Assembly (NCBI GenBank): GCA_001563875.1
Contig: LKMN01000004.1
Coordinates: 1-39,550 of the forward strand
DNA: 39,550 nt
Direction of reading: 5' to 3'
Source of the DNA: Nanohaloarchaea archaeon B1-Br10_U2g1
Lineage (GTDB): Archaea; Nanohalarchaeota; Nanosalinia; Nanosalinales; Nanosalinaceae
Shown here: positions 1 through 39,550 of the stretch, in pieces
Position numbering within the stretch: position 1 is the first letter of the stretch
Layout of the letters: every line of letters begins with the position of its first letter
Position numbers and translations under genes: made by a program
Notes under the pieces: generated by a model
Database searches by the model: none
The model's input: only the letters and a program-made list of their open reading frames with translations
Told to the model about the DNA's origin: nothing

Positions 1-188
1 AAGAGTATGATGGCGGCCATTTCTCGGTCGAAAATGTGATGGTCAGATACCCTAATACGGAGGAAGACGGGTTAGAACGTCTTAGAAAAATAACGGATAT
101 CTTGGAGGACGAAGGCTTCAACGTTGAGATGAAAGGCTGTAATGGTGTTGAAGGAGACCCTGAAGACTGGGAAGAAGATCTATTCTAG
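1..188 (+). CDS. 3' end of an acidic hypothetical protein, truncated by the window edge
   Basis: Frame from position 3 is open: EYDGGHFSVENVMVRYPNTEEDGLERLRKITDILEDEGFNVEMKGCNGVEGDPEDWEEDLF, then TAG at 186-188. Composition is acidic like the rest of the proteome. Confidence 0.7.
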   Translation, partial: EYDGGHFSVENVMVRYPNTEEDGLERLRKITDILEDEGFNVEMKGCNGVEGDPEDWEEDLF

Positions 189-351
189 CAAGTCTAATTC
201 GCTCTATTCTCACATGACATGTCCTTAGTGTAAGAATATATGAAACCAAATTCGAATCGTAGGAGTCATTAGATGTAATGATCTTATTTCGGTCTAGTTT
301 TCTTATGTTTGTCTAGCTTTCTCCTAATTAAATATGTGGTTGAAGTCTAAA

Positions 352-531
352 TCAATTCTCTTTTGACTCTAGCAAGATATATATTGAAGGTAATAAGATT
401 ATAAAGACTGCAAAGCTAACTATTCCTTTAAAAAGGCTGAAAAAGTATGCTATTGTTGAAGCTAACGTCAAAGACACAGCGTTAACGGTTACAATAGCTC
501 TTACCAGTTTTTTTTCAGGATTTTCTACCAT
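352..531 (-). CDS. small two-TM membrane protein (59 aa), not in the ORF track
   Basis: Manual translation: MVENPEKKLVRAIVTVNAVSLTLASTIAYFFSLFKGIVSFAVFIILLPSIYILLESKEN*. ATG at 531, TGA at 352-354, two hydrophobic segments. Confidence 0.6.
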   Translation of the reverse strand: MVENPEKKLVRAIVTVNAVSLTLASTIAYFFSLFKGIVSFAVFIILLPSIYILLESKEN

Positions 532-632
532 AGAAAACTACTTAACAAGCTATCTTTTTCTAGATACGGTTCTCGGTATACTCGATAACTCCGTCCTATT
601 CTTTTTATGAGTTGTAATAGAAACTAGTTTAT

Positions 633-800
633 ATGTCAACACTATACTTTTTGACAGGTTTTCTAAGCGGTATATTCTTAGGTGTAGGACTTTCTATCTT
701 CTATCTTAGATGGAAGGTTAAAACACAGTTAACGGGTATGCAGGATCAGATGGAAGAGATGATGGATATAACAGAGGATTTGAACCGAGAAGAAGAGTAA
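633..800 (+). CDS. small single-pass membrane protein (55 aa), not in the ORF track
   Basis: Manual translation: MSTLYFLTGFLSGIFLGVGLSIFYLRWKVKTQLTGMQDQMEEMMDITEDLNREEE*. TM segment, then basic residues, then an acidic tail. TTTTTAT lies about 25 nt upstream. Confidence 0.75.
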   Translation: MSTLYFLTGFLSGIFLGVGLSIFYLRWKVKTQLTGMQDQMEEMMDITEDLNREEE

Positions 801-810
801 GAAGAAAAGG

Positions 811-1044
811 TTATTGTCGGGCATAAAGCTCGTAACCAAAGTAGACCTGGTAAAGACCTGCAAGACCTACAAGAAGGTATAGAGCTGCTTCAGCTTCAGG
901 GACTCCTAAGGCCTGATCGAACAGTAGGTTGAAAAGATTCAAGTTTTCTCCTGTGAAATGGCCTAGTCCTTCAAGACCCCAGTTAATCGCACCTGCTATA
1001 ATAATCACAAGTGAAGCCCAGTCTAGATAGTTAACTTCGCTCAT
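811..1044 (-). CDS. DUF378 family small membrane protein
   Basis: LVIIIAGAINWGLEGL...NL and YLLVGLAGLY match the DUF378 pattern (LxIIGAxNWGLxG...YxLVGLxGLY). Confidence 0.85.
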   Translation of the reverse strand: MSEVNYLDWASLVIIIAGAINWGLEGLGHFTGENLNLFNLLFDQALGVPEAEAALYLLVGLAGLYQVYFGYELYARQ

Positions 1045-1100
1045 TAATTCGTATCCCTGTGTTCAGATTTGTCGTGTCTCCTATTTAAAAACAGGCTTAG

Positions 1101-1463
1101 TTACTTTTGCTGCTCCAGTCTTTCCGCTGTCTTCTCCATCTCATCGGAGATACTTCGAAGCTGATCTATGAATGCCTCTGTACGTGCGTTGTACTCTTCC
1201 TCAACCTCTATATCTCTTAGTGCTACTCTCACATGTGATTCTTTAACCTTTGCTAGCATCTCGGCTTGATCCATCGTCTCATCGATAATCTCGTCAAGCA
1301 GTGTTGAAAGAACAGTGTTAACTACGTGAGGAACATCTCCGTCAAGAGTCTGATCTTCATCCATGTTCTCTCTGAAAAGTCTTGCTATACGTCCTTCAGA
1401 AAGAGCGAGGTCGGAGTTTTCGAGCTGTCCATAATCCTTTGGTATAAGTTTCTCCAAGTTCAT
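1101..1463 (-). CDS. histone-fold protein with C-terminal coiled-coil extension
   Basis: LSEGRIARLFRE (alpha1), DGDVPHVVNTVLSTLLDEIIDETMDQA (alpha2), KVKESHVRVAL (L2/alpha3), then a ~35-aa heptad-like helix. Confidence 0.6.
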   Translation of the reverse strand: MNLEKLIPKDYGQLENSDLALSEGRIARLFRENMDEDQTLDGDVPHVVNTVLSTLLDEIIDETMDQAEMLAKVKESHVRVALRDIEVEEEYNARTEAFIDQLRSISDEMEKTAERLEQQK

Positions 1464-1553
1464 TAAGGGTGTTTTAGAACTAAAAATTCAAAAATCAAAC
1501 CAAGACTAATCTGTGATAGAAACGTTTCTGCAAGTTAAAAATTAAAGAAGGAG

Positions 1554-2459
1554 CTATCTGACCGGTTTCTCGTGTAGTATATCTGCGACCTTCTGACTTG
1601 GCAGATCAAATCTTGAAACTATATGCTTGGCTTGTTCTAGATCTCTGTCTTCAATCCTTCTCTCGAACTCCTGAAGCCCGTCCTCGATATAGGCGTCTTT
1701 TTTACGAGGCATAAAACCTTTTTCAGGGTATGTCTCCGCTACCGTGTCCTTACTAAACGAGTTTTTAGGTCTTTCCTTCCGTGGAGCAATATACATCTGG
1801 AAGAAAGCTTTAGATGAGCCATCAAGATCTGAAAGTATATCCGTCGCAATCTGATCTATAACTAGATCCGGTCCGTTCTCATCGAGGTAATCTGTTCTGT
1901 AGAGCTGGTGAAACTCGTCTACAGTTCTTCCATAGTTGAACGAGTCTAGCATGGTGAAGGCTTCCTTGAGATCTTCCTCATCCCTATCCTCTGACTCTAA
2001 AAGGTTGTAAAGTTTCTCATCTACTTTTTGATCAACGTTGAGATCTGCCTTATCGGCATACAAGCTAGCTACCTGGTAGATCCCTCTGTCAAAGAATCTG
2101 TCGAAGAACCATTCTCTCTTCTTTGGACGAGGTTTAACGCCTCTCCGACCTTTCAGCATCAGACTGGCTCTGTCCAAGAATCCTTCATCTAGGGTAGAGT
2201 ACGCTTTCTCAGGTCTCTCGCTCCACCATTTGTAGTCTGTTAGGATATTACCAATCAGTTTCTCAGCAGCCTTGTCTTCTCTTTCCTCTTTCTCCTCTAA
2301 CTTGGAGTCGAACATGTAAAGTCTTGCTGTTTTTTCGGGTTGTTCGCGCCAGTCTTCATAGTCTCTATAGTGATGGGGGAAGTAAGCCATTTCTGTTAAA
2401 CCACCTATACTCTCAACCTGTGTCTCAGATATTAAACCTCTAGATGTATTCGAGAACAC
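1554..2459 (-). CDS. hypothetical protein (301 aa; GTG start uncertain)
   Basis: Long, charged, helical-looking ORF with no recognisable motif. Confidence 0.65.
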   Translation of the reverse strand: MFSNTSRGLISETQVESIGGLTEMAYFPHHYRDYEDWREQPEKTARLYMFDSKLEEKEEREDKAAEKLIGNILTDYKWWSERPEKAYSTLDEGFLDRASLMLKGRRGVKPRPKKREWFFDRFFDRGIYQVASLYADKADLNVDQKVDEKLYNLLESEDRDEEDLKEAFTMLDSFNYGRTVDEFHQLYRTDYLDENGPDLVIDQIATDILSDLDGSSKAFFQMYIAPRKERPKNSFSKDTVAETYPEKGFMPRKKDAYIEDGLQEFERRIEDRDLEQAKHIVSRFDLPSQKVADILHEKPVR

Positions 2460-2505
2460 TGTTTCAAGACCTATCTTTTAATGTTTCTTTAGGTATAACG
2501 GAAAT

Positions 2506-2847
2506 GTGAAAGGAGTATATGCAGTCCTCTTCAGGCTTAAGGAGAGCAAAAGTATAAAGATCGGAGCGCTTGGAGAGATAACTTTTGATCGAGGACTATA
2601 TCTATATACAGGTTCAGGAAGATCTAATGTCGTTAAAAGAATAGAAAGACATTTCAGTGAATCAAAAAATAATCACTGGCATATAGACTACTTCTCACAG
2701 CATGCTGACCCTGAAGACTACTTTATTCTTCCTGAAAAGTCTAGTTTTGAGTGTGTGCTAGCAGATATAACTGGAGCTATCGGTGAACCTGTTAAAGACT
2801 TCGGTGCCAGTGACTGCGGCTGCGAATCTCACTTTTTCAAACTCTAG
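2506..2847 (+). CDS. DUF123 / GIY-YIG (Uri) superfamily endonuclease-like protein
   Basis: KGVY...YLYTGS...RIERH...HWHIDY...FGASDCGCESH, typical of archaeal DUF123. Confidence 0.85.
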   Translation: MKGVYAVLFRLKESKSIKIGALGEITFDRGLYLYTGSGRSNVVKRIERHFSESKNNHWHIDYFSQHADPEDYFILPEKSSFECVLADITGAIGEPVKDFGASDCGCESHFFKL

Positions 2848-3125
2848 ATGCTTGGTCTAGGCTCAAGCTCGTCCATAAGCTCTGTAAAGATCTCAGCCAA
2901 CCTTGCACCTCTATCTGTTAGAGTAACAATCTTTTTCCTACCTCTTTCTTCAAACTCCACAAGGTCGTGTTCAGCCAGCCTTTGAAGTATCTTAACTGTA
3001 TGACTGTATGTTGCGTCAATCTCGGTGGATAACGCTGAGGCATAGTACTCCTTAGGGCTTTGAAGTTTTACAAGGATTTTTACCGGTTTCTCGTGTATGA
3101 ACATGTATTTGAGTTCTTCTTCCAT
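2844..3125 (-). CDS. winged helix-turn-helix transcriptional regulator (MarR-like)
   Basis: YASALSTEIDATYSHTVKILQRL...EERGRKKIVTLTDRG helix and wing motif. Confidence 0.85.
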   Translation of the reverse strand: MEEELKYMFIHEKPVKILVKLQSPKEYYASALSTEIDATYSHTVKILQRLAEHDLVEFEERGRKKIVTLTDRGARLAEIFTELMDELEPRPSI

Positions 3126-3381
3126 ACATATTACCTATCAGTTTTTTTCGACCTCCTAATTAACTAAAACTGTTACACTCGAACACAGTAGACATTGTTT
3201 GGGGTATAGGAACTAAAGAGTAGTTTTACAGGTTTCAAAAAACATCTTATATTGTCTTAGACTGCAAGGGTTGTTTTAATTCTATCTAGCATTAATCAGA
3301 GTTTTCTAAGATACTTTGGCTCTGTGAATCTGTTAGTTACTAAGCAAAAACAGAAGGTCAATAGAAAACTCTGTGATTCAA

Positions 3382-4212
3382 TTAATCCTCTAAATACCTG
3401 TCAATCTTATTCATAACATCCTCTAGCTCCCTAGCTATAGTCTGTTCCTCCTTTGAAAACTCTGAAGGACTGATACGTCCATTTTCTCCGTTAATTCGGT
3501 AGCCAAAAACAGGTTCATCCGTATAACGTTCTCCCAAATAACCTAGGGCCACAGGATAATCAAGACCAACATCTATATGTGCGGCAACCTCAATATCTGT
3601 CGTTGACATATCTTCCCAGCTCTTGTAAGGTGATGTATGGGCACGTGTCTCTGCGAAATGTGAACACCCCATATATCTTGATTTGTTGCTCTCTAGGAGG
3701 TCATTGTCAAGAATTTCATTATCGTCCGCCAAGTCTTCTACATAGCTTATTCGTTGCAAACATTCTTCTTTGTTCTGTATCTCGGTTCTCACGGGCTCCC
3801 CCTTCGTCTTAGAACCGTCTTCAGGGTTCTGGCCTCTAACCTCGAACAGAAGCGATCCTTTCTCTATCTCGTTTATGGCTGCTGAAACATCTTTAGCGAG
3901 ATAGTTGGTTGATTCAGCGCCATTCCGCCTTAAGAGGTTTTTAATCTTCTCTAACTGGCCTTTACTTCGTTCCTTTTCAGAGACTTGGAACGGCGTGCCG
4001 TTATGTTCGTACGTGTTCAGCGACTTCGGAGGCCCTCCGTTGATCTGGAGTGCAAACCTTTGTCCCTGATGATCGTACTCTGTTAGATCCAGAGGTATCT
4101 CGGTCGGTGCACGGGGATATCCGTCAAGATCCAAGTTTACGGAGTGTTTTACCGCCTCTCTTAGAAGTCCTTCTTCTGTTCCGTATAGATCGATTCTAAC
4201 TGGCTCAACCAT
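3382..4212 (-). CDS. hypothetical protein (276 aa)
   Basis: Long acidic ORF with ATG start and no recognisable motif. Confidence 0.7.
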   Translation of the reverse strand: MVEPVRIDLYGTEEGLLREAVKHSVNLDLDGYPRAPTEIPLDLTEYDHQGQRFALQINGGPPKSLNTYEHNGTPFQVSEKERSKGQLEKIKNLLRRNGAESTNYLAKDVSAAINEIEKGSLLFEVRGQNPEDGSKTKGEPVRTEIQNKEECLQRISYVEDLADDNEILDNDLLESNKSRYMGCSHFAETRAHTSPYKSWEDMSTTDIEVAAHIDVGLDYPVALGYLGERYTDEPVFGYRINGENGRISPSEFSKEEQTIARELEDVMNKIDRYLED

Positions 4213-4339
4213 GTCTTAACTATCACTATAAAATGAAATCAGATCGGTAGCTTTTAACTAAAATTATAGTAAATATCTGTATATATCCTATAAGGGTTTA
4301 GTACCTTAACAGGGAATTTATGCTATCTTAGAATAACTG

Positions 4340-4615
4340 TTAAACTATATTTAACTGTTCTTCAATCTGGTATACAGTTTTTCTTGCATGTTCCTTAACC
4401 GCATTCTCCTGTCGTAGCACACGTGTAAAACCGGACTTCCTGTCATGTGTCTTTCCATATGTGCTGCGGCTGACCGTTAGAAACGGCTCCTCATCTTTGT
4501 AAAATCTGTAGACTAGTTCGTAGTAGAACAGTTCTGTGACCGCAGTCACTATGTAACGTGAACCGTACTCTAAAGGTCTCTGTTTGCAAATACTTATTTC
4601 AACTATCTCTGTCAT
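4340..4615 (-). CDS. hypothetical protein (91 aa)
   Basis: ATG start with AAGG upstream. Fills the gap divergent from tfb. Confidence 0.5.
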   Translation of the reverse strand: MTEIVEISICKQRPLEYGSRYIVTAVTELFYYELVYRFYKDEEPFLTVSRSTYGKTHDRKSGFTRVLRQENAVKEHARKTVYQIEEQLNIV

Positions 4616-4788
4616 GGTGGTAGTACCTTTATTCAGATTAAACTAGAATTATGTTGATTTATAATATTTAATTGAGAACAATATACTCGAAAAAGTGTCT
4701 TCAACCGATTAATAAGACTCGAGATGGGTTTTTAGATCTCATTATCGCAGCATTTAGTATTTAAGATTTTCTATCCCATGAAAAGGGT

Positions 4789-5766
4789 ATGTCCGAGGTA
4801 GAGAATGGAACTGTAATAGGCGAGGAAACAATACCGGTTAAACGCAACTATACCTCGGGAGAAAACGAGAGAAAATGTCCAAGCTGCGGTTCAGAAGACA
4901 TTGGACATGACAGTGCAAAAGGAGAACTTTTCTGCAGAAAATGCGGGACAGTTATAGATGAAGAACGAATAGATACGTCTCGGGAATGGAGAGCATTCAG
5001 CTCTGAAGAGAAAAGCACGAAATCTCGTGCAGGGAGTCCAATAACATTCACAAAAGCAGACAAAGGGATGAGCACGCAGATAGGTTACAGCGGTGAACTA
5101 AGCAAGGTTTCAGGGCCGCGTAGAGGAAAATATTTCCGTATGAGAAAGTGGGATAGAAGAGCTGCAAGCTCTCAGAGCAGAGGCCTACAAAACGCTTTAT
5201 CCGAACTTGAAAGAATCATATCCGATCTAAAACTCCCTAAATCCGTATACGAGGAGGCAGCAAGATTGACGGAAAAAGCACGGGAAAAGGGCATAATTAA
5301 AGGAAGAGGTATAGAGCCTACAGTAGCTTCACTAGCATATCTTGTAGCACGCAAACAAGGTATACCAAGAACATTGGAAGAGGTCTCAGATGCTGCTTCG
5401 GTATCAGAAAGAAAATTAGGTAAAACGTACCGGTATACGGCCAGGGAACTAGATATGGATATCAAGCCGGCAAGACCGGAAGACTTCATACCAAGGTATG
5501 CCGGAGAACTAAACCTTTCAGGATCTGCTCAGGCTAAAGCTAAAAAGTATATCAAAGAGGCTCGTAAAAGAAAAGTACTTGCCGGTAGAAGTCCAAAAGC
5601 TATTGTAGCCGCAGTACTTTACTTGGCAGCAATAGTTGAAGGAGAGCAGCTTACGCAGAAAAGAGTAGCTGACACAGTAGGGGTTACTTCTGTCACTATT
5701 AGAAAGAACTACCGTGAGATAGCGGAAGCCTTAGAGATCTACGAGGAGGTAGAAAAGTCCCGTTAA
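4789..5766 (+). CDS. tfb: transcription initiation factor IIB (TFB)
   Basis: Zn ribbon CPSC...CRKC, EWRAF B-reader, two cyclin repeats (IKGRGIE..., LAGRSPKAI..., TQKRVADTVGVTSVTIRKNYRE). Confidence 0.97.
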   Translation: MSEVENGTVIGEETIPVKRNYTSGENERKCPSCGSEDIGHDSAKGELFCRKCGTVIDEERIDTSREWRAFSSEEKSTKSRAGSPITFTKADKGMSTQIGYSGELSKVSGPRRGKYFRMRKWDRRAASSQSRGLQNALSELERIISDLKLPKSVYEEAARLTEKAREKGIIKGRGIEPTVASLAYLVARKQGIPRTLEEVSDAASVSERKLGKTYRYTARELDMDIKPARPEDFIPRYAGELNLSGSAQAKAKKYIKEARKRKVLAGRSPKAIVAAVLYLAAIVEGEQLTQKRVADTVGVTSVTIRKNYREIAEALEIYEEVEKSR

Positions 5767-5770
5767 GTTG

Positions 5771-5809
5771 GTTCGATATCTCTCGAACATATACATCCGT
5801 CTATAAAAA
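5771..5809 (+). promoter_or_regulatory. palindromic operator GTTCGA-N6-TCGAAC plus TATA box for the 5832 gene
   Basis: GTTCGA tatctc TCGAAC at 5771-5788, 13-nt gap, TATAAAAA at 5802-5809, ATG at 5832. Confidence 0.7.
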
Positions 5810-5831
5810 CTATGAGATGTGTCATCTTTGT

Positions 5832-6371
5832 ATGAGAAAAGTAACTATTTTAGCTTTAGTAGTGCTTCTCGCAGGTTTGACTCTTGCGGTAGTAGATCAG
5901 CCAGAGCCGGATGACGGAGAAGTAGCCATAACAGATATTGAACAGCAGTTCGACCACAGCTTTAATGTTACAGAAGACCAGTACAACGAGACAGAAACCG
6001 GTTTAATAAACTATGAGGTCCAGAACGGAACAGTAACCTTTGAAGGTGTTCTACAGACACCTACGCCTCCACCATGTAACACTCTACAGGAAGAAGTTAA
6101 TGAAACCGACGACAGCTACCGGTTTGAAATAGATGTACAGGCTTCCGATGATGAAGGACAGATCTGTCCGCAGGTAATCACATACCAAAAGTATAACGCA
6201 ACCTTTGATGCCGAAGAGCCATACAGTCTTGAAATAGTTCATGAAGATGAGGTTGTTGAATCAATAGAGGTTGGAGAGACAGGAGAAGACCTAGATGAAA
6301 CAGAAGATGATAGAAACAGTAACAGAACTGTCTTTGACTCCATAAGAGAGTGGTTTTCTAACCTCTTCTAA
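5832..6371 (+). CDS. secreted/surface protein with signal peptide and probable beta-sandwich domain (179 aa)
   Basis: MRKVTILALVVLLAGLTLA signal peptide, two Cys (TPPPCN; ICPQVI), C-terminal amphipathic VFDSIREWFSNLF. Start moved to ATG 5832, 22 nt after the TATA box. Confidence 0.75.
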   Translation: MRKVTILALVVLLAGLTLAVVDQPEPDDGEVAITDIEQQFDHSFNVTEDQYNETETGLINYEVQNGTVTFEGVLQTPTPPPCNTLQEEVNETDDSYRFEIDVQASDDEGQICPQVITYQKYNATFDAEEPYSLEIVHEDEVVESIEVGETGEDLDETEDDRNSNRTVFDSIREWFSNLF

Positions 6372-6383
6372 AACTGTTCTTTT

Positions 6384-7580
6384 TTACTGGTTTGAAGAGA
6401 TTATCTCTATAACGTCTCGGTGCTCCAGTTCATGGTCTGAACCTATCTGTCTACTATTCCTACAGTCTATTGCGTGTAGGAAGCCTTCACCAATATCGGA
6501 GTGGATATGGTATGCAAACTCCTCTGCAGTAGTCTTTGGAGGCATGAGAAAACAGTCTGGTAGAATATTGCCGTGTTCATCTCCCAGACCATCTGCTCCT
6601 CCTGGAAAAATTGCTATAACACCTAGTTCATTAAAAAGCGCTGTTTCAAGTGCTTTTTGGACGCCTGTTCCTCCGTACTCGTTCATGAACTCTCTAATCT
6701 TTTCAAGTCCTTCCTTTTTCTCTTCAGGCAGATCTTTTTCTATATTAAAGTCGTCTTGACCAGGATAGTAGTCTAAAACTCCTTGTTCTGCCGCGTTTTT
6801 CAGTGCTTTCTCTGCATGGGCACTACAAGGAACAATTTCTAAATGGCTGTACTCCGGGTCTTTGGTGATCTCCTCAAAGTTTTTACGTGCCGCCTCATCG
6901 TCCATCTTGTTTGCGGCGATAACCATAGGTTTAGTATCTTTTCTTATAGCTCGTGCCAGCTCTTTCTCATCTTCTTCGGTCCAGGACGCGGGATCAAGTT
7001 CAAGGTTCTGTGAAAGTATCAGCTGCTTGATCTGGTTTTTGTTTGTCTTAAATGCAGACATCTGTTCTGCTAGTTCTTCCTCTATCTTGACATCTTGTTG
7101 TCTTGTCTTTCCTTCAAAACGTTCTATTCCCTTTCTAAGAATATCTAGATACCACATATCTAGCTCTTTTTCTAGGAAATCAATGTCTTTCCGAGGGTTA
7201 TGTCCTTCAGTAGGTTCTCCTTCAATATCTGTTTTACCGGAAAAGTCTACTATGTGTATCAGGACATCTGCTTCGTTTAAATCTGTCAGGAACTGGTTTC
7301 CAAGTCCTTTACCTTCGTGAGCTCCTGGTATAAGTCCTGCTACGTCCACAAGTTTTACAGGAACATATCTTATTCCTTCTTCGACAAAACCTACTCGTGG
7401 ATCGCTGGTCTCGTCGAAGTCTGGTGCTGCATCCTCTACTCTAACATAGGCCTCTCCAACGCTAGGATCTATGGTTGTGAAAGGGTAATCTCCCTCGGCT
7501 ATATCGTTCATTGTTGCGGCGTTGAAAAAGGTTGATTTTCCGACCGATGGCTTCCCGACAAGCCCGATTTTGTATGGCAT
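6384..7580 (-). CDS. ychF: Obg-family redox-regulated ATPase YchF with C-terminal TGS domain
   Basis: GKPSVGKS, YPFTTIDP, DVAGL, GLGNQFL, ANKMD, and TGS (FAYHIHSDIGEGF...HRDVIEI). Confidence 0.93.
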   Translation of the reverse strand: MPYKIGLVGKPSVGKSTFFNAATMNDIAEGDYPFTTIDPSVGEAYVRVEDAAPDFDETSDPRVGFVEEGIRYVPVKLVDVAGLIPGAHEGKGLGNQFLTDLNEADVLIHIVDFSGKTDIEGEPTEGHNPRKDIDFLEKELDMWYLDILRKGIERFEGKTRQQDVKIEEELAEQMSAFKTNKNQIKQLILSQNLELDPASWTEEDEKELARAIRKDTKPMVIAANKMDDEAARKNFEEITKDPEYSHLEIVPCSAHAEKALKNAAEQGVLDYYPGQDDFNIEKDLPEEKKEGLEKIREFMNEYGGTGVQKALETALFNELGVIAIFPGGADGLGDEHGNILPDCFLMPPKTTAEEFAYHIHSDIGEGFLHAIDCRNSRQIGSDHELEHRDVIEIISSNQ

Positions 7581-7612
7581 AAATTTACTGGCCTCAGAAT
7601 TTTTTTATTAGG

Positions 7613-7852
7613 TTAGCTGTAGAAACTTTCCTCGTATCTGAACCCTGCTTCTAGATGCCTGGTTTTAGGGCATCCCTTCTCTGCTATAGCAAGATATTTC
7701 TTTTTTCCGGGTCTATAGCTGTCAACTTCTTTGGTATAGTAAACGTCTTTAAGCTTTTGCCGTAGTCCTTCTTCCTCACATAAATGGCAGTAGAACTTCT
7801 GTTCCATTAACTCTCTAATATCTACGTCGAAGATGTTGTCTCTTGACGCCAC
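7613..7852 (-). CDS. small hypothetical protein, possible Zn binder
   Basis: CHLC...CPKTRH; GTG start with a TATA-like element upstream. Confidence 0.5.
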   Translation of the reverse strand: MASRDNIFDVDIRELMEQKFYCHLCEEEGLRQKLKDVYYTKEVDSYRPGKKKYLAIAEKGCPKTRHLEAGFRYEESFYS

Positions 7853-7959
7853 AGGAGTTTCTTCTCTGTCAATTGTTAAACCTGTTTTCTCTCCGGATCT
7901 TAACTTATTTGAACTGTAGTGCAGATTTGTTTAAATTAGAGAAGTCATGGAGAGATAGT

Positions 7960-8163
7960 ATGGCAGCTAACAAAGAAACGTACGGAGCAGGGTTCAGTTT
8001 TTCAGCTTTAGGATTCGTGATAATGTCCGCACTTTACATACTACAAACACAGTTCAACCAGCAGTTTGTTACAGCGGCTGAGACAACGCTTCTGGTGGCG
8101 CTTGTAGCAGGTGTAGGAGCTATACTTTTCTACTATGGGGCTAAAGAGGACGAAAGAATATAG
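7960..8163 (+). CDS. small two-TM membrane protein (67 aa)
   Basis: Start re-called at ATG 7960 (GGAG and TTTAAAT upstream). MAANKETYGAGFSFSALGFVIMSALYIL...LLVALVAGVGAILFYYG. Confidence 0.7.
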   Translation: MAANKETYGAGFSFSALGFVIMSALYILQTQFNQQFVTAAETTLLVALVAGVGAILFYYGAKEDERI

Positions 8164-8198
8164 TTTATTGTTAAAACTTTCGACATCTAACCTTCTGT

Positions 8199-8579
8199 AT
8201 GAGAAAGTTAAAACTCCCGGGAAGAGATTCCACACGTCCAAGGCTGGATGAGAAGGATATCAATCTGGTGGAGGAACTTGGCTTGGCAAAGCTTAAGGAG
8301 CAATCTAATGATATTGTGGAGTCTAAGCTTAGAGAACAGCCAGAAAACGATGGAAACCAGACTCCTAGAGCAGGTAACCCTGTCTATAAAGCGATGCATG
8401 CCTGCAATGCAGAATCTCGTGTAAGTCTTTCCAAGGCTCACCGTATACCTGCAGGTAAGCCACTTACGGACTCTCAAGTCCGGTCTGTTGTCAACTTATT
8501 GGTAAGATGGATAGTAAGAGAACATAACTTCTTCCTACAGGAAAAGGAAAAAAGACAGAAAAACCTTTCTGAATATTAG
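8199..8579 (+). CDS. DUF4186 family protein (divergent)
   Basis: ENDGNQTPRAGNPVYKAMHA...HRIPAGKPLT...VVNLLVRWI resembles DUF4186 (NDGKQTP..GHPVF.AQHA...HGIP.G..L). Confidence 0.75.
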   Translation: MRKLKLPGRDSTRPRLDEKDINLVEELGLAKLKEQSNDIVESKLREQPENDGNQTPRAGNPVYKAMHACNAESRVSLSKAHRIPAGKPLTDSQVRSVVNLLVRWIVREHNFFLQEKEKRQKNLSEY

Positions 8580-9874
8580 AAAAAGTCTTCTGACTTCAAA
8601 TGTTCAACAACTCTGTCTTGATCAAGCTTTTCTTCCTCTCCGGAATCCATATGTTTCATTGTGACTTCTCCGTTTTCGAGATCTCTTTTACCAACAATTA
8701 AAACCCTATCTGAGTTAATACTGTCGGCATAACTTAGCTGTCCTCCAAAACCTCTACCGGTCAGATCTGTTTCAACTGATAAACCTCTGTCTCTGAGTTC
8801 TTTCGCATACTCCAGACCTTTATTCCGGACATCCTCCGAAACTGTTAAGACGTACATGTCTGTTTCAACCTGTTTTAGAGGCCATTTGCCCTCCTTCTTC
8901 AAGAGTTCTATAGTTGGAGAGTAACCGAAAGCAAATCCTACAGCAGGAACCTCTCTGTCGCCGAAAAGTCCAACAAGATCGTCATATCTTCCTCCGCCGA
9001 AAAGTGCTCGCAGCTCACCTTCAGCGTCAAATGCTTCGAACACAAGGCCTGTGTAGTAAGCTAGTCCTCTTACAATTGAAAGGTCGAGTCTACACATCTC
9101 TTCGACTCCATAGGCTTCTAATGCCTCTGCTAGTTCTTCTATTCTTTTTACAGACTCTTCTGCTTCCTCAGGAGTCTTTTCTTTCAGCTCTTCAACAGTC
9201 TCTTTGATAGGGCCTGATATATCAGTGATTTCGTCTACTTTTTTGGCTTCCTCTCTGTTTAGTCCTTCAGATTCAAGGTCTTCTAAGAACTCTTCTCTCC
9301 CCATTTTTTCCTTGTCGTCGATAACAGACATCGCTGCTTCTGCTCTTTCAACTCCTTGAGACTTAAGGATTGATTCCAGAAGCTTTCTATCGTTGATTAA
9401 GAAGTTTACACGGTTTTCTACTCCAAGTTTTTTGTAGATTGTTGCAGCGGTTACAATTATCTCTGCGTCTGCTTCAACACTTTCTATACCGAATATATCG
9501 AAGTCTCCCTGGAAGAACTCTCGGTCACGGCCTTTCTGGACGTTCTCATACCTCCATCTTTTTGAGGTATCATACCATTTAATAGGTGTTTTCAAGTCTT
9601 TTCTCTGCTGTACAAGCCTTGCTCTTGTAGGTGTCTGTTCAGGTATAAGCGTGATTTCCCGATTTCCTTTATCTGCGAAGGAGTATGTCTGATCTAGTAG
9701 TTCGTCCCCTGATTTTACACGGTATAAATCGGTTTTTTCAACGTTGGGGGTATTTATCTCTCTGAATCCGAACTCCTCAGCTGTTTCCTCGACTATGTCA
9801 ATAAGTTTTCTTAACGAAGTATAGTCTTCCGGATAACGGTCATAAAATCCTTTCAGACTTGTTATCTCTGTCAT
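8576..9874 (-). CDS. hisS: histidine--tRNA ligase
   Basis: KGFYD, LIPEQT, WRYENVQKGRDREFFQ (motif 2), RGLAYYTG, GGGRYDDL, anticodon-binding domain. Confidence 0.97.
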   Translation of the reverse strand: MTEITSLKGFYDRYPEDYTSLRKLIDIVEETAEEFGFREINTPNVEKTDLYRVKSGDELLDQTYSFADKGNREITLIPEQTPTRARLVQQRKDLKTPIKWYDTSKRWRYENVQKGRDREFFQGDFDIFGIESVEADAEIIVTAATIYKKLGVENRVNFLINDRKLLESILKSQGVERAEAAMSVIDDKEKMGREEFLEDLESEGLNREEAKKVDEITDISGPIKETVEELKEKTPEEAEESVKRIEELAEALEAYGVEEMCRLDLSIVRGLAYYTGLVFEAFDAEGELRALFGGGRYDDLVGLFGDREVPAVGFAFGYSPTIELLKKEGKWPLKQVETDMYVLTVSEDVRNKGLEYAKELRDRGLSVETDLTGRGFGGQLSYADSINSDRVLIVGKRDLENGEVTMKHMDSGEEEKLDQDRVVEHLKSEDFF

Positions 9875-9981
9875 TTTTTAGGGCTCCTTGTTGAAACCTT
9901 TGTTCTCTAATGTTTTAAACCGGTTTTGAATGAGGATTTTTCGAAGTATTCAAAAACACGCTAAGTAATACTCTGTATTGT

Positions 9982-10836
9982 ATGGGTTTTCTTTGTATCG
10001 ATATAGGAGGGACTAACACGCTTCTAGGTCTTGGAAACGGCGAGTTCAAAGTTGTTAGGAAAGTTTCGAGCAAAAAATTTCTAGAAAGTATAGACTCAAT
10101 AATAGAGGAATTGAACCAAGACGTAGAGATCGAGAAAGTAGCCGTAGCGGTAGCAGGACCTATAGACCGTGAAAAAGGAGTTTTTTATCCTCCTAACATA
10201 GGTATTGAGAAAATAAATCTTATCGAACCGCTTGAACAATACGGCGAAGTTTCAATAATCAATGACTGCACTTCTGCGGTTCTAGGAGAATACTGTTACG
10301 GAGACCACAACTGTGAAAACTTAATCTATGTAACTATAAGCTCTGGTATAGGAGCAGGAGTTGTATTGGACGGAAGGCTAGTCGAAGGTGCGGACGGCAA
10401 CTTTGGCGAAGTCGGACATATGAAGATAAAAGAAAAAGGTCTTCGTTGCGGATGCGGCGCAGAGGGTCACTGGGAGTCGTTCTGCTCTGGGAACAACTTG
10501 CCGGAGATGGCCGAACAGCTGACAGGTTCAAGCTTCTCGGATGCGAGAGCAGTCTTTGATAAGTACCGAGAAGGAGAACCAGATGCGGAGAAAACAATTA
10601 GAGAGATGAAACAGATTAACGCACAAGGATTCGCCAATCTCGTTAACCTCTATAATCCGGATAAGATTGTTGTAGGCGGAGCTGTAGCATTAAACCATCC
10701 TGATATAGTAGTTGGTGGTTTAGAGGAAGAAGTGGATGTAAAAACAGTCAACTCATCTCCGGAGATAGAAGTATGCGGACTCGGCGACAGATCTGTCTTA
10801 CACGGTTTGAGAGCGATATGCAACGATGAAGTTTAA
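9982..10836 (+). CDS. ROK family sugar kinase (glucokinase-like)
   Basis: DIGGT, IND, SSGIGAG, GEVGH, CGCG..GHWE ROK signature. No N-terminal HTH. Confidence 0.92.
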   Translation: MGFLCIDIGGTNTLLGLGNGEFKVVRKVSSKKFLESIDSIIEELNQDVEIEKVAVAVAGPIDREKGVFYPPNIGIEKINLIEPLEQYGEVSIINDCTSAVLGEYCYGDHNCENLIYVTISSGIGAGVVLDGRLVEGADGNFGEVGHMKIKEKGLRCGCGAEGHWESFCSGNNLPEMAEQLTGSSFSDARAVFDKYREGEPDAEKTIREMKQINAQGFANLVNLYNPDKIVVGGAVALNHPDIVVGGLEEEVDVKTVNSSPEIEVCGLGDRSVLHGLRAICNDEV

Positions 10837-10865
10837 CTATGAAAGCCTGCAATTAGATCCTAGCA

Positions 10866-11333
10866 ATGGGAGATTTTAAGGAGCACATACTTTTCGGACT
10901 GCTTACTGCTGCAGTACTAATGTATCTCTTCGAAGAATTCATAGATATAACAGCATTAGAAGCATTATCAGGAGCCTTGGCTGTATTTATAGGCTCAATA
11001 ATGCCGGATATAGATCACAAGAGATCCTATGTTCATAGAGCGGTTAAATCCTTTACAAGTATTTCTGCAGGTATTTTAACGTTTCTAGTAGCGCCTTTGG
11101 AAACTCATCAGAGGTACATAGCGGGTATAACAGTGTTTTTAATGGTTTACTCTTTCTTCTCACGTATTAAGATGAAGCATAGAGGCTTCACCCATACGCT
11201 AACGTTCTGTATTATAGCTACCTCTGTAGGAATTATACTAAGCGTTACGTTTCTTTATACCGTAATACCAGGTCTAGCTCTAGGCGTGGGTATACTGTCT
11301 CATCTCTTGATGGATAGAGAGTTCAAGTTCTAA
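10866..11333 (+). CDS. membrane metal-dependent hydrolase (YdjM-like)
   Basis: H...PDIDH...HRGFTH...SHLLMD motifs with TM segments. Confidence 0.88.
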   Translation: MGDFKEHILFGLLTAAVLMYLFEEFIDITALEALSGALAVFIGSIMPDIDHKRSYVHRAVKSFTSISAGILTFLVAPLETHQRYIAGITVFLMVYSFFSRIKMKHRGFTHTLTFCIIATSVGIILSVTFLYTVIPGLALGVGILSHLLMDREFKF

Positions 11334-11776
11334 TTTATGTCTGCAACGTCGCCTAAGGTAGCTTTCTTCTGATTGCCTTTCTCAGAAGTACCATAGTCTG
11401 AGACTTCAGGATTGGTATAAATAGATATACCGAATTTGTCAGAAAGCTTCTTAGCTAGGGACTTATCTGGTTTCAGATCCTGTTTCTCAATCTTACTTAT
11501 TAAGGACTCTTTCTCGTTGAGTTCGTTGGCAACCTCTTTAATCGATAGCTGTTCGCTTTCTCTTGCATCCTTTACTTTCTCTCCGTAGTCAGGAACAAGT
11601 ACTTCTTTACTTGTCCGTTTCTTTGGAGATTTCTTTCTTTTCTTTCTCTTCTTAGAGGTCTTTGAAAGGTCCTCTCCCATGTCTGCACAAGATTCACAGA
11701 CTCTTAGAACAGCGCCTTCGATTTTAGCTTTTTTAACTGATTCAGTGTTCTTACCGCATAGTTCACATGATGGCAT
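11330..11776 (-). CDS. mbf1: archaeal multiprotein bridging factor aMBF1
   Basis: CELCG...CESC Zn ribbon, Cro-type HTH (ARESEQLSIKEVANELNEKESLISKIE), C-terminal TLGD. Confidence 0.92.
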   Translation of the reverse strand: MPSCELCGKNTESVKKAKIEGAVLRVCESCADMGEDLSKTSKKRKKRKKSPKKRTSKEVLVPDYGEKVKDARESEQLSIKEVANELNEKESLISKIEKQDLKPDKSLAKKLSDKFGISIYTNPEVSDYGTSEKGNQKKATLGDVADIN

Positions 11777-12012
11777 TTTAGGTCGTAGAAAAAGTTTTTC
11801 GGATTACTCTCCTTTTTGGTTTGGTTTAATACCAGTTTTTACTCTGTATCGAACAAGTTACACGCCATAATTTAATAACCTTACATATCCGGAAAGCAAT
11901 GATTACATAAGAAAATGTTGTAAGTCCTTAGTAGTCCCTGAAGGCTTATAAAATCGGGCTTAGAGACCATGGAATTACATTATATATATTTAGATTATCT
12001 CCTTTCATTCCT

Positions 12013-12795
12013 ATGTCAGAGAAACAAGTATTTGAAGTTCTCAACGAGTTATCCGAAAAAAATGATGAACACGTAGAAGAATTTTCAGACAAACTTAAAC
12101 AGCACTTAGACGGTCAAGATCCTGAAGTAACGACTATTCTGTGCAGCGATTCCAGAGTGATACAGGGAAAGATCTGTGGAAACGAAGTGTTGGGAAGAGA
12201 GTTCTCTCATGAAAGGATTGGCAACCGGACTAACAGTCTGACCTTAGAGGGAGAGGTCGTACCATCAGGAAGTATAGACTATATCCCCGAACATAGTGAC
12301 ACTCCGACCGGAGTACTGGTGATAGGACACACAGGCTGTGGAGCAGTAACAGCAACATACGATACGATACAATCCGCTCTGAAGTCCGAAGAAGTAGAGG
12401 AGCCTGAAGAGATAATTGAGCTGTATGAAAAAGGAGAGATAGACCTAGAAGACTATACAGGAGAGACCAAAGGAATTACAACAGATATCTACCTGCTTAT
12501 GAAGGCGGGTCTAGACAGCTCCTACAAAGAGCTTATGGATGAAGACTTAGAAGACAAAGAAATGATTAACCGTTTAGTAGAGTACAATGTTGATAACCAG
12601 GTTGAGTTTCTGAAAGAACATACCGACTATGAAGACACAGAAATCCTAGGTGCAGTCTACGATATGGAAGGTGTATACGGAGAGAATGGAGGGCTTTACC
12701 TAGTTAACTATGATGGCAGATCAGAAATCGACGAGCTTGAACAACTCTTCTCAGACTACTCGTTCGTTGACGTGGACAGGCAGGACTCTGCCTGA
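12013..12795 (+). CDS. beta-class carbonic anhydrase
   Basis: CSDSR and GHTGCGAV Zn ligands, YNVDNQV, GAVYD. Confidence 0.88.
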   Translation: MSEKQVFEVLNELSEKNDEHVEEFSDKLKQHLDGQDPEVTTILCSDSRVIQGKICGNEVLGREFSHERIGNRTNSLTLEGEVVPSGSIDYIPEHSDTPTGVLVIGHTGCGAVTATYDTIQSALKSEEVEEPEEIIELYEKGEIDLEDYTGETKGITTDIYLLMKAGLDSSYKELMDEDLEDKEMINRLVEYNVDNQVEFLKEHTDYEDTEILGAVYDMEGVYGENGGLYLVNYDGRSEIDELEQLFSDYSFVDVDRQDSA

Positions 12796-12799
12796 TTCC

Positions 12800-13315
12800 C
12801 TATCTTAATCTTCTTATTAGAAGCCCGTACAAGAGCGCCAAAGCCGAGACTGTTAAAAGCCCTAAACCTACGAGAACCAGTATTTCGCCGGAAACAAAAT
12901 ACTGGCTAGTTTCTGCCGCAGGTTGTGCCTCTAATGCCATTTCATACTCTTCAGCCGGAGCATCGTCTTGAAGAAGACTTATTCTTTCCAAGCCTTGGAA
13001 GCCAACTACTACGCCAGTAACTGCTGAAAGGGCTGATGAAACTATAGAGAACTTTACCTTTTTTTCTCTCCCGCTTACTATCGCTTCAGACTTCTGTGTA
13101 GGGTGGTATACAACTCTTTTTCTTCCTTCTTCCTCTTCTTTTTCAATTAGGTCTGCATCATTAAGTTTTGAAAGATGAGAAGATACTGTAGACTTGCTTT
13201 TACCAGTTTTTTCACTTAAATTGGTGGTTGTAGAAGGTTTATCAAGAAGTTTGTGAAGTATTCTTACTCTTGTAGGTGATGAAAGAGCTTTAACGGTTTT
13301 GAAGTCTATCTCCAT
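12800..13315 (-). CDS. ArsR-type winged HTH regulator with two C-terminal TM helices
   Basis: KALSSPTRVRIL...TNLSEKTGKSKSTVSSHLSKL...GRKRVVYH, then IVSSALSAVTGVVVGF and ILVLVGLGLLTVSALALLYGLLIRR. Confidence 0.88.
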   Translation of the reverse strand: MEIDFKTVKALSSPTRVRILHKLLDKPSTTTNLSEKTGKSKSTVSSHLSKLNDADLIEKEEEEGRKRVVYHPTQKSEAIVSGREKKVKFSIVSSALSAVTGVVVGFQGLERISLLQDDAPAEEYEMALEAQPAAETSQYFVSGEILVLVGLGLLTVSALALLYGLLIRRLR

Positions 13316-13340
13316 AAAAAATAGTTTAGAGGCTTCCAGG

Positions 13341-13379
13341 TTTTTAACTATGCTTAGACTTGTTCGAATATTATCGAAC
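13341..13379 (-). promoter_or_regulatory. palindromic operator GTTCGA-N6-TCGAAC plus TATA box of the ArsR-TM gene
   Basis: GTTCGA atatta TCGAAC at 13362-13379. On the minus strand a 13-nt gap, then GTTAAAAA (13348-13341), ATG at 13315. Confidence 0.7.
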
Positions 13380-13510
13380 GTCTTAAATCCTTCTTGCTGA
13401 TAACCTGATAGTAAAAACCTGTTTCACAGGGCGTGGCAAAGCAGATTTCACGGGTTAATGCCCATACCTATAAAAAAGAGCCCAGACAATACCTTTTTGG
13501 TGAATTGACC

Positions 13511-13678
13511 ATGGTAGACGTACTAAAGAAGTCTGGCGTCCGTGACGCAGCAGAAGGCGTCAACGTTGGATCTGACTTCTACGATGCTCTAGACGATGCA
13601 GTACAAGAAATGATCGAAAGAGCAGTAGAAAGAGCAGAAGAAAACGGACGAAGGACTGTAAAGTCAAGAGACGTTTAA
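13511..13678 (+). CDS. short histone-fold protein (DUF1931 / alpha3-truncated 'face-to-face' type), 55 aa
   Basis: MVDVLKKSGVRDAAEGVNVGSDFYDALDDAVQEMIERAVERAEENGRRTVKSRDV, ending in RxTVxxRD. GGTGA SD at 13499-13503 supports ATG 13511. Confidence 0.9.
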   Translation: MVDVLKKSGVRDAAEGVNVGSDFYDALDDAVQEMIERAVERAEENGRRTVKSRDV

Positions 13679-13693
13679 AACAGTTAAATTGAA

Positions 13694-13737
13694 GGGGTTG
13701 GGGGGTTGAACCCCGATCTCAATTTTTATCTATTTTT
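13694..13737 (+). terminator. GC hairpin plus T-tracts between convergent genes
   Basis: GGGGTT...AACCCC followed by TTTTT runs after the histone gene. Confidence 0.5.
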
Positions 13738-13738
13738 A

Positions 13739-13954
13739 CTAAAGTTCTTCTTGCCTGCGTTCAACTTCGTTCAAGAACTCTTCCACACGGTTTAAAGACT
13801 CTCTGAGATTCTCGACAGTCTCTAAATCTTCAACAGGAAGTCTTCCAAGATCCCCGTTATTTATTTCGATTACAGCTTTACCGTCTTTAGTACGGGTTGT
13901 AAACTCTAGGACGTCGTAAGGCCCCTCCTCAAACTTGTGTAGTAGTTCGCTCAT
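13739..13954 (-). CDS. small acidic hypothetical protein (71 aa)
   Basis: ATG ORF just downstream of the phosphohexomutase; beta-beta-alpha pattern. Confidence 0.7.
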   Translation of the reverse strand: MSELLHKFEEGPYDVLEFTTRTKDGKAVIEINNGDLGRLPVEDLETVENLRESLNRVEEFLNEVERRQEEL

Positions 13955-13982
13955 AATAGTAAGTGGTTGTACTCAAAGGATT

Positions 13983-15278
13983 TTATGGGTTCCGGACAAT
14001 TTTCTCAAGATTATCGGCTTCTTCCTCTGCTTTATGTCTATCTTTGGACTCTGTTACAACCCTGATTTTAGGTGACGACCCGGAAGGCCTTATTAAAGCT
14101 CTTACATCCGGAGACTCTACTTTCAATCCGTCTTTCCTTGATACGATTTTGTATTCTTCTTTAATCCTATTCTCTACCGCTTCCATTCTTTTTTTCTTAT
14201 CCTCTACTTCATAACTTTCTCTTACTGAATGGTGTTCGGGTATCTTATCTAGATATCTTTCTAAGTCGACCCCTGCCAGAATCAAAGCTGCTAGAGTCCC
14301 TGAGTTGTAAGGCACGAAGTTTAAAAATGCATAATGGCCGTTCGGTTCTCCTGCCAGCTCAACATCCTTTTCAATAGCATTATCCATTACGAAAGGATCT
14401 CCAACCCTCGTGTAGAATACCTGCTCTTCAGTTGTCTCTTCCAAAGACTTGGAGGTATCTATAGAGGCCACTACATCACCTTCGAAGATCTGTGAAAAAA
14501 CCGCGAGTACCTTGTTACCATCCACAAAACCATCTTTGTAAAGGGTTACCCGGTCGCCATCCATATCTGTAGCCAGACCTATATCTGCGTTTGTTTCATC
14601 TACTTTTGCCTTAAGCTCCTTTAGATTCTCCGGTCTAGGGTTGGGAGGATCCCTGTAAGGTTTTTCCTCTTTTTCCTCGCCGAGATCTACGACATTCGCA
14701 CCTATAGCTCTTAAAGTCTCGGCGAGTAAGGAATCTGTTGCTCCTCCTAGAGTATCTATGACCACTTTTTTATCAAGATTCTCGGATAGTCTTCTAGCAA
14801 AGAGCTTCAGGTTTTCTTTGTATTCTTCTAAGGCTTCTGGATACTGTTCGACTTTTCCTGTACCTTGACTGAACTCTCTGTTACGGAACCTGTCTTTAAC
14901 ACTGTCTAAATCCGGATTGAGAAATCCGTTTCCTTCAGGATACATAAACTTGAACCCGTTAAACTCTAGAGGAAGATGTGAGGAAGTGACTTGGACAGAG
15001 ACTGTGTCTTTTTCTCTGCCTGTGAAAGCTGCATAATCAGTTGGACCTGAACCTATATCAATAATCTCTACTCCCGTGGATTTTAATCCCTTGATAAAAC
15101 TTTTTTTCAAGGTCTTGGAGGATTCTTTATTGTCTCTACATACCACAACTTTTTTGGGGTAGTTTCTCTGAACGAAAGTTCCTAAAGATTTTCCTAAAAG
15201 ATCTGCAAACTCTTCGTCAAGCTCTTCAGGATACTTTCCGCGTATATCATATCTTTTGAATACTTTTTCAGGTTTCAA
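13983..15278 (-). CDS. phosphomannomutase/phosphoglucomutase (alpha-D-phosphohexomutase)
   Basis: FKRYDIRG, VTSSHLP phosphoserine loop, DMDGDR metal loop, GEPNGH, IRPSGSSPKIR. TTG start overlaps the upstream stop. Confidence 0.93.
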   Translation of the reverse strand: MKPEKVFKRYDIRGKYPEELDEEFADLLGKSLGTFVQRNYPKKVVVCRDNKESSKTLKKSFIKGLKSTGVEIIDIGSGPTDYAAFTGREKDTVSVQVTSSHLPLEFNGFKFMYPEGNGFLNPDLDSVKDRFRNREFSQGTGKVEQYPEALEEYKENLKLFARRLSENLDKKVVIDTLGGATDSLLAETLRAIGANVVDLGEEKEEKPYRDPPNPRPENLKELKAKVDETNADIGLATDMDGDRVTLYKDGFVDGNKVLAVFSQIFEGDVVASIDTSKSLEETTEEQVFYTRVGDPFVMDNAIEKDVELAGEPNGHYAFLNFVPYNSGTLAALILAGVDLERYLDKIPEHHSVRESYEVEDKKKRMEAVENRIKEEYKIVSRKDGLKVESPDVRALIRPSGSSPKIRVVTESKDRHKAEEEADNLEKIVRNP

Positions 15279-15763
15279 GCTTGTTTTTCCACCTTTTCGA
15301 TAATATCTCCTATGTCGTGTTTATCTCTATCGAAGAGGAGTCCAGGAATATCTACTCTTTCAAGCTCTTCTTCAGAGTCGTCGACTAAGAAGTCTATATC
15401 AACCGTGTCTTTGGACTGGTCATGGACTATGTAGACTCCATCTACATACTCTATAGCCCTAGATCTCTCTATTTTCATGTTTTGGAACCTTTTGTCTCCT
15501 CGAGAGACTATTATTGTGTTTACGTTGTCGGGCAGTCTCTCTAGTTTCTCTATGTCAGGATAGAGAAATTTTTCAGCATTATCTAGTACTCTATATATTT
15601 TTTCTGGACTCACTCCAAGTATCTCAGCATGTCTCTCAGGCTTGTAGACTTTTTTATTGGCTTCAGAATATGTCTCTCCAAAACCTTCTACCTCTTCAAG
15701 TAGATACTTCTTAAACCCGTCTGTATCGAATAGTACTCTGTCAAAATCTATTCCAAGCTTCAA
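15275..15763 (-). CDS. HAD superfamily hydrolase
   Basis: DFDRVLFD motif I, VSRG motif II, K, LVDD motif IV. Confidence 0.8.
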   Translation of the reverse strand: MKLGIDFDRVLFDTDGFKKYLLEEVEGFGETYSEANKKVYKPERHAEILGVSPEKIYRVLDNAEKFLYPDIEKLERLPDNVNTIIVSRGDKRFQNMKIERSRAIEYVDGVYIVHDQSKDTVDIDFLVDDSEEELERVDIPGLLFDRDKHDIGDIIEKVEKQA

Positions 15764-16956
15764 CTGATTTCACCGTTCTTGAGTACCGAGTTATCCGGCA
15801 GATTCTTCTCTACCTTCTCGTTACAGTCAGTAACAGCTCCAAGACCTACCTTTCTACCCGGCTTAACAGATGTGTTAACACCTAACTTTGTGTTGGAGCC
15901 TATTATACCGCCCAGCTTTTTCCTACCTGTGTCAATCAAATCATTCTTTACCTCCATTTTAACAGGCTTACCGTCGTTTCTCAGGTTTGCGGTCTTAGCT
16001 CCGGCTCCAAAGTTAACATTCTGTCCGATGTAAGAGTCGCCAACGTAGTTGAAGTGAGGTAGCTGTGTCTCTTCTCTTACTACCGAGTTTTTAACCTCGG
16101 AACACCCAACCTTTACGTTTTCTTCAAGAACTGTGTTCTCTCTGATGTGGGCGTTCGGACCTACTTTACAACCTGTCTTTATTATAGCAGGGCCTTCAAT
16201 AATCGTGTTCTCTTTGATTTCAGCGCCTTTCTCTATCTTTACGTCTCCCTTTATTGTGGCTGAAGGATCTATTTCTCCCTTGATATCTTTTTCTGAGTCT
16301 ATTAGTTCCTGGTTAGCGTTGATTAGCTGCCAGGGATAACTGCAGGGGATCCATCTGTCTGCCACAACGTACTCGAGATCTCTCTTTTCTATGTAATCTG
16401 TTAAGGCGTCTGTTATCTCAAGTTCTCCTCTTTCAGACTTTCTAACTTCTTCGAGTAAAGGGAAAAAGTCTTCATCTACTAGGAAACATCCCGTGTTCAC
16501 AAGGTTTGAAGGAGGATTTTCTGGTTTCTCAACTATTCTGTTTACGGTTCCTTGTTCGGTATCCAAAACTCCGTATCTCTCAGGTCTGCTGGACTCTGAT
16601 ACTAGAACACCGGCATCCTTCTTTATCAGATCTCTTATAGAGTTTCCGTATATATCGTCTCCGTTTAATATAAGCGCTCTATTATTGACCAGTGAAGATG
16701 CTTGGAAGGCTGCATCTGCGGTACCTTTCGGCTCTTCTTGCTCAACCACTCTCACATCTGTGTCGTTGAAGTACTCTCTGAAGTCTCGAATTCTGTAGCC
16801 CGCAACAACTATTATCTCTTCTACGAAATCGTCAAGAATATCTATGTTGTGCTGTATAATCGGCTTTCCTGCTACAGGTATCAAGGGTTTAGGAGTGTCT
16901 TCGGTTAAGGGCTTCATACGTGTTCCTCTACCGGCCGCTAGAATTACTGCTTTCAA
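15760..16956 (-). CDS. glmU: bifunctional sugar-1-phosphate nucleotidylyltransferase/acetyltransferase (archaeal GlmU-type)
   Basis: LAAGRGTRMKPLT..PKPL, EKP, GELEITD, hexapeptide repeats with HFNYVGDS and TANLR. Confidence 0.9.
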   Translation of the reverse strand: MKAVILAAGRGTRMKPLTEDTPKPLIPVAGKPIIQHNIDILDDFVEEIIVVAGYRIRDFREYFNDTDVRVVEQEEPKGTADAAFQASSLVNNRALILNGDDIYGNSIRDLIKKDAGVLVSESSRPERYGVLDTEQGTVNRIVEKPENPPSNLVNTGCFLVDEDFFPLLEEVRKSERGELEITDALTDYIEKRDLEYVVADRWIPCSYPWQLINANQELIDSEKDIKGEIDPSATIKGDVKIEKGAEIKENTIIEGPAIIKTGCKVGPNAHIRENTVLEENVKVGCSEVKNSVVREETQLPHFNYVGDSYIGQNVNFGAGAKTANLRNDGKPVKMEVKNDLIDTGRKKLGGIIGSNTKLGVNTSVKPGRKVGLGAVTDCNEKVEKNLPDNSVLKNGEIS

Positions 16957-16962
16957 CTCTTA

Positions 16963-18066
16963 TCACTTACTAAGCTCTGATAAATCGGTTCTGGCATCAG
17001 GCACAAATTTTACGCCGTAAACCGAGTTGTTCATCTCTATAAAGCTTCTAGGCCCTATATAGGATTCCCTTATAGAAGTGTTGGATTTTATATCGGTTTT
17101 TTCCGCGATTATAGAGTTTTCTATATGTACTGAAGGATCAACTATATTTCTCTCAAAAAGCAGAGTGGATTCTATGTCACATGATCGAAGCTGCGAGTTT
17201 TTATTGACTGTTGTGTCCTTCAAAGTCGTGTTGGGGCCTATAACGCTGTTCTCGCCGATGAAGACTTTACCTTCTAGAACTGTTCCTGGTTTGACTTCTG
17301 CTCCTGAGGAGATGATCGCCTCTCCAAGAATTTCTACGTTTTCATGTAGTTCTGCATCGTCTTCTACCATTGTCTCCTTTACTATGTATTCTCTCTTTGT
17401 TTTGTCTGCTTCCCAAAGTTTTCTTACGGTCCCTATGTCTATCCAGTAGTCATCAGCTAGTTCGAAATGCACGTCTTCCTCCTGTATCAGCTTCTGTACG
17501 ACCTCTGTCAGGTCTTTCTCTTCCTCTCCCATTTCCTCAAGCACGTTGAATATATCAGGGCTGAAGCCGTAGATACCTGTGTTTACAAGTGTGTTCTCAG
17601 GCTCCTCCGGTTTCTCGGTTAGTCTGTCCACCTTGTCGTTTGTAATGCTTATTACGCCGAACTTCTCTGGTTTGTCTTCTGTTGTGGCCATAAGAGTTGC
17701 GGAAGAACTAGAGTCTTTGTGTTTCTTGATAAGCCTGCTTATGTCGTTCTTAGAGATTACTACGTCACCATTCAAAACCATGAAGTCCTCATCTATAAAG
17801 CTACACTCTTCCAGTGCGGCTCCTGTACCGTTCAAATTCTCTTGTCTCACGGTATTGACGTTGGTATAGTTATCAAACTCTTGTTTAAACATTTCTTCAA
17901 GATGGTTGGTCACAATGTATATATCTTTGACCCCTTCTTCCTGTAAATCTTTTATAACGTGTTTTATCAGCGGTTTACCTGCTACAGGTATAAGAGCAGT
18001 GGGTTTAGACTCAGTAAAAGGATATAATGACTCTTCCTTTGCAGCACACAGTATTACCGCTTTCAT
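16963..18066 (-). CDS. NDP-sugar pyrophosphorylase paralogue with degenerate active-site loop plus hexapeptide repeats
   Basis: MKAVILCAAKEESLYPFT..PTALIPVAGKPLI, NGD, EKP, NTGIY, left-handed beta-helix repeats. Confidence 0.85.
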   Translation of the reverse strand: MKAVILCAAKEESLYPFTESKPTALIPVAGKPLIKHVIKDLQEEGVKDIYIVTNHLEEMFKQEFDNYTNVNTVRQENLNGTGAALEECSFIDEDFMVLNGDVVISKNDISRLIKKHKDSSSSATLMATTEDKPEKFGVISITNDKVDRLTEKPEEPENTLVNTGIYGFSPDIFNVLEEMGEEEKDLTEVVQKLIQEEDVHFELADDYWIDIGTVRKLWEADKTKREYIVKETMVEDDAELHENVEILGEAIISSGAEVKPGTVLEGKVFIGENSVIGPNTTLKDTTVNKNSQLRSCDIESTLLFERNIVDPSVHIENSIIAEKTDIKSNTSIRESYIGPRSFIEMNNSVYGVKFVPDARTDLSELSK

Positions 18067-18078
18067 TCTTCTATCATC

Positions 18079-19341
18079 TCAGCTTGGTATAAACTCAGTT
18101 TCCTTAGTTTCAAGAACCTTTCTATCTTCTACAGTCAACGAATCGAATACTTCAAGGCCTTTGTCAAGCTCCTCGAGGAACTCTCCACCAGACACCGATT
18201 CCTTAACATCGAATATAGAGTTCATGAAGACATCTATATCCTCAGATATGTTTTGGTCTACATTCTCTTCAGCAGCTGTGACAACTGCCTTTCGGAGAAC
18301 TCTATAGAGCTGGTCATGTAGGTAGTAGTCTGTCTCTATCTCTTCTCCAGTTTCAAGATCGTAGAGTTTCTTGTTCAGCATATCGCCTAAAACTCTTCTA
18401 CTTCCTTCTAGAATGAAGAAACGTGCTTCCTCTTTAACATAGGCGGTCTCATCTATTTCAGAGTACTTTCGGCTGAACGGTCTATGTCCGGTTATTTCTC
18501 TAATCTCTTTCGCCTTCTGCAGACAGTTATTGCTTAGGCCCATCCAGCCTGTGTTCAGCTCTATCTCTACATCTCTGCTCTTGAGATGCGCGCTTGTTTG
18601 ACCTGTAGCGGTTTCATAGTTAATATCTTGTTCATACCCGCCGTCAATTGAAAGCAGTTTTTCAGAGTTGGGTCTCCAAGGCACGAAATACTTCGTCTCT
18701 GCTTCTTCAAGCTCTAGATCAGGTTCTTGACCTGCGCTCTTAAGTATGTCTAATATGTAGACTTCGTTAGTCATTTTGTCAAGTATATCTCCGCCTTTAA
18801 CTCCGTGTCTGCCTACAGGATCTAGCATTTTTTCAATTCCTACACTGCTCTCTCTAAACACTTCTATACGTTCTATAGTTTGGTTTTCAATTATCTCAAT
18901 GGTTTTCTTAACGACAGGGTTTTCTCTTTCTATGAAATCAGTTTTCCACATCGCATTGTTTCTCTCTGCCAGCCTCTTCTCCTTTAGATGTTGCTCTCTT
19001 TTCATAGAAGGAGGCTTCTCTGCGGTGTGGAAGAAGCCGTACCTCATGGACCGGTAAATGTTCTCTGCATGCTCATCTGAAGGACCGGTATCGTATACCA
19101 TCACAGGGTTTTCTGTATCTCCTGCTCTCTGGTACATCAAATCTATGTTTTCAAAAGTCTCGATGCTGATGTCTTGAGATTCTGCAAACTTTTCAGCTCT
19201 TTCAAGTCTCTTCGGATCTGTATCACAGACGGCCTTGAGCCTTACATCAACATCTCCAAAATGTTTGTGGAGTTCAATAAGTCTTTCGAAACCGTAACGA
19301 CCAAAACTTCCAAGACCTATATGATAAACCTCCAGTTTCAC
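18079..19341 (-). CDS. Gfo/Idh/MocA-like NAD(P)-dependent oxidoreductase
   Basis: IGLGSFG Rossmann loop, AVCD, AEKP, ERENP, GGDILDK. GTG start. Confidence 0.75.
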   Translation of the reverse strand: MKLEVYHIGLGSFGRYGFERLIELHKHFGDVDVRLKAVCDTDPKRLERAEKFAESQDISIETFENIDLMYQRAGDTENPVMVYDTGPSDEHAENIYRSMRYGFFHTAEKPPSMKREQHLKEKRLAERNNAMWKTDFIERENPVVKKTIEIIENQTIERIEVFRESSVGIEKMLDPVGRHGVKGGDILDKMTNEVYILDILKSAGQEPDLELEEAETKYFVPWRPNSEKLLSIDGGYEQDINYETATGQTSAHLKSRDVEIELNTGWMGLSNNCLQKAKEIREITGHRPFSRKYSEIDETAYVKEEARFFILEGSRRVLGDMLNKKLYDLETGEEIETDYYLHDQLYRVLRKAVVTAAEENVDQNISEDIDVFMNSIFDVKESVSGGEFLEELDKGLEVFDSLTVEDRKVLETKETEFIPS

Positions 19342-19434
19342 ATTTTTTACTTGTCTACCGTGGTTTAAAACACCGGACCATTACACTGGACTATATAAAC
19401 ACTGTTTATGTCAACGTTCTAAATAGGAGCCTAT

Positions 19435-20043
19435 ATGGTGGATGAAGATGACTACGGAGATATAGATGTCGAACTCCCTGAAAACATGGTTTACAAGCTT
19501 GGTAGGCTGGAAAAAGAAGGCTATGTAGATGATATGGGAGAGGTTGTAGAAGCCGCACTGAGTTATAGAGAGCCTTCAGAAGGGTTCAGTATAGATCCGT
19601 CTATCAAGCACAGGCTCTCGGAACTTAACTTCATAGAAGAAAAGGTTGCAGAAGACAGATCTATGAGAGAAAATCCTGCTGTTGAGATGTTTGCAGACAA
19701 CACTTACTACACTCAGAAGTTCGCCAGATTATCGGTTGATGAAGACTTTCAGAGAAGAAAGGAGCTGGAAAGCAAAGGACTGGATGAAGATGTAATCGAA
19801 GAGAAACTCTGGAGAAGAGATATCGAACAACAGCTAGCTCTGATTGACAATGCAGTAAGTTATTATGGGGAAGACAGTATCCGTAACGATGAGAAAGGTT
19901 TCACAGTTGGCACCATAGGATTCATGGAGAAGTTCCGTGCTTTCGCCCAGTATCAGGGTCTTCGAAATATCGATGAAGAGCTGGAAGATTTCCTAGACAG
20001 ATACTTTTCTGGCGGAGAACTGCGTGAAGACATCGATCTTTAG
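19435..20043 (+). CDS. hypothetical protein with possible N-terminal ribbon-helix-helix domain
   Basis: IDVELPENMVYKLGRLEKEGYVDDMGEVVEAAL resembles a CopG/RHH pattern. AGGAG upstream. Confidence 0.6.
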   Translation: MVDEDDYGDIDVELPENMVYKLGRLEKEGYVDDMGEVVEAALSYREPSEGFSIDPSIKHRLSELNFIEEKVAEDRSMRENPAVEMFADNTYYTQKFARLSVDEDFQRRKELESKGLDEDVIEEKLWRRDIEQQLALIDNAVSYYGEDSIRNDEKGFTVGTIGFMEKFRAFAQYQGLRNIDEELEDFLDRYFSGGELREDIDL

Positions 20044-20095
20044 CCTACCCTATATAAAATTTAAGTTACAGCGTCTACTTTAGAGGTTTTCAAAA

Positions 20096-20617
20096 ATGGG
20101 AGATCGTCCAGCAAGAATATACAGAGAACAACCAGGTCAGCCCTACACAAGACAGTCACAGAGAAAAAACGATAACTACATTAAAGGGGCTCCTGCACCA
20201 AGAATAACACGTTATGAACAAGGAGTACAAGATGAAGAGTTTGAGACATCAGTGGTTCTAAAGGCTGGAGAGGACTGCTCTATCAGAAGCGAAGCACTGG
20301 AGTCAGGACGTATCGCAGCAAACTCATACTTAAGTAAAGTTCTAGATCCTGAAGAAGACTACTTCCTAAAGATATATCCTTATCCGCACCATGTCCTAAG
20401 ATATCACCCATTAGCAGGTGTAGCACAGGCAGACCGTTACTATGAAGGTATGCGTAAACCTTTCGGAAGGCCTATTGGAAGAGCATCTCTTGTAGACGAA
20501 GAACAAGTTATCTACAGAGTAAGAGTTGATGAAGGAGATGTTCAAGAAGCCAAGAAGGCGCTTGAAAGAGCCAACCACAAGATGCCAATAAGCTGTGACG
20601 TGTTAATCGACGAGTAG
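20096..20617 (+). CDS. rpl10e: 50S ribosomal protein uL16 (L10e)
   Basis: RPARIYR...PYTR, SEALESGRIAAN, YPYPHHVLR, AQADR..GMRKPFGRPIG, ALERANHKMP. Confidence 0.97.
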   Translation: MGDRPARIYREQPGQPYTRQSQRKNDNYIKGAPAPRITRYEQGVQDEEFETSVVLKAGEDCSIRSEALESGRIAANSYLSKVLDPEEDYFLKIYPYPHHVLRYHPLAGVAQADRYYEGMRKPFGRPIGRASLVDEEQVIYRVRVDEGDVQEAKKALERANHKMPISCDVLIDE

Positions 20618-20658
20618 ATTCCGGTAATTATTAATTCCGGTAGTCCGCGAATCTATCT

Positions 20659-22161
20659 ATGGTTCAGTGGAAGGGAAAACTTGAAGGAGATGTAGGAAGT
20701 AAAGCAGAGAATCTTGAGAAACTTGAAGGGTTTAAAATACCTAACTTTTTTGTTATAACTCCTGAAGAATCTAGTAGACTTTTCAAAGGTGCGGAAACTG
20801 CTGAAGAAGTTCTGAACACGGGTTTGGAATCCAGAAAGAGAGAAGAGATTAAGAACGCATACAAAGAAATTGGGATGAGCTCCGAAGTTAGAACTGCTGC
20901 AGGAAAAGCCAAGAGCCTTGTAGGAGGTCAGAGAAACGGCCAAAAAGTATCTATACGTATCTCCGATCACGGTCAAGGAATGTATGAGTACCGTCTGAAT
21001 ATAGGATCTTCAGGGCTGTTCAATGCTTTGAAACAGGTAGCTGCATCATACTACAAAGAGAGAGACGGTCATCCGTCTATAATAGTACAGAAAATGGTGG
21101 AGCCTGATTATACAGGTGCTGTGGTGGCTGATTATTCTGATGGTTCGATAGTAGAAGTAGTTGAAGGTCTGGGACATTCTTTGGAGAGAGGAACTACTGA
21201 GCCATTTGTCTACTTATTCCAAAATAGTCTTGAAGATGTTCTCGTTCCTAAAGAACATCTTAAAATAACTAGAAACCCTATGAACGGAGAAAACAGACGT
21301 AAGAAACTTAGAAATCCTGGTAAACCGTTTTCGGAGCAGGAGATATCTAACTTCCATCAGAAAGTATTTGAGAACAATGCTAGCGTTAAGTTTGTCTACA
21401 AAAGAGGTAGCTTCTACATAGTGGATGCTTGGAGGCCTGAAGATAACGGTATAAGAAATATTATGGAGTTTGAGGGACTGAAAGTTTCTCCAGGAGATAT
21501 TTCGGGCGTTGTAGGTAAGAGTATAATCTACTCTGATTCAACACATAGTCCAGATGGTTACGAAAAAGTGCTTATAGCTGATAAAGGAGGATATACCTCA
21601 ACTGATGCACAAAAAGCTCGTAGAGATGGCAAAGCCGCTGTATTCAGTTACAAAGGAGATATAAATAGAGGTGAGACCGTTAACAAGAAGTCTGAGTATA
21701 GAGAGGAACCTAATAACCGAAGCGTTGAGAAAGAAGATTCTCGAACAGGTCTTACTGAAGCAGGTCTAACGACTGGTTCGGAAGTGCTTCCTCTAAATCC
21801 TTCTAGAGGGAGAGGTCTTTATACAGAACCGCCGTTTGGAGAAGGGTACCAGGTATCAAGAAGAGGAATACCCGAGGAGAACTATTTAGAAACGTGTTCT
21901 GACGTATTCCGTTTCCAAGGTGAGAAAGTGGTTCTGGACACTCGAAGAATAGATTCTGAGGCGGTAGAAAACGTGATTGAATATATAGATGCGGAGTTCA
22001 AGGCAGTCATCTTTGAACAGCCTGATCTTTCTGAAGTTCTGAAAGCAGTGGAGAACGGTTTTGAACTGTTTGTATCTGATAAGAGATCAGCCTCTGAACT
22101 AAGAGAGAAAGTGTTTAGGGCGGAGAAAAGGTTTATCATGGACAAACTGAGAGAGAACTAG
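20659..22161 (+). CDS. degenerate PEP synthase (PpsA/PPDK)-like protein, probably non-catalytic
   Basis: VGSKAENL...PNFFVIT, IIVQKMV, EVVEGLGHSLERG, GLKVSPG, DKGGYTSTDA...ARRDGKAAV. C-terminal region is strongly shortened. Confidence 0.75.
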   Translation: MVQWKGKLEGDVGSKAENLEKLEGFKIPNFFVITPEESSRLFKGAETAEEVLNTGLESRKREEIKNAYKEIGMSSEVRTAAGKAKSLVGGQRNGQKVSIRISDHGQGMYEYRLNIGSSGLFNALKQVAASYYKERDGHPSIIVQKMVEPDYTGAVVADYSDGSIVEVVEGLGHSLERGTTEPFVYLFQNSLEDVLVPKEHLKITRNPMNGENRRKKLRNPGKPFSEQEISNFHQKVFENNASVKFVYKRGSFYIVDAWRPEDNGIRNIMEFEGLKVSPGDISGVVGKSIIYSDSTHSPDGYEKVLIADKGGYTSTDAQKARRDGKAAVFSYKGDINRGETVNKKSEYREEPNNRSVEKEDSRTGLTEAGLTTGSEVLPLNPSRGRGLYTEPPFGEGYQVSRRGIPEENYLETCSDVFRFQGEKVVLDTRRIDSEAVENVIEYIDAEFKAVIFEQPDLSEVLKAVENGFELFVSDKRSASELREKVFRAEKRFIMDKLREN

Positions 22162-22230
22162 AGCTTTAACACGTGGTCGTTCCTGTCACAAATATCTAAC
22201 TAAAAAAGTTTGGCCCACAAAAAGTTCTTT

Positions 22231-23238
22231 ATGACAGAGCAAAAACAGGAACGAGAATCCTGGAACTATGAATCACTTGAAGAGATAATAGAAGCCATAA
22301 GAGACCAAGAACATGATTACGATACTATAGGGCTTCAGGGACCAGACGGTATAAAACCTAAAGTCATAGAGTACGCTAACCGTCTAAGAGAGGAAGGTTT
22401 CGAAACTGTTATTGTAGGAGCCTCAACATTCGGAGCCTGCGGCATAGCTGATGAGAAGGTAAAGAGGATGGGGGCAGATGCATTAATCCATATCGGACAT
22501 ACAAGGTTTTTACATCCGGAAAAGGCGGATATGAAGGACTACGACGTCTACTACCTGCCTTACAGAGAGGATAGGGAGATAATGCCTATACTTGAGGAAC
22601 ATTACGAAGAGATAGACAAAGACGAGAAAATTGGTCTAGTGGGTGTGACTCAGTACATGGACAGGGCTGAAGAAGCACGGGAGTTCTTAGAGAGTAAAGG
22701 TTATGATGTCGTAGAGGGAACCACGGGCCTAAGAACAACTGAGACAGGTCAGGTATTGGGCTGTGACGCAGGTGCAGCACACAACGTCTCACACAAAGTT
22801 GATGCATTTGTGTTCTTGGGAAGCGGACATTTCCATCCTTCACAGGTATCCGAAACCGGGAAGAAAGTGTATGTGGTTGATCCTTACCAAGAACATATCT
22901 GGATAGAGCCTCCAAACTCGCTAGAAGACGAGATGCAAGCAGAATACGCAAGAGTGATCAAACACAAAGACAAGAAGAAGTGGGGTATAGTAACTTCCAG
23001 CAAGAAAGGACAGAACTACATGATGGCTGTAGAGATAGCTAAGGAGAAACTTGAATCCTACGGCAAAGATGTGTATGTATTTGTTGAGGACAGGATATTC
23101 GAGTCGGACTACAAAGGTTATGGTATCGATATCTACGTTAACTGTGCTTGTCCAAGGATGACAAAAGACTGGAGAGACATGGCTTTTGTATCTCCAAAAG
23201 CATTAGAAGTACTTGATGAACTTGAGATAGAGCATTAG
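22231..23238 (+). CDS. dph2: diphthamide biosynthesis enzyme Dph2
   Basis: LQGPDG, FGAC, HIGH, GQVLGC, GHFH, KKGQ, ACPR (three Fe-S Cys). Start re-called at ATG 22231. Confidence 0.93.
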   Translation: MTEQKQERESWNYESLEEIIEAIRDQEHDYDTIGLQGPDGIKPKVIEYANRLREEGFETVIVGASTFGACGIADEKVKRMGADALIHIGHTRFLHPEKADMKDYDVYYLPYREDREIMPILEEHYEEIDKDEKIGLVGVTQYMDRAEEAREFLESKGYDVVEGTTGLRTTETGQVLGCDAGAAHNVSHKVDAFVFLGSGHFHPSQVSETGKKVYVVDPYQEHIWIEPPNSLEDEMQAEYARVIKHKDKKKWGIVTSSKKGQNYMMAVEIAKEKLESYGKDVYVFVEDRIFESDYKGYGIDIYVNCACPRMTKDWRDMAFVSPKALEVLDELEIEH

Positions 23239-23298
23239 CTCACAGCCTAGATCTGTCAAAATGGCAGGTTCTAGATAAAGGCTGTGGAGATACAATGC
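23232..23298 (+). other. long imperfect RNA hairpin (terminator or structured RNA) between convergent genes
   Basis: Nested pairs GCATT/AATGC, CACAGCC/GGCTGTG, TAGA/TCTA and TCTGTCA/TGGCAGG (two G:U pairs). Confidence 0.5.
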
Positions 23299-23346
23299 GG
23301 TTGGTCATCTATCTTTACGGATAAGAGAAGAAGGATTAGAACTTAT

Positions 23347-24537
23347 TCAGTTGTAGTAAGATTTCTCTAGAAGCTTTTCCTTATCTTCCACAGTTACTCT
23401 GTTCTTTATCATTTCTCTAAGCTCTTCTTGTCCTTTAGTAAAACCTATCATTACAGCTCCAACTAGTCTATCGTTATCGAAGAAGAGTCTTCTGTAGTGT
23501 TGGTCTCCGTAACTTTTTGAGATAGGTTCGCCCGACCAGTCTCCTATAGCGAGGAACTGTGAGCTGAAATGCCCCACTCCATAAGTGTTAACGTAGTCGA
23601 ACACCTTTTCTTCGCCAACCATGTTTTTGGCGGCGGTTTTACCCATCTGTTCGGAGTGGTCCCATGCGCCGTTCACTGTTTTGTCGCCAAATATCGGGTG
23701 TCTGTACTCTACCATGTTTCCTGCAGCGAATATATCTTTTTCAGATGTCTCTAAGTGTTCGTCGGTCTTTATCATGTTTTTACGGTTTTTTCCGACATTA
23801 ACTAGCTCAGAGTTAGGTATCTGTCCGATTGCGACAGCTAATGCATCGCAGCTGAACACTTCTCCATTAATGGTTTCCACTGACTTTACTTCTCCTTCAG
23901 AGCTGTTTAGAGATTCAACCTCTGACTCTGTTACAACGTTGACGCCTTTCTTCTCCAGCTGTTCGTGTATAATTGATGCTCCTTCTCTGTCCAGGCCTCG
24001 GCTCCACCAGTTCTTACCTCTTATCAGGTAGTGGGTCTCTACATCGTTCTCTGCGTACGCTACAGCGAAGTCGATACCGAGTAACCCGCCTCCGACCACT
24101 ACTGCTTTCTCCGAGTTTTCAGCAGATTTCTTGATCTGATCAGCGTCTTCCATAGTCCACATATAATGTAGGTTACTGTATCCTTCATCCTGTGGAAGCT
24201 TTCTGGGACGTCCTCCGGTAGCTACTAGGACTTTGTCATAGTCGTGTTTCTCTCCCTTTTCGGTTTCAACCTTTTTTGTCTCCGAGTTGACGGTAGATAT
24301 CCGTGTATTTAATGAAAGCTGTATGTCCCTTTTCTCGTACCAGTTGCTGTCATGTACACGGGTGTACTGTTTAGGTAGTCGGCCTTTCATGTAGGTCTTT
24401 AACATTATACGGTTGTAGAGCGGGTTAGGTTCGTCCGTGAATACTTTTATCTCTGCTTCTTCATCTAGTTTTCCAAGCTCTTCAGCTGCAGAAGCTCCGG
24501 CTATACCGTTTCCAACTATAACATATTTCTTTGGCAT
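23347..24537 (-). CDS. NAD(P)/FAD-dependent oxidoreductase (rubredoxin/ferredoxin reductase, NirB N-terminal-like)
   Basis: GNGIAG, YNRIML, ATGG, GGGLLG, IFAAG. Start re-called at ATG 24537 (MPKKYVIV). Confidence 0.9.
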   Translation of the reverse strand: MPKKYVIVGNGIAGASAAEELGKLDEEAEIKVFTDEPNPLYNRIMLKTYMKGRLPKQYTRVHDSNWYEKRDIQLSLNTRISTVNSETKKVETEKGEKHDYDKVLVATGGRPRKLPQDEGYSNLHYMWTMEDADQIKKSAENSEKAVVVGGGLLGIDFAVAYAENDVETHYLIRGKNWWSRGLDREGASIIHEQLEKKGVNVVTESEVESLNSSEGEVKSVETINGEVFSCDALAVAIGQIPNSELVNVGKNRKNMIKTDEHLETSEKDIFAAGNMVEYRHPIFGDKTVNGAWDHSEQMGKTAAKNMVGEEKVFDYVNTYGVGHFSSQFLAIGDWSGEPISKSYGDQHYRRLFFDNDRLVGAVMIGFTKGQEELREMIKNRVTVEDKEKLLEKSYYN

Positions 24538-24642
24538 CCTATACCAAACATTTTTGCTACAAAAATTATAAATTGAGACATTACGTCTAATGGTCGCGTC
24601 TTTATCAGTCTCAAACTCAACCCGTTTATAAACCAAAGTTTG

Positions 24643-24650
24643 TTTTAAAA
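24643..24650 (+). promoter_or_regulatory. TATA box for tRNA-Asp
   Basis: TTTTAAAA ends 27 nt before the mature tRNA 5' end. Confidence 0.5.
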
Positions 24651-24677
24651 GCGTTAACGGTTAAACCTGTTCATACA

Positions 24678-24752
24678 GCGGAGCTGGTGTAGTCCGGCCC
24701 ATCATATCACCCTGTCACGGTGATGACGCGGGTTCAAATCCCGCGCTCCGCG
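24678..24752 (+). tRNA. tRNA-Asp (GTC), intronless, CCA not encoded
   Basis: Acceptor GCGGAGC/GCTCCGC plus discriminator G, anticodon arm TCACC-CTGTCAC-GGTGA, T arm GCGGG-TTCAAAT-CCCGC. Confidence 0.97.
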
Positions 24753-24873
24753 CTATCCATATTCAAAACTCTCTTATTGTAGGACAATATTTTCTCCGCG
24801 ACGATCAATTTTCAACAGTATGACGATGTAACATGTAGAAGTTCTGATAGATCGAATTTTACAGGGCCATGAA

Positions 24874-25434
24874 CTAAAATCTTCCTAATATCTCAGATAT
24901 GAAGCCTTCCTGTAAATCTTCCGAGCAAATCCTCTGCTTTTCAGCATTGAGCTCGTCTTCAAGATAATATGCTGCAATCTCTAGGTTCTCATCGGGCTGT
25001 ATAAGACCACGGTCCTTATTGTAGTTGAGCATACCGTGCTCGTCAAGCTTGTCAAGATGAGTCTGATAAAGAGCTACATATACTCTTTTCCGTTCGTCTG
25101 AATCTAGAGCATCCACGGATACGCCTTGCTGATAGGCCGCAACATTTTCTGATATATCTCCTAGAGTGAAAAGTTCGCTGTCTGATTCCATCATATATCT
25201 TAGCACAGCTCTTCTACGGGAATTTCCCAGTAGGCTAAAAAGATCGTCTTTATGTATCCCTTCCCGAGCTTCCTCCTCTAAAAGATTTGATTCTTCAGCA
25301 GTATCTAATTCGCTGCTATCTCCATAACTGCTGTCACCATCTTCCAGCCTTTTAGGTATCTCTCGCAGGGTTTCCAATACGTTTCCACTATAGTCTCCGT
25401 TAGATTCAGGATCCATTTTTATTTCAACATCCAA
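24874..25434 (-). CDS. haloarchaeal-type HTH domain protein (DUF7344-like)
   Basis: FSLLGNSRRRAVLRY...LGDISENVAA...RKRVYVALYQTHLDKL..HG...Y..DRG. TTG start is uncertain. Confidence 0.8.
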   Translation of the reverse strand: MDVEIKMDPESNGDYSGNVLETLREIPKRLEDGDSSYGDSSELDTAEESNLLEEEAREGIHKDDLFSLLGNSRRRAVLRYMMESDSELFTLGDISENVAAYQQGVSVDALDSDERKRVYVALYQTHLDKLDEHGMLNYNKDRGLIQPDENLEIAAYYLEDELNAEKQRICSEDLQEGFISEILGRF

Positions 25435-25526
25435 TCATTTCTAACATAAATTATATATTTGATGTGTTTTTGCTCAATAAAGTAAAAAGAATAAAAGAGG
25501 AGACTAAGGTTTCCTGTAACTCCTAT

Positions 25527-26126
25527 CTAAAACCTTCCTACAACCTTATTGTACCTATTCTGTACGTCATTCCAGTCTACAAGTTCGAAAAATCCTTCTA
25601 TAAAATCGCCTCTCTCGGGTCCGTAGTCGTGATAGTAGCTGTGTTCCCAGACATCCAAGGCCAGCACCGGATGCGCTCCCCAGACAGCACCCTCATCATG
25701 TCTATCTACTGTGACGTTGTGAAGTTCATCTGAGTAAGGTATATAGACTAGGAGAGCCCAGCCGCTTGCTGCCTTTGCAGCCTCTACAAACTCGTTCTTC
25801 CAGTTTTCGTAGCTTCCAAAGTCTTCTTCGATTCTTTCAAGGAGCTCTCCTTCCGGTTTTCCTCCTCCGTTAGGGCTCATGTTCTGCCAGAAGATATCAT
25901 GAAGTATGTTGCCGCAGAAGTTGTGTGTAAATGAGTTCAGGATACTTCCTGTGCTGGAGAAGTCTCCTGTTTCGCGCTGCTCTTCTAGCCGTTTCTCGGC
26001 TTGGTTCCACCCGTTTACATAGCCTTGGTGGTGTGTGCCGTGGTGCCATTCAACTACTTTTCCGGATATGTGTGGTGCGAGGTCTTCATAGTCATAATCT
26101 ATATCGATTAAGCTGTGTTCTGTCAT
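25527..26126 (-). CDS. sod: Fe/Mn superoxide dismutase
   Basis: HHGTHHQGYV, HNFCG..LH..FW, DVWEHSYY. Confidence 0.97.
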   Translation of the reverse strand: MTEHSLIDIDYDYEDLAPHISGKVVEWHHGTHHQGYVNGWNQAEKRLEEQRETGDFSSTGSILNSFTHNFCGNILHDIFWQNMSPNGGGKPEGELLERIEEDFGSYENWKNEFVEAAKAASGWALLVYIPYSDELHNVTVDRHDEGAVWGAHPVLALDVWEHSYYHDYGPERGDFIEGFFELVDWNDVQNRYNKVVGRF

Positions 26127-26209
26127 ATAGCATTTATGTGTATGAGGTGACTTAGTGCTTTCGGTTACATAAAATAAAAAGAGAAGTAAATAGGGATTTG
26201 AACGCTGAC

Positions 26210-26938
26210 TTAAGGCTCTTCGAGCTCTATATCTTCTTCATCTAGTTCAAGTTCGTCTCCTTCCGGTTCCTGCATCTCTATATCTTCTTCACCAGGCATC
26301 TCTTCTTCAGGCATTTCTTCCATTCCTTGCATCTGTTCCATCTGTGTTACTGTTTCTTCAATGTTGATTGGGTTCTGCATCATCATGTCTTGGATTTCTG
26401 GGAATAGAAGTTCTGCGTCAGGTGAGACGTAGAATGTTTCTGTCTGTGTCTGTGTCTCGTTCTCCATCTCTACTTCAGCTTCTATTGAAGCGTAGTACAT
26501 TCCGTGAGCCTGTTCAATCTCTGCAATCTCGATGTCTTCAGCTTCTCCAGAGGCTTCGAAAAGACTGTTAATACTGTCTTCTACCTCCTGAGGTGTTGCC
26601 TGCGGGGAGTCGGTTGCTGTGAAACCGAATCCTACTATTAGTCCGAGCACGATTCCTGCTATTAGTCCTCCTGAAAGTACTTGGTTTCTGCTGAAACCGT
26701 CTAGAAAGTTCTCAGTAGTTTCTTCATTTACTGTTTCTACAGTTTCTTCTGTATCCTCTTCAGATTCTTCACTAGTTCCTGTTAACGGTTCGAGGAATTC
26801 TTTGATTGTTTTCCTGTCTCTTCCTTGTTCTTCTGTTTCAAGTAGTTCCTCGTAGTCCGGATCCTCTAGATCTTCTATAGCCTTCTTGGCTTCTTCAACG
26901 TTCTGATCCAGAATCTCTTCATAATCCTTCTCTGACAT
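26210..26938 (-). CDS. very acidic single-pass membrane protein
   Basis: TM segment GGLIAGIVLGLIVGFGF, then GMYYASIE...FYVSPDAELLFP and an acidic, Met-rich tail. Confidence 0.8.
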   Translation of the reverse strand: MSEKDYEEILDQNVEEAKKAIEDLEDPDYEELLETEEQGRDRKTIKEFLEPLTGTSEESEEDTEETVETVNEETTENFLDGFSRNQVLSGGLIAGIVLGLIVGFGFTATDSPQATPQEVEDSINSLFEASGEAEDIEIAEIEQAHGMYYASIEAEVEMENETQTQTETFYVSPDAELLFPEIQDMMMQNPINIEETVTQMEQMQGMEEMPEEEMPGEEDIEMQEPEGDELELDEEDIELEEP

Positions 26939-27314
26939 ATGTTTGATATCTTATTAACCAGTCTTTTAAAACTGTAGTTTGTTTAACTCAGTTTTAAGCC
27001 ATTTTAACCCGTTTGTAAAGCTTTCGAACCTCTTTCGATCCATTAGACGTTACTAAACAGTGTTCACATCATCTGAAACTTTTTGAGGATATATTTGAGA
27101 TTCAATAGATCTTTTTAGATTATTTTTGATAAATTTAACCTTTGGAGAAGAGAGGATGGGGCCGAATTTATGATTTTAAATAATTTTACTTATCTTTAAC
27201 CCTGTGGAGGAGGTAGTTACAAGTCTGGAGAAAGTGTGTAAATCAGGAGTGTGAAAAAATAACTATGCTAGGCTTATGTAATCGTTGCACTTATCAAAGA
27301 GTTAGGAAGTATGA

Positions 27315-27422
27315 TTAAGGGTCACTACAGTCTCTTATGAACCCACAGTTAAAGCATTTAAGTTCGCAGTCAATGTACTCCTCCATTTCATCTCCACAGT
27401 TCCAGCATTGAATATATACCAT
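27315..27422 (-). CDS. CPxCG-related zinc-finger microprotein (35 aa)
   Basis: MVYIQCWNCGDEMEEYIDCELKCFNCGFIRDCSDP. AGGTG SD lies upstream of ATG 27422; the track start at 27515 overlaps the ferredoxin. Confidence 0.8.
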   Translation of the reverse strand: MVYIQCWNCGDEMEEYIDCELKCFNCGFIRDCSDP

Positions 27423-27456
27423 TCTGGTACACCTATTAGTGTATTGGTTTCCATAT

Positions 27457-27762
27457 CTATATCCATTCGGGCTCTGATATCTTGATATCTCCATATACCT
27501 CTGCCTGACATCCAAGTCTGAAAGGACCGTCTAGTACTTCATCGCCTTGGAAACGTCTTAAAGTATTTTTCTCGTCCTCCTGCATCTCTGAAAGGTTTTC
27601 CATACCTTCTTTAACTTCTATACGACAGGTAGTACAGTTACAGAACCCTCCACAGGCATGAAGCCACTCTACACCTCCCTCTAATAAAGCGTTGAGAACA
27701 TCTTGACCTTCTTCAGCTTCAACTTCTTTATGTCGGTCAACAATTTCGATAGTGTAACTCAT
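27457..27762 (-). CDS. 2Fe-2S ferredoxin (adrenodoxin/ISC-type)
   Basis: HACGGFCNCTTC...RLGCQ. Confidence 0.93.
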   Translation of the reverse strand: MSYTIEIVDRHKEVEAEEGQDVLNALLEGGVEWLHACGGFCNCTTCRIEVKEGMENLSEMQEDEKNTLRRFQGDEVLDGPFRLGCQAEVYGDIKISEPEWI

Positions 27763-27801
27763 AGTTCTATCCGAGGTTGGAAATCTAAAAAAGGTTGAGT
27801 T

Positions 27802-28998
27802 TTAGAATCCGAGAAGAACCACCACTATTGTACCTAAGAGTAGTGCCCACATAACAAGTGAGAACTTGTTCAGATACTTGACGTTCTCTTCTCCCCAGAA
27901 CTCGGTTATCAGCGTTTCAACGGTTAGACCGCCGTCAAGAGGCTTTATAGGAACCATGTTAAACAGGCCGATCAAGAAGTTCAGCGTAGCTACAGTAAGC
28001 AACATAGATGTGAACCACTGCAGAGGTGCCTGATACGGTTCCAGAGACTCTCTAATCTCTCTAACTTCTCCTTCGCCTACTTCAACCGTAAACTCTCCTT
28101 CTGACGTATCAACTACTATTTGCTGTCCAATCTCCAGATCTACAGTAGACGCTTCAATATCCTCTATACTCTCAATTTCAAAGCCGTCAATAGAGTAGAG
28201 AGTTCCGTTTCTCATTCCTGCTTGGTATGCAGGACCTTCTTCAGTAGCAATGTATTCTATTCCTTCGTCTCCTTGGAACAACTGTACTCCTATAACTGCG
28301 TCTTCCGTAGTCTCTGCTGCGGCAAAAGTCATTCCTAGAGCTAAACCCAGGAACAGTGCTGCTGTAACGTAGTTTGCAAAGCTTCCTGCACATAATACTT
28401 TGAGACGTGATTTCCAGTCTCCTCCCTCCCAGATTGTATGCGAGCCGGATTCTTCCTGTTCTGAACCAGGGAGCATGTTCTCGCCTTTAGGCTCTACGAA
28501 AGCTCCTGGAAGTATACCCAGTACGAGCCAGCCTACAGAGTTTATCTCAAATCCTTCTGCACGCGCAATAATTGCATGACTCATCTCGTGTACAAACATC
28601 AGCACTGCTATAGAGATAACCCAGTACTCTACAGGCACAAATGTTGCTCCTGCCTGCCACTCTGTCTCTGACTCCAGTCCGGGAAGTATCATTGCTGGTC
28701 CTCCCTCTGTAGATCCTGTATCTATCATGAAGTAGAACGTGAACAGTACCATACCCAGTGCTATTACGATACTTATTAGACCCGTAAGGACACCGAGAGA
28801 TCCGTATGCTTTCCAGAAACGAGGGAATTTACTCGCTATCTGATCAATCTTCTGGAGACCTCTATCGGTTCTCCTGTAGAAAAGTATAAACTGTCTTTCA
28901 ACGTTTTCTCTGTCCCACCAAAGTACTGCTGCAACAACAACGGTAAGTGCCACAGAGAATATCAATCTAGGATTAGTCTCGGCTAAAAGTTCTAACAT
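27802..28998 (-). CDS. site-2 protease (peptidase M50) with PDZ-like insert
   Basis: HEMSH, GAFVEP, AGSFAN, FNMVPIKPLDGG; insert GPAYQAGMRNG..SIDG. Confidence 0.93.
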   Translation of the reverse strand: MLELLAETNPRLIFSVALTVVVAAVLWWDRENVERQFILFYRRTDRGLQKIDQIASKFPRFWKAYGSLGVLTGLISIVIALGMVLFTFYFMIDTGSTEGGPAMILPGLESETEWQAGATFVPVEYWVISIAVLMFVHEMSHAIIARAEGFEINSVGWLVLGILPGAFVEPKGENMLPGSEQEESGSHTIWEGGDWKSRLKVLCAGSFANYVTAALFLGLALGMTFAAAETTEDAVIGVQLFQGDEGIEYIATEEGPAYQAGMRNGTLYSIDGFEIESIEDIEASTVDLEIGQQIVVDTSEGEFTVEVGEGEVREIRESLEPYQAPLQWFTSMLLTVATLNFLIGLFNMVPIKPLDGGLTVETLITEFWGEENVKYLNKFSLVMWALLLGTIVVVLLGF

Positions 28999-29080
28999 AT
29001 TATCTGTAACACAAGTTGAGGTTTAAAAACCCGGCTCACTCTATAACACTCTAATAAAAATTCAGTTACTACCCGGTATT

Positions 29081-30679
29081 ATGACGGAACAACCTCTCTT
29101 CTGGTCTGATCAGTTAGCTTTCGGAGTGACAAGAAAATTCCCTGACCGTGACACTTACGTATGTGCCTCAGGTATCTCTCCATCTGGAATAGTGCACGCA
29201 GGAAACTTCAGAGAAATAATAACAACAGATTTTGTAGTAAAATCACTTAAGAATAGAGGTGAGGACGTACGTTTTATCTACTCCTGGGACGACTACGACC
29301 GTTTTAGAAAAGTTCCTGCCAACGTACCTGACGAATTCGAAAAATACATCGGGCTACCGTTAAGCAAGGTTCCAAGCCCTGATGAGGGGTACGACTCGTA
29401 CGCAGACTATTTTGAATCCCGTCTGGAAGAGGAGCTTGAAGATATGCATATGGATATAGAGTTTATCCGGCAGACAGAGATGTTCGAAAAATGCGAGTAC
29501 GCAGACCCTATCAAGAGAGCTATGAACAGCCGGGACGAGATCCGAGAGATACTGAACCAGTACCGTTCAGAGCCGCTACAAGAAGAATGGTATCCTCTGA
29601 GAGTTTATTGTGAAAAATGCGAGAAAGACTTTACAGAGGTTAAAGATTACGATGGAGAGTACACTGTAAAATACTACTGTGAAGAGTGCGAGGAAGAAGA
29701 TGAAATAGATTTCAGTGAGAAAGGACTGGTCAAACCTCCTTGGAGAGTTGACTGGCCGATGAGATGGAGCTACGAACAGGTAAGCTTCGAACCAGGCGGA
29801 AAAGAACATAGCGTAGAAGGCGGTTCAAGGACAACCGCAGTAGATATAGTTCAACAGATCTACCAGGATGAGCCACCGGTATACCAGATGTACGAATTTG
29901 TTACGAAAGATGGGGCAAAGATATCAGGTAGCAGCGGGGAAGACGCTTTTACTATATCACAGCTGAAAGAAGTTTACCCGCCAGAGATGATAAGATTCCT
30001 TTTCTCAGAAACCAAACCTAACAAAGCGTTCGAAATACCGTTTGATGAAGATATATTCCAACGTTACGAAAAGTTTGACAAGATAGAGGACGCCTACTTT
30101 AATCCTGAAAAAATGGAGAATGAAAGAAAAAGAAAACACTGGAAAAGAGTTTACGAACTGGCAATGGTCGAAATACCGGATGAAAAACCTTTAAGGGTTC
30201 CGTTCCAACATGCCTCATTTGTATCTCAGACCGTGCCAGAGGAGGAATGGAGCACAAAAGGTATAGAGTCCTTAAAGAGAACAGGCCATATACCGGAAGA
30301 CCTCTCTGAACAAAACGTTGAAAGAGTCCTATCAAGGTTTGAAAGAGCTAAAAACTGGGCTAGAGAACACGCACCGGAAGACTACAGATACTCAATCAAC
30401 TTTGAAGTACCGGATAGCATAGTCTCCGAAATGGAAGAAAGCCAGATTGAGGCAATAAATCTGTTGGCGGAAAGACTGAAGGACCAAAGCTTCGACAACT
30501 CAGACGATCTAGACAAAGCTATATTTGACGTTAAAAAGGAGTCAGAACTGGGGACAGGCGATTTCTTCAACACATCTTACAAAGTATTGCTTGGCCGTGA
30601 ACAGGGTCCTCGTCTTTCCAGGCTGATAATGTCGCTGGGGCAGAAAGAAACAGTAAAGATTCTGAAACAGGTGAATTAG
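29081..30679 (+). CDS. lysS: lysine--tRNA ligase, class I
   Basis: GISPSGIVHAGNFRE, WRVDWPMRW, EPGGKEH, KISGS, GPRL. Confidence 0.97.
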   Translation: MTEQPLFWSDQLAFGVTRKFPDRDTYVCASGISPSGIVHAGNFREIITTDFVVKSLKNRGEDVRFIYSWDDYDRFRKVPANVPDEFEKYIGLPLSKVPSPDEGYDSYADYFESRLEEELEDMHMDIEFIRQTEMFEKCEYADPIKRAMNSRDEIREILNQYRSEPLQEEWYPLRVYCEKCEKDFTEVKDYDGEYTVKYYCEECEEEDEIDFSEKGLVKPPWRVDWPMRWSYEQVSFEPGGKEHSVEGGSRTTAVDIVQQIYQDEPPVYQMYEFVTKDGAKISGSSGEDAFTISQLKEVYPPEMIRFLFSETKPNKAFEIPFDEDIFQRYEKFDKIEDAYFNPEKMENERKRKHWKRVYELAMVEIPDEKPLRVPFQHASFVSQTVPEEEWSTKGIESLKRTGHIPEDLSEQNVERVLSRFERAKNWAREHAPEDYRYSINFEVPDSIVSEMEESQIEAINLLAERLKDQSFDNSDDLDKAIFDVKKESELGTGDFFNTSYKVLLGREQGPRLSRLIMSLGQKETVKILKQVN

Positions 30680-30681
30680 CA

Positions 30682-30906
30682 TTGTCCGAGAAAGGAAGAG
30701 ATCTATTTGAACGGCTTTCAACTTTGGGACTTATGCTGGAAGACAGAGAACAGATTGATCTTCATAGAAAGGCTGCAAAACATTTTGAAGCCGCAGCAGT
30801 ATACGAAAACAAGGAAAAAAAGCCGAACACAAGATACGAGTATGAATCTGCAGAGTACTGCTTAGATCAAATTGAATCGGTTGAAGAGATAGACAAAGGC
30901 TACTAA
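30682..30906 (+). CDS. small helical hypothetical protein (74 aa)
   Basis: TTG start 2 nt after the lysS stop; fills the gap to the rhomboid gene. Confidence 0.55.
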   Translation: MSEKGRDLFERLSTLGLMLEDREQIDLHRKAAKHFEAAAVYENKEKKPNTRYEYESAEYCLDQIESVEEIDKGY

Positions 30907-30933
30907 GATTAACAAGTGAAAAGACTAGATAAT

Positions 30934-31557
30934 ATGACGGATGAAAGATTCGGTTTTACGGCCTTAAAGCTATGTGGAGTTCTTTCGGTTGCCTATGGTT
31001 TACAGGTCTTTGCCGGATTTGAGCCTGCTTTCAATGCTTCAGAGTCAGAGTGGTGGAAATTCTTCACATCTATACTTGGACACAGTGATCTGCAACATCT
31101 CCTGAACAATATGTTCTTTATAGGCCTGTTCGGATCTCTACTTGAACGGTATACCTCCTCCAAAACATTCCTTAAAGTATTCTTTGGATCAGCAATACTT
31201 GCTAACTTTTCAGCATTCATATTTTTCCCGGAATCATATATTATAGGCGCTTCCGGCGGAGGAATGGGTTTGATGGCAGCTTTAGCTGTCTACCGTCCTA
31301 GAAATGTTGGGCTTGCATTAGGTGTTCCTGTACCTATGTGGGCAGCTTTCTTAATCTATGTAGTAATTGATTTGGTAGGTTTATCTGCCACAAATAATGT
31401 TGCGAACGAGGCGCATCTACTTGGAATTCTGGCAGGCTCTGTTGCGGGGCTTTGGCTAAGAGAAGAACCTTACCGGAAGGAAGATGATGACGAGGATGGT
31501 TTCAACGACTGGGAGAGAAAGATAAGAGAATGGGAAGAAAAATGGATGATGAGTTAG
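30934..31557 (+). CDS. rhomboid family intramembrane serine protease
   Basis: H..QHLLNNM, GASGG catalytic Ser, AHLLG catalytic His. Start is ATG 30934 or GTG 30916. Confidence 0.93.
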   Translation: MTDERFGFTALKLCGVLSVAYGLQVFAGFEPAFNASESEWWKFFTSILGHSDLQHLLNNMFFIGLFGSLLERYTSSKTFLKVFFGSAILANFSAFIFFPESYIIGASGGGMGLMAALAVYRPRNVGLALGVPVPMWAAFLIYVVIDLVGLSATNNVANEAHLLGILAGSVAGLWLREEPYRKEDDDEDGFNDWERKIREWEEKWMMS

Positions 31558-31937
31558 CTGTAAGGATTGAAATCTCTTTTTGTTGAGTCTTCCTTACTTT
31601 TTTCCCCTGTTTTTTCTGATCTTCTATCTTTCTGTTGGTTCTCAGTGTTTCTTGGCTTTTCTTCTTGTTGCCTCTGTCTTTTCTGAGAGTTTCTGTTCCC
31701 AGAACTATTTTTTTGTCTTGACTGTCTTTGTTGTTGGTTTAAGGCCTGCTGATTTCTTTCTTGTTCTCTTCTCTGGAACTCTTCTAGGAAACGGTCGGTG
31801 TCGATACCTTCCTCCTCTAAAGCTGTAATATGTCTCTGCAGCTGTTGCTGTACAATATTAAGCAGTCTTGAAAGTTCTTTCTGTTCGTGTAGAAGTGTTT
31901 CTACCGCTCCTTTATGGCGTCCTACTTTCTCGTTCAT
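31554..31937 (-). CDS. hypothetical coiled-coil protein with Q/R/K-rich disordered tail
   Basis: VGRHKGAVETLLHEQKELSRLLNIVQQQLQRHITALEEEGID, then a low-complexity tail. Confidence 0.75.
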   Translation of the reverse strand: MNEKVGRHKGAVETLLHEQKELSRLLNIVQQQLQRHITALEEEGIDTDRFLEEFQRREQERNQQALNQQQRQSRQKNSSGNRNSQKRQRQQEEKPRNTENQQKDRRSEKTGEKSKEDSTKRDFNPYS

Positions 31938-31972
31938 AACTCGGGGTTTCTATTACATCCTTAAAATCTTTG

Positions 31973-33103
31973 TTAGATTGTGGCTATCAGGGATGCTATA
32001 TAACCTGCTCCTACAAATGTTGCTAGAGCTCCGAACAGTGATACTAGTCCGAATGTCAGCAGTATTCTTCCTACCTGGTTGTGCCAGAGATCTCTGTAAC
32101 CGGTTATGTATGCTATATCCTCCAGCTCCTTTACTTTTGGAGGATAGAACCTTCCTTCTACGTATGCCGCCACCATTCCAGCACCTAAAACCGGTGTTAA
32201 AGATGTTAGAGGGGAGCTAAAGAAAACCGCTACCCAGGTTAGGACGTGTGAACGAGCTAATATAGCTCCTAAGAGAGCTCCAAAACTGTTTGCTAGAACC
32301 CAGAAAGTGGTTGCCTCCATACCGGTATCGAAATCTATACCTAAGAAGGCGTAAGCAAGCATCGAAAGTATTACAACAGGTATTCCGTAGTTGGCAATCT
32401 TAAGCCAGGGGATAAACTTTCTTCTCATCTCAGGCAGTTCTGCGCCTTCATCCTCTAACTCATCTATAATTCCTTGTACATGTGCAGCTCCAACAACGAG
32501 TAAAGCGTGGTCGAACTTCTTCTCCTTAAGTTTCTCGACCATGTAGACGTTTCTCTCATCTAAAAATACTTGTTTAACAGATGGGAAGTCCTTCTCCAAA
32601 TCTTTTACAATGCTTCCAACTATATCTTCCTGTTTAAGTTCTTCTATAGATAGATCAAACTCTTCGGTTTGGAAAAAGCTGAAAAGCTTCAGCTTCTCCC
32701 ACAGGGTCAGCTCATCTCTTATTCTTTTGAAGGTCGTATTGATATCACGGTCGACAAGTTCGTAGTCAATATCTTTCTTTTCAGCCTGTTCAACAGCCTC
32801 AAGCATCTCTGCTCCGGGTTTAACTCCTTCCTCCATTCCTAGTCTTCTCTGGTATATACTGAGTAGTAGGTTGAAGAGCAGTAGGTAGCCTTTACCGTCT
32901 CTTATAGCTTCAACTACATCTAGGTCCCTCCATCCTGACTCGTTTCTCAGTGAGTCAAAACGTTGAGAATCAAGCTCTACACCTATCAGATCTGGCTCTA
33001 TATCTTCAACAAGCTCTACAACTTGTTTCCGGCTTTCCTCAGACACGTGAGCGGTTCCAAGAACTGTAACCTTCTTATCGCCTAGATCTACGGTCTTCCT
33101 CAT
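31973..33103 (-). CDS. TraB/PrgY (pheromone-shutdown-like) family membrane protein
   Basis: GTAHVS, VELD, EM, DRD, ERN, VVGAAH, and C-terminal TM helices. Confidence 0.92.
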   Translation of the reverse strand: MRKTVDLGDKKVTVLGTAHVSEESRKQVVELVEDIEPDLIGVELDSQRFDSLRNESGWRDLDVVEAIRDGKGYLLLFNLLLSIYQRRLGMEEGVKPGAEMLEAVEQAEKKDIDYELVDRDINTTFKRIRDELTLWEKLKLFSFFQTEEFDLSIEELKQEDIVGSIVKDLEKDFPSVKQVFLDERNVYMVEKLKEKKFDHALLVVGAAHVQGIIDELEDEGAELPEMRRKFIPWLKIANYGIPVVILSMLAYAFLGIDFDTGMEATTFWVLANSFGALLGAILARSHVLTWVAVFFSSPLTSLTPVLGAGMVAAYVEGRFYPPKVKELEDIAYITGYRDLWHNQVGRILLTFGLVSLFGALATFVGAGYIASLIATI

Positions 33104-33218
33104 CGTTGTGCCTACCTATCATGGTTAGATGTTTTAATACTAATAAAACCGGTACGACACCATACAGAACCGGTATAGTTCAACAAACCGTTTAAATAAA
33201 GAGATTTCTTGTCTATCT

Positions 33219-33578
33219 ATGAGTTTGGTAGCCTCTTTCGCAATATTCTTGGTAAGCCTCTTGGTAGGAGGCTTTGGTATCTACGTCGCTGCAAGCATAG
33301 TTGTTGATGTAAAGGATTACTGGGAGGCCGTAGGGACCGCTCTTCTAGGAGCAATAGCGGGAGGTATAGCTGCTTTACTGGTAGGATGGATACCGCTTTT
33401 TGGAACATTCCTGACTCTTTTGGTCTGGATAGGAGTTATTAATTGGCGTTACCCGGGCGGATGGATTGATGCCTTGTTCATAGGTTTTACGGCTTGGATA
33501 GTAACTATTACGGTTCTCATAGTTCTTGGTGCTTTAGGGCTACCTATACAAGATGCTGTAGGTGTAGCCGGTGCTTAA
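33219..33578 (+). CDS. small multi-pass membrane protein
   Basis: About four hydrophobic helices, WRYPGGW motif; TTTAAATA upstream. Confidence 0.8.
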   Translation: MSLVASFAIFLVSLLVGGFGIYVAASIVVDVKDYWEAVGTALLGAIAGGIAALLVGWIPLFGTFLTLLVWIGVINWRYPGGWIDALFIGFTAWIVTITVLIVLGALGLPIQDAVGVAGA

Positions 33579-33580
33579 AA

Positions 33581-34105
33581 ATGAAAAAAGCAGTTCTGAT
33601 TTCATCGATAATAACTTTAACAGTTTTTTTAGTGGCGGAAAACTTCCAGACAGACGACGTTTTTGAAGCTGAATTAGAGAGGGTTATAGATGGCGACACC
33701 ATTGAAGTTACTTTTAACGGTAGAACGGAGTCTGTAAGACTTATTGGAATAGATACGCCTGAAATACATTCAGAGAACGAACCAGAGTATTTCCAAGGTG
33801 TTCCGGAAACAAGAGAAGGAGAAAAATGCCTGGAAAAATGGGCGGAAAAGTCCACTGACTACGTTGAAAAACGACTGGATACAGAAAATGTTAGAATAAG
33901 TTATGAGGGCGACAGAAGAGACCAGTACGGCCGTTTACGTGCTCATGTATATCTTCCTGGATCTGAAGATACTTTGAACTACGAACTAGTTAAGAAAGGT
34001 TACGCCAATGTTTTCCCTGTGGAGTTTGAACAACGAGAAGAGTTTCAAGAGGCAGAGAAGAGAGCTATTGGAAAAGAGCAAGGGCTGTGGGAGTGTAGAA
34101 CCTAG
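33581..34105 (+). CDS. secreted thermonuclease (SNase family)
   Basis: MKKAVLISS signal/anchor, VIDGDT, VRLIGIDTPE, DQYGRL, LVKKGYA, GLW. Start re-called at ATG 33581. Confidence 0.92.
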   Translation: MKKAVLISSIITLTVFLVAENFQTDDVFEAELERVIDGDTIEVTFNGRTESVRLIGIDTPEIHSENEPEYFQGVPETREGEKCLEKWAEKSTDYVEKRLDTENVRISYEGDRRDQYGRLRAHVYLPGSEDTLNYELVKKGYANVFPVEFEQREEFQEAEKRAIGKEQGLWECRT

Positions 34106-34902
34106 TTTTTCAAAAATTTGACTACGGATTCACGTTTCTCGGGATTACAGTCTATCCAATCGGTATGTCCTCCTTGCTCAAAAACCTTTTTGGTAGAGTT
34201 TGAGAGGTTGGAACTGAGATAGTCGGTGCTTTCTTTCACTGCAGGCACCTCTCTGTTATCTGTCAGAAGCACCTCTACGTCAATACTGTTTACTTCCGGC
34301 GGATTTTCTAGGTCCGCTAAAGATTTTAGATCATTTTTAACCCCCTCACGTTTCTCAGTTATAGGAGGAACAGTAGACATCAGCCTCTTAAAGTAGTCAA
34401 GCTGCTCAGACTTGGTGACCTGAGAATGTGAAACAAGTCTAAATACGGTTTTTGGGAACAACTTTACCGAAGCCTTCAGAACCTGTTCCGACAGTTTGAG
34501 AGTAAAGCTGTTGTAAGCAATTCTGTGTTCGAAGAACCAGTCCCCAAGATCGTGAGGATGATCGTAGGAAGTTATCACAACAGAGTCTAGGACCGCTTTG
34601 TCAATACTTTCGGGATACTGTTTCATGAACTCGATACCGGGAAGTCCACCGGCGGAGTATGCCACCAAATCTACACTATCTAAAGAGTTCTCATCTAAGA
34701 TCTTCTTGGCTAGCCTAGCCTGATTTTTGGGACTTTTACCCTCCTCTATATCTGTTCCAGGATAGCCTGGACGTGAGAAACTGATAGTTTGGAAACCTTC
34801 ATGCCTCAAAACGTGTCCTAGTAGTTCTGCCTGTTTCAAGCCTCCAAAGCTGCCATGGAATATTATCACTGGTTTTCCGGAGCCGCTGATTCTGTACTTC
34901 AC
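34102..34902 (-). CDS. alpha/beta-fold hydrolase
   Basis: FHGSFGG, SRPGY, AYSAGG nucleophile elbow, GGH. Confidence 0.88.
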   Translation of the reverse strand: MKYRISGSGKPVIIFHGSFGGLKQAELLGHVLRHEGFQTISFSRPGYPGTDIEEGKSPKNQARLAKKILDENSLDSVDLVAYSAGGLPGIEFMKQYPESIDKAVLDSVVITSYDHPHDLGDWFFEHRIAYNSFTLKLSEQVLKASVKLFPKTVFRLVSHSQVTKSEQLDYFKRLMSTVPPITEKREGVKNDLKSLADLENPPEVNSIDVEVLLTDNREVPAVKESTDYLSSNLSNSTKKVFEQGGHTDWIDCNPEKRESVVKFLKN

Positions 34903-35021
34903 ATTTTAACACTGTTCTTAGTCTGTTTTTTAAGCTGTTTTTACTGGCAGGTGTGCTTAGAGCAGGATACCTTTCTCGATATACACAACAAATATAAGTG
35001 TTACTACATCATAGTAACATT

Positions 35022-35858
35022 ATGAGTGTGGGCCTTGAAAAAACAGTCGAGAAAGAACTATCCGGTACAAACCTACCAGATCCAGAAACAGTGATCGACC
35101 ATGAGTTCGGCAACCACTTACAACTGAAAATACCTTATACTGATTCTCCAGAAACAGATAATAGGGAGATATGGGAAGCGAGCCCTAGGTACGAATCTGA
35201 CTTCGAGAGCACCCATGTAATTGACTCTCTGAATGAGCTTAAAGGCAGAAATGAAGAAGGATTTGTCAACGAGAAATACGAAGAGTTTTCAGGGCCAGAA
35301 CAGCTTATAGAAGAGTTCACGAAAGATTCTAAAGCACCAGTCTACCCTAGAAGAGTTGCGTTTGAAGGTAAAAATGTCATAGAGAATTCTAGAAAGCTCA
35401 GTGAACCTCTTAGCACAGATGAAGAAACTTCTCTAGACTATATTCTATCAACGTTTGGACACGGCAAGGAAGAAATCTACAGCGATTTGGACATAACCGT
35501 AGATTGTCCTGAAGACGACTTCTACGTAAGAGGCGGATCAGAACTGTGGTTAGCAACACATACAATAAAGAAAAACTGGATAGACCATGGAGAGGGACTG
35601 GAAGACTATTCAGAACTTTTTGTGAATGTAGAGTCAGAAGAAGACTACGTGGAACTGGATATATATGACAACGGACCAGGACTAAACGGTTACAGCACAG
35701 AAGAAATATTTGAGTACGGGGAAGGAGAAAATACAGGGCTAGGTCTTGGAATGGTAAAAGAGCTAGTAGAACTCAACAACGGCTCAGTAGAATACTGCCC
35801 AGCAAACGCCGAGAAAAGAAACGGTATGGGCTATAAAATTAAACTAGAGAAGTCATGA
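35022..35858 (+). CDS. soluble histidine kinase (HATPase_c) without sensor domain
   Basis: Putative H-box IDHEFGNHLQ, N-box KNWIDHG, G1 DNGPG, F IFEYG, G2 TGLGLGMV. Start at ATG 35022. Confidence 0.8.
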   Translation: MSVGLEKTVEKELSGTNLPDPETVIDHEFGNHLQLKIPYTDSPETDNREIWEASPRYESDFESTHVIDSLNELKGRNEEGFVNEKYEEFSGPEQLIEEFTKDSKAPVYPRRVAFEGKNVIENSRKLSEPLSTDEETSLDYILSTFGHGKEEIYSDLDITVDCPEDDFYVRGGSELWLATHTIKKNWIDHGEGLEDYSELFVNVESEEDYVELDIYDNGPGLNGYSTEEIFEYGEGENTGLGLGMVKELVELNNGSVEYCPANAEKRNGMGYKIKLEKS

Positions 35859-35876
35859 AACAGTCTAACTAACCGA

Positions 35877-35899
35877 CTATCTTATTATTATCAAGATAG
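35877..35899 (+). terminator. short inverted repeat downstream of the kinase
   Basis: CTATCTT-attattatc-AAGATAG. No strong T-tract. Confidence 0.3.
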
Positions 35900-36127
35900 A
35901 CTGTCCGCTCTTTCACGTCAGAGGCTATGTGTCGTACTGTTAGTATAGTACTATTCCTTGCTGTTTGACGGCTTCACTACTCTTTTCCATACTTGTTCTA
36001 GAACTCGTGTATATACCAAGGTATTATCCTTAACCTCTCAGGCAGGACATGAGAAACATTTTGTAGTGGATTAATGTATCGTGAATTTCAAGCTTTTAAC
36101 CTGTCTCCTTTCTGTACTGTATTGGTT

Positions 36128-37330
36128 TCACATCCCAACTGGTATGAAAGGTAGGTAGTAGAGTCCTAGCCCTATCAGAACCACTGATGCTAGTAGTGTT
36201 GTCCATGTAACTGCTTTGTCTGGCCCGTACCACAGATTTTTAGTGAGTACGGCAAACAGGAAGATTACTAGTTCTATCAGCATGTACATCATTAGGTAGA
36301 GCAGGATGTAAGAAGTGTATGCTGCTGTGCTGAGCGATACATCCGCTAGAACACCTGTAAACACTAATGGTAGTGCTACTGAACAAGGCAGCTCTACAAG
36401 AGTGATGCCTGCAGCGAAAAGTATTACAGCTCCGGCTATCGCCATAAAACCTGTTGAATCACTGTGTAATCTGTCCGATACCTTGTTCTGGAACTCGCTT
36501 ACGTACTTGTTTCCGGTGGTCTTACAGGTTGGACCGTGCTTATAGAAATCTAGGAACTTTTTGAAGAAGTAAAGTCCTCCTATTAATCCTGCGGCTCCGA
36601 TTAGGATGTTTAGTATGTTAAAGTATCCTACAAAGCTCTCTAATACGTTATACCAGATAAAGATTATGCTGCCGTAGACAGCTACTGTAGTGAAGATGAA
36701 TAGTCCTCCGTAAGTCAGGATTTTTCTTCTTGAATCGAATTTTATCACAATACCTAGGACTAAGAGCAATGCTCCTATACTGCAGACGTTCAACCCATCT
36801 ATGAATCCTAATAGGACTGCTAAACCTGTCAAAGAATAGTCGGCTAAATCAACCTCTCCTAGATACGGTATATAGGCTTTTTCGGACTCTTCTGAACTGT
36901 TTTCTTCACCTTCTGTCTCAGAAGGTTCACCGAGCTCTTTCTCAACAATTGATTCGATATCCTCTCCTACTGAGGGGTTGAAACCCAGAAACTTTTCGCC
37001 TTCAATAAACGTTAGAGGTGTGGCGATCCTACCAACTTCGACACTGTGCTGCTGCTCTAAATCTTCTATCTTATCGATAGTTCTCGGATCATTGATATCA
37101 TAAGACTCTATCACTAAACCAGGATAGTTCTCCTTCAACTCTTCGTGGAAAACCTCCTGGTCCGCACAGTATGGACATCCATCAGCGTATACATAATCTA
37201 TGGTTAAGCTATCATTACTCTGTTCGTATTCTAGATCTCCGGTTTCTCCATTCGCAGCTATTCCTGTAGAAAGTAGCAATGTCAAGATTAAGATTAATTT
37301 CAGGTTATTGATGTTTGGTATACTGTTCAT
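36128..37330 (-). CDS. extracellular thioredoxin/glutaredoxin domain fused to a CcdA/DsbD-like membrane domain
   Basis: Signal peptide, CPYC, cis-Pro TP, then TM region with DGLNVC and ELPC cysteines. Confidence 0.85.
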   Translation of the reverse strand: MNSIPNINNLKLILILTLLLSTGIAANGETGDLEYEQSNDSLTIDYVYADGCPYCADQEVFHEELKENYPGLVIESYDINDPRTIDKIEDLEQQHSVEVGRIATPLTFIEGEKFLGFNPSVGEDIESIVEKELGEPSETEGEENSSEESEKAYIPYLGEVDLADYSLTGLAVLLGFIDGLNVCSIGALLLVLGIVIKFDSRRKILTYGGLFIFTTVAVYGSIIFIWYNVLESFVGYFNILNILIGAAGLIGGLYFFKKFLDFYKHGPTCKTTGNKYVSEFQNKVSDRLHSDSTGFMAIAGAVILFAAGITLVELPCSVALPLVFTGVLADVSLSTAAYTSYILLYLMMYMLIELVIFLFAVLTKNLWYGPDKAVTWTTLLASVVLIGLGLYYLPFIPVGM

Positions 37331-37352
37331 ATCCTAGATTTCTGAGAAACGG

Positions 37353-37382
37353 TTTAAATATGCTCGTTTCAGAAGATGTAAC
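37353..37382 (-). promoter_or_regulatory. TATA box with adjacent near-palindrome GTTACA-N5-TGAAAC
   Basis: Minus strand reads GTTACA tcttc TGAAAC gagca TATTTAAA, then 22 nt to ATG 37330. Confidence 0.5.
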
Positions 37383-37394
37383 AGCCCGGAAAAA

Positions 37395-37898
37395 CTACTT
37401 TTCAGCCATAATGTCTCTGAGGTCGCCGGCAACCTCTACCTTCTTTGACATACCATTCTCTTCCCTTTCGACTATTTTCCTTTTCTCCATCTTCTTCAGT
37501 GTTCTTGAAACCTTTACCTTACCGAGATCAGTACCTTCCACTATCTCCTTCTGTAAGCTTACTCCCTCTCTATCAATAAGGAAGTTGAGAATACTTCTCT
37601 GTTCCTCAGGCAGAAATCTGGTTGTCTTCAAAGCCTTCTCCCTAAGGTCTTCTTTCTCAGTCCTAAAAGATCCGCTTAAATAGTAGTAGATAGTAATACC
37701 TACAATCACTCCTGTTAAAGACATCCCTACCACTGTCAGAAGTAGCGAATCTCCGCAGTCACAGTAAGGTCCCGTCACAAGACTGTGAACTGTTAGAAAT
37801 CCTCCTGTTACAAGAATCATGAAGGCTGTGAGTATAGTTATAACACCTACCAGTCTCTTCCAGAATCCGTTGAGATCAAGGCTCACTCTTTCCTCCAT
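37395..37898 (-). CDS. membrane-anchored winged-HTH transcriptional regulator (2 TM plus C-terminal HTH, COG2512-like)
   Basis: Two TMs flanking GPYCDCG, then LPEEQRSIL...QKEIVEGTDLGKVKVSRTLKKMEKRKIVERE..GMSKKV. Confidence 0.88.
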   Translation of the reverse strand: MEERVSLDLNGFWKRLVGVITILTAFMILVTGGFLTVHSLVTGPYCDCGDSLLLTVVGMSLTGVIVGITIYYYLSGSFRTEKEDLREKALKTTRFLPEEQRSILNFLIDREGVSLQKEIVEGTDLGKVKVSRTLKKMEKRKIVEREENGMSKKVEVAGDLRDIMAEK

Positions 37899-37966
37899 AT
37901 ATCACAGGATAAGATAAAATCTGATTTAAATCAACGGGAAAAAAGAGAAAGCGAAAGCAGATTTTC

Positions 37967-38248
37967 CTATTCCGGATGCGCCATCACATCGAGACCGAGA
38001 TCTCCTTCTTCTAGAAGACCGGAAGCTATCAACGTATAATGTATACTTCCTTCTAACACTAATTCTTGTTCAAGCACTGTATCCTGCTCTCCATGGGCCC
38101 TGATCTCCACATGGTGAGATCCTATATCCAGTTCAACCAACTCTGTTGTTTCTCTAAACCCTACATTTTCAGAAACCGGTTCTCCGTCCACCATTATATC
38201 TACTGAAGGCGCATCCGGCGAAAAATGTCCTATCTGCAACATCGGCAT
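37967..38248 (-). CDS. DUF4397 domain protein (single domain)
   Basis: GHFSPDAPSVDIMVDG...G.H.VEIR...YTLIASG; AGGTGA SD. Confidence 0.85.
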   Translation of the reverse strand: MPMLQIGHFSPDAPSVDIMVDGEPVSENVGFRETTELVELDIGSHHVEIRAHGEQDTVLEQELVLEGSIHYTLIASGLLEEGDLGLDVMAHPE

Positions 38249-38475
38249 TTACAGTTCACCTGTATACCTATTCGGAGTAGAAAATTTTATGAGAAATTGC
38301 GGTCTCTAACATGCAAAACACCATCGGTGTATGTCTGATGCCAAATAAAGCTCCAGTACTCTACTCAAAGTAAGAAAAATAGAGATTCTACAGGTCCAAA
38401 CCAGTCTATAACTCTATTAAAAGTGGCTTATCATTCCTCTGTACATCAAGTGCTGGACAGAATTATTTCCAAGAT

Positions 38476-39336
38476 TTACATGATTTCGCGGCTGTAAATA
38501 TCCATCTGGTCGGAGAACTCTTCCAACATGTTTTTGAGACCTTCCTCGGAGATACCGTCCAGGCGCTCAGCCATAGAACCATAGTTCCTTTCTCTTACGT
38601 CTTCCCAGGCCTTAGGCTCCGACTCATACAATTCCACAATAACATCTATAGTATCTCTAAAGTTGTCCAGATAAACCGCTACCTGTAAGATATCCGTGGG
38701 AGCATCCAGATATACTTCAGCTCCTTTGTCCGTCTCTGAGACCTCATGATATCCTTCAAGCAGGTGCTCGCCTCTAGGAGCATCTCTATAAACATCTATA
38801 AGTGTTGGATCCATTTTTGAAGTCCAAGGTCCTGTATCTTGGTACAGAACCCATTCTTCGTCGTCTCTACCCCTCAACATATCTGCCCCCAAACCTTCGA
38901 GGCTGCCGAGAGTATCGGTTTCATCGCGGCCTAAATTACTCTTATGAGCGTATCCGTGGTCCTGGCCCTGGATCGCCTGGATGTTGACGGGAAGATGGCC
39001 TCGTCTATCGTCCATCCTTAGATTTGAACCGGTTGTCACATCAGGCTCAATTATCTTCAAAGCGTACATTGTGTACTCTTCTTCGTCACAGGCCCTGATA
39101 ACAAGTTCGTTAGGCTTATCCTTTAGCTGTCCTGCCTCATAGTGGTGAAGTCTGAACACGTCGTACTCTGTTCCCGGGGTTAGCTCGTTGAATGCATTAC
39201 CTAGTTCCTCGTCCATAGAACCGTCTTCAACCTTGAAACCCTCAGAAAAACCGTCTTCAAGTTTAAACCAGGCACGAGGAGCCAGCTCATTTGTCGAAAA
39301 GACATTGTTATTGGATCGATCAGCCATCACAGACAT
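38476..39336 (-). CDS. hypothetical acidic protein (286 aa)
   Basis: Long ATG ORF with TATTTATA about 22 nt upstream; no recognised motif. Confidence 0.7.
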   Translation of the reverse strand: MSVMADRSNNNVFSTNELAPRAWFKLEDGFSEGFKVEDGSMDEELGNAFNELTPGTEYDVFRLHHYEAGQLKDKPNELVIRACDEEEYTMYALKIIEPDVTTGSNLRMDDRRGHLPVNIQAIQGQDHGYAHKSNLGRDETDTLGSLEGLGADMLRGRDDEEWVLYQDTGPWTSKMDPTLIDVYRDAPRGEHLLEGYHEVSETDKGAEVYLDAPTDILQVAVYLDNFRDTIDVIVELYESEPKAWEDVRERNYGSMAERLDGISEEGLKNMLEEFSDQMDIYSREIM

Positions 39337-39550
39337 TTTAACAATACTAAACTCTGTATAAATAGTTTAGGTTTCATCATAAACTGCTTGGAAACTTTTA
39401 AAAGTGTTTCCTCTGAATTCTCTTGGATAAAAGCCATTATAAAAATAAAGTAGAGGAATTTGGGCCAAACTAGAGACAAGCATCTATAGAGAAACTAGTA
39501 AAGGACAGATTTGAGCTTAAAAAGTTAAGTTGCGGGAGGACACGCGAAAA

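Follow-up and report, generated by a model that had tools for sequence, protein, structure and literature searches.

The window, a stretch of 39,550 nucleotides from a nanohaloarchaeal genome, harbors two copies of the 18-base palindrome GTTCGA-N6-TCGAAC, each followed by a TATA-like box and a start codon. One copy precedes a gene for a probably secreted protein with two cysteines and the other a gene for a winged-helix protein of the ArsR type with a hydrophobic C-terminal region. Both palindromes had been described in an earlier note on this DNA and were confirmed at the positions listed in Table 1. Nanohaloarchaeota live attached to haloarchaeal hosts. To our knowledge, little is known of their regulation, least of all of that of the surface proteins involved in host contact.

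Table 1. Features of the window and further target genes in the source genome (G000).
Feature	Position	Strand	Basis or context
Palindrome copy A, GTTCGATATCTCTCGAAC	5771..5788		Core GTTCG-N8-CGAAC; upstream site of the 5832-6371 promoter
TATA-like box TATAAAAAC	5802..5810	+	13 nt after palindrome A, 21 nt before ATG 5832
Target gene, 179-aa acidic protein with N-terminal signal or anchor and two conserved Cys	5832..6371	+	Hydropathy, alignment, structure model
Regulator gene; product a 171-aa winged-helix protein of the ArsR type with two hydrophobic segments in its C-terminal part	12800..13315	-	Pfam, hydropathy, 22-orthologue alignment
TATA-like box GTTAAAAAC	13340..13348	-	13 nt after palindrome B, 24 nt before ATG 13315
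Palindrome copy B, GTTCGAATATTATCGAAC	13362..13379		Presumed autoregulatory site of regulator gene 12800-13315(-)
NEW3-domain surface protein, source-genome target	G000 contig C18:32971-34077		
DUF6612-like lipoprotein, source-genome target	G000 contig C4:6792-7631		

The repetition had been judged to exceed chance, which was borne out by searches of the source genome and by shuffling. Across all 26 contigs (709,831 bases) the exact form occurs in two places only, both within the window. Dinucleotide-preserving shuffles of the window (n=100, up to one mismatch) contained on average 0.05 matches, and two matches were reached in one of the 100. When up to two half-site mismatches were allowed, 23 matches were found in the source genome. 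A TATA-like box follows at an offset of 13 in four of them and at offsets of 11 and 15 once each, and none occurs elsewhere between offsets 5 and 24. The two further offset-13 sites precede a protein with a signal peptide and a C-terminal anchor and a lipobox protein. One look-alike match (G000:C9:2220) lies inside a tRNA-Val. The half-site centers of the palindrome are 13 bp apart, which is more than one helical turn; some winged-helix dimers are compatible with this spacing.

With regard to promoter geometry, the 13-nt spacer between palindrome and TATA-like box given in the earlier note was found at both sites, whereas its distance of 22-25 nt from box to ATG has to be corrected to 21 and 24 nt, being off by one at the first site. 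Because the TATA-like box is located so close to ATG 5832, the canonical archaeal TATA-to-start distance implies that the transcript of 5832-6371 is leaderless or near-leaderless.

The regulator protein matches the complete Pfam profile HTH_5 (PF01022, ArsR family; profile positions 1-47 of 47) over residues 13-59, with an E value of 9.4e-15 and 54.7 bits (cut-off 22), and its relatives are labelled 'ArsR/SmtB family transcription factor' in public records. The winged helix (residues about 1-85) is followed by the sequence GREKKVKFS, a predicted transmembrane segment TM1 (about 86-109), an acidic loop, a second predicted segment TM2 (about 138-168) and an RRLR tail. Maximal Kyte-Doolittle values in 19-residue windows are 1.67 for TM1, which is thus only moderately hydrophobic, and 2.5 for TM2. 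Judged by the HTH_5 match and hydropathy, the protein combines a DNA-binding domain with at least one predicted transmembrane region and is a transmembrane transcription regulator (TTR) in this sense. Among 22 orthologues the juxtamembrane sequence and the positions of both hydrophobic segments are conserved, and only about 15 residues separate the winged helix from TM1. The loop of 25-60 residues between the segments varies in length and sequence, which speaks against a sensor for a specific ligand in this predicted extracytoplasmic part. Pfam detected no domain beyond the HTH, and Trans_reg_C was not among the 17 families reported for the protein at E≤0.01. Cysteine is absent from the 171 residues as well as from the invariant columns of the 22 orthologues.

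The protein encoded at 5832-6371 has a hydrophobic N-terminal stretch and exactly two cysteines, at positions 82 and 112. Almost invariant among its homologues are P81, C82, C112 and Y121. No Pfam match was obtained. In a structure model with a mean pLDDT of 81.3, the beta-rich core (residues 40-147) was modelled with confidence; the predicted fold comprises a beta domain of eight strands and, at the C-terminus, an amphipathic helix with the conserved motif W-x-x-x-L-F. A structural search with this model returned nothing convincing (best Z 5.5).

The idea of a common control element had been staked on conservation of the motif upstream of orthologues and on its non-random placement, and both were observed. 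Comparison of relatives narrows the core to GTTCG-N8-CGAAC. All 20 orthologous loci compared have this element 42-46 nt before the regulator ATG, as an exact copy in 17 of them, with one mismatch in two and with two mismatches in one, while its flanks are unconserved and the proteins share just 44-60% identity. An A-rich box occupies the position of GTTAAAAAC in the relatives' self promoters. Of the 28 two-Cys homologues, 22 have the element upstream with no more than one of its 10 core positions altered; 10 of these copies are exact and 12 deviate at a single position. One further homologue has a copy with two mismatches. Here the distance to the ATG is again 42-46 nt, except for one homologue at 51 nt.

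Nanohaloarchaeota genomes are small, all of those sampled being below about 1.3 Mb. Exact sites outnumber those of a reversed-pattern control by 120 to 40 in 41 genomes and by 204 to 67 in 70 genomes. Sixteen of the 120 sites are tRNA-like; 11 were set aside beforehand and five were recognized among the 109 fetched, which leaves 104 non-tRNA sites. The promoter architecture is present at 61 of these 104, compared with 0.59% of positions per strand as random background in the source genome. The gap between palindrome and TATA-like box is about 13 nt (range about 10-15), and the distance from palindrome end to ATG is mostly 42-44 nt (74 gene calls at the 61 sites). Exact palindromes also occur 310-570 nt upstream of S-layer-like genes, where the TATA spacing is absent. 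Thus, a simple promoter-proximal model does not fit every conserved site.

The 74 genes behind the 61 sites comprise 24 copies of the regulator gene itself and 50 others. An N-terminal hydrophobic signal or anchor was predicted for 49 of these 50, compared with a background of 17%, so that the enrichment in secreted proteins envisaged in the earlier note is evident. Several families recur, namely the 180-aa two-Cys family, NPCBM_assoc/NEW3 (Pfam E values of 1.8e-15 and 3.2e-15), DUF4349 (7e-38), Beta_propel (2.4e-58) and DUF6612. Two weaker sites in the source genome precede orthologues of such families, and homologues of all three source-genome targets are located behind exact sites in other genomes. 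In at least 11 genomes the DUF4349 gene is divergent from the regulator gene and one palindrome is common to both, which is consistent with a symmetric dimer that acts either way. Across species the same element thus stands before the regulator's own gene and before other genes, the operational mark of an autoregulated regulon.

In Nanohaloarchaeota the 18-base palindrome very probably serves as the site from which a small circuit of cell-envelope genes is controlled. In the best reading, which we regard as fairly probable, a one-component regulator that is tethered to the membrane and controls its own gene would activate an envelope regulon from this upstream site; binder, sign and signal are inferred. 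GTTCG-N8-CGAAC would serve a Nanohaloarchaeota-specific regulon as operator or upstream activating site and would be bound by a dimer of the 171-aa ArsR-type protein, which a C-terminal hairpin of its two hydrophobic segments, in the predicted topology, would hold at the cytoplasmic membrane. Relative to a leaderless start, the palindrome would be centered about 52 nt upstream, and its proximal edge, 13 nt before the TATA box, would lie just beyond the BRE. From this fixed position the regulator could aid recruitment of TBP/TFB and thereby activate transcription. Besides the gene of the regulator itself, the putative regulon would consist of a handful of others, whose products are secreted, lipid-anchored or located in the membrane; the source genome would contribute the two-Cys, NEW3-domain and DUF6612-like proteins, to which relatives add DUF4349 and beta-propeller proteins. 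As the outer loop of the regulator is unconserved, the modulating input might, at a guess, come from the envelope through its state or load and not from a specific ligand.

It is rather unlikely that the site is real and is bound by another DNA-binding protein, the ArsR-type protein then being a further member of the regulon that is associated with the envelope. What connects this protein to the DNA is position and co-conservation only, and some genomes retain near-consensus or exact sites in the right place of a promoter where a profile of the 22 orthologues detects no full-length regulator. Three of these, in which no orthologue was detected (G011, which is 98% complete and in one contig, G026 and G037), carry a one-mismatch site before a two-Cys homologue, and in the fourth, G029, an exact copy precedes a different secreted protein. 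However, such absences may represent recent losses or assembly gaps, since other members of the same genera possess the gene: a true orthologue is present in three of five genomes of one genus (g11, where a fourth match, in G068, belongs to another family) and in one of four of a second (g23). Over the phylum, an orthologue (E≤1e-12) was found in 54 of 70 genomes, the initial count of 55 having included the G068 match. The ratio of sites to control is 3.8 in these 54 genomes and 1.35 in the 16 without the regulator, with tRNA matches contained on both sides; after removal of one self-site per genome the contrast is weak (123:47 versus 27:20, Fisher p 0.07, for related and therefore non-independent genomes). 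A different binder would also have to account for the site in front of every regulator locus compared, autoregulation being the commonest reason for a site before a factor's own gene. Moreover, the site is often common to a divergent target, synteny links the regulator gene to targets, and no alternative candidate factor emerged.

Unlikely, too, is that the ArsR-type protein binds the palindrome but represses, or acts dually on, itself and the envelope genes, which would be de-repressed upon its inactivation or cleavage at the membrane. Winged-helix proteins of the ArsR/SmtB and MarR-like types typically repress; most characterized ArsR/SmtB proteins are repressors and negative autoregulation is common. 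Nevertheless, the site is clear of the TATA box, the BRE and the presumed start at a gap that is kept across the 61 sites, and contact with the basal machinery would require a spacing as rigid as this. Archaeal factors generally activate from sites upstream of the BRE, whereas they repress from sites that cover the TATA box or lie downstream of it. That the copies are a coincidence or a promoter-unrelated by-product, such as an RNA hairpin or a terminator that follows the TFB gene, whose stop codon lies 5 nt before copy A, a restriction-type palindrome or one of the look-alikes to which TTCGAA-type palindromes and the tRNA T-arm give rise, is effectively refuted by the shuffle and reversed-pattern controls, the target enrichment over background, a fixed distance to the ATG across genera whichever gene lies upstream, the lack of a T-run after copy A and the restriction of TFB adjacency to the window's genus and one paralogue that has no site.

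Within the preferred reading of a membrane-tethered activator, a more specific role of the two-Cys protein can be envisaged. Among the targets other than the regulator gene it is conserved best, and its gene is often next to the regulator gene, usually 1-9 kb away on the same contig. With its N-terminal anchor, beta domain and C-terminal helix, the protein might be an extracytoplasmic partner or 'co-component' of the regulator, the pair forming a minimal sensor of envelope state or of contact with the haloarchaeal host that switches on the surface proteome. We consider this speculative and improbable as it stands. The surface proteome in question would include the genes with S-layer-linked sites, the NEW3 adhesin-like protein, the beta-propeller and DUF4349 proteins. 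If true, the pair would be an archaeal, DPANN-specific analogue of bacterial ToxR/ToxS and VtrA/VtrC and a master switch for host attachment in an obligate symbiont.

A description of this regulon was not found in the literature searched, in agreement with the earlier note, which had not recognized it. What is offered is a complete regulatory unit with a proposed 18-bp operator, a candidate regulator present in most of the genomes sampled from the phylum, a rigid promoter geometry and few conserved envelope targets. The system suits the general question of how a membrane-fixed factor reaches promoters, and several relatives are available in co-culture.

The bacterial paradigms of TTRs are ToxR, CadC and TcpP. 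ToxR and CadC combine a winged helix of the OmpR type (Trans_reg_C) with just one transmembrane helix and with a folded sensor domain in the periplasm. In contrast, the winged helix of the nanohaloarchaeal protein is of the ArsR type, its predicted anchor is a hairpin and its outer loop is short and unconserved; without Trans_reg_C, and with two hydrophobic segments, it is not a TTR of the ToxR/CadC type. With ArsR/SmtB proteins it shares the HTH_5 domain and a palindromic operator, which implies a dimer. Metal sites of that family consist of a Cys pair in helix 3 (ELCVCD-like) or of a His/Asp/Glu site in helix 5. The lack of cysteine precludes a CXC-type site, and assignment to the metal sensors with a Cys site was rejected. 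Further differences are the predicted membrane anchor, the location of the site upstream of the core promoter instead of over it and the accompanying genes, which encode envelope proteins and not metal resistance.

Membrane-anchored transcription regulators as a class are already known in archaea (PMC6396743; PMC10269533). A survey of TTRs by Demey et al. (2023) gives an average of four per archaeal genome, with two-transmembrane forms accounting for 17% (PMC10269533). The general layout is the same here, with a DNA-binding domain and a transmembrane region in one polypeptide that is thought to act from the membrane. The passages of that survey compared here contain neither 'ArsR' nor 'Nanohaloarchaeota', and the family may figure in its supplementary lists. 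The closest parallel in the sources compared is provided by ArnR and ArnR1 of Sulfolobus acidocaldarius, described in passages of PMC6396743 as membrane-bound one-component activators of the archaellum and of other type-IV-pili genes. ArnR consists of an N-terminal HTH plus a C-terminal pair of transmembrane domains, with a putative HAMP and a sensing domain in between; it binds inverted repeats, TCGAC-N5-GTCGA, that lie at -43 to -84 in the flaB promoter, where two boxes are required for binding in vitro, and activates a surface structure (PMC6396743). As far as these passages describe it, ArnR shares with the nanohaloarchaeal regulator the archaeal N-terminal HTH, the two C-terminal hydrophobic segments, an inverted repeat upstream of BRE/TATA and the connection with cell-surface genes. 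Pfam, however, detects neither HAMP nor sensing domain in the nanohaloarchaeal protein, the winged helix of which nearly abuts the hairpin, and by this domain layout alone it is set apart from the ArnR family as characterized there. A single 18-bp palindrome is found per promoter instead of two boxes, the motif is another one, the organisms belong to the DPANN lineage and, of all features, the presumed autoregulation is conserved best. The still small set of membrane-tethered transcription factors with a known site would be extended to a third archaeal lineage by this minimal example with two segments.

The window carries two copies of a 12-base palindrome, one facing the gene of a 179-aa protein (site A; 5832-6371, +), the other facing the gene of a 171-aa ArsR-type winged-helix protein (site B; 12800-13315, -), referred to here as the target and the regulator. 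Both copies are located where the earlier note had placed them, each followed by 13 nt and a TATA-like box. The distance between box and ATG had been given there as 22-25 nt, which holds for site B with 24 nt, whereas site A falls just short of it with 21 nt. Chance is an improbable source of this pair: shuffled windows (n=100) contained on average 0.05 matches with at most one mismatch and reached two matches in one case, and the exact form occurs in the whole genome of B1-Br10_U2g1 (G000; 709,831 bases, 26 contigs, the window being contig C8; 96.75% complete) at sites A and B only. With up to two half-site mismatches the genome harbors 23 matches. Four of these have a TATA-like box at 13 nt, one has it at 11 nt and one at 15 nt, and none was found at the other offsets scanned from 5 to 24 nt; matches with three mismatches showed no peak of boxes at offset 13. 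Besides sites A and B, the offset-13 matches are weak copies on contigs C18 and C4. The first precedes the gene of a 368-aa protein that has a signal peptide, a C-terminal anchor and a NEW3/NPCBM_assoc domain (E 3.2e-15), the second that of a 279-aa protein with a lipobox and a marginal match to DUF6612. An SPFH/Band 7 gene (E 5.5e-38) begins 50 nt after this lipoprotein gene, and the two possibly form one operon. One exact occurrence of the refined core GTTCG-N8-CGAAC, at G000:C9:2220, falls within tRNA-Val.

Putative palindromic operators in the window and in G000, and recurring protein families encoded behind the sites in the phylum
Feature	Location	Strand	Sequence elements	Remarks
Site A, toward target gene	5771-5788	+	GTTCGATATCTCTCGAAC, 13 nt, TATAAAAAC, 21 nt, ATG(5832)	
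Site B, toward regulator gene	13362-13379	-	GTTCGATAATATTCGAAC, 13 nt, GTTAAAAAC, 24 nt, ATG(13315)	
Weak operator copy	G000:C18:32909-32926		GTTCTATTCTATCCGAAC	2 mismatches; offset 13; box-to-ATG 22 nt
Weak operator copy	G000:C4:7676-7693	-	ATTCGAAATCCGTAGAAC	2 mismatches; offset 13; box-to-ATG 22 nt
Recurring family: 180-aa two-Cys protein				
Recurring family: ~365-aa NEW3-domain protein				orthologues of the protein at G000:C18:32971 by tblastn (E 1e-47 to 3e-68)
Recurring family: DUF4349				E 7e-38
Recurring family: Beta_propel				E 2.4e-58
Recurring family: lipoprotein				related to G000:C4:6792; E 1.6e-7

The motif is conserved upstream of both genes in related genomes. In the 160 nt upstream of the regulator gene, GTTCG-N8-CGAAC was located 42-46 nt before the ATG in all of the 20 best orthologous loci (17 exact, two with one mismatch and one with two), and no conservation of the spacer or the flanks of this self-site was observed across these loci. 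From this pattern the core was refined to two half-sites of five bases separated by eight. The sixth half-site positions show R and Y preferences only, and the proximal half is followed by an A in about 70% of the sites. At G028:C17:10670-10687 (loci L166/L239), which belongs to the sole family-f5 orthologue, the operator is a symmetric variant, GTTTG-N8-CAAAC, and the recognition helix of the regulator differs as well, its recognition segment being altered to GKHKSTIVEHL. Across the G028 genome this variant is not enriched (4 sites versus 6 of the control), and no other site with promoter architecture was found there. A small GC hairpin, GGGttaatgCCC, followed by ACCTATAAAAAAGAG, lies at 13450-13483 (+) of the window before a small ORF (13433/13511-13678), and the same arrangement occurs on the opposite strand upstream of the regulator gene in six loci (L002, L005, L007, L015, L018 and L020). 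It resembles a strong, conserved promoter of the small divergent gene, whose true start is probably the ATG at 13511 (MVDVLKKSG...) rather than the GTG at 13433. A Pfam search with this ORF gave no match.

Homologues of the target protein were found in 26 of 40 relatives. Thirty target loci were examined, which left 28 distinct genes after removal of G000 itself and of one duplicate gene. The core precedes 22 of the 28, in 10 cases exactly and in 12 with a single mismatch, at a distance of 42-46 nt, in one case 51 nt, from an in-frame ATG at which a signal peptide begins. As the best of 14 offsets was taken for each in-frame ATG, the probability of a chance match is about 2e-3 per gene, and 22 of 28 is therefore far from chance. 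One further homologue has a core with two mismatches, and the core is absent in five, namely the second member of a tandem gene pair, a locus interrupted by an N-gap and three weak or paralogous matches. Mismatches occur almost always in the TATA-distal half, and the proximal CGAAC is nearly invariant. The target itself shows a hydrophobic N-terminal stretch and two Cys, in agreement with its description as a secreted-type two-Cys protein, and has no match in Pfam. Its AlphaFold model (mean pLDDT 81.3) had no Foldseek match in the PDB at E<=0.001. The best match in a wide VIA-align search, a NigD-like protein (rmsd 3.1, 88 aligned residues), reached a Z of 5.5, which is below the background of the tool for unrelated folds.

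The refined core was also surveyed irrespective of neighboring genes. It occurs 120 times in 41 genomes, versus 40 times for a reversed-pattern control, and 204 versus 67 times in 70 genomes of the phylum. Eleven of the 120 sites were tRNA-like by sequence and were set aside; the remaining 109 were fetched with 1.5 kb on each side, and five of these proved tRNA-like too, so that 104 were analyzed. An A/T-rich box at 10-15 nt and, 19-28 nt past it, an ATG with an open frame of at least 60 codons were present on at least one side of 61 of the 104 sites, compared with 0.59% of all G000 positions per strand, which shows that placement is not random genome-wide. Behind these 61 sites are 74 genes. 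Orthologues enter this number more than once, and families, of which there are at least 10, are the units to be taken as independent. Regulator genes account for 24, and 49 of the other 50 encode an N-terminal hydrophobic segment, one gene being neither. The genes behind the sites are thus enriched in signal or anchor proteins, since such a segment, called by a Kyte-Doolittle heuristic and not by SignalP, occurs in 17% of architecture-positive ORFs of G000. The distance from palindrome end to ATG was 42-44 nt in 56 of the 74 gene calls. A stricter pattern, the palindrome followed by N14 and WTAAAA, found only 10 matches, because offset and box vary by 1-2 nt. Homologues of the DUF4349 and beta-propeller families were not found in G000 by tblastn. 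In at least 11 genomes a single palindrome is shared by diverging promoters of DUF4349 and regulator genes. Among the 61 sites of the 41 genomes, an A-rich box (ATAAAAA or CTAAAAAA) is typical of the promoters of the regulator itself, and TTTTAAA or TTTAAA of those of the targets; basal strength or dependence on the factor may not be equal in the two classes. Tandem paralogues of about 381 aa with twin-arginine-like N-termini (GRRDFLKTVGA) and no match in Pfam are each located behind an exact palindrome in locus L039 (G031:C1:239580 and 241689), with a longer box-to-ATG gap of 30 nt.

The regulator matches Pfam HTH_5 (E 9.4e-15) and contains two hydrophobic segments, as expected for the ArsR-type winged-helix protein with membrane-type segments that the earlier note had described. 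In an alignment of 22 orthologues the winged helix is conserved, with an invariant K-S-T...H in the recognition segment, and is followed by a basic juxtamembrane motif, G-K-E-R-K-V-K-F-S, which is likewise conserved, and the first hydrophobic segment. The second segment harbors a conserved G and Y-G and is followed by a short basic tail. As basic residues flank both cytoplasmic sides, the predicted topology is a hairpin with both termini inside. The loop between the segments (about 25-60 residues, rich in A/E/T/S/Q) varies in length and sequence, which argues against a specific ligand-binding sensor, and the lack of cysteine sets the protein apart from classical ArsR metal sensors. A two-copy homodimer prediction (alignment A1) scored 0.00 (mark 0.42), which speaks neither for nor against a dimer. 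Public records hold at least 192 related proteins at E<=1e-5, named 'ArsR/SmtB family transcription factor' or 'winged helix-turn-helix domain-containing protein'. Matching public loci comprise 36 with full or long matches, whose titles place the family in Nanohaloarchaea, and 17 from Methanobacteriaceae that match the HTH only. Orthologues are full-length in most of the 40 relatives (44-60% identical), and a profile search at E<=1e-12 located them in 55 of 70 phylum genomes, 54 after one match to another family was dropped, including 25 of the 28 genomes of at least 90% completeness.

The regulator itself probably binds the palindrome. It is the natural candidate because its own gene always has a site, because divergent promoters share one, because its gene is syntenic with targets, and because sites are more strongly enriched where it is present. 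Among 70 genomes, sites and controls numbered 177:47 in those with a regulator and 27:20 in those without, although this contrast reaches only p 0.07 once one self-site per genome is removed, and related genomes are non-independent. A different factor could explain why sites persist at promoters of genomes without a detectable regulator orthologue, namely one-mismatch sites before the target homologue in G011, G026 and G037 and, in G029, an exact site ahead of the gene of a different secreted protein. However, other genomes of these genera carry the regulator gene, so its absence from the four may reflect recent losses or assembly gaps. A search for divergent regulators in genomes lacking the orthologue gave, as best HTH matches, unrelated proteins without hydrophobic segments. 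In G013 (contamination 7%), the regulator gene is broken, with a TAG stop and a reading frame split into parts of 79 and 101 codons (L104, G013:C3:324142-324415) and still lies behind an exact palindrome; this copy is a probable recent pseudogene. TFB paralogues adjoin palindrome-bearing promoters at 4789-5766 of the window and at G000:C18:31849-32787, which is taken as coincidence; a link to TFB was rejected because the adjacency is limited to the genus of the window plus one paralogue that lacks a site.

A second context of the palindrome was found in nine relatives, where a long non-coding stretch has an exact copy at its far end. At six loci (L101, L109, L115, L117, L122 and L087; site at 1501) an S-layer-like gene is located 310-570 nt downstream, supported by Pfam S_layer_C in two (E 1.9e-8 and 5.4e-6) and by tblastn in all six; the other three loci end at contig edges. 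The 13-nt TATA spacing is absent at these far-upstream palindromes, which do fit the envelope theme. In G000 an exact core at C4:17-34 is at a contig edge, and an S-layer-like gene at the start of C1 is truncated by the assembly; this core may be the same S-layer-upstream feature. A replication-origin element was dismissed for the palindromes in AT-rich non-coding regions, as the flanking genes are S-layer-like and Rfam matches were tRNAs only.

Comparative genomics largely supports the proposal of a membrane-tethered regulator that controls itself and a surface protein, in which binding, sign of regulation and signal are putative. Given the canonical archaeal distance from TATA box to start, transcripts would begin at or near the ATG, and the palindrome would span about -44 to -61, clear of TATA box and BRE. 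The rigid spacing between palindrome and box suggests that the bound factor contacts TBP or TFB, and by analogy to archaeal upstream activators the palindrome would act in activation. The favored guess for what modulates activity is a feedback from the assembly or load of the envelope, with proteolytic release as a further possibility. The earlier note did not recognize the regulon, and no description of it or of ArsR-type membrane regulators of Nanohaloarchaeota was found in the literature, the supplements of the TTR survey PMC10269533 aside; PMC4158269 had no relevant content for the regulon. As far as the literature was searched, element, geometry and regulon are new. The kind of regulator is already known: membrane-tethered regulators are reported to be a widespread class, of which an archaeal genome has about four (PMC10269533). 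Closest among the precedents is ArnR, in which an HTH is combined with two transmembrane domains at the C-terminus. ArnR binds TCGAC-N5-GTCGA boxes located between -43 and -84 of the flaB promoter and activates a surface structure (PMC6396743).
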